A stretch of DNA of 41,929 bases from a virus (lineage: Duplodnaviria > Caudoviricetes). Below are positions 1 to 41,929 of this stretch, in pieces. The number at the start of each line of letters is the position of its first letter. Position 1 is the stretch's first letter. A model generated the notes under the pieces. That model had not been told where the DNA came from, made no database searches, and saw only the letters and a program-made list of their open reading frames with translations. The stretch is from IMG/VR virus record IMGVR_UViG_3300022183_000017, positions 1-41,929 of that record, one strand, 5' to 3'. The position numbers and the translations under genes are program-made.

Positions 1-142
1 GGAAAAGCGGTTCATATCCACATGGCGGGTTATCGGCCTGTATCTTGGAAATGTCAGGCGTTGCCAAAGGGGAGGTTAAGCACATGACAGATGAAGGCAA
101 TGGGCTGTCTAAAGTATTAGGGATAGAGTAGGAGCTAAAAAC

Positions 143-601
143 ATGATTAGCCTATTAGGTAGTATATTAGGTTTCGGGACATCTTTTCTTCCAGAGGTTT
201 TAAACTTTTTTAAAGCGGGGCAAGAGCATAAGCAAAAACTGGAAACCATGAAAATGGAAGCCGAGCTTATGGAAAAAAGGTCTGCGCTAAAGTTACAAGA
301 ACTAGACAAACAGGCGGACATAGCGGAAACAAAAGGGATTTACGAGCATGACCGATCCATTGATGCAGGAGGCTTTGTTAATGGCTTGCGCGGTTCTGTA
401 CGCCCTGTCATAACGTATGCTTTCTTTTTGATGTTTGTAGCTACCGAAGTGGTAATTATTGTCAAAGTGTTAGAAACCGGTGGAGACTGGAAAGACGCAG
501 TAGGGTTAATGTGGACCCCGGAGTCACAAGGCTTGTTTGCTGCAATTATGTCGTTTTGGTTCGGTAACCGCGCTGTAAGCAAGTATATGAAGGGTAAGTA
601 A
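143..601 (+). CDS. Putative holin (3-TM, GTA-holin-like)
   Basis: Hydrophobic N-terminus, coiled coil, then 'VRPVITY' TM segment and C-terminal 'FWFGNR' motif; directly upstream of and coupled to the endolysin (TAATG overlap). Confidence 0.7.
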   Translation: MISLLGSILGFGTSFLPEVLNFFKAGQEHKQKLETMKMEAELMEKRSALKLQELDKQADIAETKGIYEHDRSIDAGGFVNGLRGSVRPVITYAFFLMFVATEVVIIVKVLETGGDWKDAVGLMWTPESQGLFAAIMSFWFGNRAVSKYMKGK

Positions 602-1113
602 TGGAAGCCAACTTTTTTAAAAGCCTTGAGATGGTACTGCATCACGAGGGCGGTTTTGTTTCTCACCCGGAAGATCCCGGCGGAGCAACTAACAAGGGTA
701 TTACGCATAAAACCTACGCGGATTTTTTAGGCCGCCCGTTAGAAGACGTTAGTGAGCTAAAAAACATCCCGGATGAGCATGTTCAGCTTATTTACAAGAG
801 CGGGTACTGGGACAAAGTAAAAGCCGACGAGCTACCGGGCGGCGTGGATTTCTGCGTGTTTGATTGGGCCGTGAACAGCGGGCCGAGCAGGGCGGCCAAA
901 GCACTGCAAAAGGCGGTGATGGTATCGCAGGACGGAGCTATCGGTCCGAAGACGTTAGCTGCGGTAAGTGAGATGACGCCGACAGAAATTATAGAAAGTA
1001 TTACAAAGCAGAGAATAGAGTTTTACAAAGGGTTAAGCACCTTTGATACTTTTGGCCGCGGATGGCTGCGTAGAACAAAAGAAACTCGTGACTTTTCATT
1101 AGCTATGGTATAA
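601..1113 (+). CDS. Endolysin, glycoside hydrolase family 108 with peptidoglycan-binding C-terminus
   Basis: HEGGFV..P.DPGG.TNKGIT catalytic motif, FDWAVNSG, DGAIGPKT and FGRGWLRR are typical GH108/PG_binding_3 motifs. Confidence 0.92.
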   Translation: MEANFFKSLEMVLHHEGGFVSHPEDPGGATNKGITHKTYADFLGRPLEDVSELKNIPDEHVQLIYKSGYWDKVKADELPGGVDFCVFDWAVNSGPSRAAKALQKAVMVSQDGAIGPKTLAAVSEMTPTEIIESITKQRIEFYKGLSTFDTFGRGWLRRTKETRDFSLAMV

Positions 1114-1145
1114 AAAGATATCAGACTTAATGCGGAGATATACGA

Positions 1146-1343
1146 GTGGATGAAATATATATAGCTGAAGCTGTTTTTCGGATTATCCGAGAGCGGCGGC
1201 AGGGTGTTCAAGACTTAGTTATTTACGACAACGTCTCGAACATGGAGCAGTATCGTGAGCTCATGGGGAACTTAAAAGCCCTAGATCACGTGGAACAGGA
1301 ACTCAAGGGCCTGCTAGATAAACAGGAGCGTAGCAATGACTAA
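1146..1343 (+). CDS. Small hypothetical head-module protein
   Basis: GGAG SD upstream of GTG; helical 65-aa protein overlapping the groES start. Confidence 0.7.
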   Translation: MDEIYIAEAVFRIIRERRQGVQDLVIYDNVSNMEQYRELMGNLKALDHVEQELKGLLDKQERSND

Positions 1344-1788
1344 AGCGCAAGAAATCAATCTTGACGGTGTAGCGGAGGGTGTCGCAAACCTCGCCTCGGC
1401 TTATGAGGATGTCACCGACAAGGTTTTGAACCCCGAGTCCATTGGTGGTTCACTCTTAGAACGGATGCCAGAACCGACAGGCTGGCGTCTGCTTATTTTG
1501 CCATATCGAGGAAAGGGTAAGACCGACGGCGGTATTTATCTTCCTGATGCAGTTGTGCAAGAGCAGACAGTATCCACACAGGTTGGCTACGTCCTAAAGG
1601 TAGGGTCGTTGGCTTACAAGGACGCCGAAAAATTTCCGGTGGGTCCGTGGTGTGAACAAGGTGACTGGGTAATGTTTGCCCGGTATGCCGGGTCTCGTTT
1701 TAAAATTGATGGCGGGGAAGTTCGTATCTTAAACGATGACGAAATTTTGGCTCGCATTAAAGAACCTGAAGATATTTTGCATTTCTAG
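1336..1788 (+). CDS. groES: Phage co-chaperonin GroES (Cpn10)
   Basis: PTGWRLLI, KTDGGIYLP mobile loop, VLKVG, GDWVMFARYAG, RILNDDEILA; acidic N-terminal extension. Confidence 0.92.
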   Translation: MTKAQEINLDGVAEGVANLASAYEDVTDKVLNPESIGGSLLERMPEPTGWRLLILPYRGKGKTDGGIYLPDAVVQEQTVSTQVGYVLKVGSLAYKDAEKFPVGPWCEQGDWVMFARYAGSRFKIDGGEVRILNDDEILARIKEPEDILHF

Positions 1789-1797
1789 GAGTGAACT

Positions 1798-2664
1798 ATG
1801 GAAGATCAAAAAGAAAATCAAATTGAGTTGGATTTGGACGATTCGCAAGAAACTGAGGTAGAGGTTTCTGGCGGAGAAGACGACTCGTCGCAGTCTGCGT
1901 CTGAAACCGATAATTTTGACAAAGCGGACAATGCCACGCAAAAGCGTATTGATCGTTTGACAAAGAAAATGCGTGAGGCCGAGCGCCAGCGCGAAGAAGC
2001 TATTAAGTTTGCTCAAGGCGTACAAAGCGAAGCTTCTCAACTAAAGCAGCGCATGGATGCTTTGGACTCAAATTACGTTAATGAGTACAGCAACAGGGTG
2101 GAAATCCAAACAACTTCGGCCGAAACCGATTTGGCCCGTGCGATTGAAATAGGCGACACCGCAGGGGTCGTAGAGGCGCAAAGAAGGATAACTCGTCTTG
2201 CTATAGAGCAGGATCGGGCTAATCAGGCCAAAATACAGCAGGCTCGCTATGCTCAGCAGGCTCAAGCTCAAGAGCAGGCGCGTTTGCGACAGCCTATGCC
2301 TCAACAACAGCCCCGTCGCCCAGATCCAAAGGCTGAGAGTTGGGCTCAAAGAAATAGCTGGTTTGGCGACGATGAGGCAATGACGTATGCTGCTTTTGGC
2401 GTACATAAAAAGTTAGTTGAAGACGAAGGGTTTGACCCGCAGTCCGATGACTACTATAATGAATTGGATCAGCGTATGCGGGCAGAGTTTCCGCATAAGC
2501 TAAACGGTGGTAGCAAACGGCCCGCTCAGACGGTTGCTTCCGTATCCCGCAATACATCTGGGCGCAGTAGTGGGAAAAAGGTTAGACTCACCCCTAGCCA
2601 AGTCGCAATAGCGAAGAAATTGGGTGTGCCGCTTGAAGAATACGCGAAATACGTGAAGGAGTAG
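1798..2664 (+). CDS. Putative capsid scaffolding protein
   Basis: Acidic N-terminus, long coiled coil (RIDRLTKKMREAER), C-terminal helix pair LTPSQVAIAKKLGVPLEEYAK; upstream of the capsid genes. Confidence 0.7.
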   Translation: MEDQKENQIELDLDDSQETEVEVSGGEDDSSQSASETDNFDKADNATQKRIDRLTKKMREAERQREEAIKFAQGVQSEASQLKQRMDALDSNYVNEYSNRVEIQTTSAETDLARAIEIGDTAGVVEAQRRITRLAIEQDRANQAKIQQARYAQQAQAQEQARLRQPMPQQQPRRPDPKAESWAQRNSWFGDDEAMTYAAFGVHKKLVEDEGFDPQSDDYYNELDQRMRAEFPHKLNGGSKRPAQTVASVSRNTSGRSSGKKVRLTPSQVAIAKKLGVPLEEYAKYVKE

Positions 2665-2669
2665 TTAGC

Positions 2670-3158
2670 ATGTCTGAAGAACAAAACGAAATGTTTGAAG
2701 GTTCTGTAAAACGATCTTCTCGCGCAACACAAACTAGGGAGAAGACGGCAAGGCGTAAGCCGTGGGCTCCCCCGTCTATGTTAGATGCACCGCCTGCACC
2801 GGATGGGTTCAAGCATCGTTGGATCCGGGCTGAAACCCGTGGTTTTGACGATACGAAGAACGTCAGCGCTAAAATGCGCGAAGGTTGGGAACTGGTTCGT
2901 AAGGACGAGTACCCAGACTTTGAGGCCCCGGTAGTCGAATCAGGGAAATACGAAGGTGTGTTTGGAGTAGGTGGACTTGTTCTTGCTCGTATCCCGGTTG
3001 AAACCATTGCCGAGCGGACAGCGTACTTTGCACAACGCAGCGCTGACCAGATGGAAGCGGTTGACCATGATATGATGCGTGAGAACGCACATTCAACCAT
3101 GACGATTAACAAACCTGATCGTCAATCTCGTGTAACCTTTGGCGGCCCACAGAAATAG
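2670..3158 (+). CDS. Hypothetical head-module protein
   Basis: Clear ORF with AGGAG SD, between scaffold and capsid genes; motifs WAPP..LDAP and GWELV. Confidence 0.75.
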   Translation: MSEEQNEMFEGSVKRSSRATQTREKTARRKPWAPPSMLDAPPAPDGFKHRWIRAETRGFDDTKNVSAKMREGWELVRKDEYPDFEAPVVESGKYEGVFGVGGLVLARIPVETIAERTAYFAQRSADQMEAVDHDMMRENAHSTMTINKPDRQSRVTFGGPQK

Positions 3159-3191
3159 TTTTAGGGTCGCCCTGATTAGGAGAAAACTCAA

Positions 3192-3842
3192 ATGGCAAAT
3201 CAAAATACTGCCTACGGTCTTCGTCCAATCGGGCTAGTTGGAAGTGGTGCTAATTCTACCGGTGTAACCGAGTACGAAATTGCTTCCAACAACACCAATG
3301 CCATTTTTCAATACGCTATTGTCACCCCTACGGCGGCTGGCGTTATTGATTATGCTGGCGCGACAAGCGGCGGCACAACACCGGCACTGGGAGTCCTGAT
3401 GGGCGTTCAATACCACGACTCAGTCCAGAAGAAGCCTGTATGGCTCAACTACTGGCCGGGTTCCGGTTCTGTCAGCGTAGACACAAACTACCCTGTTAAG
3501 GCGTTTGTAGCTGACAATCCAAACCAACTGTTCAAAGTCGCGTCTGACGCATCATTGACTGACCGTGCAACTGCACTGGCAGGCGTGTTTGCAAACGCTT
3601 CTCTGGGCACTTCAGCACGTACCGGCAGCACCAACACAGGGTCTGCAAACGGTGCACTTAGCGTGTCTTCAATTGCGGTAACGGCTACTCTGCCACTGCG
3701 TATCGTTGGCATCATGGATGATGCAGCAAACAACGACTACACAGCAGCAGGTATTCCGTTGATCGTTCGTTTGAACGCACATTTCAACGCCAACACAAGC
3801 CGTTTTGACTCGCAGACTACTGCGACCTCAACAGGCGTTTAG
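3192..3842 (+). CDS. Putative capsid decoration / minor capsid protein
   Basis: Strong SD (AGGAG), MAN..TAYGLRP start, A/G/S/T-rich beta-type sequence immediately before the MCP. Confidence 0.6.
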   Translation: MANQNTAYGLRPIGLVGSGANSTGVTEYEIASNNTNAIFQYAIVTPTAAGVIDYAGATSGGTTPALGVLMGVQYHDSVQKKPVWLNYWPGSGSVSVDTNYPVKAFVADNPNQLFKVASDASLTDRATALAGVFANASLGTSARTGSTNTGSANGALSVSSIAVTATLPLRIVGIMDDAANNDYTAAGIPLIVRLNAHFNANTSRFDSQTTATSTGV

Positions 3843-3857
3843 GAAAGGGGATAGAAA

Positions 3858-4772
3858 ATGGCTATTTCTCGCGCACAACTAGCGAAAGAGCTTGAGCCCG
3901 GCCTGAATGCCTTGTTCGGACTTGAGTACGACCGCTACGAAAATGAACACGCTGAAATCTTCGACGAAGAGTCTTCAGATCGTGCATTTGAAGAGGAAGT
4001 GATGCTCGGTGGGTTCTCAACAGCACCAACCAAAGGTGAAGGCGCAGCCATCACTTTTGACGATGCTCAAGAGACTTACACAGCACGGTACACACATGAG
4101 ACAATCGCTCTGGCATTCTCAATCACTGAGGAAGCTATCGAAGACAACTTGTACGACCGTCTGGCATCACGCTACACCAAAGCTCTGGCCCGTTCAATGG
4201 CTCAGACAAAGCAGATCAAAGCTGCCGCTATTCTGAACAATGCGTTCAGCGCAACCGGCGGTAATGCGATTGGCGATGGTGCAGCACTTTGTTCAAACGC
4301 TCACCCATCATTGTCCGGTAACCAGACCAACATTCTGGCTACTGCTGCTGACCTCAACGAGACTTCTCTTGAGCAGATGCTGATCGACATTGCGGGACTG
4401 ACTGACGAGCGTGGTCTGAAGATTGCTGTTCGTGGTACAAAGCTGATTATCCCGAAAGAACTGCAATTCATTGCAGAGCGGGTCATCAACTCAAACCTAC
4501 GTTCAGGTACAGCGGACAACGACACCAACGCAATGAAGAACATGGGTATGTTGCCAGAAGGGGCAGTGGTTAACCACTTCCTGACTGACACAGACGCATT
4601 CTTCATCAAGACAGATGCTCCAAACGGTTTCAAATACTTTAACCGTTCGCCAATCAAGACAGCTATGGAAGGTGACTTTGACACCGGAAATATGCGGTTT
4701 AAGGCACGTGAGCGTTACAGCTTCGGTGTTTCTGACTGGCGTTCTGTGTTCGGTACTCCGGGCGCAGCGTAA
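3858..4772 (+). CDS. Major capsid protein (Mu gpT-like, HK97 fold)
   Basis: MAISRAQLAKELEPGLNALFG...K.EG.AI..D...RY.HET.ALAF.ITEEAIEDNLY...RERYSFG.SDWR; followed by a strong terminator. Confidence 0.92.
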   Translation: MAISRAQLAKELEPGLNALFGLEYDRYENEHAEIFDEESSDRAFEEEVMLGGFSTAPTKGEGAAITFDDAQETYTARYTHETIALAFSITEEAIEDNLYDRLASRYTKALARSMAQTKQIKAAAILNNAFSATGGNAIGDGAALCSNAHPSLSGNQTNILATAADLNETSLEQMLIDIAGLTDERGLKIAVRGTKLIIPKELQFIAERVINSNLRSGTADNDTNAMKNMGMLPEGAVVNHFLTDTDAFFIKTDAPNGFKYFNRSPIKTAMEGDFDTGNMRFKARERYSFGVSDWRSVFGTPGAA

Positions 4773-4790
4773 ACATCTTTTACAGATGCG

Positions 4791-4822
4791 GAGAGGGCGG
4801 CAGTTGCCGCCCTCTCTTTTTT
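4791..4822 (+). terminator. Intrinsic terminator after the MCP gene
   Basis: Inverted repeat GAGAGGGCGGCA-GT-TGCCGCCCTCTC followed by T6. Confidence 0.9.
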
Positions 4823-4832
4823 GTTGTATAGT
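4804..4832 (+). promoter_or_regulatory. Sigma70-like promoter embedded in the terminator
   Basis: TTGCCG (4804-4809), 17 bp, TATAGT (4827-4832). Confidence 0.55.
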
Positions 4833-4836
4833 AAAT

Positions 4837-4888
4837 TTATCCCTGACAGCCGCGTGGTGCGGCTGACACTAGCCACGACAGGAGATAA
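4837..4888 (+). ncRNA. Structured cis-regulatory RNA downstream of the gpT-like capsid gene (candidate Mu-gpT-DE-like motif)
   Basis: Outer stem TTATC-CCTG / CAGG-A-GATAA encloses the SD; inner hairpin CAGCCGC-GTGGT-GCGGCTG; GCCACG (4872-4877) is complementary to CGTGGT (4853-4858). The location matches the described Mu-gpT-DE context; identity not verified. Confidence 0.55.
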
Positions 4889-4890
4889 TC

Positions 4891-5100
4891 ATGGCTCTAT
4901 CTACTTTTTCCGGTCCAGTGCGTTCGAACGCTGGTTTTCAAATCCCCGTTGTAGCCACCGCAGATTTGCCAGCTTTTGGCGATGTTGCTGTTGGAACCGT
5001 TTATATCGTTAGCGACAACGGCGCGGGCAACAACGAGTATTGCATCGTAATCAACACAGGTGCTGCTTGGGTAACTGCTGTTGGTGCCGCTCTTAGCTAA
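4891..5100 (+). CDS. Small virion/capsid-associated protein
   Basis: MA.STFSGPVRS..GF start typical of genes following this MCP type; AGGAG SD. Confidence 0.7.
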   Translation: MALSTFSGPVRSNAGFQIPVVATADLPAFGDVAVGTVYIVSDNGAGNNEYCIVINTGAAWVTAVGAALS

Positions 5101-5112
5101 TAGGAGGCCGCA

Positions 5113-5385
5113 ATGGCAGGTTCTGACGTAAAAGCGAAGCGTGTGACGGCAACCGGTTCTGCTGGTGTCGGCCCTGCGCGTATCCGTCAGATACAAGTTT
5201 TGACCACAACAGGCACTCCACGCTTAACCATTACCGACGGTAATGGCGGCGCAACGGTGCTTGATTTGGACTTTCTTGCGTCTGACTCACACTCAGTAAA
5301 CATTCCCGCAGAAGGTATTCGTGTTTCAGATATTTATGTATCTGCATTCACTGCTTGTACCGCTGTGACTGTTTTTTACAACTAA
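5113..5385 (+). CDS. Small beta-rich virion protein
   Basis: AGGAGG SD; alternating hydrophobic strands, IP.EGI motif, C-terminal VTVFY. Confidence 0.75.
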   Translation: MAGSDVKAKRVTATGSAGVGPARIRQIQVLTTTGTPRLTITDGNGGATVLDLDFLASDSHSVNIPAEGIRVSDIYVSAFTACTAVTVFYN

Positions 5386-5397
5386 ACGGAGGCTCGA

Positions 5398-6195
5398 ATG
5401 GCTCGTGAAGTTAGTTCCATATCAAGGGTAGGGACTTCAGAGCCGTTTGAGCTTCAAGTTGCCCGCGGCCAAATATCCTTCCATAAAACTGTTTTTAAGT
5501 TTGGTTACAACGCTGCTGTTGGAGCCACCAAGGAAACCATCTGGGAACAGGGCGGTTTATACGCTTATCCCGCATCAGCCACAGTAATGACTATATCAAG
5601 CAGTTCCGCTAATGACACTGCCGCAGGCACGGGTGCGAGAACAGTAGAAGTTTTTGGCCTAGACGCCGATTACAACGAAATAAACGAAGTTGTCACGCTT
5701 AATGGGCAAACTGCTGTTAACACCACAAAATCTTACCTACGAATAAATCGCGGCATTGTTCGCAGTGCAGGCAGTGGTGGCGCAAACGCTGGCACAATTT
5801 ACGCAGGAACAGGTACGGTTACATCTGGGGTTCCAGCTAATATTTACCTGACCATAAACGGGGATGGCGACAACCAAACATTGATGGGTCTTTGGACGGT
5901 TCCCACAGGATATACAGCATTCCTTACAAAAATGTCTTTATCCACAGGAACCTCTACCAACACCCAAGCCGTTTTGAATGCTAGTCTTGTAGCTAGACCA
6001 TACGGAGAAGTCTTTCAGATAAAAGAAAGATTTACTATTACAGATGGCGCACACGAACAGTTTTATACTTTTCCATTAAGGTTCACAGAAAAAACAGACT
6101 TAGAGATGAGAGCGTTTTCTTCTTCAGGCTCAGTTGACTTCAATGTGTCCGCGTCAATGGAGTTTATCTACATTCAAAACGGGGGTGACTTGTAG
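5398..6195 (+). CDS. Beta-rich structural protein, function unknown
   Basis: GGAGG SD; FKFGYN..V, SSS.NDT..GTGART, E.VTLNGQT.V motifs; 265 aa. Confidence 0.7.
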   Translation: MAREVSSISRVGTSEPFELQVARGQISFHKTVFKFGYNAAVGATKETIWEQGGLYAYPASATVMTISSSSANDTAAGTGARTVEVFGLDADYNEINEVVTLNGQTAVNTTKSYLRINRGIVRSAGSGGANAGTIYAGTGTVTSGVPANIYLTINGDGDNQTLMGLWTVPTGYTAFLTKMSLSTGTSTNTQAVLNASLVARPYGEVFQIKERFTITDGAHEQFYTFPLRFTEKTDLEMRAFSSSGSVDFNVSASMEFIYIQNGGDL

Positions 6196-6482
6196 TGGCT
6201 GAACGCAAAAAAGCCAAAATGCCTCCCCGCAACAAGAAGAATTTTCGCCCCACTGAAAAAGGAGCGGGGATGACTAAGGCTGGAGTAGCGGCGTATAGAC
6301 GCGCAAACCCCGGCTCAAAGTTAAAGACCGCTGTAACCGGCAAGGTCAAAAAAGGTAGTAAGGATGCAAAGCGTCGTAAGTCTTTCTGTGCGCGTTCTGC
6401 CGGACAAATGAAAAAATTTCCTAAAGCAGCTAGAGACCCAAACAGCCGTTTGAGGCAGGCCCGTAAAAGGTGGAAATGTTAA
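6195..6482 (+). CDS. Highly basic small protein (DUF6321-like)
   Basis: K/R-rich; G.MT.AG...Y...NPGSKLK and RRKSFCARS.G...PNSR..QAR.RW.C motifs. Confidence 0.7.
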   Translation: MAERKKAKMPPRNKKNFRPTEKGAGMTKAGVAAYRRANPGSKLKTAVTGKVKKGSKDAKRRKSFCARSAGQMKKFPKAARDPNSRLRQARKRWKC

Positions 6483-6483
6483 A

Positions 6484-6681
6484 ATGAGCAAGCCAACAGT
6501 TGCAGAACTAGACAAAAAGGTTGAGGTTATTCAGGCCGTTTTACATCGGTTGGAAAACAACCATCTTGCTCATATGCAAAAGGACATAGACCGTCTGGAT
6601 ATAAAGGTCTGGGCTATCCTTGGCGGCATTGCTCTGCAACTTGCGGCTACAGTAATAGCATTAGTGGCGGTGTTATCATGA
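6484..6681 (+). CDS. Small coiled-coil protein with C-terminal transmembrane helix
   Basis: Heptad N-terminus, NHLAHMQKD, then hydrophobic WAILGGIALQLAATVIALVAV. Confidence 0.7.
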   Translation: MSKPTVAELDKKVEVIQAVLHRLENNHLAHMQKDIDRLDIKVWAILGGIALQLAATVIALVAVLS

Positions 6682-6905
6682 CACGAGTTAATTTAGGCGC
6701 AGGCGCTTGTTCCGTTAGAAGAATGGCTAAAGGCGGCGTTGTTAAAATGAAGAAGGGCGGCACTATATGCCCTGAAGGTAAGGCGTGGGCAAAGCGCACG
6801 TTTGACACATATCCGAGTGCATACGCAAATCTCGCCGCCTCAAAATATTGTAAAGACCCTAACTACGCCAAAAAGTCTAAAGGTGGCAAACGAAAGGGTA
6901 AATAA
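6678..6905 (+). CDS. Small basic protein with two MxxGG motifs
   Basis: RRMAKGGVVKMKKGG followed by C..GK.WAKR.F..YPSAYAN..ASK.CK; coupled overlaps at both ends. Confidence 0.75.
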   Translation: MTRVNLGAGACSVRRMAKGGVVKMKKGGTICPEGKAWAKRTFDTYPSAYANLAASKYCKDPNYAKKSKGGKRKGK

Positions 6906-7291
6906 TGGGTAAATTACAGGAGTGGTTAGATGAGGATTGGGTCAGAATTGATAGCTCGGGTAATATTTCGGGTTCATGCGGTACGTCAAAAGATAAGCGT
7001 AACCCTGACCGTTGCCTTCCTAGACGTAAAGCTCAAAGTTTATCAAAAGCTGAACGAGCTGCGACAGCGCGTAAAAAGAAGCGTGAAGGAGCTAAAGGAA
7101 AGCAGGTTGTGGCAAACACTAAGGCTGCCAAAGTAAAGAAAATGGCTAATGGGGGCGTTGCGGGCTATGAAACTAAAGCGAAACGCAGGTTTCGTGGCAG
7201 CAGTATCCCCGGTACGGCTGTCGCGAGAGGTTGTGGCGCGGTTATAAACGGCAGAAGAAAGCGCACTAAAGGGTCAGTGTCACAAGCATGA
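6905..7291 (+). CDS. Basic protein (DUF5872-like) with MxxGG motif
   Basis: L.EW..EDWV.I...G.CG...RCLP..KA; KKMANGGV; C-terminal ARGCGAV. Confidence 0.7.
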   Translation: MGKLQEWLDEDWVRIDSSGNISGSCGTSKDKRNPDRCLPRRKAQSLSKAERAATARKKKREGAKGKQVVANTKAAKVKKMANGGVAGYETKAKRRFRGSSIPGTAVARGCGAVINGRRKRTKGSVSQA

Positions 7292-7875
7292 ATATGATTG
7301 TTTTCAACACCGGAAAAGAGCAACAAATCTGTGCAGAAATAATTGCGTGGACGGAGCACACGCTTAGTAAGCCTAATTCTTTTTACAACAACCTTCCGCC
7401 GTGCCCTTATGCACAAAAAGCTTGGACCGATGAAAAGGTAGCTTTACTTTTTAAATATGACGATAATATGCAGGTTTTGTATAGCACTTTATCTCAGTGG
7501 GAAGACAGTTTAGATTTAGTTATTATAGTAGACCTAAATTTTACAGAGGATCCTGACGTTTTTCACGATTACTTACGGGAGTTAAACGAAGCAATATCTA
7601 TGGGGGTCTTTATAGACCGGGATATGTGGGTCATGGGCTTTCATCCGCATGATGAAGCCAATGATTTCATAGACGACCAAAGCTTTATGCAGGTGATTGA
7701 CGATGAGTATGCAATGATTTTCGTGCAGCGTTTATCCAAGGTGCAGGAATCAGCAGACAAACTTGCGGAAAAAGGTTATTATGATAAGTATCTAGAAGAA
7801 TACAATGCTGAAGAAATTTTTCAGGAAAGAGCAGATCTTTACAGGAGATTAAAAAATGGCGATGAAACCACGTAA
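7288..7875 (+). CDS. Acidic hypothetical protein (DUF1415-like)
   Basis: I..W...PCPYA and MGFHP motifs reminiscent of DUF1415. Confidence 0.55.
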   Translation: MNMIVFNTGKEQQICAEIIAWTEHTLSKPNSFYNNLPPCPYAQKAWTDEKVALLFKYDDNMQVLYSTLSQWEDSLDLVIIVDLNFTEDPDVFHDYLRELNEAISMGVFIDRDMWVMGFHPHDEANDFIDDQSFMQVIDDEYAMIFVQRLSKVQESADKLAEKGYYDKYLEEYNAEEIFQERADLYRRLKNGDETT

Positions 7876-7993
7876 AATGATGAAAAAGGGCGGCGCAGTC
7901 AAGAAGATGCGCGGCGGCGGTATGGTAAAGAAGATGCGCGGTGGTGGCATGGTAAAGAAGATGCGCGGCGGCGGTATGGTAAAGAAGAAGTAA
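7856..7993 (+). CDS. 45-aa basic repeat peptide MAMKPRKMMKKGGAV(KKMRGGGMV)3KKK (not in ORF track)
   Basis: AGGAG SD at 7843-7847, ATG 7856, TAA 7991-7993, next gene starts at 7995; repeat copies differ only at synonymous Gly third positions. Confidence 0.85.
   Translation: MAMKPRKMMKKGGAVKKMRGGGMVKKMRGGGMVKKMRGGGMVKKK
7901..7981 (+). repeat. 27-bp tandem repeat x3
   Basis: AAGAAGATGCGCGGYGGYGGYATGGTA three times, plus a degenerate copy upstream. Confidence 0.95.
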
Positions 7994-7994
7994 G

Positions 7995-8663
7995 GTGGCT
8001 ACATCCGGCAGCACAGATTTTGAGTTAGACGTTTCCGATTACATTGAGGAGGCGTTTGAGCGCTGTGGTCTTGAGGTTCGTACAGGTTACGACCTAAAGT
8101 CTGCCAAGCGGTCGCTCAATTTAATGTTGGCTGAGTGGGCAAACCGTGGTCTAAACCAATGGACCATTGTTCAAAGAACACAGGCTCTGACACAAGGAAC
8201 GGGAAATTACGCTTTAAATAACGATGTTATCGACGTTTTATCGGTAATTGTGCGCCGTAGCGGAACTGACTATTCTTTAGATCGTCTTAGCCGAGACGAG
8301 TATTTGTCTATTCCGAACAAAACTACTGAAGGAAGAGCAAACCAGTTTTTCTTAGACCGTCAGGTAACGCCTGAGTTAAAGTTGTGGCCTGTTCCAGAAA
8401 ATAGCACAGATGTTGTGGTCTATGACGCCCTTACTCGCATGGATGACGCGGACACTTTTATCAACACGATGGATATGCCGTTTCGGTTTTACCCTTGCTT
8501 GGCAGCGGGCTTAGCCTATTACATAGCCGTAAAAAGAGCACCGAACAGAGTTCAGCTTTTGAAAGCTATTTATGAGGAAGAGTTTGAACGGGCCGCAACA
8601 GAAGACAGGGATCGTTCGTCCTTTAACGTAGTGCCGCAATACCAGTATTTTAGGACCACGTAA
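7995..8663 (+). CDS. Putative head-tail adaptor protein
   Basis: IEEAFERCG...SLNLMLAEW.N.G helical start and P.RFYP.L.AGLAYY C-terminal helices, an adaptor-like layout. Confidence 0.65.
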   Translation: MATSGSTDFELDVSDYIEEAFERCGLEVRTGYDLKSAKRSLNLMLAEWANRGLNQWTIVQRTQALTQGTGNYALNNDVIDVLSVIVRRSGTDYSLDRLSRDEYLSIPNKTTEGRANQFFLDRQVTPELKLWPVPENSTDVVVYDALTRMDDADTFINTMDMPFRFYPCLAAGLAYYIAVKRAPNRVQLLKAIYEEEFERAATEDRDRSSFNVVPQYQYFRTT

Positions 8664-8965
8664 TGGCAAAGTTTGCAAGCGGTAAAGATTCCTACGCTAT
8701 TTCAGACCGATCCGGTTTCCGGTATCGGTATAAAGACATGCGTAAAGAATGGAACGGCTTGCTAGTAGGAAAAGACGAATGGGAGCCAAAACATCCGCAG
8801 CTTGGTCCTTTTCGTAAAGTTGTTGATGCAGAGGCTTTAAAAGACGCACGGCCGGATATAGTGGAGCCGTTTGATGTATATGTAGGGATTCCAACAGTAG
8901 AGGCACCTAATTTGCTGCCACCGCAAGGTTTTGGGCAAGTTGGCATGGTTACGGTGACAACATGA
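8663..8965 (+). CDS. Hypothetical virion protein
   Basis: SDRSGFRY...KEWNG..V...WEPKHPQ; ends GQVGMVTVTT. Confidence 0.7.
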   Translation: MAKFASGKDSYAISDRSGFRYRYKDMRKEWNGLLVGKDEWEPKHPQLGPFRKVVDAEALKDARPDIVEPFDVYVGIPTVEAPNLLPPQGFGQVGMVTVTT

Positions 8966-9612
8966 GTTTTACATACACAGAGCTTCAACAGGCTATTCAA
9001 GACTACACCGAAAACGACGAAACTACGTTCGTTAATAATATTCCTATTTTTATTAGAAATTCCGAAGAGAGAATTTTAAAGAATGTTCAGCTTAGTTTAT
9101 TTCGTAAAAACGTGTCAGGGTCGGTAACCGCGTCTAACAAGTATTTAGCCTGCCCCACTGATTTCTTAGCTCCGTATTCCTTGTCGTATACCGATGCAAA
9201 TAACGACGCTAATTTTCTGGATTTTAAAGATGCTGATTATGTTCAACAGTTTAACCCGGATCCCACTACAGTAGGGGGTCCAAGGTACTATGCTGTCTTT
9301 GACTTAAATAACTTCATTCTTGGTCCTACCCCTGATGCAAACTATGCTGCTGAATTACATTATTTTTATCGTCCCGCAAGCTTGACCGCGGGAGCGGGAA
9401 CTGGGACTACTTGGCTTAGTGAAAACGCCGAATTAGCTATGCTTTACGGCAGTTTAATGGAAGCGTATATTTTTATGAAAGGTGAGCCTGATATGCAGGC
9501 TTTGTATGAAAAACGGTTTGGTGAATCAATTATGGGTTTAAAAATGTTCGGGGAAACTAAAGAGGTAACCGATGAATATCGTACAGGAAAGGTAATTAGG
9601 CCCAAACAATGA
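8962..9612 (+). CDS. Putative tail adaptor / tail tubular protein A-like
   Basis: TY.EL..AIQDY, FI..SE.RI, G.PRYY, GPTPD..Y, TWL...LYGSL.EA motifs of podovirus adaptors. Confidence 0.7.
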   Translation: MSFTYTELQQAIQDYTENDETTFVNNIPIFIRNSEERILKNVQLSLFRKNVSGSVTASNKYLACPTDFLAPYSLSYTDANNDANFLDFKDADYVQQFNPDPTTVGGPRYYAVFDLNNFILGPTPDANYAAELHYFYRPASLTAGAGTGTTWLSENAELAMLYGSLMEAYIFMKGEPDMQALYEKRFGESIMGLKMFGETKEVTDEYRTGKVIRPKQ

Positions 9613-9905
9613 TAAAAGCATTAGAAGTAGACATCCCTACGGATTATAAAGTTTTGGTGGAAACCACGCATGAACGCGGGTTTACGCCAGAAGAAGTTGC
9701 AGAGCGTTGTGCTGATAAGATCATTCAAATATCGGAAGATTCCCATCCGGGTATCCGCGATCAGGCTTATGCGTTTAGACAACACATCGTCAAGGTTTTA
9801 GCTTTTTACATGCGTGAAGCTATAAAAAGTGATAGAACTACAACATACAACACCCTATCAAAAGCAGGTTACAAGGAACTTGCTGAGCAATTAAGGAGAC
9901 TGTGA
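9609..9905 (+). CDS. Hypothetical protein
   Basis: Coupled ORF (ATGA overlap) in the tail operon. Confidence 0.7.
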   Translation: MIKALEVDIPTDYKVLVETTHERGFTPEEVAERCADKIIQISEDSHPGIRDQAYAFRQHIVKVLAFYMREAIKSDRTTTYNTLSKAGYKELAEQLRRL

Positions 9906-9906
9906 C

Positions 9907-10341
9907 ATGGCATTTTCGGGAAATTTTATGTGCACAAGCTTCAAGAAAGAGTTACTTGAAGCTAAGCACAATTTTTTAGCATCTGGGGGCAATAGTTTTA
10001 AACTAGCGCTTTACACAAACAGTGCATCTTTTACTGCGGCAACCACCGCATACACCGCCAGTAACGAAGTATCTGGGACAGGTTATTCTGCCGGAGGCGC
10101 AGGTTTGACAAACGTCAATCCCACCACTTCTGGAACTACAGCCTTTACGGATTTTTCAGACTTAACTTTTTCTAGCGCAACAATTACTGCTCGTGGTGCA
10201 TTAATATATAATGACACTGCTTCAGGGGATCCCTCTGTAGTTGTTTTAGACTTTGGTGGTGACAAAACGTCAACTGCCGGGGATTTTACAATTGTGTTTC
10301 CAACCGCCGACGCAAGTAACGCTATTATCCGCATAGCTTAA
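9907..10341 (+). CDS. Tail protein
   Basis: CTSFK.ELL...FKLALY...NEV.GTGY.AGG...TARGALIYN...VLDFG.DK motif set; AGGAG SD. Confidence 0.75.
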   Translation: MAFSGNFMCTSFKKELLEAKHNFLASGGNSFKLALYTNSASFTAATTAYTASNEVSGTGYSAGGAGLTNVNPTTSGTTAFTDFSDLTFSSATITARGALIYNDTASGDPSVVVLDFGGDKTSTAGDFTIVFPTADASNAIIRIA

Positions 10342-10359
10342 AACATTTAGGTGGCATAA

Positions 10360-11688
10360 ATGGCACTTATTGCGGGTTGGGGAAGAGGAGCGTGGTCAGA
10401 AGGGGCTTGGGGTAGTCCTTTATCTGTATCGGTTACTGGGGTATCGGCGACAGGCCAAGTCGGCACCGTTACGGTAGCCGGGGCAAGCGATGTTCCCGCT
10501 ACGGGCGTAGCGGCTACGGGAAATGTTGGCACAGTCTCTATTACAACAGAAGCCAATGTGTCTGTTACGGGCCTCGCTGCTACAGGGCAAGTCGGATCTA
10601 TAACGGCGGATGCGAAAGCCAATGTTTCCGTTACCGGCGTAGCGGCTACAGGGCAAGTCGATTCCGTAACGGTGAACATAGGTTCGGGCACTGTTGTTAC
10701 GGGGCTAGAGGCTACCGGTAGTGTTGGCACGGTTTCTGCTACGGGAGTAGCCGATGTTTCTGTTACGGGGCTAGAGGCTACCGGTAGTGTTGGCACGGTT
10801 TCTGCTACGGGAGTAGCCGATGTTTCTGTTACCGGCGTCGCAGCTACGGGTAATGTTGGCACGGTTTCTCCTACGGGAGTAGCCAATGTGTCTGTTACGG
10901 GAGTAGCGGCTACTGGAGAAGTAGGAACAGCCGGTGTCCAGCAAAGCGTAAGCGTTTTTGTTACCGGAGTAGCGGCGACTGCCGCAGTTGGGTCCTCCAC
11001 CGTGGGGATAGGAATAACCGTCCCTGTTACGGGAGTAGCGGCGACTGCCGCAGTTGGTTCTGTAACGACAACGGGAGTGGCCAACATAGCCTTGACGGGC
11101 TTATCTGCTACGGGACAGGTTGGCGCAGCAACAATTGATGCGGCCTCTATTGTACCGGCTACGGGGCTGGAAGGCACCGGATCAGTAGGGTCTGTAGGAG
11201 TAACTGCCGACTCCGTCAATAGCGTCACGGGGCTAGCGGCTACGGCGTCTGTGGGTTCCGTCACTGCGGGTGTTTCCGTTGATGTCTCTGTAACAGGCGT
11301 ACCGGCTACGGGGTCAGTAGGGACGGCTACGGCGGCCATAGGTAAAGCGGTTCCTGTTACGGGGCTAGAGGCTACTGGAGCGGTTGGGTCTGTCACAACA
11401 ACGGCGAACGCGAATGTTCCTGTTACGGGTGTAGCCGGGACAGGAAGTGTTGGTGCTGCAACTGTTGATCTTAAAGTAGATGTGGACGTTAATGGTGTTA
11501 GCGCCACGGGGCAAGTTGGAACGATTTCTGACTTTAATTTGGGTTGCACTGTTTTCCCAATAGGTGTTGAAGCCACTGGAAGCACAACCCCCGTACTGAT
11601 CTGGGGTACTATTGTGCCAAACCAGAATCCGGAGTATACTTCTATTGCTCCATCACAAACACCGGGTTGGGATCAAATAGCAGCTTAG
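10360..11688 (+). CDS. V/T/G-rich repeat structural protein (~22-aa repeats)
   Basis: About 18 repeats of VTG(V/L)xATGxVGxV; N-terminal GWGRGAWSEGAWG; C-terminal W-containing tail. Confidence 0.85.
   Translation: MALIAGWGRGAWSEGAWGSPLSVSVTGVSATGQVGTVTVAGASDVPATGVAATGNVGTVSITTEANVSVTGLAATGQVGSITADAKANVSVTGVAATGQVDSVTVNIGSGTVVTGLEATGSVGTVSATGVADVSVTGLEATGSVGTVSATGVADVSVTGVAATGNVGTVSPTGVANVSVTGVAATGEVGTAGVQQSVSVFVTGVAATAAVGSSTVGIGITVPVTGVAATAAVGSVTTTGVANIALTGLSATGQVGAATIDAASIVPATGLEGTGSVGSVGVTADSVNSVTGLAATASVGSVTAGVSVDVSVTGVPATGSVGTATAAIGKAVPVTGLEATGAVGSVTTTANANVPVTGVAGTGSVGAATVDLKVDVDVNGVSATGQVGTISDFNLGCTVFPIGVEATGSTTPVLIWGTIVPNQNPEYTSIAPSQTPGWDQIAA
10695..10826 (+). repeat. Perfect 66-bp tandem duplication
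   Basis: 10695-10760 is identical to 10761-10826 (one 22-aa unit, VTGLEATGSVGTVSATGVADVS). Confidence 0.95.
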
Positions 11689-11701
11689 AAGGGTTAAGCG
11701 A

Positions 11702-13756
11702 ATGGCAAGTACATATACAGTTAATATCGGAATTGAAAAACCGGGGACCGGGGATCAATCTGGGACATGGGGCGACACGACTAACACAAATTTTGACATT
11801 ATTGACCAAGCAACAAACGGAATTGCTACGGTCACGTTAGCTGCTGCGGGCACTTCGGGTTCACCCAACACGCTGCTAATTAATAACGGCGCACTGTCTG
11901 ACGGGCGCAATCGCTTTATTGAGTTTAATGACGGTGCGGATCTAGGCGCAACAGCATATGTGCAGCTTGGTCCAAACGATGCCGAAAAGATTGTACACTT
12001 GCGGAACAGCTTGTCTTCTTCTCGTAGCCTAATTGTTTTCCAAGGAAACTACAGCGCCTCTAATGATTTTGAAATTCCTAATGGTGCGGATGTACTTTTA
12101 AAGTTCAATGGCGGTGGCACGGGGGCCACGGTCACTGACGTAAATGCAAATCTAACTGCAACTAAAGTTACTTCTGGCGCACTGGATGTAGACAATATAA
12201 ACCTAGATGGAAACGCTATTACCAGCACCGATACCAACGGGGATGTTGATATTTTGCCTAACGGTTCAGGCAAAGTTAATCTTGACGGCGATGGTTCTAG
12301 CGGCGGTGTTACCATATCAGACGGTCTTGTTGATATTCGTACAGGAACAGGAACACGGTCTCAGGTAAAATTTTACTGTGAATCCAGTAATCTTCATGCT
12401 CAGACCGTACAACCACAGCCTCATTCGGCGGGGGTAACCAATACTCTTACTTTACCCGCAGGAGGCGACCAAGAACTTGTCGGTACAACTGACACACAAA
12501 CACTAACTAACAAGACTTTAACGGCACCCACAATCACGGGTGCCGGTCAAATTGCGGGTGTGTTTACTGGAGATTTAACAGGTAACGCGGACACGGCCAC
12601 TGCGCTGGAGACGGCAAGGACTATAGGTGGCGTGTCTTTTAATGGTACAGCTAACATAAACCTTCCCGGTGTAAATACTTCAGGCAATCAAGACACTTCA
12701 GGTAATGCTACTACGGCTACCGCCCTTGCAACAGGCCGCACCATTGGAATGACGGGCGATGTGGTATGGACATCCGCCTCTTTTGATGGTTCTGGTAACG
12801 TGACTGGAACAGCTACTATTCAGGCTAACTCTGTTGCTTTGGGAACAGATACTACTGGAAATTACGTTGGTACTATTACTGGCGGTACTGGTATTGACTC
12901 TACGGGGGCTACTTCGGGTGAGGGGATTGCACACACCCTTTCCCTAGACCTAAACGAACTTACCACGTCTACTTCGGATGGCGACGGTGACTTCTTTGCC
13001 GTAGTCGATTCAAGCGGAAACCAAAAGAAGCTAACCAAAGGGAATATCAATATTTCCGGCTTCAACAACAACAGTGGGTTTATTACGTCTGCGGACGGAG
13101 GTAACGCCGCGACGTTAGACTCACTAGATAGCACACAGTTCCTTCGTTCAGATGCAGCGGATACGAAGACATCCGGTGACTTGTCTTTCAGTGACAACGT
13201 AAAGGCAAAGTTTGGTGCTGGGTCTGACTTGCAGATTTATCACAATGGCACTGACAGTTTTATTGATGACGCAGGTACTGGTGACTTGTTTATTCGTTCA
13301 AACCGTTTGTTTATAGACAAATACACTGGTGAGCGTGTACTTTCCGCTACTGCTGATGCTGGTGTTGACCTTTACTACGACAACGCAGCCAAACTCGCCA
13401 CCACCAGCACAGGCGTAACAGTCACAGGCACAGCCATTGCCACAACAGACACCGACACAACGAATACCGGTTCTGTGACTTTAGACTTTGGTGCTAACCA
13501 AAACTTTGTGCTGACGCTAACCGGCAACGTGACGTTAGCCAACCCAAGCACTGAGCAGGTTGGTCAGTCAGGCTTTATTACTTTTATTCAAGACGGAACT
13601 GGCGGACGTACTGTGTCTCTTGGAACCGACTACGAAACGGCGGGTGCAGCAGGGTTAACGCTATCTACTGCCGCAAGCACTACAGACATTGTGCCGTATG
13701 TTGTTGCGGCATCAGGTCGTATTCTGCTTGGCGCACCGCAACTAGCTTTTGCATAG
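11702..13756 (+). CDS. Tail fibre protein
   Basis: N-terminal G.QSGTWG.TTN.N anchor, TQTLTNKTL, two NAxTATAL.T.RTIG repeats, LDS.QFLRSD, C-terminal LDF...NF.LTLTGN...QDGTGGRT domain. Confidence 0.85.
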   Translation: MASTYTVNIGIEKPGTGDQSGTWGDTTNTNFDIIDQATNGIATVTLAAAGTSGSPNTLLINNGALSDGRNRFIEFNDGADLGATAYVQLGPNDAEKIVHLRNSLSSSRSLIVFQGNYSASNDFEIPNGADVLLKFNGGGTGATVTDVNANLTATKVTSGALDVDNINLDGNAITSTDTNGDVDILPNGSGKVNLDGDGSSGGVTISDGLVDIRTGTGTRSQVKFYCESSNLHAQTVQPQPHSAGVTNTLTLPAGGDQELVGTTDTQTLTNKTLTAPTITGAGQIAGVFTGDLTGNADTATALETARTIGGVSFNGTANINLPGVNTSGNQDTSGNATTATALATGRTIGMTGDVVWTSASFDGSGNVTGTATIQANSVALGTDTTGNYVGTITGGTGIDSTGATSGEGIAHTLSLDLNELTTSTSDGDGDFFAVVDSSGNQKKLTKGNINISGFNNNSGFITSADGGNAATLDSLDSTQFLRSDAADTKTSGDLSFSDNVKAKFGAGSDLQIYHNGTDSFIDDAGTGDLFIRSNRLFIDKYTGERVLSATADAGVDLYYDNAAKLATTSTGVTVTGTAIATTDTDTTNTGSVTLDFGANQNFVLTLTGNVTLANPSTEQVGQSGFITFIQDGTGGRTVSLGTDYETAGAAGLTLSTAASTTDIVPYVVAASGRILLGAPQLAFA

Positions 13757-13765
13757 GAAATTAAC

Positions 13766-16153
13766 ATGAGTGGTCCTTTCGGTTCAAGCCAATGGATGTA
13801 TAACGCAGGTGGTGGGTTTTACGACTACAGCATTGATGGGTCGTTGCGGTTTAATGCTGACGATAGCGCATACCTAAACCGCACAGCAGCTTCTACTGGC
13901 AGCCTTACCACAGCAACAATTTCTGCATGGGTAAAGAGAGCCCGTTTAGGTACAGAACAACGCATATTTACATCAACTAAAACGGGTGTCGATAGTACGG
14001 TCTACTTTGATTCTTCTGGGCGTTTAGGTTTTTATGTACAGCAGTCAAACGGAAACTACGATTGGAAACGGAGTACTGCGCTTCATAGAGATGTAAGTGC
14101 TTGGTATCATATTGTTGCCGTTTGGGATTCATCTAATGCAACAGCAGCTGACCGTATGCGTCTATATGTAAATGGCGAGCGAATAACGAACTTTTTTAGT
14201 AACATAAACCCTGCTTTGAATGATGGGGTTGCTTTTTTTGACAGCACCTGTACTCATTATATAGGCAGATATACAACAGGCGGTTTGTTTTGGGATGGCT
14301 ACCTAGCCGAAGTCAACGCCATTGACGGCACCGCCCTAGACCCTACTAGCTTTGGCGAAACTAAGTCAGGCGTATGGATTCCAAAAGCTTACGGCGGTTC
14401 ATATGGTACTAACGGTTTCCATCTTGAGTTTGACGGCAACACCAACGACAGCAGCGGTAACGGCAACAACTTTACTGCCAACAACATTTCAACGAGCGAT
14501 TATGTGCCGGATAGCCCGACCAATAACTTTGCTACTTGGAGTTATCTTTCAAGTACAAATCTTACCTATACAGTTACGCAGGACGGAAACCTAAAAGCAA
14601 ATATGGGTACTGGTACAGGCACAGGTCTTACTGGAACATTTAGCTGTAAGGGTGGTAAGTGGTATTGGGAAATTAGAGCCAGTAATGTTGGTAACGGCTT
14701 GTCTCTAGGTATAACCACAGGCAGCGGCACTACATCCGATATGAACACCAAAGGAATATTTTACGACATATACGGAAATAAGCGTGTGTTTGGCACAACA
14801 ACAGGCAGTGCTGGAGCGACTTTTGCAGCGAACGATATCATTGGTATGGCGGTTGATGCAGAATCGGCTGGAACTATTGCATTTTATAAAAACAATGCTC
14901 TTCAATTTACAGTTACCGAATCTAGCATTCTAACTGAAGATTTTTTACCGTGGATATTAAACAATAGCAGCAGTGCTGGTTCTTTAAGCTATGTCAACTT
15001 CGGTCAAGACAGCACCTTTTCTGGCGCAATAACTGCTGGCGGTAACTCAGATGCTAACGGCGTGGGTGACTTCAAGTATTCTGTGCCGTCAGGCTTCCTT
15101 GCGCTATGTTCTGCAAATCTTCCAGAGCCTGTTGTAGGACCACTAGGTGATTCACTTAGTGGTGAGAATTTTAATACGGTGTTGTATACTGGAAACGGTG
15201 TGCAAGATACCACAATAAGCGGGGTTGGGTTTCAACCTGATTGGGTATGGATTAAAGACAGGACTGGGCCTAACCACCATATTTTATTTGATAGTGTAAG
15301 AGGTGGAACAAAGCAGCTATTTAGTAGTCTGGCTAATAGTGAACAAACAAATACTGACCTAACTAATGGGTTTGCTTCAGATGGATTTATAGTTGGTGAC
15401 AACGTAACTGGCACAGGTGCAACAAATCTTAATACTAACACCTATGTATCGTGGAACTGGAAAGCTGGCGGCTCTGCATCTAGCAACACTGATGGCTATT
15501 ACACATCAACTGTCAGCGCTAATCCAGATTCGGGCTTCAGTATTATAAAATGGACTGGTGATGGCACAGCAGGTGGAACTGTTGGTCACGGTTTAACAAA
15601 AGCCCCAGAGTTGTGGATTTCGCGCAGGATTAACACCACAGATAATTGGTTGACCTATTTCACAGTAGTGGATGGTTCGTTAGATTATATGTATCTAAAC
15701 CTCACTAACGGAGCGTCTGGCAGTGGAATTACATTGCCAACATCAACTGTATTTAGTGATGGATTATCTTCAGGAACATCAGATGACCGCATCTGCTATG
15801 CGTTCCACTCAGTTGAAGGCTACAGCAAGGTGGGTTCCCACAAAGGCAACGGCAGCACAAATGGGCCGTTTATCTACACAGGGTTTAGGCCGAGGTGGGT
15901 GCTGATGAAGCAAACAAGCGGCCTGTCTAATTGGTGGATTTGGGACACAGCTCGGGAAACATATAACCAGATGTCCACCCCGCTGTTCCCCGACGAGCCG
16001 TTCACGGAAGCGTCAAATGTAGCCTATCAGATCGACATTTTGAGCAACGGATTCAAGATGAGATACAACAACTCTACGGTGAATGGTAACGGCCTGACCT
16101 ACATCCACCTCGCCTTTGCCGAAAACCCATTCAAATACGCTAACGCCAGATAA
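13766..16153 (+). CDS. Receptor-binding / tail fibre protein with LamG (ConA-like) and SPRY-like domains
   Basis: SLRFN, T.SAWVKR, WYHIVAVWD, RLYVNG (LamG); GKWYWE, DIIGMAVD, NFGQ (SPRY); YTGNG...GFQPDWVWIK repeats. Confidence 0.8.
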   Translation: MSGPFGSSQWMYNAGGGFYDYSIDGSLRFNADDSAYLNRTAASTGSLTTATISAWVKRARLGTEQRIFTSTKTGVDSTVYFDSSGRLGFYVQQSNGNYDWKRSTALHRDVSAWYHIVAVWDSSNATAADRMRLYVNGERITNFFSNINPALNDGVAFFDSTCTHYIGRYTTGGLFWDGYLAEVNAIDGTALDPTSFGETKSGVWIPKAYGGSYGTNGFHLEFDGNTNDSSGNGNNFTANNISTSDYVPDSPTNNFATWSYLSSTNLTYTVTQDGNLKANMGTGTGTGLTGTFSCKGGKWYWEIRASNVGNGLSLGITTGSGTTSDMNTKGIFYDIYGNKRVFGTTTGSAGATFAANDIIGMAVDAESAGTIAFYKNNALQFTVTESSILTEDFLPWILNNSSSAGSLSYVNFGQDSTFSGAITAGGNSDANGVGDFKYSVPSGFLALCSANLPEPVVGPLGDSLSGENFNTVLYTGNGVQDTTISGVGFQPDWVWIKDRTGPNHHILFDSVRGGTKQLFSSLANSEQTNTDLTNGFASDGFIVGDNVTGTGATNLNTNTYVSWNWKAGGSASSNTDGYYTSTVSANPDSGFSIIKWTGDGTAGGTVGHGLTKAPELWISRRINTTDNWLTYFTVVDGSLDYMYLNLTNGASGSGITLPTSTVFSDGLSSGTSDDRICYAFHSVEGYSKVGSHKGNGSTNGPFIYTGFRPRWVLMKQTSGLSNWWIWDTARETYNQMSTPLFPDEPFTEASNVAYQIDILSNGFKMRYNNSTVNGNGLTYIHLAFAENPFKYANAR

Positions 16154-16164
16154 CGGAGAATAAC

Positions 16165-16725
16165 ATGGCTTGGAAATATAATGGTTCAATTATTCGCGCT
16201 GGCAAAGCGTGGACGGACACCGACGGTATCACGCACCCTAAGAACTGGATGATTTGGTCAGACGCAGACAAGACTGCCGCCGGTCTTGTGTGGGAAAACG
16301 ACCCTGCACCCTACGACAACAGGTTCTATTGGGGAAGACAAGACGATGGCACTTTGATTCCAAAGTCCCTAAACGATATCAACGAGGTTGATAGGGATGG
16401 CAACGCTATCAATGATGCTGACGGTAATCAGATTGTTACTCCGGGTTTGAAGACTAACGCTATTGAGTTAGTAAAGCGTCAGGCTGGTGAGTTACTAGCA
16501 CCCTACGACTGGTACGTTACCAGAAAGTCAGAGAAGTCTACAGCTATACCAAGCTCAGTAACCACCTACCGTGATGCCGTGCGTACAGCCTGTGCCGCAA
16601 TCGAAACATCAATCGGCAATGCAAGTGACCTTGCTGCGTTTATGGCTTTGTATGATATTCCTGTTGATTCAGATGATGAGCCGACCGGCCCCGCACCTAT
16701 CAACGACTGGCCTGACGCCATATAA
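16165..16725 (+). CDS. Tail fibre assembly chaperone-like protein
   Basis: L.PYDWYV.RK.E...IP....YR.AVR motif and terminal WP; directly follows the fibre genes. Confidence 0.7.
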   Translation: MAWKYNGSIIRAGKAWTDTDGITHPKNWMIWSDADKTAAGLVWENDPAPYDNRFYWGRQDDGTLIPKSLNDINEVDRDGNAINDADGNQIVTPGLKTNAIELVKRQAGELLAPYDWYVTRKSEKSTAIPSSVTTYRDAVRTACAAIETSIGNASDLAAFMALYDIPVDSDDEPTGPAPINDWPDAI

Positions 16726-16736
16726 AGGAGTCCTCT

Positions 16737-18665
16737 GTGCCTTTAACGAAGCTGCAATTTAGACCCGGCGTCAACCGAGAAACTACCTCCTATACAAATG
16801 AGGGGGGTTGGTTTGATTGCGATAAGGTACGTTTTAAATATGGGTTGCCTCAAAAAATTGGTGGCTGGGAAAAAAAATCCTCGACAAACAGTTTTCTTGG
16901 AACTTGTCGTGCGTTACATGCTTTTGTTTCTTTGGACGGAAGTAACTATTTAGGAGTGGGCACTAATTTAAAGTATTACCTTGAAGAGGGTGGTGCTTTT
17001 AGTGACATCACACCTTTGAGGCAGACCACGGCGTCAGGAGATGTCACTTTTGCCGCTACAAACGGGTCTAGCACACTTACTATAACAGATACCAATCACG
17101 GGTGTTTTGTAAACGATTTTGTTACTTTTAGTGGTGCCACCTCTCTTGGCGGGGTTATTACGGCAAGTGTTCTCAACCAAGAGTATCAGATAGCGTCCAT
17201 AATAAGCGACAGCCAGTACACCATTGTAGCACGAACGGCAGCTTCTCTGGATTCAGTAACAGTTGACGGGCAATATACGGTAACTCCGGTTGTCGCTAAT
17301 TCGTCGGATACAGGAAACGGGGGGTCTTCCACGGTTGGGGCCTATCAAGTCACGACAGGTTTGGACACTACCGTTCTGGGTACGGGCTGGGGAGCGGGAA
17401 CGTGGGGCCGCGGCACATGGGGGTCGGGTTCTTCTCTTACCGTTACAGGAGATGTTCTTCGTATTTGGAGCCACGATAATTTTGGCGAGGATCTTCTTAT
17501 AAATGTTCGTGACGGCGGGATTTTTTACTGGGACAAAAGCACTAGCTCGTCTCCAATTGCTCGTGCTGTAGCTATTTCGGACCTAGCTGGTGCGGATTCT
17601 ACAACTCCGACTATTGCCAAGCAGGTTATTGTTTCAGATAGAGACCGACATATTATAGCTTTCGGGTGTGACTCTGAAACAAATATAGGGGTTCAAGACC
17701 CTCTCTTAATCAGGTTTTCCAGTCAAGGTGATCCAACAACTTGGGCGGCGCAAGCTACAAACACAGCAGGTGATTTGCGTGTAGGTAGTGGCTCTCAAAT
17801 TATAACTGCGGTAGAGACACGTCAGCAAGTTCTTGTGTTTACAGACGTATCCCTTCACGCGATGCAGTTTTTAGGTCCTCCTTTTACTTTCGGCATTTCT
17901 CAACTTTCGGAAAACATAACTATAGCGGGGCCGCTAGCGGCAGTTGCTATAGAGGATGCTGTGTTTTGGATGGGCAGGGAAGAGTTCTATGCTTTTAACG
18001 GACAGGTTCAAAAGCTGCCGTGCTCAGTGCGTTCTTATGTATTTAATGATTTCAACGAAACGCAATCAGAAAAAGTAACCGCGGGCACAAACGGCAGCTT
18101 TTCTGAGATCTGGTGGTTTTACCCGTCCGCTAATTCACAAGATATAAACCGGTACGTAATTTACAATTATGAAGAGCAGGTGTGGTATTACGGTGAACTA
18201 GATCGTTCGGTGTGGCTGGATCGTGGCATTAATCAGTTTCCAATTGCGGCAAGTCAAGATGGCTACTTGTATTTGCAGGAAAAAGGTTTGGACGACGGTA
18301 GCACAACTCCTGCTACTGCGATTACTTCGTATATTGAAAGCAGTCAGATGGACATTGGGGATGGCGAGCACTTTGTATTTATGCGCCGTTTAATACCCGA
18401 TTTAACTTTTGAATCTTCTGTTTCGACAAGTCCGACAGCTAATTTTACACTGGAGACAAGAAATTTTCCCGGAGGTCAGTATCTACAAAGCAGTGCCAAT
18501 GCTATAACTAGGAGCTCTACGGTGCCTATTGAGCAGTTCACGGAACAGGTACATTTGAGGCTTCGGGGCCGATCCTTTGCTATGAAGATAGAGTCCACGG
18601 ACACGGGAGTAGCGTGGCGATTAGGTTCACCAAGAGTGGATATACGGCAAGATGGTAGGCGCTAA
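16737..18665 (+). CDS. Tail nozzle / DNA-stabilisation protein (P22 gp10 / T7 gp12-like beta-propeller)
   Basis: F.PG....T.Y...W.D.D.VRF, KIGGW, LLIRFS.Q, W....TNTAG..R, EIWWFYPS, WYYG.L.R, WRLG..R.D...DGRR. Confidence 0.75.
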   Translation: MPLTKLQFRPGVNRETTSYTNEGGWFDCDKVRFKYGLPQKIGGWEKKSSTNSFLGTCRALHAFVSLDGSNYLGVGTNLKYYLEEGGAFSDITPLRQTTASGDVTFAATNGSSTLTITDTNHGCFVNDFVTFSGATSLGGVITASVLNQEYQIASIISDSQYTIVARTAASLDSVTVDGQYTVTPVVANSSDTGNGGSSTVGAYQVTTGLDTTVLGTGWGAGTWGRGTWGSGSSLTVTGDVLRIWSHDNFGEDLLINVRDGGIFYWDKSTSSSPIARAVAISDLAGADSTTPTIAKQVIVSDRDRHIIAFGCDSETNIGVQDPLLIRFSSQGDPTTWAAQATNTAGDLRVGSGSQIITAVETRQQVLVFTDVSLHAMQFLGPPFTFGISQLSENITIAGPLAAVAIEDAVFWMGREEFYAFNGQVQKLPCSVRSYVFNDFNETQSEKVTAGTNGSFSEIWWFYPSANSQDINRYVIYNYEEQVWYYGELDRSVWLDRGINQFPIAASQDGYLYLQEKGLDDGSTTPATAITSYIESSQMDIGDGEHFVFMRRLIPDLTFESSVSTSPTANFTLETRNFPGGQYLQSSANAITRSSTVPIEQFTEQVHLRLRGRSFAMKIESTDTGVAWRLGSPRVDIRQDGRR

Positions 18666-18961
18666 TGTCCCGAGGTCTAGTTCAACCGCAGTTTCCAGTT
18701 GCTCCGCAGGGGTACGACCAGCGATACATGTCCGAGATTGTTCGGGCGTTTTCGGTTTTTTTGCAGCAGGTAAACAATCCGGGTCCGTGGCAGGCTTCTG
18801 CCTTAACTTTGCCCGATTTGCAGACCGACAATTATCAACTTCCTTTGGGGGGTATTTTTCAACACGGGGACGAATTGCGGATTACGGTAGCTAACAAACC
18901 GTATCCTAGAGGTTCCGCAGCAATAGGGGCCGTGGGAAGCGTCACGGTATCGACACCATGA
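18665..18961 (+). CDS. Small tail protein
   Basis: P.FP.AP..YD..Y start; ends GAVGSVTVSTP; coupled overlaps. Confidence 0.7.
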   Translation: MSRGLVQPQFPVAPQGYDQRYMSEIVRAFSVFLQQVNNPGPWQASALTLPDLQTDNYQLPLGGIFQHGDELRITVANKPYPRGSAAIGAVGSVTVSTP

Positions 18962-19188
18962 GCGAAACAATTATTACAATGGCGGACGGTTCTAAGTGGC
19001 GTCCTTCCACGAGCAGAGACGTAGTAAGCTGTGTTTCTTGCGACAACGAGGTGGATACCCCAGAGGAAGTTTTGTCCTATCCAACCGGTAACTGCCCAAA
19101 TTGCGGTAACCCGTGGACTGGAAGTGAAAAAAGAAGTACAATGATTACGGTAACAATGCCTCAAGGGTTATCAGGCGGAGCAGGGTAA
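18958..19188 (+). CDS. Small zinc-ribbon protein
   Basis: CVSC and CPNCG pairs. Confidence 0.7.
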   Translation: MSETIITMADGSKWRPSTSRDVVSCVSCDNEVDTPEEVLSYPTGNCPNCGNPWTGSEKRSTMITVTMPQGLSGGAG

Positions 19189-20969
19189 TGGCGCAAACAG
19201 CATCAAAAGAAGAAGTATTTGAATTTCCTGCCGGGGGTATCGCCGACTTTTATCTTAATGATAATGAGCTTGAGGAGATGAACAGAAAAGACGCTGAACG
19301 GGAGTTTGGCGGGTCTGGTATTGCTAATTTTCAAGACGTAGCCACAAGAATGGCTTCTTATGGTCGTTACGGAGATGACCGCATTGTTCACGCCGAAACC
19401 GGTGAATTGGTTGTTCCAAAAGCTTTGATTGAAGACAACCCGGAATTACGGGATTCGATTTTTAGCCACTTACGGGATATGGGTGTTAAAGACCCTGAGC
19501 GGTATGTGGTTGGTTCTGGCGCAAACTCGCTTAATCCGGAAACGGGCTTGCCTGAGTTTTTTCTTAAAAAGATTTTTAAGAAAGTTACTAGAGCCGTTAA
19601 AAAAATTGGCAAGTCTGTTGTTAAGCTTGTCAAAAAAATTGCTCCGATTGTTATACCGTTTGCTTTGAACGCTTTATTCCCCGGCATGGGCGCTATATAT
19701 CAGGGTGCGTTAGGAGCGGGCATCGGCACGTTGGTACAGGGCGGTGATCTTAAAGATGCCTTTAAGTCTGCCTTGATTGGTGGCGCACTCGGTGGCGCAG
19801 TATCGGGTGTTCAAGGCGCAATGGCTGCCAAAACTGCGGGAACTAGCATGACCCAAGGCGCGTTAGACGGAATTAAAAATGCGGCTAAGTTCTCTAACTT
19901 AACCACCGCTGGTAAGCAGCTTATGACTGGTCAGTTTGGTCAAGCGGGTCTTGATGCCGTGACCATGTCCCCCGAAGCTCTTGGAGCTCCTGTCGCAGCA
20001 ACTTCTCCCGGTGACGTTGTAGCTCAAGCTACAGACTTAGATGCCGCTACAAGAAATCAATTATACGGAGTACAACCTAGACCCGTAGTTCAAGGGGCGG
20101 GGGTTCCCTCTGCCTATGGCCCGGATCCAATGGCTATGGGGTCCACCGGGGGTGTAGGTGATCAGTCTGCTATGTTTACGTCTGGGGTTCCAACACCAGA
20201 CGCCTCTAGCCTAAATATTTCTACTCAAACGACACCTTCCAGTTTCATGGACACCGTTAGTGAATACAGTACAAAGGCGGGAGATCTTCTGACTCGTGGC
20301 GGTCAGACAAGCGAGGCTGTTGCTGGCGCTCAAGCCGCCGCAGAGCAAAAAGCTATTCAAGACACACTGACTAAATACGGCTTTAAAGGAGCTCTTGTGG
20401 ACGCTCCCGCAAAAATAGCCGCAGAAGCAATAGCCCAAGGAAAAGCCGCGGCAGCCGCGGCGGCACCCGGCATGTTAGCGACCTACGGTCCTTCTTTAGC
20501 ATTAGCTGGCACAGCAGCTTATGCTGGCGGTTTCTTTGACACACCAGAAGAAGATCCCGTAGACATTCCGCCAACAGGGGCGGAACTAATTGCGGCCAAT
20601 CCGGAAAAGTATCGCGTACAAAACCTAGCCTCGTATGCTTCTTCTGGCCCAACAGAAGTTGCGTCGCCTTATACAGTTATTCCGGGCCAAGGTGTTTTCA
20701 CTAACCCATTCTTTAGACCGGACTTTAGCGTTAGGCCTGTTCAAAGTGCGGCACAAGGCGGAGAGATCTTCCCGCGGCGTACAGGGGGTATCATGCCTAA
20801 TGAGGGCATTCCGGGACAAGATAGTGTCCGCGCAATGCTTATGCCGGGAGAATTTGTTATGACGACAGATGCTGTTAAAGGGCTTGGTAACGGAAACAAC
20901 CAGCAGGGCATCAATAACATGTATCAGATGATGCGGGGTCTTGAGGCTAAAGGAAAGGCAATGGCGTAA
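19188..20969 (+). CDS. Internal virion / ejection protein with membrane-active segment
   Basis: NPETGLPEFF followed by cationic amphipathic LKKIFKKVTRAVKKIGKSVVKLVKK and Gly-zipper hydrophobic helices; C-terminal DSVRAMLMPGEFV module. Confidence 0.7.
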   Translation: MAQTASKEEVFEFPAGGIADFYLNDNELEEMNRKDAEREFGGSGIANFQDVATRMASYGRYGDDRIVHAETGELVVPKALIEDNPELRDSIFSHLRDMGVKDPERYVVGSGANSLNPETGLPEFFLKKIFKKVTRAVKKIGKSVVKLVKKIAPIVIPFALNALFPGMGAIYQGALGAGIGTLVQGGDLKDAFKSALIGGALGGAVSGVQGAMAAKTAGTSMTQGALDGIKNAAKFSNLTTAGKQLMTGQFGQAGLDAVTMSPEALGAPVAATSPGDVVAQATDLDAATRNQLYGVQPRPVVQGAGVPSAYGPDPMAMGSTGGVGDQSAMFTSGVPTPDASSLNISTQTTPSSFMDTVSEYSTKAGDLLTRGGQTSEAVAGAQAAAEQKAIQDTLTKYGFKGALVDAPAKIAAEAIAQGKAAAAAAAPGMLATYGPSLALAGTAAYAGGFFDTPEEDPVDIPPTGAELIAANPEKYRVQNLASYASSGPTEVASPYTVIPGQGVFTNPFFRPDFSVRPVQSAAQGGEIFPRRTGGIMPNEGIPGQDSVRAMLMPGEFVMTTDAVKGLGNGNNQQGINNMYQMMRGLEAKGKAMA

Positions 20970-22999
20970 TGGCTACAGAAACTCAAATTGTAAGGGAAGC
21001 CCCCGAAATTGAAGCCTATAAATTAGGGCTGCTACAAGATGCTAAAGGGCTCGCCGACCAACCGGTAGGCGTTCCCGTAATTGATCCCGTTACAGGTGAG
21101 CCTGTAATGGAAGAGTACACGGATGCTGACGGAAACACGCAAACACGCCAAAAACTTCAACTGCCCCCGCAACAAATTGCGGGGTTCACGGATCTGCAAA
21201 CTGACGCTTTTACAGCGGCGGGGCAAGCGGGCGGAATTGGCGGTTATAAACCTTTCTTGACTGAAGCTGGCTACAGCATGGGCGATGCCCAACAACAGCT
21301 ACGCGGTGTATATGGGGATGCTTCTCCTTTTATTAGGGGAGCCATGCAAACCGCAGACCCTTATCGTCAGGCTTCTGAGGCCGCACTTTTACAATCTATG
21401 GCAGGTGTCCCCGGAGAAGTTGGTGCCGCGCAACAGGGTATTCAAGACTCATTACAGTATGGACAAGCCGCTACCGGCGGGGCCCTTACCGACATGGATG
21501 CAGCATCTGTCGCGGCCCGCGGTCAAGCCCAACAGGGTATCGGCAGTATTTTGAATGCGGCGGATCTTATTCCGGGTCAAGTACAAACCGGGCAGGCTGG
21601 TATGCAAGCGGCTGGTACGGGAGGTCTTCAGGCTGCGGGCACGGCTGGTCAACAGGCGCAGCAGGCTATTCAGAGTGCTAGAGGAATTACAGGACAAGCT
21701 GGTCAGCAAATTCTAGGCGCAGCGGGAGCCGCGGCCCCCGGAACGCAGGACGCTATCCTTCAGTCTCAGGCCGCAGGTCAGATGGGTGTGGGCGCAGCAC
21801 AACAGGGTATTGCTGGGTTAGCTGGTGGCGCGGCTCAATTCGATCCAAGTACAATCTCTCAATATATGAGTCCTTATGAAGATGCGGCGGTTCAACAGGC
21901 TTTACAAGATATTGCGCGTCAAGGGCAAATTCAGCAGCAGGCTCAAGCGGCTCAGGCGGTAGGTGCGGGCGCGTTTGGCGGCTCACGGGCCGGGGTTCAA
22001 GCTGCGGAAACGGCTAGGGCTCAGCTTGAACAGCAGGGACGCACGGCGGCTCAAATGAGGGCGCAGGGTTATCAGAGTGCGGCGACTCAAGCGCAACAGG
22101 CGTTTGAACAGGCTCGTTCTCGACAGCTTGAGTCTGCCGGTCTTACCGGACAGCTTGGTCAGGCTGGAGCGGGGTCCGCGCTTCAAGCGGCTCAGCAATC
22201 TGGGGCACTCGGTCAGTCTCAAGCGCAGCTTGGTGTGGGAGCCGGTCAGGCGGCTGGTCAATTAGGACTTGCTGCGGAGCAGCTTGCGGCACAAACTGGT
22301 TTACAAACTGGACAGCTTGGTCTTTCTGCTCAGCAGGCGGCTGGTCAATTCGCTGGTCAAGGGGCTGAGTTGGGCCTTACTGGCGCTCAGCAGCAGGCGG
22401 CTTTGGCACAACAGGCCGCGCAGCTTGGCATTTCTACAGAGCAATTAGCGGGGCAACTTGCTCAACAGGGTGGACAACTGGGTCAGTCCCAAGCGCAACT
22501 GGGCCTTTCAGGTGCACAAGCAGGCGGTCAGCTAGGTTTACAAGGCAAGCAGGCAGAGGCTGGTATGGCGGGTCAGCTGGGGGATTTAGGTCTTCAGTAT
22601 GGTCAGTTTGGCCTTCAGACCGGGCAAGCTTTGGGGCAACTTGGCTTGCAAAGCGGGGAGTCTCTAGGTACATTAGGTTTACGCCAAGCTAGTCTTGGTG
22701 AGTTGTCTCAGAATACGGGCCTTAAAGATATCCAGACTCAGTACGAGCTTGGTAAACAGCAGCAGGGTCAGCAGCAAGCCGTTTTGGAAGCTAAACGTCA
22801 GAGCGACATGGCTCAGCTATATGAGCCGTATAACAGGTTATCGTACCTGTCAGACATTTATAAGGGTGCGCCGTCAACGCAACAAACAATTGCTACTTCG
22901 ACCACACCCAACGTATCACCGGCCCAGCAGTTTATGGGTCTAGGCATAGCAGGATTATCAGCAGCAGCAGGCGCAAATAAAGCGGGGTTATTCGGATGA
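20969..22999 (+). CDS. Q/A/G-rich ejection (DNA pilot/tube-like) protein
   Basis: QYMSPY, GAFGGSR motif and a long ~11-residue xxQLG periodic region. Confidence 0.7.
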   Translation: MATETQIVREAPEIEAYKLGLLQDAKGLADQPVGVPVIDPVTGEPVMEEYTDADGNTQTRQKLQLPPQQIAGFTDLQTDAFTAAGQAGGIGGYKPFLTEAGYSMGDAQQQLRGVYGDASPFIRGAMQTADPYRQASEAALLQSMAGVPGEVGAAQQGIQDSLQYGQAATGGALTDMDAASVAARGQAQQGIGSILNAADLIPGQVQTGQAGMQAAGTGGLQAAGTAGQQAQQAIQSARGITGQAGQQILGAAGAAAPGTQDAILQSQAAGQMGVGAAQQGIAGLAGGAAQFDPSTISQYMSPYEDAAVQQALQDIARQGQIQQQAQAAQAVGAGAFGGSRAGVQAAETARAQLEQQGRTAAQMRAQGYQSAATQAQQAFEQARSRQLESAGLTGQLGQAGAGSALQAAQQSGALGQSQAQLGVGAGQAAGQLGLAAEQLAAQTGLQTGQLGLSAQQAAGQFAGQGAELGLTGAQQQAALAQQAAQLGISTEQLAGQLAQQGGQLGQSQAQLGLSGAQAGGQLGLQGKQAEAGMAGQLGDLGLQYGQFGLQTGQALGQLGLQSGESLGTLGLRQASLGELSQNTGLKDIQTQYELGKQQQGQQQAVLEAKRQSDMAQLYEPYNRLSYLSDIYKGAPSTQQTIATSTTPNVSPAQQFMGLGIAGLSAAAGANKAGLFG

Positions 23000-25545
23000 T
23001 GAGCAGAGACATAATGCAAAGACAGATGTTTGCAAAAGGTGGGGCTGCGGGATTCCCTGATTTAAACAACGACGGCGACATTACGCAGGCCGATATCTTG
23101 ATGGGTCGTGGCGTTAAGTTCATGCAAGAGGGCGGTATTGCAGGCATGATGCCTGAAGGTCAGGGTATGGCCCCGCCACCGGCTATGCCTGAAGGTCAGG
23201 CTATGGACCCACAAGTTTTAGAAGGTTTGTTAGGTCAAGCCCAAGCTAATCTTGAAAACATAGATGAAGCCGAAGATTACGAGACAGTAATTAATTCAAT
23301 GCGCGGCGACGACGCCCCTATGGAAGCCCGGTATGCGGAGCTTGCTGAAATTGTTGGCCCTGAAGATGCTCAGCAGACGCCCGAGTCTGTTTTGACGCTT
23401 GTTCAGCCTGCTATTATGATGAACGCCGTGGACCAAGGTATTGGTGGCTTGGCTGCCGAAGAAATGACCGCGCCTATTGATGGAGCGATGGCGCAAGGCA
23501 TCATGTCTACTGTGGCTCCTCCACCACCGCCCGAAATGATGGCGGCACCGCCCGCGGCCCCCGGCCCTATGATGGACCCCGCAATGATGGGAGGGCCCCC
23601 GCCCGTAAATTTTAATCAAGGCGGGCTGGTCCGCCGCGGAGACAACCAGCCAGTCATAATGATGCAGACTGGTGGCGATCCTATTGCAGCAGCGGGGCGT
23701 CTTGGCGAACTGTATGAACAGAAGATGCCTTTGTATACGTCTATTTTGGGTGATCAAAGCGCCTCTCTTGAAGAGCAGAAAAACCTAACTCAAGCGCAAA
23801 TGATGTTTGACATTGCGGGCGCAGCCCTTGCTTATGCAAACCCTACTCAGGCGGAAATTCAAGCGGGCCGTAAGCTGAGCCCAGCAGAGCGTCTGGCGGC
23901 GGCCGTGACGGAAACTAAGCTGCTGCCAACTATTGGAGCAAGAGCTCAACAGCAGCTTGATGCCAAGAAAGCCGTCACCGCCGCAGAGCAGCAGATGAAG
24001 CTGTCTGCGCTGGGTGCTGCCGAAACAGGTTTGGCGGCTGAGTCAACGGCTGCGGCAGCGGAAAGAAAAGCCGCGCTTGAAGCCGGTTATAGAATAAACG
24101 AGATTATGCTAAAACAGACTGGTGATATGGAACTGGCTGAAAGTCAAGCCAACTGGAAAGCCTCTCTTCAAGATGACCAACAGTTAGCCTCAGAGGCTAT
24201 AAAAAGGCTGGAAGGAGATCAGTCAAAAGAGGCCATAAGACTTCGTAAACAACTAGAAAATCAAAACGCCATAGGTCTCCAGCTTTTAAAGGGTGAGCAG
24301 GCGATAGAAGAAATTGGTTTAAAGAGCATGAACGAGATTGCGTCCTTAGACAAAAAACACCTTCAGGCTTTAGCACTTCAAGAAAACAGTCAAAATCTAG
24401 CTCGTGAGATGAAAAACATTGACGTTCAGATGAAGTCTCTTGATCAATCTATCGCTATGTACGATCAAGAGCTAAAAGAAGCAGATATGACGCAACGTGC
24501 GGCTATCGAAGCAAACAAACAAGTGGCTGAACAGAAAAAGATCGAGCTACAGGAAAGAGAAGTAAAGATTAAGGAGGCCGCGGCAGGTCTGGATATCTTT
24601 GGTAAAGGGACCGAAGGATCTATATTAAGACTTGTAAGCGACGAAGCTTTACTTCAACGATATGCCGATGGAAAAACTAACCAAGCCGAAAGCAATATTT
24701 TAGAACAAGCTATAAACCAGTTCACGCAAACGCAAGAGTCCGTAGACCCAGAAACAGGTGCTATAGTAACTAAGCCGGGGGGCACCTTAGTACAATCTGC
24801 ACAGGATGCTATCAAACGCCGTGCAGAACGAGAAGGTAATTTAAGCCTTCCTGCTATTGCTACAGTTCTAACTTCACCAGAAACAATGAGGCAAAGATTA
24901 AACAGTTTACAGTTTAACACCTCTTTGTTCGATGCAGATACCGGTGCGTTAAATCTAGAGTCTGATAGCTGGTCCCAAATTCCTACAACTATTGTAGACA
25001 ACAATATTCGCTATGAGGTAGCCACTGGCCTACCTAGCGGGTTACAGCGGATTGCTAATTACTTTGCCGAGACGGGTCGAGAGATAGGTTTCGGTCGTGG
25101 ATTAAGTGCTCGTGGTAAGGAGTTATCACAAGCAGACGCTGATTTAGATACGCTTCGTAACCGGTTGTTACTAGAAATGACAAACTTGTCTGAAGACAGG
25201 GTGCTTAAATTTGTACAAGAGGATCTGTCTACAGAAACAAATGATCTTCGGGGTAGCTCGTTTAAAACAGATGAACGTATTTATGCAAAGCTATCAGCTT
25301 TGGAAAAAGGTCTAGCTAGACAATTACAGAATCTGGCGGAGATTGTTCCGGAGTATGGTGGAGACGGGCGCAGATACCCGAAGAGTGTAGAGTCTGCTAG
25401 GAAGTCGGCTAACAACATTAAAGGTTTGATTGCTGAGGTTCAAGGCTTTAAGAACATTTATGCAAAGGCGCTTGAAACTCAGAGCTTGGGTTTAAACGAT
25501 CGACAAAGAGCCGCAGCAAGAAACGCATATAAGGCAACGTTTTAG
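22996..25545 (+). CDS. Internal virion protein, coiled-coil
   Basis: M/P/G-rich N-terminus with four [MF]xxGG motifs, a DxNxDG loop, and a long central coiled coil. Confidence 0.7.
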   Translation: MMSRDIMQRQMFAKGGAAGFPDLNNDGDITQADILMGRGVKFMQEGGIAGMMPEGQGMAPPPAMPEGQAMDPQVLEGLLGQAQANLENIDEAEDYETVINSMRGDDAPMEARYAELAEIVGPEDAQQTPESVLTLVQPAIMMNAVDQGIGGLAAEEMTAPIDGAMAQGIMSTVAPPPPPEMMAAPPAAPGPMMDPAMMGGPPPVNFNQGGLVRRGDNQPVIMMQTGGDPIAAAGRLGELYEQKMPLYTSILGDQSASLEEQKNLTQAQMMFDIAGAALAYANPTQAEIQAGRKLSPAERLAAAVTETKLLPTIGARAQQQLDAKKAVTAAEQQMKLSALGAAETGLAAESTAAAAERKAALEAGYRINEIMLKQTGDMELAESQANWKASLQDDQQLASEAIKRLEGDQSKEAIRLRKQLENQNAIGLQLLKGEQAIEEIGLKSMNEIASLDKKHLQALALQENSQNLAREMKNIDVQMKSLDQSIAMYDQELKEADMTQRAAIEANKQVAEQKKIELQEREVKIKEAAAGLDIFGKGTEGSILRLVSDEALLQRYADGKTNQAESNILEQAINQFTQTQESVDPETGAIVTKPGGTLVQSAQDAIKRRAEREGNLSLPAIATVLTSPETMRQRLNSLQFNTSLFDADTGALNLESDSWSQIPTTIVDNNIRYEVATGLPSGLQRIANYFAETGREIGFGRGLSARGKELSQADADLDTLRNRLLLEMTNLSEDRVLKFVQEDLSTETNDLRGSSFKTDERIYAKLSALEKGLARQLQNLAEIVPEYGGDGRRYPKSVESARKSANNIKGLIAEVQGFKNIYAKALETQSLGLNDRQRAAARNAYKATF

Positions 25546-25556
25546 GAGCAACAAAC

Positions 25557-28500
25557 ATGGAAGACGTTACTTTTGCTACTCCTGCGGAAGATGCGGTTAC
25601 AGTCACTGCTGAAGGAACCCCGCGGATTATTATCGACCCTGTTCCTATTCCGCCTTCATACAATTTTACACCGGAACAGTTTAAAGAAGACCTAAACACA
25701 TACGGTCTTCCGAACATGACGGCGGCTATTGTTGATCTCCAGCAAGGCTCTGCTCCAGAGGGTGCCGAATATGATTATGAGTCATTAGTTGACGGCACAG
25801 CGCCTTGGCTAGAAAGATACGGGAAACAATTAGTGCCCGGATATAGGCCCGGAAAAGGTTTAAACGATGAGCAGATTTTAAGCATTTTTACCAATGTTCA
25901 AGATTTTGCGGGCGAAAGCGTTCCTGAAATGGCCGCTTTCTTTGAAGGTGTTAAGAGAACAGCGCCTCGTGCCGGTGGTATGCTTACTGGTGCAATTGCC
26001 GGTGGAAAAACCGCGGCTGCGTTGACCGCCCCTATTCCTCCCGCAGGACCTCCTGCTTTGGTTTTAAAAGGCGGGGCCATTTTGGCGGGGACCGTGTTCG
26101 GGGCCATAATGGGAGACGAAGCCGGGGATCAATTAGCGGAAAATTTTTTTGGCGAGGCCGCCCCTCTAGTACCTTCTTTACAGCCGTACTACAATGCGGC
26201 AGAAACAGGGACATATGGTATATCTATGTTGGCGACTCCTTCGCTTTTACCAAGAAAGGCAGGCGCTACGGGAGCGCTTCGTTTCCTAGATAATTTTCAA
26301 AGAACTGCCAAAGGGACCGCATCGTCTTCTCCTGTGGCTCAGTCTTTGACACAACAGATAGGTAAAGAAGTCCTTTCTCCTAAATCGTTACAAAAAGCTA
26401 TAGACGCCGGAAAACTTGGCCCAAGAAGAGGGCTTTTGGGAAAAGTAACAACGGATTCCACGAAAGGACCGTTAGGTGCCAGAGCGCTAGCCTCTATTGA
26501 TGAGGGGGTTACTAAGTTTGGGGAGTTTGGTCGAACTAGATTTCCAACTTATGCTACCCTAGAAACGCTTGCCGCGGGGGGAGCGGGCACCGCGGCCTAT
26601 GTCGCAGAAGAAATGTATCCGGGAGACGATTTAGTTAGGTTTGGTTTTGAGTTTGCAGGTGCCGGTGCAGTTCCTTTTTCTGTACAGGCCGGTATAAAAT
26701 ATGCTCCTCAACTACTTTTAGGTCCAATCAGGGTAGCTCGTAAGTATTTGACTGGACAAGCCAGAGAGGAATTTGACGCGAAGATATTAAACATTGCGGG
26801 TTCCAGAATATATGACGCGCTTATGGAGGCCCCCAATAAACCCGGATTCGCAGAACTACCTGAATTAAATGATCAGCAATTTGAATTACTGATTAGAGCT
26901 CTTGGAGACAGCCTTGTTGATGAAACGGGCCAACCCTTACGTGATTTTTCAAAAGAAGCTATTAAAAAATCGGATGTGGGGCCCGAGTTTGCTACTGAGT
27001 TTGGCGTGATTAGTGCTCAACTTGCCGCAAAAAATAATCCTTTTTCAAGGGTTGTAAACAGGATTGAACAGGAATTAGAACGCGCAGGTAACGAGCTATC
27101 AGTATCCAGCAAAAAAGGTCGAGAAGCGTATATGCAGGGCGCGAAACGAGTTATTGAAGAAGCTCGTAGAGATGGTAGCACGGAGGCTTTGTCTTTGGCG
27201 GCGGCTCTACAAGAAAACTTATTCAATGTAAATATTACCGACAACTTAAACGCCGCAATATCTAATTTAAACAAGGCGGTTAAACAAGTAACAAAAGGGG
27301 ATCCTACCGTAGATACGGACAGTATGCGGCTGGCCGAAAGAGTTTACGACATAATACAAAATCAGTTTAAAGTGTCTGGGGAGCGGGCGCAACGCCTTTG
27401 GAACAATGTTGATGGAGATGTCGAGATAAGACAGTTCTTTTCACGAGACGGGCAAGAAATAAATAAACCTAACCTCTTGTCTATTTTTGACCAAGATAAC
27501 ATGAAAGGCGGCTTAAAGTTTAAGTCTCAGGCAGCGGAAGACCGTTTTTGGAACTCTATGGGTCGCGGCATGAAAGCAGATTATGACGCTATTCGTAATT
27601 ATTATAAACAAGACGCGGATGCTCCGGAATTAACCGACTTTTTTCAAGAAAGATTTGATGAGCTAAAGACTAGAATAAGTGATTTAAGTGGCCCAGAGCG
27701 GCTTCGTGAAATAAGAGATGCCGCGGAAAGAACAGCAAATGCTGTTTTCCCCCAAAAAATAGAACCCGGAAGTGATCACGGCAATTACATGAAAGCTTTA
27801 GAGCGGCTTTCTGAAAACGTAAGCGGTCCGGAGGTAGAGTTTCCTGTTACAACGGGCCGATTAGTTGAAATGAGATCCATTGCATTGGAAACTGCTCGGG
27901 AGTTAAGACAAAACGGTAAAATACAGACCGCAAAAAATGTGGACTTTTTTGCCGACTCTATCTTAGACGACTTGGTAAACAATCCAAATTTTTCTAACGA
28001 AGCTTACAATGTGGCTAGAGCATACACTAAAGCTCAAAAAGATGTTTTTCTCCGAAGCTTCCTTGGGGACTTGCAACAAACGACCAAAAGAGGCGACCGG
28101 CGTCTGTCTGTGGGTGCTCTTATAGATAAAATAAAAGGTGCAGGAAGTATGCCCGAGTATCAAAGGCTTGTGGAAATCCAAGAAATAGGAAACTTTGCTC
28201 TTAGGCAAAATTTAGAAGGGGCCGGGGACACCGTTTTAACTATTCACGAGTCTTTAGAAAACGTGGTTCGCGATGCTATGAAGCAGGTTGTTGATATCAA
28301 AGAAGTTATCGACCCTGTAACAAATAAACCTATTAGAACGATGCAGGTAAACCCAACTAAATTAGCCAATTACAAAAAACAACCTAACACACAGGAGGTT
28401 TTTCGTGTTTTTCCACAGCTTGCTACAGATTTAGCTAGCGCACAAAAAGCGCAGGATATGTTTGATCAGTTGGGTAGAGATTTAAAAGCCCTGAAACCGA

Positions 28501-29600
28501 CCCCTGAAACTAAAGCTTTTCAAGCGGTGTTACTAAACGAAAGCCCAACAAAGGCCGTCACTACAGCTTTAAACAGCGGTAAGCCAAAAGCCGCTATGGA
28601 TGAGCTTTTGTCTCTAACTAGGACACCAAATGTTATAAATCCTGAAACAGGGGATGTGTTTAGCCCACAGCAGATAGCCGAAGGGCTGCGAATTGCCATT
28701 TTAGATCACGCAACTACGCTATCGGGAAATACTGGTCTTAAATTTGACCCAAAAACAATGTACGACGTGTTGTTTTCTACGGTAAAGGGATCTAGGCCGG
28801 GAGATAACATGAAGTTATCTACCTTTTTGCTAGATAACGAACTTATGACAAAAGAACATTTAAGCTCTATTCAAAAAGCTCTGAAAGAAATGATTAACGT
28901 GGAAGATGCGTTTGCTCGTGGTGATGTTGAAGATGTAATATTCGACAAACCAACGGGGGCCAAGATGTTTCAAACCAGAATGATTGGTGCAACTCTTGGT
29001 CAAGGTGCTCAAAATCAATTTAACAAGATACTCAAAAAATTTAACATTGATATTGGCGGCGGCATTGGCGGCGGCATGGTTGCCGCGCGAGAAGGTTCGC
29101 AACAAGCTCAAAATCTTTTATTTAGAATGCCAGAAGCGGCTCGTATCAGAGCCATGACCGAAATACTAAATAATCCTAGAGCTTTAGCTTTGATGTTGAT
29201 GGAGCAACGCACGTCAGCCCAGCAAAAAAGCGCCACAAACAAAATAAACGAGCTCCTTGTTGGCGGTGGCTTAAACTTTATATCCAGAAGAGCGCCATAT
29301 GCAGAACGGGCAATTTCTGGAGAAATTGAAGAATCCGGAGCAGGGACAACTGAACAACCACCGGTAGGTCCGGTAAGCTCTGTCGCACCAACAGCTATGC
29401 CTGCACCGCAACCAGTTCCGACGCCTGCGGCACAACCCACAACCGCTATGGCGTCGGCTGCTCCTGTCCAACCACAACCCCCTGCGCCTCCTCCCGTGGC
29501 TAGCGGGCCTGTGGACAGGAGCCGTTATGCCGCCCTGTTCCCCGGTGACATTGCATCTAGCATGATCCGTCAGCAGGGTATCGGGAGCCTCATGGGATGA
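25557..29600 (+). CDS. Large internal virion protein (1347 aa)
   Basis: Largest ORF, last of the internal-protein series; Gly-zipper TM-like segment, helical body, Pro-rich linker, terminal YAALFPGD...QGIGSLMG. Confidence 0.7.
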   Translation: MEDVTFATPAEDAVTVTAEGTPRIIIDPVPIPPSYNFTPEQFKEDLNTYGLPNMTAAIVDLQQGSAPEGAEYDYESLVDGTAPWLERYGKQLVPGYRPGKGLNDEQILSIFTNVQDFAGESVPEMAAFFEGVKRTAPRAGGMLTGAIAGGKTAAALTAPIPPAGPPALVLKGGAILAGTVFGAIMGDEAGDQLAENFFGEAAPLVPSLQPYYNAAETGTYGISMLATPSLLPRKAGATGALRFLDNFQRTAKGTASSSPVAQSLTQQIGKEVLSPKSLQKAIDAGKLGPRRGLLGKVTTDSTKGPLGARALASIDEGVTKFGEFGRTRFPTYATLETLAAGGAGTAAYVAEEMYPGDDLVRFGFEFAGAGAVPFSVQAGIKYAPQLLLGPIRVARKYLTGQAREEFDAKILNIAGSRIYDALMEAPNKPGFAELPELNDQQFELLIRALGDSLVDETGQPLRDFSKEAIKKSDVGPEFATEFGVISAQLAAKNNPFSRVVNRIEQELERAGNELSVSSKKGREAYMQGAKRVIEEARRDGSTEALSLAAALQENLFNVNITDNLNAAISNLNKAVKQVTKGDPTVDTDSMRLAERVYDIIQNQFKVSGERAQRLWNNVDGDVEIRQFFSRDGQEINKPNLLSIFDQDNMKGGLKFKSQAAEDRFWNSMGRGMKADYDAIRNYYKQDADAPELTDFFQERFDELKTRISDLSGPERLREIRDAAERTANAVFPQKIEPGSDHGNYMKALERLSENVSGPEVEFPVTTGRLVEMRSIALETARELRQNGKIQTAKNVDFFADSILDDLVNNPNFSNEAYNVARAYTKAQKDVFLRSFLGDLQQTTKRGDRRLSVGALIDKIKGAGSMPEYQRLVEIQEIGNFALRQNLEGAGDTVLTIHESLENVVRDAMKQVVDIKEVIDPVTNKPIRTMQVNPTKLANYKKQPNTQEVFRVFPQLATDLASAQKAQDMFDQLGRDLKALKPTPETKAFQAVLLNESPTKAVTTALNSGKPKAAMDELLSLTRTPNVINPETGDVFSPQQIAEGLRIAILDHATTLSGNTGLKFDPKTMYDVLFSTVKGSRPGDNMKLSTFLLDNELMTKEHLSSIQKALKEMINVEDAFARGDVEDVIFDKPTGAKMFQTRMIGATLGQGAQNQFNKILKKFNIDIGGGIGGGMVAAREGSQQAQNLLFRMPEAARIRAMTEILNNPRALALMLMEQRTSAQQKSATNKINELLVGGGLNFISRRAPYAERAISGEIEESGAGTTEQPPVGPVSSVAPTAMPAPQPVPTPAAQPTTAMASAAPVQPQPPAPPPVASGPVDRSRYAALFPGDIASSMIRQQGIGSLMG

Positions 29601-30070
29601 TCGACGACGTAATAGCCCTAATGCTTAAATCCGATCTGCACAGAGACTGGTACGTCCACGATCTGGAGCGGCTGGTACTGCCCGCCATCGAAGCAAAGAA
29701 GATGACGGTCGTGTACGAAGACAAGCTGACATCTAAGACGGCAATCTATCCGCGGCCCACGGGCCTATTCTCCCATGCTTTTTTGACGGAAGAAGCCTCA
29801 GAGGGTTATGAAAACGGCACACGTAAGTTGCAGCCAGAAGACTGGTTTTACGGACCGCGTCATGGTAAGCTCTATGTCATAGACTTCATAGCGCCGTATC
29901 AGAACGCTCTTAAAATAGGTAGATTTGCACAACAGGAACTGACGGGCCGTTACATTGAAGTCTATCCATACGATGGAGCGACGTTTTTGCGTCAGATGAA
30001 TGGTAAGAAAAAAGGGTACGCTACTGGCGTACAGGAAGACATCGTAGGACGGAGACATAGCTGTGTATAA
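29597..30070 (+). CDS. RTX toxin-activating lysine acyltransferase-like protein (HlyC family)
   Basis: LM.KS.LH catalytic motif, LVLPAI, P.G..S.AFL, L.PEDW..G, LYVIDFIAPY match HlyC/CyaC signature positions. Confidence 0.8.
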   Translation: MIDDVIALMLKSDLHRDWYVHDLERLVLPAIEAKKMTVVYEDKLTSKTAIYPRPTGLFSHAFLTEEASEGYENGTRKLQPEDWFYGPRHGKLYVIDFIAPYQNALKIGRFAQQELTGRYIEVYPYDGATFLRQMNGKKKGYATGVQEDIVGRRHSCV

Positions 30071-30662
30071 AAAGCGTTGGTATGACGGCCTCAATGACAT
30101 TTATGAGGGCAAAAACGAGTTTGAAATTAAGTTTGGCTGTTTTGGTGGTGACGGTGGGTCCGGCGGCGGAAGTAAAAGTGCGGAAGAGTCTCCTCCAGAT
30201 AAGGCAGAAGTGTTGGGTCAAGTGAACACTGCCGCGCAGCAATCAATGGCCTCAAAAGCAGAAATACAAGATTTTCAAAATAAAGTAGCTGCCGGTCTTT
30301 TTAATAGTCCACCTGCTGCCGCTCCACCTTCTGCCGCTCCACCTTCTGCGGCACAATTAGCTAGTTATGGGCCTACTTCTTCGACCGAACAAAACGTATC
30401 GGGGTTATCGGGACTGTCTGGTCTTTCCGGGTTTAATAATACGACAGCAGGGGTAAATACAAGTTCTCCAACAAACACTCAAGATGTTACGGCACAAGCT
30501 ACTGATATTAGCAATCCACTGGGTGTTAACATAGGTGGGTTTAATGTTGCGCCGGGTATGGTGGGGAACGCGCCGGGTTTAATCGGGACTATAGAGTTCG
30601 CTCAAGGTGGTGCTGTAAATCAAGGCATTGGAAGCGTGTTCCCTTATCCCAGACGGCGCTAA
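30063..30662 (+). CDS. Low-complexity protein, candidate virion protein / acyltransferase substrate
   Basis: GTG start with GGAG SD; KFGCFGGDGG, AAPPS repeat, C-terminal FAQGGAVNQGIGSV. Confidence 0.7.
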   Translation: MYKKRWYDGLNDIYEGKNEFEIKFGCFGGDGGSGGGSKSAEESPPDKAEVLGQVNTAAQQSMASKAEIQDFQNKVAAGLFNSPPAAAPPSAAPPSAAQLASYGPTSSTEQNVSGLSGLSGLSGFNNTTAGVNTSSPTNTQDVTAQATDISNPLGVNIGGFNVAPGMVGNAPGLIGTIEFAQGGAVNQGIGSVFPYPRRR

Positions 30663-32107
30663 ACCAGCCACGCCCTAACCTCCTCTCCAAGCACTTTACC
30701 GGCTAAGTCAATCTTACCGCGCAGCGCTTCTAGTATTTTTTCGTCAATGGTTCCCGGTGACACAAGATCAATATAAGTGACTTTATTTTTCTGACCAATA
30801 CGGTGCGCCCTGTCTTCCGACTGTAGGCGTATTTCCAAATCATAGCTGTTGCTATAATATATCATTGTGTTAGCCGCGGTCAGGGTGATCCCGTAGCCCC
30901 CTGTCCGCGGTTGACCGACAAAGAAACGAAGCGGGCTGTCTTTGTCCTGAAACTTGTTGACAATCTCCTGCCGATCATCTTGCGGTGTAGCTCCGTAATA
31001 GGTTGCGACCGCTTCGGGCCCAAAGCGGTCGCGCAGGGCCTGAGATATCTGTTGAATGTCGTGTGTATACGACGCCCAAATGATAGCTTTTCCCTGTAAC
31101 TCATCTGTTATCTCTAACAATTCCTTCAGCCGGTTGTTATCCAGCGCCTGTATTTCCCCTTCGTCGGGCTGCAAAAAACCGCAACATATCTGTTGAAGGC
31201 GCATAATCTGCGTCAAAACACTGGTCGTAGTGGCAAGTTTCCCAATTTCTAGTTCGGCTAACGCCAGTTTTTTCATCTGTTTATAAACACGTGTTTGCTC
31301 TTCAGTTAGTTCAACATCACGCCGGATATACATCTTGTCTGGAAGGTCAAGGCAGTGCTCTTTCAGAACACGGTTGCTAAACAAGTCCAGCTTTAGGTTA
31401 AGCTCATCAAGCCTTCTATAGCCTACAATTTCTTGAAAAGCGCGGGACCCCATACTTCTTTTTTGCACCAGAGCATAACGGTTTTGAAAAGAATAGTAGC
31501 TGTTAAAACCTAAAGCGTTTGCCGACAAGAACGCACACTGGCTGAACAAATCCATTGGGGATTTAGTGATAGGAGACCCCGTCAAGATACGCTTATATAA
31601 TGCCTCTTTAGACAGCATCATCACATTCTTTGTACGATTGGCCTTGCGATTTTTAATCGTCGTGCTCTCATCCACAATCATTATGTTAGCCGGGTTTTTA
31701 CAAAGAAAAGCATACGCAGCTTTTGTGCCCCGCGGCGTAGAAAGAGCTTCGATATTCATTACAAATATTTTTAGCCCAACAAAAGGCTCGTACACCAACT
31801 CTTTCATTTCTTCTTGGAATTTTTTAGACGTTGATGGAGACCAACGCACAATGCTCCGCTTTATGTCGTCCGGCAAGTGCGTAGGTATTTCTCCTTGTAC
31901 CCAGTTGTCATACACCCCTTTAGGCGCTAGTATCAATGCCGCACCCACCTTCTTGGCTTTATATAAGACACCCATAGTGTCGATAGCCACTTTGGACTTA
32001 CCTGTTCCCATCTCCATGAACAGCGCATAATAGTCCGCGGCCCACGAATCTTGTAAGGCGCGACGCTGGTGATCAAAAGGCTCAGTTTTAAATTTATATT
32101 CCCGCAT
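30659..32107 (-). CDS. SNF2-family helicase/translocase
   Basis: MEMGTGKS (I), DEST (II), LTGSP (III), GGYGITLTAA (V), QSEDRAHRIGQ (VI). Start placed at ATG 32107, which has an AAGGAG SD. Confidence 0.92.
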   Translation of the reverse strand: MREYKFKTEPFDHQRRALQDSWAADYYALFMEMGTGKSKVAIDTMGVLYKAKKVGAALILAPKGVYDNWVQGEIPTHLPDDIKRSIVRWSPSTSKKFQEEMKELVYEPFVGLKIFVMNIEALSTPRGTKAAYAFLCKNPANIMIVDESTTIKNRKANRTKNVMMLSKEALYKRILTGSPITKSPMDLFSQCAFLSANALGFNSYYSFQNRYALVQKRSMGSRAFQEIVGYRRLDELNLKLDLFSNRVLKEHCLDLPDKMYIRRDVELTEEQTRVYKQMKKLALAELEIGKLATTTSVLTQIMRLQQICCGFLQPDEGEIQALDNNRLKELLEITDELQGKAIIWASYTHDIQQISQALRDRFGPEAVATYYGATPQDDRQEIVNKFQDKDSPLRFFVGQPRTGGYGITLTAANTMIYYSNSYDLEIRLQSEDRAHRIGQKNKVTYIDLVSPGTIDEKILEALRGKIDLAGKVLGEEVRAWLV

Positions 32108-32117
32108 GTTTTTTCTC

Positions 32118-32160
32118 CTTGACACTGAGATAATATAAGCATATATATGACAATGTCAAG
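32118..32160. promoter_or_regulatory. Overlapping divergent sigma70 promoters
   Basis: Plus strand: TTGACA (32119-32124), 17 bp, TATATA. Minus strand: TTGACA (32159-32154), 18 bp, TATTAT. CTTGACA...TGTCAAG form an inverted pair. Confidence 0.8.
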
Positions 32161-32191
32161 ACCGGAAACGAGTCTTTAAAAGGAGATTGCG

Positions 32192-32770
32192 ATGAGCAAT
32201 ATATTTGACCAAATGGAAGCTGACTTTGAAGAGAAGATGGCTACCTCAGTTGAAAAACTGGACCAAGGCGACTTAACTACAGTTGCTGGAATGGCGAGAG
32301 CAATCCGTGACAAAGAGGCAGAGGTTAACGAACTTGAGCAAAAGCTCAAGAACGAAAAACGCGCCTTGATGAAATTGACGGATGAGGATTTGCCAACAAT
32401 GCTAGCCGAAATTGGTTTGACTAGCATGAAACTTGATGATGGCTCAGAGGTTACCATCAAGCCGCAGTATGGAGCTAACATCCTTGTGGACAACAGACCG
32501 GCGGCTTACGAGTGGCTTCGGGAGAACGGGTATGACGACATCATTAAAAATACGGTTGCGTGTACGTTTGGCCGAGGGGAAGACGACAAAGCGTCGGCTT
32601 TCAAGTCCTTTGCCGAAAAAGAAGGTTTCTTTGCGGAGCAAAACACGGGTATCCACCACACGACGCTTCGTGCCTTTGTCAAGGAACGTATTGAAAATGG
32701 TGACGACTTCCCAATGGAGTTATTCGGAGCCTATGTCGGACAACGAGCTATTATTAAGAGGAGCAAATAA
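32192..32770 (+). CDS. Conserved phage replication-module protein
   Basis: Coiled coil, LP.ML...G, A.EWLR.NGYDDIIK, IH..TLRAFVKE motifs; AGGAG SD. Confidence 0.8.
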   Translation: MSNIFDQMEADFEEKMATSVEKLDQGDLTTVAGMARAIRDKEAEVNELEQKLKNEKRALMKLTDEDLPTMLAEIGLTSMKLDDGSEVTIKPQYGANILVDNRPAAYEWLRENGYDDIIKNTVACTFGRGEDDKASAFKSFAEKEGFFAEQNTGIHHTTLRAFVKERIENGDDFPMELFGAYVGQRAIIKRSK

Positions 32771-32771
32771 A

Positions 32772-33563
32772 ATGGCTGAAAAGAAAAACGAAGTAGCCGA
32801 AAAGAAATCTGCTGAAATTATCCAGTTTGACCCAACAATGTTTGAAGATGACGCTGGTGTCGGATTGGAGAACATGGGCCAAGACGATCTTGCACTACCG
32901 TTCTTGAAGATTCTGGGCGGCATGAGTAAGGAGCTAGACACCTTAGAGGAAGCCCGTAAAGGCGATATCTTCAACACTGTCTCTGGGCAGGTGTCGAGGG
33001 GCAAGGACGGATTAAAAGTAATTCCGGTAGCCTACCAGCGACGGTTCATCCAATGGGCACCGTTGGGCGAGGGGACAGGGGCTCCTGTGGCGGTATACTC
33101 TCCGGGAGAGGCAATGCCGAAAACCAAACGCGATGCAACGGATCATCGTGAATACGTCCAAGACGGATCGGGTCAGTACATTGAAGAAACTCATCAGCAC
33201 TACGTTATCGTGCTACATGAGGACGGGGCCGCCGAAACTGCGCTAATCGCAATGAAGTCAACGCAACTCAAGAAGTCCAGAAAATGGAACAGCATGATTT
33301 CTTCGTTGACCATGCAGGGCAAGAACGGGCCGTTTACGCCGCCACGTTTTAGCCACGTCTACAACTTGAAGACGACCTTGGAAGAAAATAGCAAGGGTAG
33401 CTGGCACGGCTGGGAAGTAAGCCGCATTGGACCTGTTCAGGACATGTCGATCTACAACCGTGCAAAGGACTTTGCCAAGAGCATCACTGACGGCGAAGTT
33501 GTTGTAAAGCATCAGGACGAAACCGCGGGCGGAGCCGGAAGCTCTGACGACGTACCGTTCTAA
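32772..33563 (+). CDS. Putative single-stranded DNA-binding protein
   Basis: Start at ATG 32772 (GAGGAG SD); DL.LPFLKI, MKSTQLK.S.KWN, N.KGSW; acidic DDVPF C-terminal tail. Confidence 0.7.
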   Translation: MAEKKNEVAEKKSAEIIQFDPTMFEDDAGVGLENMGQDDLALPFLKILGGMSKELDTLEEARKGDIFNTVSGQVSRGKDGLKVIPVAYQRRFIQWAPLGEGTGAPVAVYSPGEAMPKTKRDATDHREYVQDGSGQYIEETHQHYVIVLHEDGAAETALIAMKSTQLKKSRKWNSMISSLTMQGKNGPFTPPRFSHVYNLKTTLEENSKGSWHGWEVSRIGPVQDMSIYNRAKDFAKSITDGEVVVKHQDETAGGAGSSDDVPF

Positions 33564-33569
33564 ACAGTT

Positions 33570-33605
33570 GGGGTGGCGTTATAGCGTCGCCCCTTCCTTG
33601 CTTTT
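33570..33605 (+). terminator. Hairpin / weak terminator between ssb and primase
   Basis: GGGGTGGCG-TTATAG-CGTCGCCCC followed by interrupted TTCCTTGCTTTT. Confidence 0.5.
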
Positions 33606-33614
33606 GGGGGCATC

Positions 33615-35156
33615 ATGTCTGTAGAAAAGTTTTCTGCCATATTTGATGGGTTAGCGTTAGCCTATGGCACATATAAAATTGAAAAGACGCAGTCTAACGG
33701 AAAGAACACCGGTAAAGCCACCATTGTGCGCGAACCGCGGACCACGGCTCTATGGGAAGGTCACCTTTCCGGCAAAGGACAGGGTATAGGAATTGTACCT
33801 ATTAACGAAGATAACATGTGTGTTTGGGGGTGCGTGGACGTTGATCAGTACCCGCTGGACCACAAGCTTCTTGTGGAGAAAATACGGAAGCTCAAGCTGC
33901 CTCTTGTTGTGTGCCGATCAAAATCCGGCGGGGCGCATTGTTTTTTGTTTACCACGGCTCCTGTAGACGCAAAGGATATGCAGGCTACGTTGCAGAATAT
34001 ATCGGCGGCACTGGGTTATGGCGGCAGTGAGATATTCCCAAAGCAGGTAAAACTTAATCTAGACCGCGGGGACGTTGGTAACTTCTTAAACCTTCCATAT
34101 TATGATGCTGAAGACGGCCTGCGCTACGCAATTAAAGACGACGGTACATCCGCTACGTTGCAGGAATTTTTTGATTTATATGAAACGTATAAGCAAACAA
34201 CCGAACAGATAATAACACTTCAGCTAGACGAGCAACAGGAGAGCACTCCGATAAAAGACGGGCCGCCCTGCTTGCAGATTTTGGCTAAGAGCAAGATATC
34301 TGAAGGTGGGCGTAACAACGGTCTTTTTAATCTGGGCGTATACCTAAAGAAGGCATACCCCGACAGTTACGAGTCAGAATTACTCACCTATAACATGACG
34401 TATTTAGACCCGCCGTTACCGTTGAGCGAGGTTAATATTGTAGCAAAGCAGCTAGACCGAAAGGACTATGCTTATAAATGTGCGGATGCGCCGATTAGTT
34501 CACATTGTAATAAAGAGCTTTGCCAGACCAGAAAACACGGCATCGGGGCCGCGGCCCTTGGCGCTTCTATAGCTAATTTGCGTAAGTATAATTCCAACCC
34601 GCCCGTGTGGTTCTTGGACGTAAACGGAGAGCCGTTAGAGTTAGATACCGAAGCTCTAATGAGTCAGCCCGTATTTCAGAAGGCTTGTATGGAGCAGCTA
34701 AACTTTATGCCGCGCAGTGTAGCCAAGCCTGTATGGGAAGGGCGCATTGGCGGTCTTTTGTCGGAGATGAGCGACAACGAAAGCGCCATCATAGAGGTTG
34801 CAGAAGACGCCAGCATTAGCGGCCAGTTCTACGATTACTTAGAAGAGTTTTGCGTCCATCTACAAAAAGCGAACGATAAAGAAGAAATATTGCTCAAGCG
34901 TCCTTGGACAGATGATGAAGCAGGGATCACGTTGTTCCGGCTAAAAGATTTTGAAAACTTCCTAAAGCGTAACAAGTTCTTTGAGTACAAGGCTCATAAG
35001 ATAGCTCAACGTCTACGGGATCGTGGCGGAGAAAGTAGGGTGATTAAAATTAAAGGCAGACCCGTTAGAGTCTGGCAAATACCTTCTTTCGACACAGCGG
35101 AAATTGAATTTGCAACACCCAGCTTTGGCGGGGGACAATCGGAGGCACCTTTTTAA
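33615..35156 (+). CDS. DNA primase (AEP superfamily, PriCT-type domain)
   Basis: GIGIVP, CVDVD (DxD), RSKSGGAH, LNLPY; PPCL...EGGRNNGLF (PriCT); Cys/His cluster. Confidence 0.8.
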   Translation: MSVEKFSAIFDGLALAYGTYKIEKTQSNGKNTGKATIVREPRTTALWEGHLSGKGQGIGIVPINEDNMCVWGCVDVDQYPLDHKLLVEKIRKLKLPLVVCRSKSGGAHCFLFTTAPVDAKDMQATLQNISAALGYGGSEIFPKQVKLNLDRGDVGNFLNLPYYDAEDGLRYAIKDDGTSATLQEFFDLYETYKQTTEQIITLQLDEQQESTPIKDGPPCLQILAKSKISEGGRNNGLFNLGVYLKKAYPDSYESELLTYNMTYLDPPLPLSEVNIVAKQLDRKDYAYKCADAPISSHCNKELCQTRKHGIGAAALGASIANLRKYNSNPPVWFLDVNGEPLELDTEALMSQPVFQKACMEQLNFMPRSVAKPVWEGRIGGLLSEMSDNESAIIEVAEDASISGQFYDYLEEFCVHLQKANDKEEILLKRPWTDDEAGITLFRLKDFENFLKRNKFFEYKAHKIAQRLRDRGGESRVIKIKGRPVRVWQIPSFDTAEIEFATPSFGGGQSEAPF

Positions 35157-35407
35157 TGTTAAAAGCAGATGGTTTTAATGATGCGTTTATTGGTGTGGCA
35201 AGCAGAAGCGGCCAGCCGGATATAATCGCCTACGACTTTGATAGATGTGTCGCGGTCCTATGCGAACGGGACCGCATGGAGTTCGACGAAGCAGTGGAGT
35301 TTATGTACTTCAATGTCGTAGACGCTTGGGTTGGCGACGAAACCCCTATTTTTGTAAAGCTAATGGGCAGCATAGAGGATATTACCGATGAAGAACACGG
35401 CGCGTAA
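35156..35407 (+). CDS. Conserved small acidic phage protein
   Basis: ADGF.DAFIG...EA.EF..FNV..AWVG..TPIF. Confidence 0.75.
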   Translation: MLKADGFNDAFIGVASRSGQPDIIAYDFDRCVAVLCERDRMEFDEAVEFMYFNVVDAWVGDETPIFVKLMGSIEDITDEEHGA

Positions 35408-35807
35408 TGAAGAAGTTTACCACAAGCGTGTGGTAGAAAAACGTACCCTGCAATCTGTGGCAGATGAATATGGTATCACGCGCGAGCGTGTCAGGCAGAT
35501 TGTAGCAAAGATAGATAAGAAAGCTTTGTGGGAAGCAGCCCGCGCATCACGGCCCTCTCCGCCTAGAACAATGAAAGATATCTGGTGGAGCCGACGCACT
35601 TACAATTGCCTTTATAACGAAAACCTATTGCAATTTAGCCCTGACGATTTTGTAGAGCACATGAGCCACCACAGATTAATGTGCCGGATCCCAAACATGG
35701 GTAAAAAAACTGTAGAAGAAATTTGTAAAAGGCTGGAAGAAAATGGACAACAAGATATTTCGCATTTACGGTCCGCCCGGAACGGGGAAAACCACCGCGC
35801 TTCTTAA
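35388..35807 (+). CDS. Sigma70 region-4 HTH fused to RNA polymerase alpha-CTD-like domain
   Basis: TLQSVADEYGITRERVRQI (sigma R4) and SRRTYNCL...IPNMGKKTVEEI (alpha-CTD pattern SVR..NCL...PNLGKKS..EI). Confidence 0.75.
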   Translation: MKNTARNEEVYHKRVVEKRTLQSVADEYGITRERVRQIVAKIDKKALWEAARASRPSPPRTMKDIWWSRRTYNCLYNENLLQFSPDDFVEHMSHHRLMCRIPNMGKKTVEEICKRLEENGQQDISHLRSARNGENHRAS

Positions 35808-37269
35808 CAAAGTGGATGAGGCTCTGTCTCGTGGTGTAGACCCCGCGCATATCGGCTACTTTGCTTTTACCAAACAGGCGGCTAACGAAGCCATTGAACG
35901 CGCTTGTACTAGGTTTAACTTCGAGCCTGTTCAGTTGCCGTGGTTTAGAACGCTGCATAGTTTTGCGTTAAAGCTGTCGGGCATTCGGCCCGAACAAGTT
36001 ATGCAGCCGGAGCATTATAAAGAGTTGGGGCATGAAATCGGATATGACCTTGTCGGCAATAGAAACGGCCTTGGCGGGGAAGAAACTTTCGACCTAAACA
36101 AAAACAACAACCCAATAATCAGCCTGTTGAATTTAGCTAGGCTCCGCAAAGTTGATCTTCGCCAACAGTATGACGAAAGCGGATTAGACGACCCGTGGTC
36201 CACGGTGAAGTATGTGTCAGACTGCATGACTAAATATAAGAACCGGTTTGATCTGTACGATTTTACCGACATGCTGGACGTGTTTGTACGAGACGGCGCA
36301 CAATTCTGTCCACGACTAGCAATTACTTTTATTGACGAAGCGCAAGACCTATCACCTTTGCAGTGGGACGTAGCGCACGTTTTAGAAAAGCATTCCGACC
36401 GCATCTATTGCGCGGGAGACGACGACCAAGCTATTTATCGCTGGGCCGGTGCAGACGTAGAACATTTTATCGGACTGAATGGTGGTTACGAGGTGCTAGA
36501 GCAATCTTACCGCGTACCAGCGTCCGTACATCCATTAGCTGAAGGCATTGCTAAACGCATTAAACGTCGCGTAGCAAAAACCTACTTGCCTAAACTGGAC
36601 CACGGCTCCGTGCAGCGGATACCTACCACCGGATATATTAGTTTTGAGAAAGGTTCGTGGCTCGTGCTAGCCCAAGCTAATTATTTCTTAGACGCCGCTG
36701 CCCAAGACTTAAAAAGTCGCGGGTTTCTGTTTAACCGTAACGGGAATCGGTCAATATCAGAGAAACTGAGTGAAGCCATCAATGGATGGGAACAACTACG
36801 TAAGGGTCAAAGAATTACAGGAGAGGCTGCACGAGCCATTTACAGTTATATGTCAGTTGGCGACAGAGTCAAGCGCGGATTTAAAAAATTGCCTGCTTTA
36901 GATGATGATGAAACAGCTAACCTTAACGAGTTGCAACAAAACCACGGCCTAAAAGCCACTATAGAAATGATATGGCATGAGGCTATGGATAAAATTCCTA
37001 GCGGTGAACGTGCGTACATCACGGCTCTTTTGCGGCGCGGCGAGAAATTTAATGCCATTCCACGTATTGCGCTGTCCACGATCCACGGCTCTAAGGGCGG
37101 CGAAGCCGACAATGTTGTGCTATACACCGACTTGTCTCCCGCAGCGCAAAAAGCTTCAGAGGCAGCACCTGATGATTTACACCGAGTGTTTTATGTAGGG
37201 GTCACTCGTACTAAACAAAACCTTTATTTAATTGAACCTGAAGATATGAACCGGAGTTATTGGATATAA
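35743..37269 (+). CDS. UvrD/Rep-like superfamily 1 helicase
   Basis: GPPGTGKT, AFT..AA.E, TLHS, IDEAQDL, GDDDQAIY.W, QSYR, TIHGSKGGEADNV, YVGVTR. Confidence 0.93.
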   Translation: MDNKIFRIYGPPGTGKTTALLNKVDEALSRGVDPAHIGYFAFTKQAANEAIERACTRFNFEPVQLPWFRTLHSFALKLSGIRPEQVMQPEHYKELGHEIGYDLVGNRNGLGGEETFDLNKNNNPIISLLNLARLRKVDLRQQYDESGLDDPWSTVKYVSDCMTKYKNRFDLYDFTDMLDVFVRDGAQFCPRLAITFIDEAQDLSPLQWDVAHVLEKHSDRIYCAGDDDQAIYRWAGADVEHFIGLNGGYEVLEQSYRVPASVHPLAEGIAKRIKRRVAKTYLPKLDHGSVQRIPTTGYISFEKGSWLVLAQANYFLDAAAQDLKSRGFLFNRNGNRSISEKLSEAINGWEQLRKGQRITGEAARAIYSYMSVGDRVKRGFKKLPALDDDETANLNELQQNHGLKATIEMIWHEAMDKIPSGERAYITALLRRGEKFNAIPRIALSTIHGSKGGEADNVVLYTDLSPAAQKASEAAPDDLHRVFYVGVTRTKQNLYLIEPEDMNRSYWI

Positions 37270-37544
37270 TGAAACGTGAAGAAATTTTAGATACCGCAGG
37301 CGACCTGATTAACGGCGACCGCGCAAAAGATTACGGCGACGCACACCGGAACTTTCAAGATATCGCGAAGCTCTGGTCCGTTGTATTAGGGCAAGAAGTA
37401 ACGGAGCAACAGTTTGTGCTTTGTATGATTATGGTAAAGTCCGCCCGCTTGATGAAGACCGACCACGAAGACTCGTGGATCGACATCTGTGGCTATGCTG
37501 CGTTGGGCGGCGAAAAACCTATTTCTGATACGGAACTTTTCTAA
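37269..37544 (+). CDS. DUF6378-like protein
   Basis: A..LI.GDR..DYG....F..IA.LW and DSW.D.CGYAA motifs; start at TAATG overlap. Confidence 0.75.
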   Translation: MKREEILDTAGDLINGDRAKDYGDAHRNFQDIAKLWSVVLGQEVTEQQFVLCMIMVKSARLMKTDHEDSWIDICGYAALGGEKPISDTELF

Positions 37545-39436
37545 TGAGTTTGCAAATGACAATGTTTGGCCCCAAGAGTGAATGGGTGCCACCCGCAGAA
37601 CTGCCAGACATCTTTGATGCAAAGCAAATTGCTATAGATGTCGAGACCCGCGACCCAAACATCAAAGTTAACGGGCCGGGATGGCCCACTGGAGACGGAG
37701 AAGTTGTGGGCTACGCTATCGCGGTAGCAGATTGGGCCGGATACATACCTATTCGCCACCTTGGGGGCGGTAACTTAGATGAGCGCATTGTCAATAAGTG
37801 GCTCAAGAAAGTTTTTGAGTGCCCCGCCGACAAGATTATGCACAACGCTCAATACGACGCCGGTTGGATACGTCGTATGGGGTTCAAGATAAACGGGCGC
37901 ATCATCGACACCATGCTGGTAGCCGCTCTGTTAGATGAAAACCGATTCAGCTACAGTTTGAATGCGCTTTGCTACGATTTGCTGGGCAAAATAAAAACCG
38001 AAAAGACTTTGCAGGAAGCCGCCCGTGAGTTCGGGCTCGACCCTAAAGCTGAGATGTGGAAGATGCCTGCGATGTATGTCGGCCCGTATGCTCAGAATGA
38101 CGCAGAAATAACCCTAGATTTATGGAATTATTTATCTACACAATTAACCAAAGAAGACCTTTGGCATATCGCGGACCTTGAATTAAAGCTTTTGCCCTGC
38201 TTAATCGACATGACATGGCGCGGCGTCCGTATTGATCAAAACCGTGTCGAGCGCACTCGTAACATGCTTCTTAAAAGAGAAAAAGACATTGTTAAACAAA
38301 TAAAGTCTGTGGCCGGTATGGACGTAGAGCTTTGGGCGGCTGCTTCAATTTCTAAAGCTTTTGATAAGTTAAGCATTTCCTACCCAAAAACTGAAAAGGG
38401 CGCACCGTCCTTTACAAAGTCTTTCCTGACGGATCACCCGCATGAACTGGCACAACTAATCGTGCAGGCCCGAAACCTAAACAAGACTAGCGGAACCTTC
38501 ATCAACACAATTATGAAGCACTGCCGGACAGACGGACGCATTCACGGGCACATCAACCAGATTAGGTCAGACGACGGCGGCACGGTTTCGGGGCGCATTT
38601 CAATGTCCAACCCAAACCTACAGCAAATCCCCGCCCGCGACCCTGAACTGGGGCCGATGATCCGTAGCTTGTTCCTGCCAGAAGAGGGCGAGCAATGGGC
38701 GGCTATTGATTTCTCGCAGCAAGAACCGCGCATCTTGGTGCATTATGCACACTTATTTAATAAACACCGCGGCGGATCAATGAGGGGCGTAGAGGAGTTC
38801 GTAAATGCTTATAGACACGATCCTGATATGGATTTTCATACGATGGTTGCAGAAATGGCGTCGATCAATCGCAAACAGGCGAAGACGATTAACTTAGGCA
38901 TGATGTACGGGATGGGCGTTAACAAACTTTCTGAGCAGTTAGACATTGACGTAGAAGACGCCAAGAGTCTGGTTAAGCAGTACCATGATCGCGTCCCGTT
39001 TGTTAAGGGCTTGATGAACGGTGTTCAGGCACGTTTGAACGACAAAACAAGTGGAGGCTCTGTGCGGTCTTTATTGGGGCGTAAATGCCGCTTTGATCTG
39101 TGGGAGCCAGACACTTTTGCCATGAACAAAGCTCATCCGTACCAAAAAGCCATTGACGAGTACGGCGAGACAACGAGGCTTAAACGGGCATATACCTACA
39201 AAGCCCTAAACAGGCTTATTCAGGCGTCCGCCGCAGACATGACTAAGCAGTCTATGGTCAACATGTATGAGCAAGGATATGTTCCACTAATTCAAATCCA
39301 CGATGAAATAGCTATTTCGGTAAAAGACCGTGCGGCAGCAGAAAATATTGCCAACATCATGGAAAATGCTGTACCCTTGGAAATACCAAGTAAATGCGAC
39401 ATAGAGATCGGCCCAAGTTGGGGTGAAGCTAAGTAA
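37544..39436 (+). CDS. polA: Family A DNA polymerase with 3'-5' exonuclease, Leu762 type
   Basis: Exo DVET, HNAQYD, YAQND; GRISMSNPNLQQIP; motif A DFSQQEPR; motif B RKQAKTINLGMMYG; motif C IHDE. Confidence 0.96.
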   Translation: MSLQMTMFGPKSEWVPPAELPDIFDAKQIAIDVETRDPNIKVNGPGWPTGDGEVVGYAIAVADWAGYIPIRHLGGGNLDERIVNKWLKKVFECPADKIMHNAQYDAGWIRRMGFKINGRIIDTMLVAALLDENRFSYSLNALCYDLLGKIKTEKTLQEAAREFGLDPKAEMWKMPAMYVGPYAQNDAEITLDLWNYLSTQLTKEDLWHIADLELKLLPCLIDMTWRGVRIDQNRVERTRNMLLKREKDIVKQIKSVAGMDVELWAAASISKAFDKLSISYPKTEKGAPSFTKSFLTDHPHELAQLIVQARNLNKTSGTFINTIMKHCRTDGRIHGHINQIRSDDGGTVSGRISMSNPNLQQIPARDPELGPMIRSLFLPEEGEQWAAIDFSQQEPRILVHYAHLFNKHRGGSMRGVEEFVNAYRHDPDMDFHTMVAEMASINRKQAKTINLGMMYGMGVNKLSEQLDIDVEDAKSLVKQYHDRVPFVKGLMNGVQARLNDKTSGGSVRSLLGRKCRFDLWEPDTFAMNKAHPYQKAIDEYGETTRLKRAYTYKALNRLIQASAADMTKQSMVNMYEQGYVPLIQIHDEIAISVKDRAAAENIANIMENAVPLEIPSKCDIEIGPSWGEAK

Positions 39437-39493
39437 GCTTTTTCATGGTGTTCCTCCCTTAAACTGGCTCCGCTTCGGCGGGGCCTTTTTTTT
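39437..39493 (+). ncRNA. Candidate 3'-UTR small RNA with anti-SD seed
   Basis: GCTTTTTCATGGTGTTCCTCCCTT between the polA stop and the terminator; its reverse complement is SD + ATG AAA AAG C. Confidence 0.4.
39466..39493 (+). terminator. Intrinsic terminator of the replication operon
   Basis: GGCTCCGC-TTCG-GCGGGGCC with cUUCGg tetraloop and T8. Confidence 0.93.
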
Positions 39494-39494
39494 C

Positions 39495-39523
39495 TTGCGT
39501 ACATACCATATCTCCTATATATT
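39495..39523 (+). promoter_or_regulatory. Sigma70-like promoter for the RHH gene
   Basis: TTGCGT, 17 bp, TATATT. Confidence 0.6.
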
Positions 39524-39558
39524 CGCTTATAGAAACGCTATATATGGAGTTTTCCTTA

Positions 39559-39717
39559 ATGGATATAACTAAATGGAAGTCTGTCTTGGTGCCAATCGAG
39601 GTATATGAGCAGATTAGAACAATCGCAAAAGCCGAAGGCCGGACAATAAGCGGGCAGCTTCGTATTATGTGGGAAGTGTATAAAGAGACCCGCATAAAAG
39701 AACTCCAGAGCCGTTGA
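39559..39717 (+). CDS. 52-aa ribbon-helix-helix (Arc-like) regulator (not in ORF track)
   Basis: MDITKWKSVLVPIEVYEQIRTIAKAEGRTISGQLRIMWEVYKETRIKELQSR; strand-helix-A..EGRT(I)-helix pattern; GGAG SD at 39546-39549. Confidence 0.8.
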   Translation: MDITKWKSVLVPIEVYEQIRTIAKAEGRTISGQLRIMWEVYKETRIKELQSR

Positions 39718-39742
39718 CATATTTTTTTAGCTATGGTATGGG
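39714..39742 (+). promoter_or_regulatory. Sigma70-like promoter of the small-gene operon
   Basis: TTGACA (39714-39719), 17 bp, TATGGG with a TGn extension; weak -10 overlapping the TATGGGA motif. Confidence 0.55.
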
Positions 39743-39776
39743 ATAAGTAATGTTAACTCTTATACGGGAGACCAAT

Positions 39777-40217
39777 GTGGACTATACAAAGTTAATTGTT
39801 TCAACCATCGGGGACGTTTTAGGTGACGCCGAAGACCACGGCATGAAGCCGACGCCTGCTATGAAACGGCTCGCGGCCTACGGCCTTCTGGTTGAAGCTC
39901 AACTCGACGAAGCCAATACTCTGGGAGAGAAACCGCAAGAAGACATGCCGGAAAAGTTCCATTTCACCCCTGACGGCATTGAAATGAGTTTTGATTTCAC
40001 GCCCGAATGGGTAAAGCAGCCCAAAGTAAAACGCAAGAACGGCCGGAAAAATTGCAAAGAATGCAACACTAAGCTCACGGGTTTAAAGCGTTTGTTCTGT
40101 TCTAGGTTATGCCAAAAACGCAATTGGATTAAAGATAATCCTGAAAAAGTTCAGGCCAGCCACAACCGGTACGGTAAACGACAAAAGTCAAAACAAAAAC
40201 TCAGTTTGGTAAAATGA
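39777..40217 (+). CDS. Hypothetical protein with C-terminal C4 zinc finger
   Basis: GTG start behind GGGAG SD; CKEC...FCSRLC and basic tail. Confidence 0.7.
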   Translation: MDYTKLIVSTIGDVLGDAEDHGMKPTPAMKRLAAYGLLVEAQLDEANTLGEKPQEDMPEKFHFTPDGIEMSFDFTPEWVKQPKVKRKNGRKNCKECNTKLTGLKRLFCSRLCQKRNWIKDNPEKVQASHNRYGKRQKSKQKLSLVK

Positions 40218-40390
40218 AAACTTGCCCTGAGTGCGGCGGGGAGGGACAATGTGAGTATGAAGTCTCAGTGCCCTCCCCAATGTCTTGGCGGGGCGGGTGG
40301 CTTGAAGACCGGTTGTTAGAGTGCGAGATTTGTGGCGGATCAGGAGAGTTGGGAGATGATAAAGAACAGGGAATTGAATTATCCCCCTAA
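40214..40390 (+). CDS. 58-aa DnaJ-type zinc-finger protein (not in ORF track)
   Basis: MKTCPECGGEG...ECEICGGSGE: two CxxCxGxG motifs; ATGA overlap with the upstream gene. Confidence 0.8.
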   Translation: MKTCPECGGEGQCEYEVSVPSPMSWRGGWLEDRLLECEICGGSGELGDDKEQGIELSP

Positions 40391-40574
40391 ACCTTTTGGT
40401 GACGCCGGTAAAATACAAAAGCTTCTAGATAACAACCAGTGCCCGCGCTGCCGAACAAATTTACCGCCCGTCGAAGTGCACGGTCATGTGCAATGCGCCG
40501 TATGCAAACTTTATATCAACGAATGCTGTCAGGGAGAGCAATGTGATATGCCCGAAGTGTCAGGGGAAAAGTAA
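40356..40574 (+). CDS. Small zinc-ribbon protein
   Basis: CPRC...VHGHVQCAVC...ECCQGE; start ATG 40356 with AGGAG SD. Confidence 0.75.
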   Translation: MIKNRELNYPPKPFGDAGKIQKLLDNNQCPRCRTNLPPVEVHGHVQCAVCKLYINECCQGEQCDMPEVSGEK

Positions 40575-40821
40575 AGTATATAATAGCCGACCTAAGAATG
40601 ATACTATTCGTCGGAATAGAAAGTGCCTAGAGTGTGGACATAAATACACGACCCTAGAACTACTGGAACACCCCGTAGAAAAAATAGTGCGGCCTACGAA
40701 GCCAAAATTAACACTGGTTAAAAAGAAGAAACCGAAGCATAAACCGCGGTTCACCGACCTTGACTTTGATAATATGTCAGACGAAGAACTAGAAGCGGCA
40801 ATATTCGACGGGAGGTTTTAA
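40543..40821 (+). CDS. NrdR-like zinc-ribbon protein lacking the ATP cone
   Basis: CPKC...KV.NSR....IRR.RKC.ECG.KYTT.E matches the NrdR N-terminal domain pattern; GTG start with GGGAG SD. Confidence 0.75.
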   Translation: MICPKCQGKSKVYNSRPKNDTIRRNRKCLECGHKYTTLELLEHPVEKIVRPTKPKLTLVKKKKPKHKPRFTDLDFDNMSDEELEAAIFDGRF

Positions 40822-40938
40822 TGCGAAAAGTTAGGAACCCTGTCGCTAAACAAATAAAGCGTTTTAAAAACCAGATAGTCCGACCCAAAAAAGGGAAAGG
40901 ATCGTATAAAAGGAGAGGGCGGGTCTACCGCCCTTTTT
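40821..40938 (+). CDS. arfA: ArfA-like alternative ribosome-rescue factor, predicted non-stop ~39-aa form (first in-frame stop only at 41138)
   Basis: GGGAGG SD; NPVAKQI..FK.QIV.PKKGKGSYKR versus E. coli ArfA N...FRQRV..KKGKGSY.R; terminator inside the frame. Confidence 0.7.
40916..40938 (+). terminator. Intrinsic terminator within the arfA-like frame (possibly bidirectional)
   Basis: AGGGCGG-GTCTA-CCGCCCT-TTTT; the loop contains the stop codon of the convergent nuclease gene. Confidence 0.7.
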
Positions 40939-41326
40939 CTATGCACTTGTCCCACGACCGCACTTCTAAATCATCTTTATCAAACTTCTGGGGCAGGAAC
41001 CGCTTGGTTAGCTGCCCCTTTAAACATTCAACCGGCTTAAATAAAACCCGCTCGCGATCCAAAGCCACTAGCGCGACGACATCACAGTTTTTCTTGGTCA
41101 AAGGGCGTTTTTTACCGCCATACCCCAAAGAAAAATGATACCCCGACCCGTTTTTATTTCGCTTAAACTGGCTTGCCTTAACTTGGACGCGGATTAAACC
41201 GTCCTCTGTCTGTGCTATGATGTCCGTAGTGCCCATATGTACTATCTCGCAAGATACACCCAGTTTCATCAGGCGCACCATACAAATGAGCTCACCAATC
41301 TTTCCAGAATTGACCGCGTCGTGCAT
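40925..41326 (-). CDS. PD-(D/E)XK endonuclease
   Basis: G.IGE (motif I), TDII (motif II), RVQVK (motif III), CDVVALV. Confidence 0.8.
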   Translation of the reverse strand: MHDAVNSGKIGELICMVRLMKLGVSCEIVHMGTTDIIAQTEDGLIRVQVKASQFKRNKNGSGYHFSLGYGGKKRPLTKKNCDVVALVALDRERVLFKPVECLKGQLTKRFLPQKFDKDDLEVRSWDKCIEKGR

Positions 41327-41383
41327 ATCTTAACTTTACACATAACGATTTCGAAAAAAACATCTTTTATGCCTATTTATATG

Positions 41384-41411
41384 TTGCAATTCCCATACAA
41401 TCGTATATAAA
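41384..41411 (+). promoter_or_regulatory. Sigma70-like promoter of the candidate sRNA
   Basis: TTGCAA (41384-41389), 16 bp, TATAAA (41406-41411); predicted start near 41418. Confidence 0.55.
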
Positions 41412-41417
41412 GGTCTT

Positions 41418-41489
41418 TGTAGAGCCCCCAAGCTTTACATTCCCGTAGTGAAGCCCTCAGAGTGATGCCGCTCTGGGGGTTTTCTTTTT
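41418..41489 (+). ncRNA. Candidate antisense small RNA (~70 nt)
   Basis: Hairpin TGTAGAGC-CCCCAA-GCTTTACA, linker TTCCCGTAGTG, 14-bp terminator stem (41451-41482) plus T tract; no ORF; linker complementary to the downstream RBS. Confidence 0.7.
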
Positions 41490-41493
41490 CCTG

Positions 41494-41523
41494 TTGACAA
41501 TATGTTGTCATTTATATTATATG
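41494..41523 (+). promoter_or_regulatory. Sigma70-like promoter of the next early operon
   Basis: TTGACA (41494-41499) followed by AT-rich TATATTATATG offering several -10 candidates. Confidence 0.65.
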
Positions 41524-41555
41524 GGATAAATCTTATATCACTACGGGAGATAAAA

Positions 41556-41882
41556 ATGATTGGTGACGATAAAATTGACTTTGTAAACGGGCTGTCTAAC
41601 GAAGATGTCGCAGATGTAATCAGTATCCTCGCTTCACGGCTCTGTGTCTGGGAACAAAATGACGGTGTTAGCTGCTTAACAGACGTGGAAAACGCGACCC
41701 TGAACGGGGCTTTTGTGCAAATCAACCCAAAGCACCGGCATAAGCGTTCTAAAAATCCAAAAGAACTTACGCGGGAGCAACTTTACTCCGTCCTAATCGG
41801 TAAATTTGACGATGATGTCTGGCACTGTAGCCGAACCGAAGACGGGCTCGTCGAAATCCAGTTCTATGTGAAGGAGGACTGA
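41556..41882 (+). CDS. Hypothetical early protein
   Basis: ATG 41556 behind GGGAG SD; acidic 108-aa protein. Confidence 0.7.
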   Translation: MIGDDKIDFVNGLSNEDVADVISILASRLCVWEQNDGVSCLTDVENATLNGAFVQINPKHRHKRSKNPKELTREQLYSVLIGKFDDDVWHCSRTEDGLVEIQFYVKED

Positions 41883-41883
41883 T

Positions 41884-41929
41884 ATGCTTGTTATTACACG
41901 GGAAGAAGCGCAAGCGCGAGGGCTAAAAC
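41884..41929 (+). CDS. 5' part of a CDS truncated by the window end (MLVITREEAQARGLK...)
   Basis: AGGAGG SD; the I.R.EA...GLK start is seen in phage HNH-associated DNA-binding modules; too short to assign. Confidence 0.55.
   Translation, partial: MLVITREEAQARGLK

Follow-up and report, generated by a model that had tools for sequence, protein, structure and literature searches.

The sequence analysed here, called the window throughout, is a whole virus record of 41,929 nucleotides from a marine phage (41.9 kb, 72% complete, 47.8% G+C). Its DNA polymerase is closest to those of DSL-LC04, 023Pt_psg01, HTVC023P and HTVC027P (48–55% identity), and on this basis we assign the window to the HTVC023P-type phages. 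No tRNA or tmRNA genes were found in the window (a 72% complete record), and no Rfam family reached its cut-off in 39400–41929. The locus of interest contains the following features:

40486..40821, + strand: upstream neighbour, a gene for an NrdR-like zinc ribbon (PF22811, E 1e-11), whose TAA overlaps the ATG of the ArfA-like gene
40810..40815, + strand: Shine-Dalgarno-like GGGAGG, 5 nt ahead of the ATG and within the last codons of the upstream gene
40821..40937, + strand: coding region of the short ArfA-like peptide, which reaches the T-run after 39 codons (the product predicted from a non-stop message), recognised by family matches and an excess of third-position changes
40887..40907, + strand: KKGKGSY motif, followed by 10 codons, 5 of them basic, before the end of the T-run
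40912..40940, + strand: intrinsic-terminator-like hairpin and T-run within the reading frame (core 40916–40934), assessed by fold z, covariation and a recoding test
40941..41138, + strand: nominal read-through tail to a TGA, antisense to the nuclease gene and unconserved
40925..41326, − strand: convergent neighbour outside the cassette, a gene for a PD-(D/E)XK-like nuclease, whose TAG stop falls in the hairpin loop

The zinc-ribbon gene and the ArfA-like gene are likely to share one transcript. The PD-(D/E)XK match of the nuclease gene is weak (E 0.008, under the cut-off), and the gene matches phrog_5018 with E 3e-12. Elsewhere, the window carries a GroES-like gene (1336–1788), an HlyC-like acyltransferase domain (29597–30070) and one protein with matches to sigma-70 region 4 and an RNA polymerase alpha-CTD-like domain (35388–35807). 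The intergenic region 41405–41490 holds a strong hairpin (41450–41483, z −4.2). The complement of the word TACGGGA is found at 41441–41447, and TACGGGA itself precedes a start at 39763–39769 and at 41542–41548. This word occurs 21 times in the window, with about 4 copies expected, and 7 of them cluster within ORF 10360–11688 (10515–11115), where they probably represent a repeated peptide motif.

The translated frame starts at the ATG at 40821 and reads MRKVRNPVAKQIKRFKNQIVRPKKGKGSYKRRGRVYRPF. Its first in-frame stop is the TGA at 41136–41138, which gives a nominal ORF of 105 aa. The first-pass annotation of this DNA had described a strong SD (GGGAGG) with an ATG, a G+C-rich hairpin and T-run at 40916–40938 ahead of any stop, and a remainder of the 105-aa ORF lying antisense to the convergent nuclease gene; all three descriptions hold, as both start signals are present, the hairpin folds with z = −4.5 and the nuclease gene occupies 40925–41326 on the − strand. 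Among 110 non-independent pairs of relatives, codon positions 1, 2 and 3 carry 306, 87 and 592 differences, respectively, and an SD-like word lies ahead of the start codon in 33 of the 34 terminator-type phage sites defined below. The one site without it, L112, is an incomplete or disrupted copy, and it was retained in the pairwise codon counts. On these codon patterns, the ArfA-like frame is a translated gene under purifying selection. The read-through products contain no hydrophobic-tail degron pattern. An AlphaFold model of the lone peptide was weak (pLDDT 70, pTM 0.25, with a helix at 7–14), and a Foldseek search with this model gave no match.

To place the peptide in a family, motif patterns and profiles were needed, because direct homology searches with the short peptide (tblastn of phages and a word-indexed protein search) returned no matches. 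The search against the Pfam ArfA HMM (PF03889) that the first-pass annotation had suggested gave a divided answer: the single peptide reaches 24.5 bits (E 1.8e-5), below the cut-off of 25.5, but 15 of 15 phage relatives match, the best with E 5e-11. A profile built from these 15 phage peptides alone matches 6 of 177,635 PDB sequences, all of them ArfA (E ~1e-8), with the match covering only residues from about 20 onwards, and a wider profile collected 1,160 clusters at E ≤ 0.001. Membership of the peptide in the ArfA family, as a short type, is thus supported by profile similarity.

The residues known to matter in ArfA were compared using the numbering of locus L395 and PMC8012679. In the window peptide KKGKGSY is followed by 10 more residues, 5 of which are basic, and this basic tail passes the equivalent of E. 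coli residue 40; E. coli ArfA truncated one residue past the Tyr is inactive (PMC8012679). The equivalent of F25, which is named as an RF2 contact (PMC8012679), is F15 here, and an F or Y occupies this position in 28 of 33 terminator-type sites, while the beta-strand 27–30 of ArfA aligns with N17–V20; both correspondences come from alignment only. Ala18 is needed for RF2 activation, and it matters because the A18T change prevents the N-terminus from becoming ordered (PMC8012679). This Ala is found in 56/56 gammaproteobacterial sites among the matches listed. In the window peptide Lys10 is in register with Ala18 and the Ala sits one place earlier, about 8 N-terminal residues are absent, with only 5 preceding the conserved Asn, and two residues are deleted ahead of the Phe, a deletion that is identical in other intact members. 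The KH motif, whose importance is described as untested in PMC8012679, is absent from the window peptide and present in four chromosomal relatives (L547, L549, L551 and L554). The "minimal ArfA" of the first-pass annotation therefore stands as regards kinship, on the phage-only profile and its PDB matches, but the peptide is not an ArfA of the strict E. coli type, since it fails on Ala18 and the KH motif. As the short type lacks most of the N-terminus, the loss of Ala18 may be harmless, or it may mean that there is no activation.

A scan of bacterial genomes gave at least 120 loci with related genes. At least 48 SAR11-like sites (Pelagibacteraceae loci, within L370–L489) have the same short N-terminus with the shifted Ala; their stop lies 4–16 codons past the motif, and a terminator was seen in 0/48 among the matches listed. 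These SAR11 copies often end head-on against a convergent gene. In the class of G004 (a Boseongicola assembly, and hence Alphaproteobacteria) 14 of 401 genomes match, at 15 places. A hairpin and T-run precede the stop in L547, L551, L554 and L558, and more weakly in L549, as seen by eye from the folds, and the other ten have plain stops; the hairpins of L547, L551, L554 and L558 are unrelated in sequence to the phage hairpin. All 5 alphaproteobacterial genomes that were checked for SmpB encode it, those of L547, L551 and L554 among them. Table 1 of PMC11633108 gives arfA in 0/2,376 Alphaproteobacteria. In L547, L551 and L554 the short ArfA-like gene has an MscS-family gene ahead of it and a DUF2336 gene pointing towards it; in E. 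coli there is a link between arfA and mscL (PMC10070815).

Among the gammaproteobacterial ArfA sites listed, 17 of 56 end in Ala-Ala-stop (L384, L386, L387, L390, L411, L422, L426, L439, L445, L453 and others). The end of the tmRNA tag resembles such an Ala-Ala terminus, and this ending is possibly a built-in degron, which would be a third way to keep ArfA low.

Across the short type, the conserved Asn is retained along with the beta-strand pattern and the aromatic residue equivalent to F25, whereas the Ala18 position is mostly taken by Lys or Arg. The latter feature bears on a rather unlikely alternative, in which the product would be a conditional ribosome blocker or storage factor: it would occupy the empty mRNA channel, and perhaps dock closed RF2 as ArfA(A18T) does, with no release. 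The Lys/Arg in most short-type sites agrees with such a role, as do the near absence of the N-terminal residues that become ordered with open RF2, the PDB match that begins only at about residue 20, and the presence of ArfA-like segments also within longer basic phage proteins. Against it, the beta-strand pattern and the aromatic residue that contacts RF2 persist, chromosomes carry the short form as well (in SAR11 it looks constitutive), and a non-stop layout suits a back-up rescue factor, which would be expected precisely when ribosomes stall. The first-pass annotation had taken the shorter N-terminus as a sign of a possible phage blocker; the same form occurs on the chromosomes of SAR11 and other Alphaproteobacteria and is thus no special sign of a phage-made blocker, although the lost Ala18 equivalent keeps such a role in play.

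The hairpin that interrupts the frame has a 7-bp stem and a 5-nt loop (40916–40934), can be extended to 40912–40938, and is followed by TTTTTCT. On the + strand it folds with z = −4.5 relative to dinucleotide shuffles, none of which (0/200) was equally good, and 0/300 synonymous recodings of the 12 hairpin codons fold as well. A simple terminator scan listed the hairpin on the − strand only, which probably reflects that it counts the Ts as part of the stem; our own rule calls the + strand. T-runs are present on both strands, with an A-rich 5' side, and the hairpin is likely to act as a terminator on the − strand too, that is, bidirectionally. Across 14 distinct hairpins with a 5-nt loop all 126 of 126 stem cells are paired, with two-sided changes in 3 pairs, and 0/500 shuffles gave a covariation score as high, although relatedness inflates this test; slid controls scored far lower. 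An RNase III site was also considered and judged unlikely, as the stem has just 7–11 bp.

If the hairpin works as a terminator, the host RNA polymerase would stop near 40938–40941 and produce a non-stop message of about 39 codons. We looked for transcript ends in 8 RNA runs, available as contigs only, which can show neither ends nor strand, and none of these contigs ends at the stem. Twelve runs include parts of the region, and 4 of the 8 gave no cover of the gene. An unstranded contig of depth 4 (40574–41110) crosses the hairpin, and we count it against the proposed switch; of the further contigs, one stops within the gene and another belongs to a relative whose sequence differs at this spot. 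In some proteobacteria, termination within a reading frame can be suppressed by the ribosome that follows the polymerase, and this too counts against the switch.

Pattern scans of viral and metagenome contigs yielded 206 distinct motif sites, of which 53 form a close type, with KR[KR][GDE]R after the motif, selected by the first arm only. A called terminator lies wholly before the stop in 34 of these 53 sites, one of which is a 100% copy of the window, and in none does the stop come ahead of the terminator. The remaining 19 comprise 15 low-G+C sites with plain stops, L490 and L503, which have the stem but a broken T-run, L501, whose longer loop was missed by the rule, and L502, with an early stop. 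None of 22 distinct hairpin regions has gained back a stop before the terminator. The loops themselves show only weak stop avoidance (P ~0.05, with rows that are not independent), which counts against the switch. The read-through tails of the relatives, of 14–76 residues, are unconserved: many pairs with >0.9 identity upstream fall to ~0.2–0.3 directly beyond the T-run, and the near-identical genes L493 and L509 end at 76 or 27 aa. The same layout is built from unrelated hairpins in the phage loci L085, L501 and L688.

A further sample of 120 loci, with 81 distinct peptides, was drawn blind to the 3' side; here just 3/81 have a terminator ahead of the stop, one of them doubtful, and 78/81 have none. 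On this sequence survey, the predicted non-stop switch is a minority design among phage ArfA-like genes. Two expectations of the first-pass annotation were thereby settled in part. The terminator before the stop, for which it had proposed to check homologues, is conserved in the close type (34/53, with 0 stop-first) but not in the wider sample, and the normal stop right after KKGKGSY, which it had held to speak against the idea, is found in most distant phage homologues, such as HTVC027P gp30, but never ahead of a called terminator in the close ones. Counted against the favoured reading are the plain stops in most phage homologues, the broken T-runs of L490 and L503, the Lys at Ala18 together with the missing N-terminal residues, KH motif and two residues ahead of the Phe, the single-peptide score below the Pfam cut-off, and the fact that the hairpin would serve the convergent gene equally well as a terminator. 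As a baseline, our terminator rule was applied to 66 sequences (486 kb) of these phages, and gave 98 calls, with some hairpins counted twice; 13 are at ArfA-like genes and 56 are unassigned. With respect to ORFs of at least 100 aa, 23 calls follow the stop, 2 lie inside the sense ORF and 4 inside antisense genes.

ArfA-like peptides also occur in other phage settings. Segments of this kind are embedded in longer basic phage proteins (L206, L220, L221, L252, L255, L264, L271, L304, L627, L636, L639 and L650), in which xGG linkers recur and a C-terminal block is conserved, and in L255 the Pfam ArfA match is over the cut-off. In several of their higher-G+C copies the motif is directly followed by a hairpin that folds better than synonymous recodings, and such hairpins are perhaps a leaky version of the switch, or the proteins a cleaved polyprotein. 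In a separate group of large-genome phages (L081, L092, L098, L100, L116, L123 and others), several of whose contigs exceed 80 kb, the ArfA-like peptide differs at its N-terminus and its gene closes with a plain stop.

The zinc-ribbon gene was found in 24 loci, and 22 junctions between it and the nuclease gene were scored, after exclusion of L699, which is cut short, and L712, a weak match. Both the ArfA-like gene and the terminator are missing from 21 of the 22, the remaining one being the copy of the window; at these 21 empty junctions the flanking genes meet directly in 13 cases, another insert is present in 6, and no nuclease end was located in 2. Because 21 of 22 junctions lack both elements, the gene and terminator arrive together, as a cassette of ~120 bases. 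The zinc-ribbon/nuclease junction is an insertion hot spot, where relatives carry other inserts, of ~110 and ~407 bases (L705, L700, L706, L708–L710). We also considered the hairpin as a property of the nuclease gene or of the junction itself, and rejected this, since the junctions of 21 relatives have no terminator.

The main rival to a switch is a terminator shared by the two genes, because T-runs occur on both strands and the convergent ORF ends at the hairpin. The peptide would then be a working ArfA-like rescue factor, and the hairpin would mainly insulate against head-on transcription; the stop would have been lost once, harmlessly, and through read-through or self-rescue the gene would be expressed more or less constitutively, without a true switch by tmRNA. 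We give this a minor but real chance. The convergent ORF ends within the hairpin in 16 of 34 sites and just beyond it in 10 (26/34 together), plain stops are found in most phage homologues and in 48/48 SAR11-type homologues among the matches listed, and the sense T-run has been lost in L490 and L503. A peptide tree over 34 columns shows 4–6 label changes in bootstraps, and is compatible with a single origin of the terminator type, as a stop lost once would require. However, 21 relatives manage the same junction without a terminator, 13 of them with genes that meet directly, no stop was regained before the terminator in the 22 distinct hairpin regions, and unrelated hairpins recur at the same place in both phages and chromosomes.

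Two further explanations concern the message or the gene as such. The non-stop ORF could act through its message rather than its peptide, by drawing tmRNA-coupled decay onto the upstream small-gene transcript or by soaking up tmRNA. The ATG overlaps the upstream stop and the ArfA-like gene is the last cistron, which would suit this, and in E. coli the gene that precedes arfA (zntR) is reported to be repressed in a tmRNA-dependent manner (PMC10107115), but any ORF would serve such a purpose, yet the ArfA motif and the RF2-contact positions are under purifying selection, and we consider it quite improbable. That the gene is a decaying or functionless passenger is very improbable indeed: its absence at 21/22 related junctions, the two-residue deletion and the score below the Pfam cut-off could be read in this way, but the SD, the motif and the covarying stem are kept across divergent phages, synonymous changes are in excess, and the two-residue deletion recurs in other intact members.

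Three known systems resemble the locus. In ArfA itself (YhdL; PF03889; PDB 5MGP, 5MDV, 5U4I, 5H5U and 7OJ0), N14, F25, the beta-strand pattern and KKGKGSY with its basic tail align with the window peptide, and, as here, the ORF contains a stem-loop ahead of its stop and shows little conservation at the C-terminus (PMC8012679; PMC3989581). ArfA-type rescue systems are matched to their own species (PMC8012679). The window peptide differs in having ~8 fewer N-terminal residues, Lys in place of Ala18, no KH motif and the two-residue deletion, and in being phage-borne, and its hairpin is of the short terminator type, in contrast to the longer, RNase III-type stem of ArfA. BrfA (YqkK) of Bacillus subtilis has the same layout, with a Rho-independent terminator in the coding region that gives a non-stop mRNA under tmRNA control (PMC6881298), but it has a different N-terminus and is carried on a Firmicute chromosome; no BrfA chain was among the PDB matches up to E 10, and no sequence kinship was found. 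Pelagiphage HTVC027P, of the same phage group (DNA polymerase 48% identical), encodes in gp30 the same short NP-x-A type of peptide, which is annotated as ArfA (a domain annotation only) and is reported to be highly transcribed early and late (PMC12753301). Unlike the window gene, gp30 lacks a hairpin, ends at an ordinary stop 7 codons past the motif, and carries an additional N-terminal segment. On the chromosomes of SAR11 and other Alphaproteobacteria, the ArfA-like genes share the short N-terminus, and several of them keep the KH motif. A search for publications on a phage ArfA under non-stop control gave only the HTVC027P annotation, in a literature whose subscription papers were mostly out of reach, and ArfA is not mentioned in the available part of PMC9599517. 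Annotation of a phage ArfA and non-stop control of arfA and brfA are thus already known; what we did not find before is their combination in a phage. As the parts are known separately, the surprise is limited.

With moderate confidence, we favour the interpretation that the locus is a ~120-base cassette encoding an ArfA-family peptide with an in-frame terminator, whose product would be tagged and destroyed unless the host tmRNA is overloaded. Regulation like that of arfA and brfA is predicted, on the grounds that the terminator-before-stop layout is shared by close relatives, shows covariation and moves together with the gene. By analogy with arfA and brfA, tmRNA–SmpB would tag the product of the non-stop message for proteolysis, and once stalled ribosomes exceed the tmRNA capacity, untagged peptide would accumulate. 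Candidates for the cause of such an overload during infection are decay of host RNA, toxins and defence nucleases. Its basic C-terminus would then enter the empty mRNA channel, the Phe and the beta-strand segment would recruit host RF2, and this would free ribosomes for phage protein synthesis. A broader proposal, which is tentative and on the doubtful side, is that the cassette is a portable sensor of stalled ribosomes, traded by phages, inserted at operon ends and used in counter-defence once infection or an RNA-cleaving defence swamps the host tmRNA, and that the short ArfA subfamily also serves RF2-dependent rescue in SAR11 and other Alphaproteobacteria, with RF2 activated in the absence of Ala18 or the N-terminal loop; the counter-defence purpose itself is a guess.

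ArfA has been described as limited to beta- and gammaproteobacteria (PMC6881298), and, if the interpretation is correct, the family would extend beyond these classes. The short type also bears on whether RF2 activation is possible without Ala18. For the phage, the cassette would mean that it senses translational overload through the tmRNA circuit of its host, and supplies ribosome rescue on demand.

Follow-up and report, generated by a model that had tools for sequence, protein, structure and literature searches.

A conserved promoter–terminator unit near the end of a marine phage contig probably (at about 70%, by our estimate from sequence comparison) gives rise to an RNA of ~70 nt whose seed would pair in trans with tagged RBSs, blocking the translation of a set of genes. 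The window, the whole stretch of DNA that was analysed, is a virus contig of 41,929 bases and represents a partial genome of an HTVC023P-type marine podovirus, an assignment based on the identity of its polymerase (48–55%) and capsid (71%) to those of HTVC023P, HTVC027P, 023Pt_psg01, and DSL-LC04. The phage group is widespread; its tag and the mirror of the tag in the unit differ together between lineages, and one small RNA (sRNA) thus likely turns the tagged gene set down. Because the contig stops 370 bases past the sRNA unit, the early region was mostly read from relatives. No DNA match to window positions 39400–41929 was found among annotated phages, and since the closest matches of a host search in genome contigs were bins of mixed taxa, no host is named. 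An Rfam Mu-gpT-DE RNA was also recognized in the window at 4841–4893, directly 3′ of the major capsid gene (73.9 bits).

The predicted small RNA unit and the tagged genes

The sequence-only reading of this DNA had described a promoter, a hairpin, an unpaired linker, a terminator, and a second promoter, all of which were recovered (Table 1). The 73-nt unit at 41418–41490 folds as hairpin, linker, and terminator with a z of −5.8, which 0 of 200 shuffles reached. In the predicted fold, positions 41440–41446 are unpaired with a probability of 0.94–1.0, and the last 2–3 matching bases of the seed fall within the terminator stem. The 5′ hairpin is optional, being missing in L112, L130, and L154, a shorter form in which the seed is the 5′ end. 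P1 is kept in relatives, one of which has TATAAT, and its spacer contains TCCCATA, the reverse of the motif at tagged promoters; the imperfect inverted repeat TATGGGA-N4-TCTTATA, which overlaps P2, is a candidate operator. A consensus scanner placed the terminator at 41450–41483 and listed neither promoter, and P1 and P2 therefore rest on reading and conservation. Contig X2 of a public RNA run (assembled contigs) spans 41371–41560 including the promoter; as this run covers many other genes too, neither a discrete RNA nor selective expression is readable from it, and its uncovered parts are uninformative.

Table 1. Coordinates of the predicted sRNA unit, the tagged leaders, and associated features in the window
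Feature	Position	Strand	Details
Predicted sigma70-type promoter P1 of the sRNA	41384..41411	+	TTGCAA 41384–41389, 16-nt spacer, TATAAA 41406–41411; sequence and conservation
5′ hairpin of the predicted sRNA	41418..41439	+	Folding and aligned copies
Seed, complementary to the RBS tag	41440..41451	+	Sequence and folding
Predicted intrinsic terminator	41453..41489	+	Stem 41453–41480, U tract to 41489
Predicted promoter P2	41494..41537	+	TTGACA 41494–41499, 18 nt, TATATG 41518–41523
RBS tag TCACTACGGGAG	41538..41549	+	Best-binding leader of 56 predicted window genes, −16.7 kcal/mol
Tagged gene 41556, 108 aa	41556..41882 (ATG 41556)	+	No family, 7 homologues
Second tagged leader	39714..39779	+	TTGACA 39714, TATGGGA 39737, tag TACGGGAG 39763–39770, GTG 39777
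Ribbon-helix-helix (RHH) protein	39544..39717	+	Pfam RHH_5 match (E 1e-5, slightly below the curated cut-off); conserved in relatives

The linker TCCCGTAGTGA (41441–41451) is complementary to TCACTACGGGA (41538–41548), an 11-nt match at the RBS of gene 41556 that can be read directly, as had been reported. Chance is indeed an unlikely origin of the match, but the figure of 1 in ~4 million given for it earlier was overstated: among 100,000 shuffles of the linker, a single one gave a match of at least 11 nt to the leader of gene 41556, this number rising to 92 per 100,000 if the anti-SD core was kept constant. The window holds one strong target only, the next two leaders (−9.9 and −8.7 kcal/mol) being barely ahead of the fourth at −8.6. 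The second tagged gene, from GTG 39777 to 40217, has a predicted binding of only −8.7 kcal/mol. The second-best seed match lies in the leader of the gene at 40821–41138, whose product has an ArfA-like N-terminus (Pfam E 2e-5, slightly below the cut-off). A hairpin inside the frame of bacterial arfA leads to a non-stop mRNA, and a terminator-like hairpin at 40916–40934 within the frame of the phage gene would do likewise.

Gene 41556 is one of many interchangeable genes at the position after the unit, and in relatives, the unit and the RBS tag (C)UACGGGAG persist in front of a changing next gene. Among 109 metagenome loci, 99 were callable (L569, probably the window's own record, was left out), and their next genes carried 52 different N-terminal hexapeptides, only 4 of the 99 resembling gene 41556. 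A tag-like motif was kept in 88 of the 99 leaders, and several of the misses were mis-called starts. The tag precedes several genes per genome, located between DNA polymerase and terminase, the complete relative G003 having five tagged starts in its early region and G008 seven. The proposal of an antisense repressor was supported as regards an anti-RBS RNA and not as regards its dedication to a single, possibly toxic gene. Because some tagged genes of L010 and L019 are internal to operons and have no promoter of their own, the tag is an RBS element and not merely part of a promoter. The adjacent tag of L010 has a mismatch in the seed match, and the tags of G004 are degenerate. Within the subset of tagged genes that was scanned, most had no family, one had a DUF7227 match, and no antirepressor was present. 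In two genomes, at G003 51724 and G006 676 (minus strand), the tag also precedes a gene that is not part of the early region and has a hydrophobic segment at its C-terminus.

Tagged promoters and the spacer of the sRNA promoter both carry the TATGGGA/TCYTATA repeat (39737–39743, 41391–41397, and 41520–41537 in the window), the 17-nt form of which matches 102 viral stretches. The RHH protein is a candidate binder of this motif; the RHH gene and the repeats together suggest a candidate phage repressor with its operators, that is, a second, transcriptional layer. Structured leaders were observed elsewhere in the group. In L020 and L030, about 2.1–2.7 kb past the sRNA unit, a promoter is followed by two hairpins, a U run, and then a tagged gene, and this two-hairpin stretch is possibly an attenuator-like leader. 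Long structured leaders with CCGACGCTATT in common lie in G001 near 22400–22480 and in G006 near 11970–11830, and that of G001 contains its own anti-tag sequence in cis.

Conservation of the unit and joint variation of seed and tag

The unit patterns match 46 viral and 110 metagenome stretches. When loci were found via the neighbouring nuclease, 32 of 49 contained the unit, and the other 17 were without it at that position (L058 was left out). An Rfam search and an alignment of relatives had both been proposed in the sequence-only reading. The former returned no family for the unit, with no C4 match at gathering score in the window or in 8 related loci; in the latter, 16 aligned copies kept 95.6% of pair cells and showed four two-sided changes, a result seen in 3 of 500 shuffles, which is not a probability because the sequences are related. 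Conservation settles that the observed element is real.

In a quick polymerase tree, units were spread across a clade of 49 rows and were not seen in the low-GC pelagiphage branch; as the tree has open forks, independent seed–tag switches are not countable on it. HTVC023P, HTVC027P, 023Pt_psg01, and G002 had no convincing unit within the regions searched, and three of these four had repeated leaders. The cultured low-GC phages L199 (HTVC023P), L200, and L202 had repeated leaders (ACTAACAAA, GAAAGG), and the searched regions contained no inverted copy ahead of a terminator. In the cultured DSL-LC04, the leader motif stands ahead of four or five starts, and one inverted copy lies directly before a terminator at the 3′ end of a gene, where no promoter was seen. 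Second promoter–terminator or seed–terminator units with other seeds were noted in L346/L347 (about 230–410 nt after the polymerase), L374, L400, and L033, which suggests more than one such RNA per phage. In L243, L244, L264, and L266, the reverse strand of the unit reads as an SD plus ATG, resembling cis-antisense RNAs over a gene start.

A polymerase search of 4 of the 64 parts of the viral collection, from which the best 80 loci were kept, provided 76 usable loci, many of them with little downstream sequence. A promoter–terminator detector blind to the targets identified units in 31 of these 76, and the seeds of the units so detected vary, each matching leaders of its own phage. The pairs of seed and tag include AUUCUUUUCUCUGUG with AUAUGGAGAAAAGAAU, ACUCCAUGUA with UACAUGGAG, and GUUCUCCAAU with UUGGAGAAC. 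In G001, which came from the target-first search described below, the switch is complete (UACCUCAUAAAA with UUUUAUGAGGUA), and its promoter spacer retains TCCCATA. A lack of conserved or co-varying complementarity had been named beforehand as evidence against the proposed RNA; instead, at least eight different seeds were found among lineages, each matching the tag of its own phage. The seed match reaches 4–10 nt past the SD, following each phage's own tag, and cross-binding is strong inside a seed–tag class and weaker across classes.

The expected co-variation of linker and RBS was supported by a blind swap test using the first unit of each of the 17 loci with at least 4 kb downstream. In 12 of the 17 loci, the unit placed its own leaders among the top 4, and in 6 of these in first place (p 1e-5); the remaining five came in at ranks 12 to 17. 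Reducing the set to a single locus for each seed class, in three alternative ways, gave p values of 5e-6, 2e-5, and 3e-4. Binding was stronger for early than for other leaders in G003 (9/24 vs 3/58; p 5e-4), G009 (p 0.002), and G005 (p 0.009); the contrast was marginal in G008 and missing in G006, G004, and DSL-LC04. Among control units from unrelated contigs, 4 of 57 matched at least two of their own leaders, compared to 2 of 5 family units in the same set of short loci. A target-first search, judged by eye, suggested units in 11 of 28 further sequences, and a curated 23 × 23 matrix was compiled; the former selects for complementarity and the latter used seed windows picked after the matches had been seen, and neither is thus a blind test. 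Promoter–terminator units matching at least two own leaders were observed in L206, L225/L273, and L256, which have no match to the family proteins.

Proposed scenario and alternative explanations

Little is known about the way in which lytic phages dependent on host RNA polymerase turn off their first genes. Considering the comparisons above, we propose the following scenario. On phage entry, host RNA polymerase would transcribe both the sRNA and the tagged genes, and the RNA, protected by its terminator, would build up. The accumulated RNA would then cover the SD of the tagged mRNAs and end their translation as a set, turning the output of the tagged genes into a pulse; a gene recombined behind the tag would join the regulon. 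The RHH protein on TATGGGA repeats may add a transcriptional layer. Repression as the sign of this regulation is assumed from the overlap of the match with the SD. A broader version, which we put forward tentatively and consider doubtful as a whole, regards the tag as a lineage-private address on exchangeable early-gene RBSs, so that one RNA would time the shut-off and also silence incoming phages of the same class; the seed–tag classes of this abundant family of lytic marine phages would then be exclusion groups defined by RNA. If true, the scenario would show how a shuffled gene block stays under a single control, may define mutually excluding marine phages, and would supply natural orthogonal sRNA–RBS pairs.

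Exclusion could instead be the chief role of the RNA, which would then mainly block the early translation of a second related phage. That seeds and tags of a single phage group differ jointly across at least eight classes fits such a role, as do the strong cross-binding within classes and the weaker cross-binding between them, and the c4 heteroimmunity of P1 and P7, as outlined in a section of PMC12197685, offers a precedent. However, a tag drifting with its regulator would yield the same pattern, and HTVC027P of the same group is described as lytic in PMC12753301; we regard exclusion as an unlikely chief role.

Pairing may also be real but non-repressive, the RNA stabilizing or processing tagged mRNAs, or the CU-rich seed may mainly hit host mRNAs, with the phage tags being secondary. 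A generic anti-SD core is indeed present in every seed, and several seeds bind foreign leaders well. Against this explanation, the match extends 4–10 nt past the SD, where it tracks the phage's own tag, and it covers the SD itself; we judge the explanation quite improbable.

The sequence-only reading had added that the linker could act in cis on read-through transcripts, P1 transcripts running past the terminator and folding the linker on the next RBS so as to silence the adjacent gene only. The 177-nt region does fold the linker onto the RBS (z −6.0), in most close relatives a tagged gene immediately follows the unit, and G001 has one such cis pairing within a leader. Cis action is thus possible for the adjacent gene, but it cannot reach targets kilobases off: matching tags are 1–9 kb distant and behind other promoters, and in G005 and L345 no adjacent tagged gene follows the unit. 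In addition, because P2 starts 3′ of the terminator, the main mRNA would be without the linker. As the sole explanation, a cis switch is therefore very improbable.

Even less credit can be given to the idea that the repeated leaders serve as sites where cassettes recombine, the inverted copy being a functionless relic. Genes do change immediately behind the tag, and in mycobacteriophage Angelica the reverse SAS copy is located within gene 92 and forms no stand-alone unit; the inverted copy studied here, however, always lies between a promoter-like site and a terminator, is predicted to be single-stranded, and tracks the tag across lineages. A type I toxin–antitoxin pair with gene 41556 as the toxin, one of the comparisons drawn in the sequence-only reading and in keeping with the adjacent arrangement and the RBS overlap, can practically be dismissed, since the partner is swapped (4 of 99 neighbours like gene 41556) and the 108-aa product has no family match and no transmembrane-level segment, with a best 19-residue hydropathy of 0.96.

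Comparison with known systems

A type I antitoxin is a small RNA encoded beside a gene and complementary to its RBS, and the toxin is small and usually hydrophobic. The phage unit differs in having many targets, no fixed partner (52 N-termini among 99 neighbours), and no small hydrophobic protein beside it, and the candidate toxin–antitoxin assignment was rejected on these grounds together with the length (108 aa), hydropathy (0.96), and lack of family of the product of gene 41556. This RNA is not described in the papers found by a literature search that left out most subscription papers. In the catalogue of structured viral RNAs (PMC10690425), three supplements contained no match, though an entry for the motif, with no function assigned, may exist elsewhere in it.

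Cuckoo RNAs of Alphaproteobacteria display an anti-SD-like sequence and consist of 2–4 hairpins with CCUCCUCCC loops, according to the description of them in PMC4615179. The phage unit resembles them as a small RNA displaying an anti-SD-like sequence; it lacks both the layout of 2–4 hairpins and the CCUCCUCCC loops, and membership in this family was rejected. The unit also resembles bacterial multi-target anti-RBS sRNAs in architecture, with a predicted stand-alone promoter, an accessible single-stranded seed, an intrinsic terminator, and several complementary RBSs. RNAs of the AbcR type belong to these bacterial sRNAs. GcvB is treated as another in a passage of PMC12197685. Unlike both, the predicted RNA is phage-encoded, and its targets bear a phage-private tag differing by lineage.

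For the tag itself, the nearest parallel is the SAS/ESAS of cluster K mycobacteriophages, presented in sections of PMC3203893 as a repeated asymmetric RBS motif at non-structural genes that exceeds 16S pairing, is frequently preceded by an imperfect inverted repeat, and has a single opposite-strand copy; whether RNA or protein binds it is left open there. The tag shares with SAS/ESAS the asymmetry, the repetition at RBSs mainly before non-structural genes (one tagged gene lies outside the early region), and the upstream inverted repeat. It differs from the 13-bp cluster K consensus, and its opposite-strand copy lies in a promoter–terminator unit of its own that changes with the tag, whereas that of Angelica lies inside gene 92. 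The parallel thus ends at the reader, and the reverse SAS of Angelica, having no stand-alone unit, was not supported as a similar sRNA. Repeated phage RBS motifs of the SAS kind, as far as the sections of PMC3203893 concerned with them go, have so far been without an identified reader. For the tag of the phages studied here, the genome itself offers a candidate reader, which varies in concert with the tag across lineages.

Among phage RNAs, the P4 CI RNA is of a c4-like kind and pairs with short complementary sites at a phage RBS. The c4 antisense RNA of P1 and P7 (Rfam RF01695) pairs in trans at a phage RBS and determines heteroimmunity, as stated in parts of PMC12197685 and PMC2864571. The sequence-only reading had compared the logic of the unit to that of c4 and P4 CI while pointing to a different structure. 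The comparison of logic holds and membership does not: the Rfam C4 model had no match at E up to 10 over 41300–41650, the unit has one seed only, located either in the linker or, in the shorter form, at the 5′ end, in place of the loop-borne elements of a multi-stem RNA, and no antirepressor was among the tagged genes scanned. Moreover, c4 acts on the antirepressor mRNA of a temperate phage, whereas the predicted targets here are many interchangeable genes of a group described as lytic. Like c4 and P4 CI, the predicted RNA would pair in trans over phage RBSs, with a phage-specific sequence giving the specificity, as computed here. The unit may therefore be placed beside them as a new variant, a trans-acting anti-RBS RNA predicted from sequence with strong comparative support.
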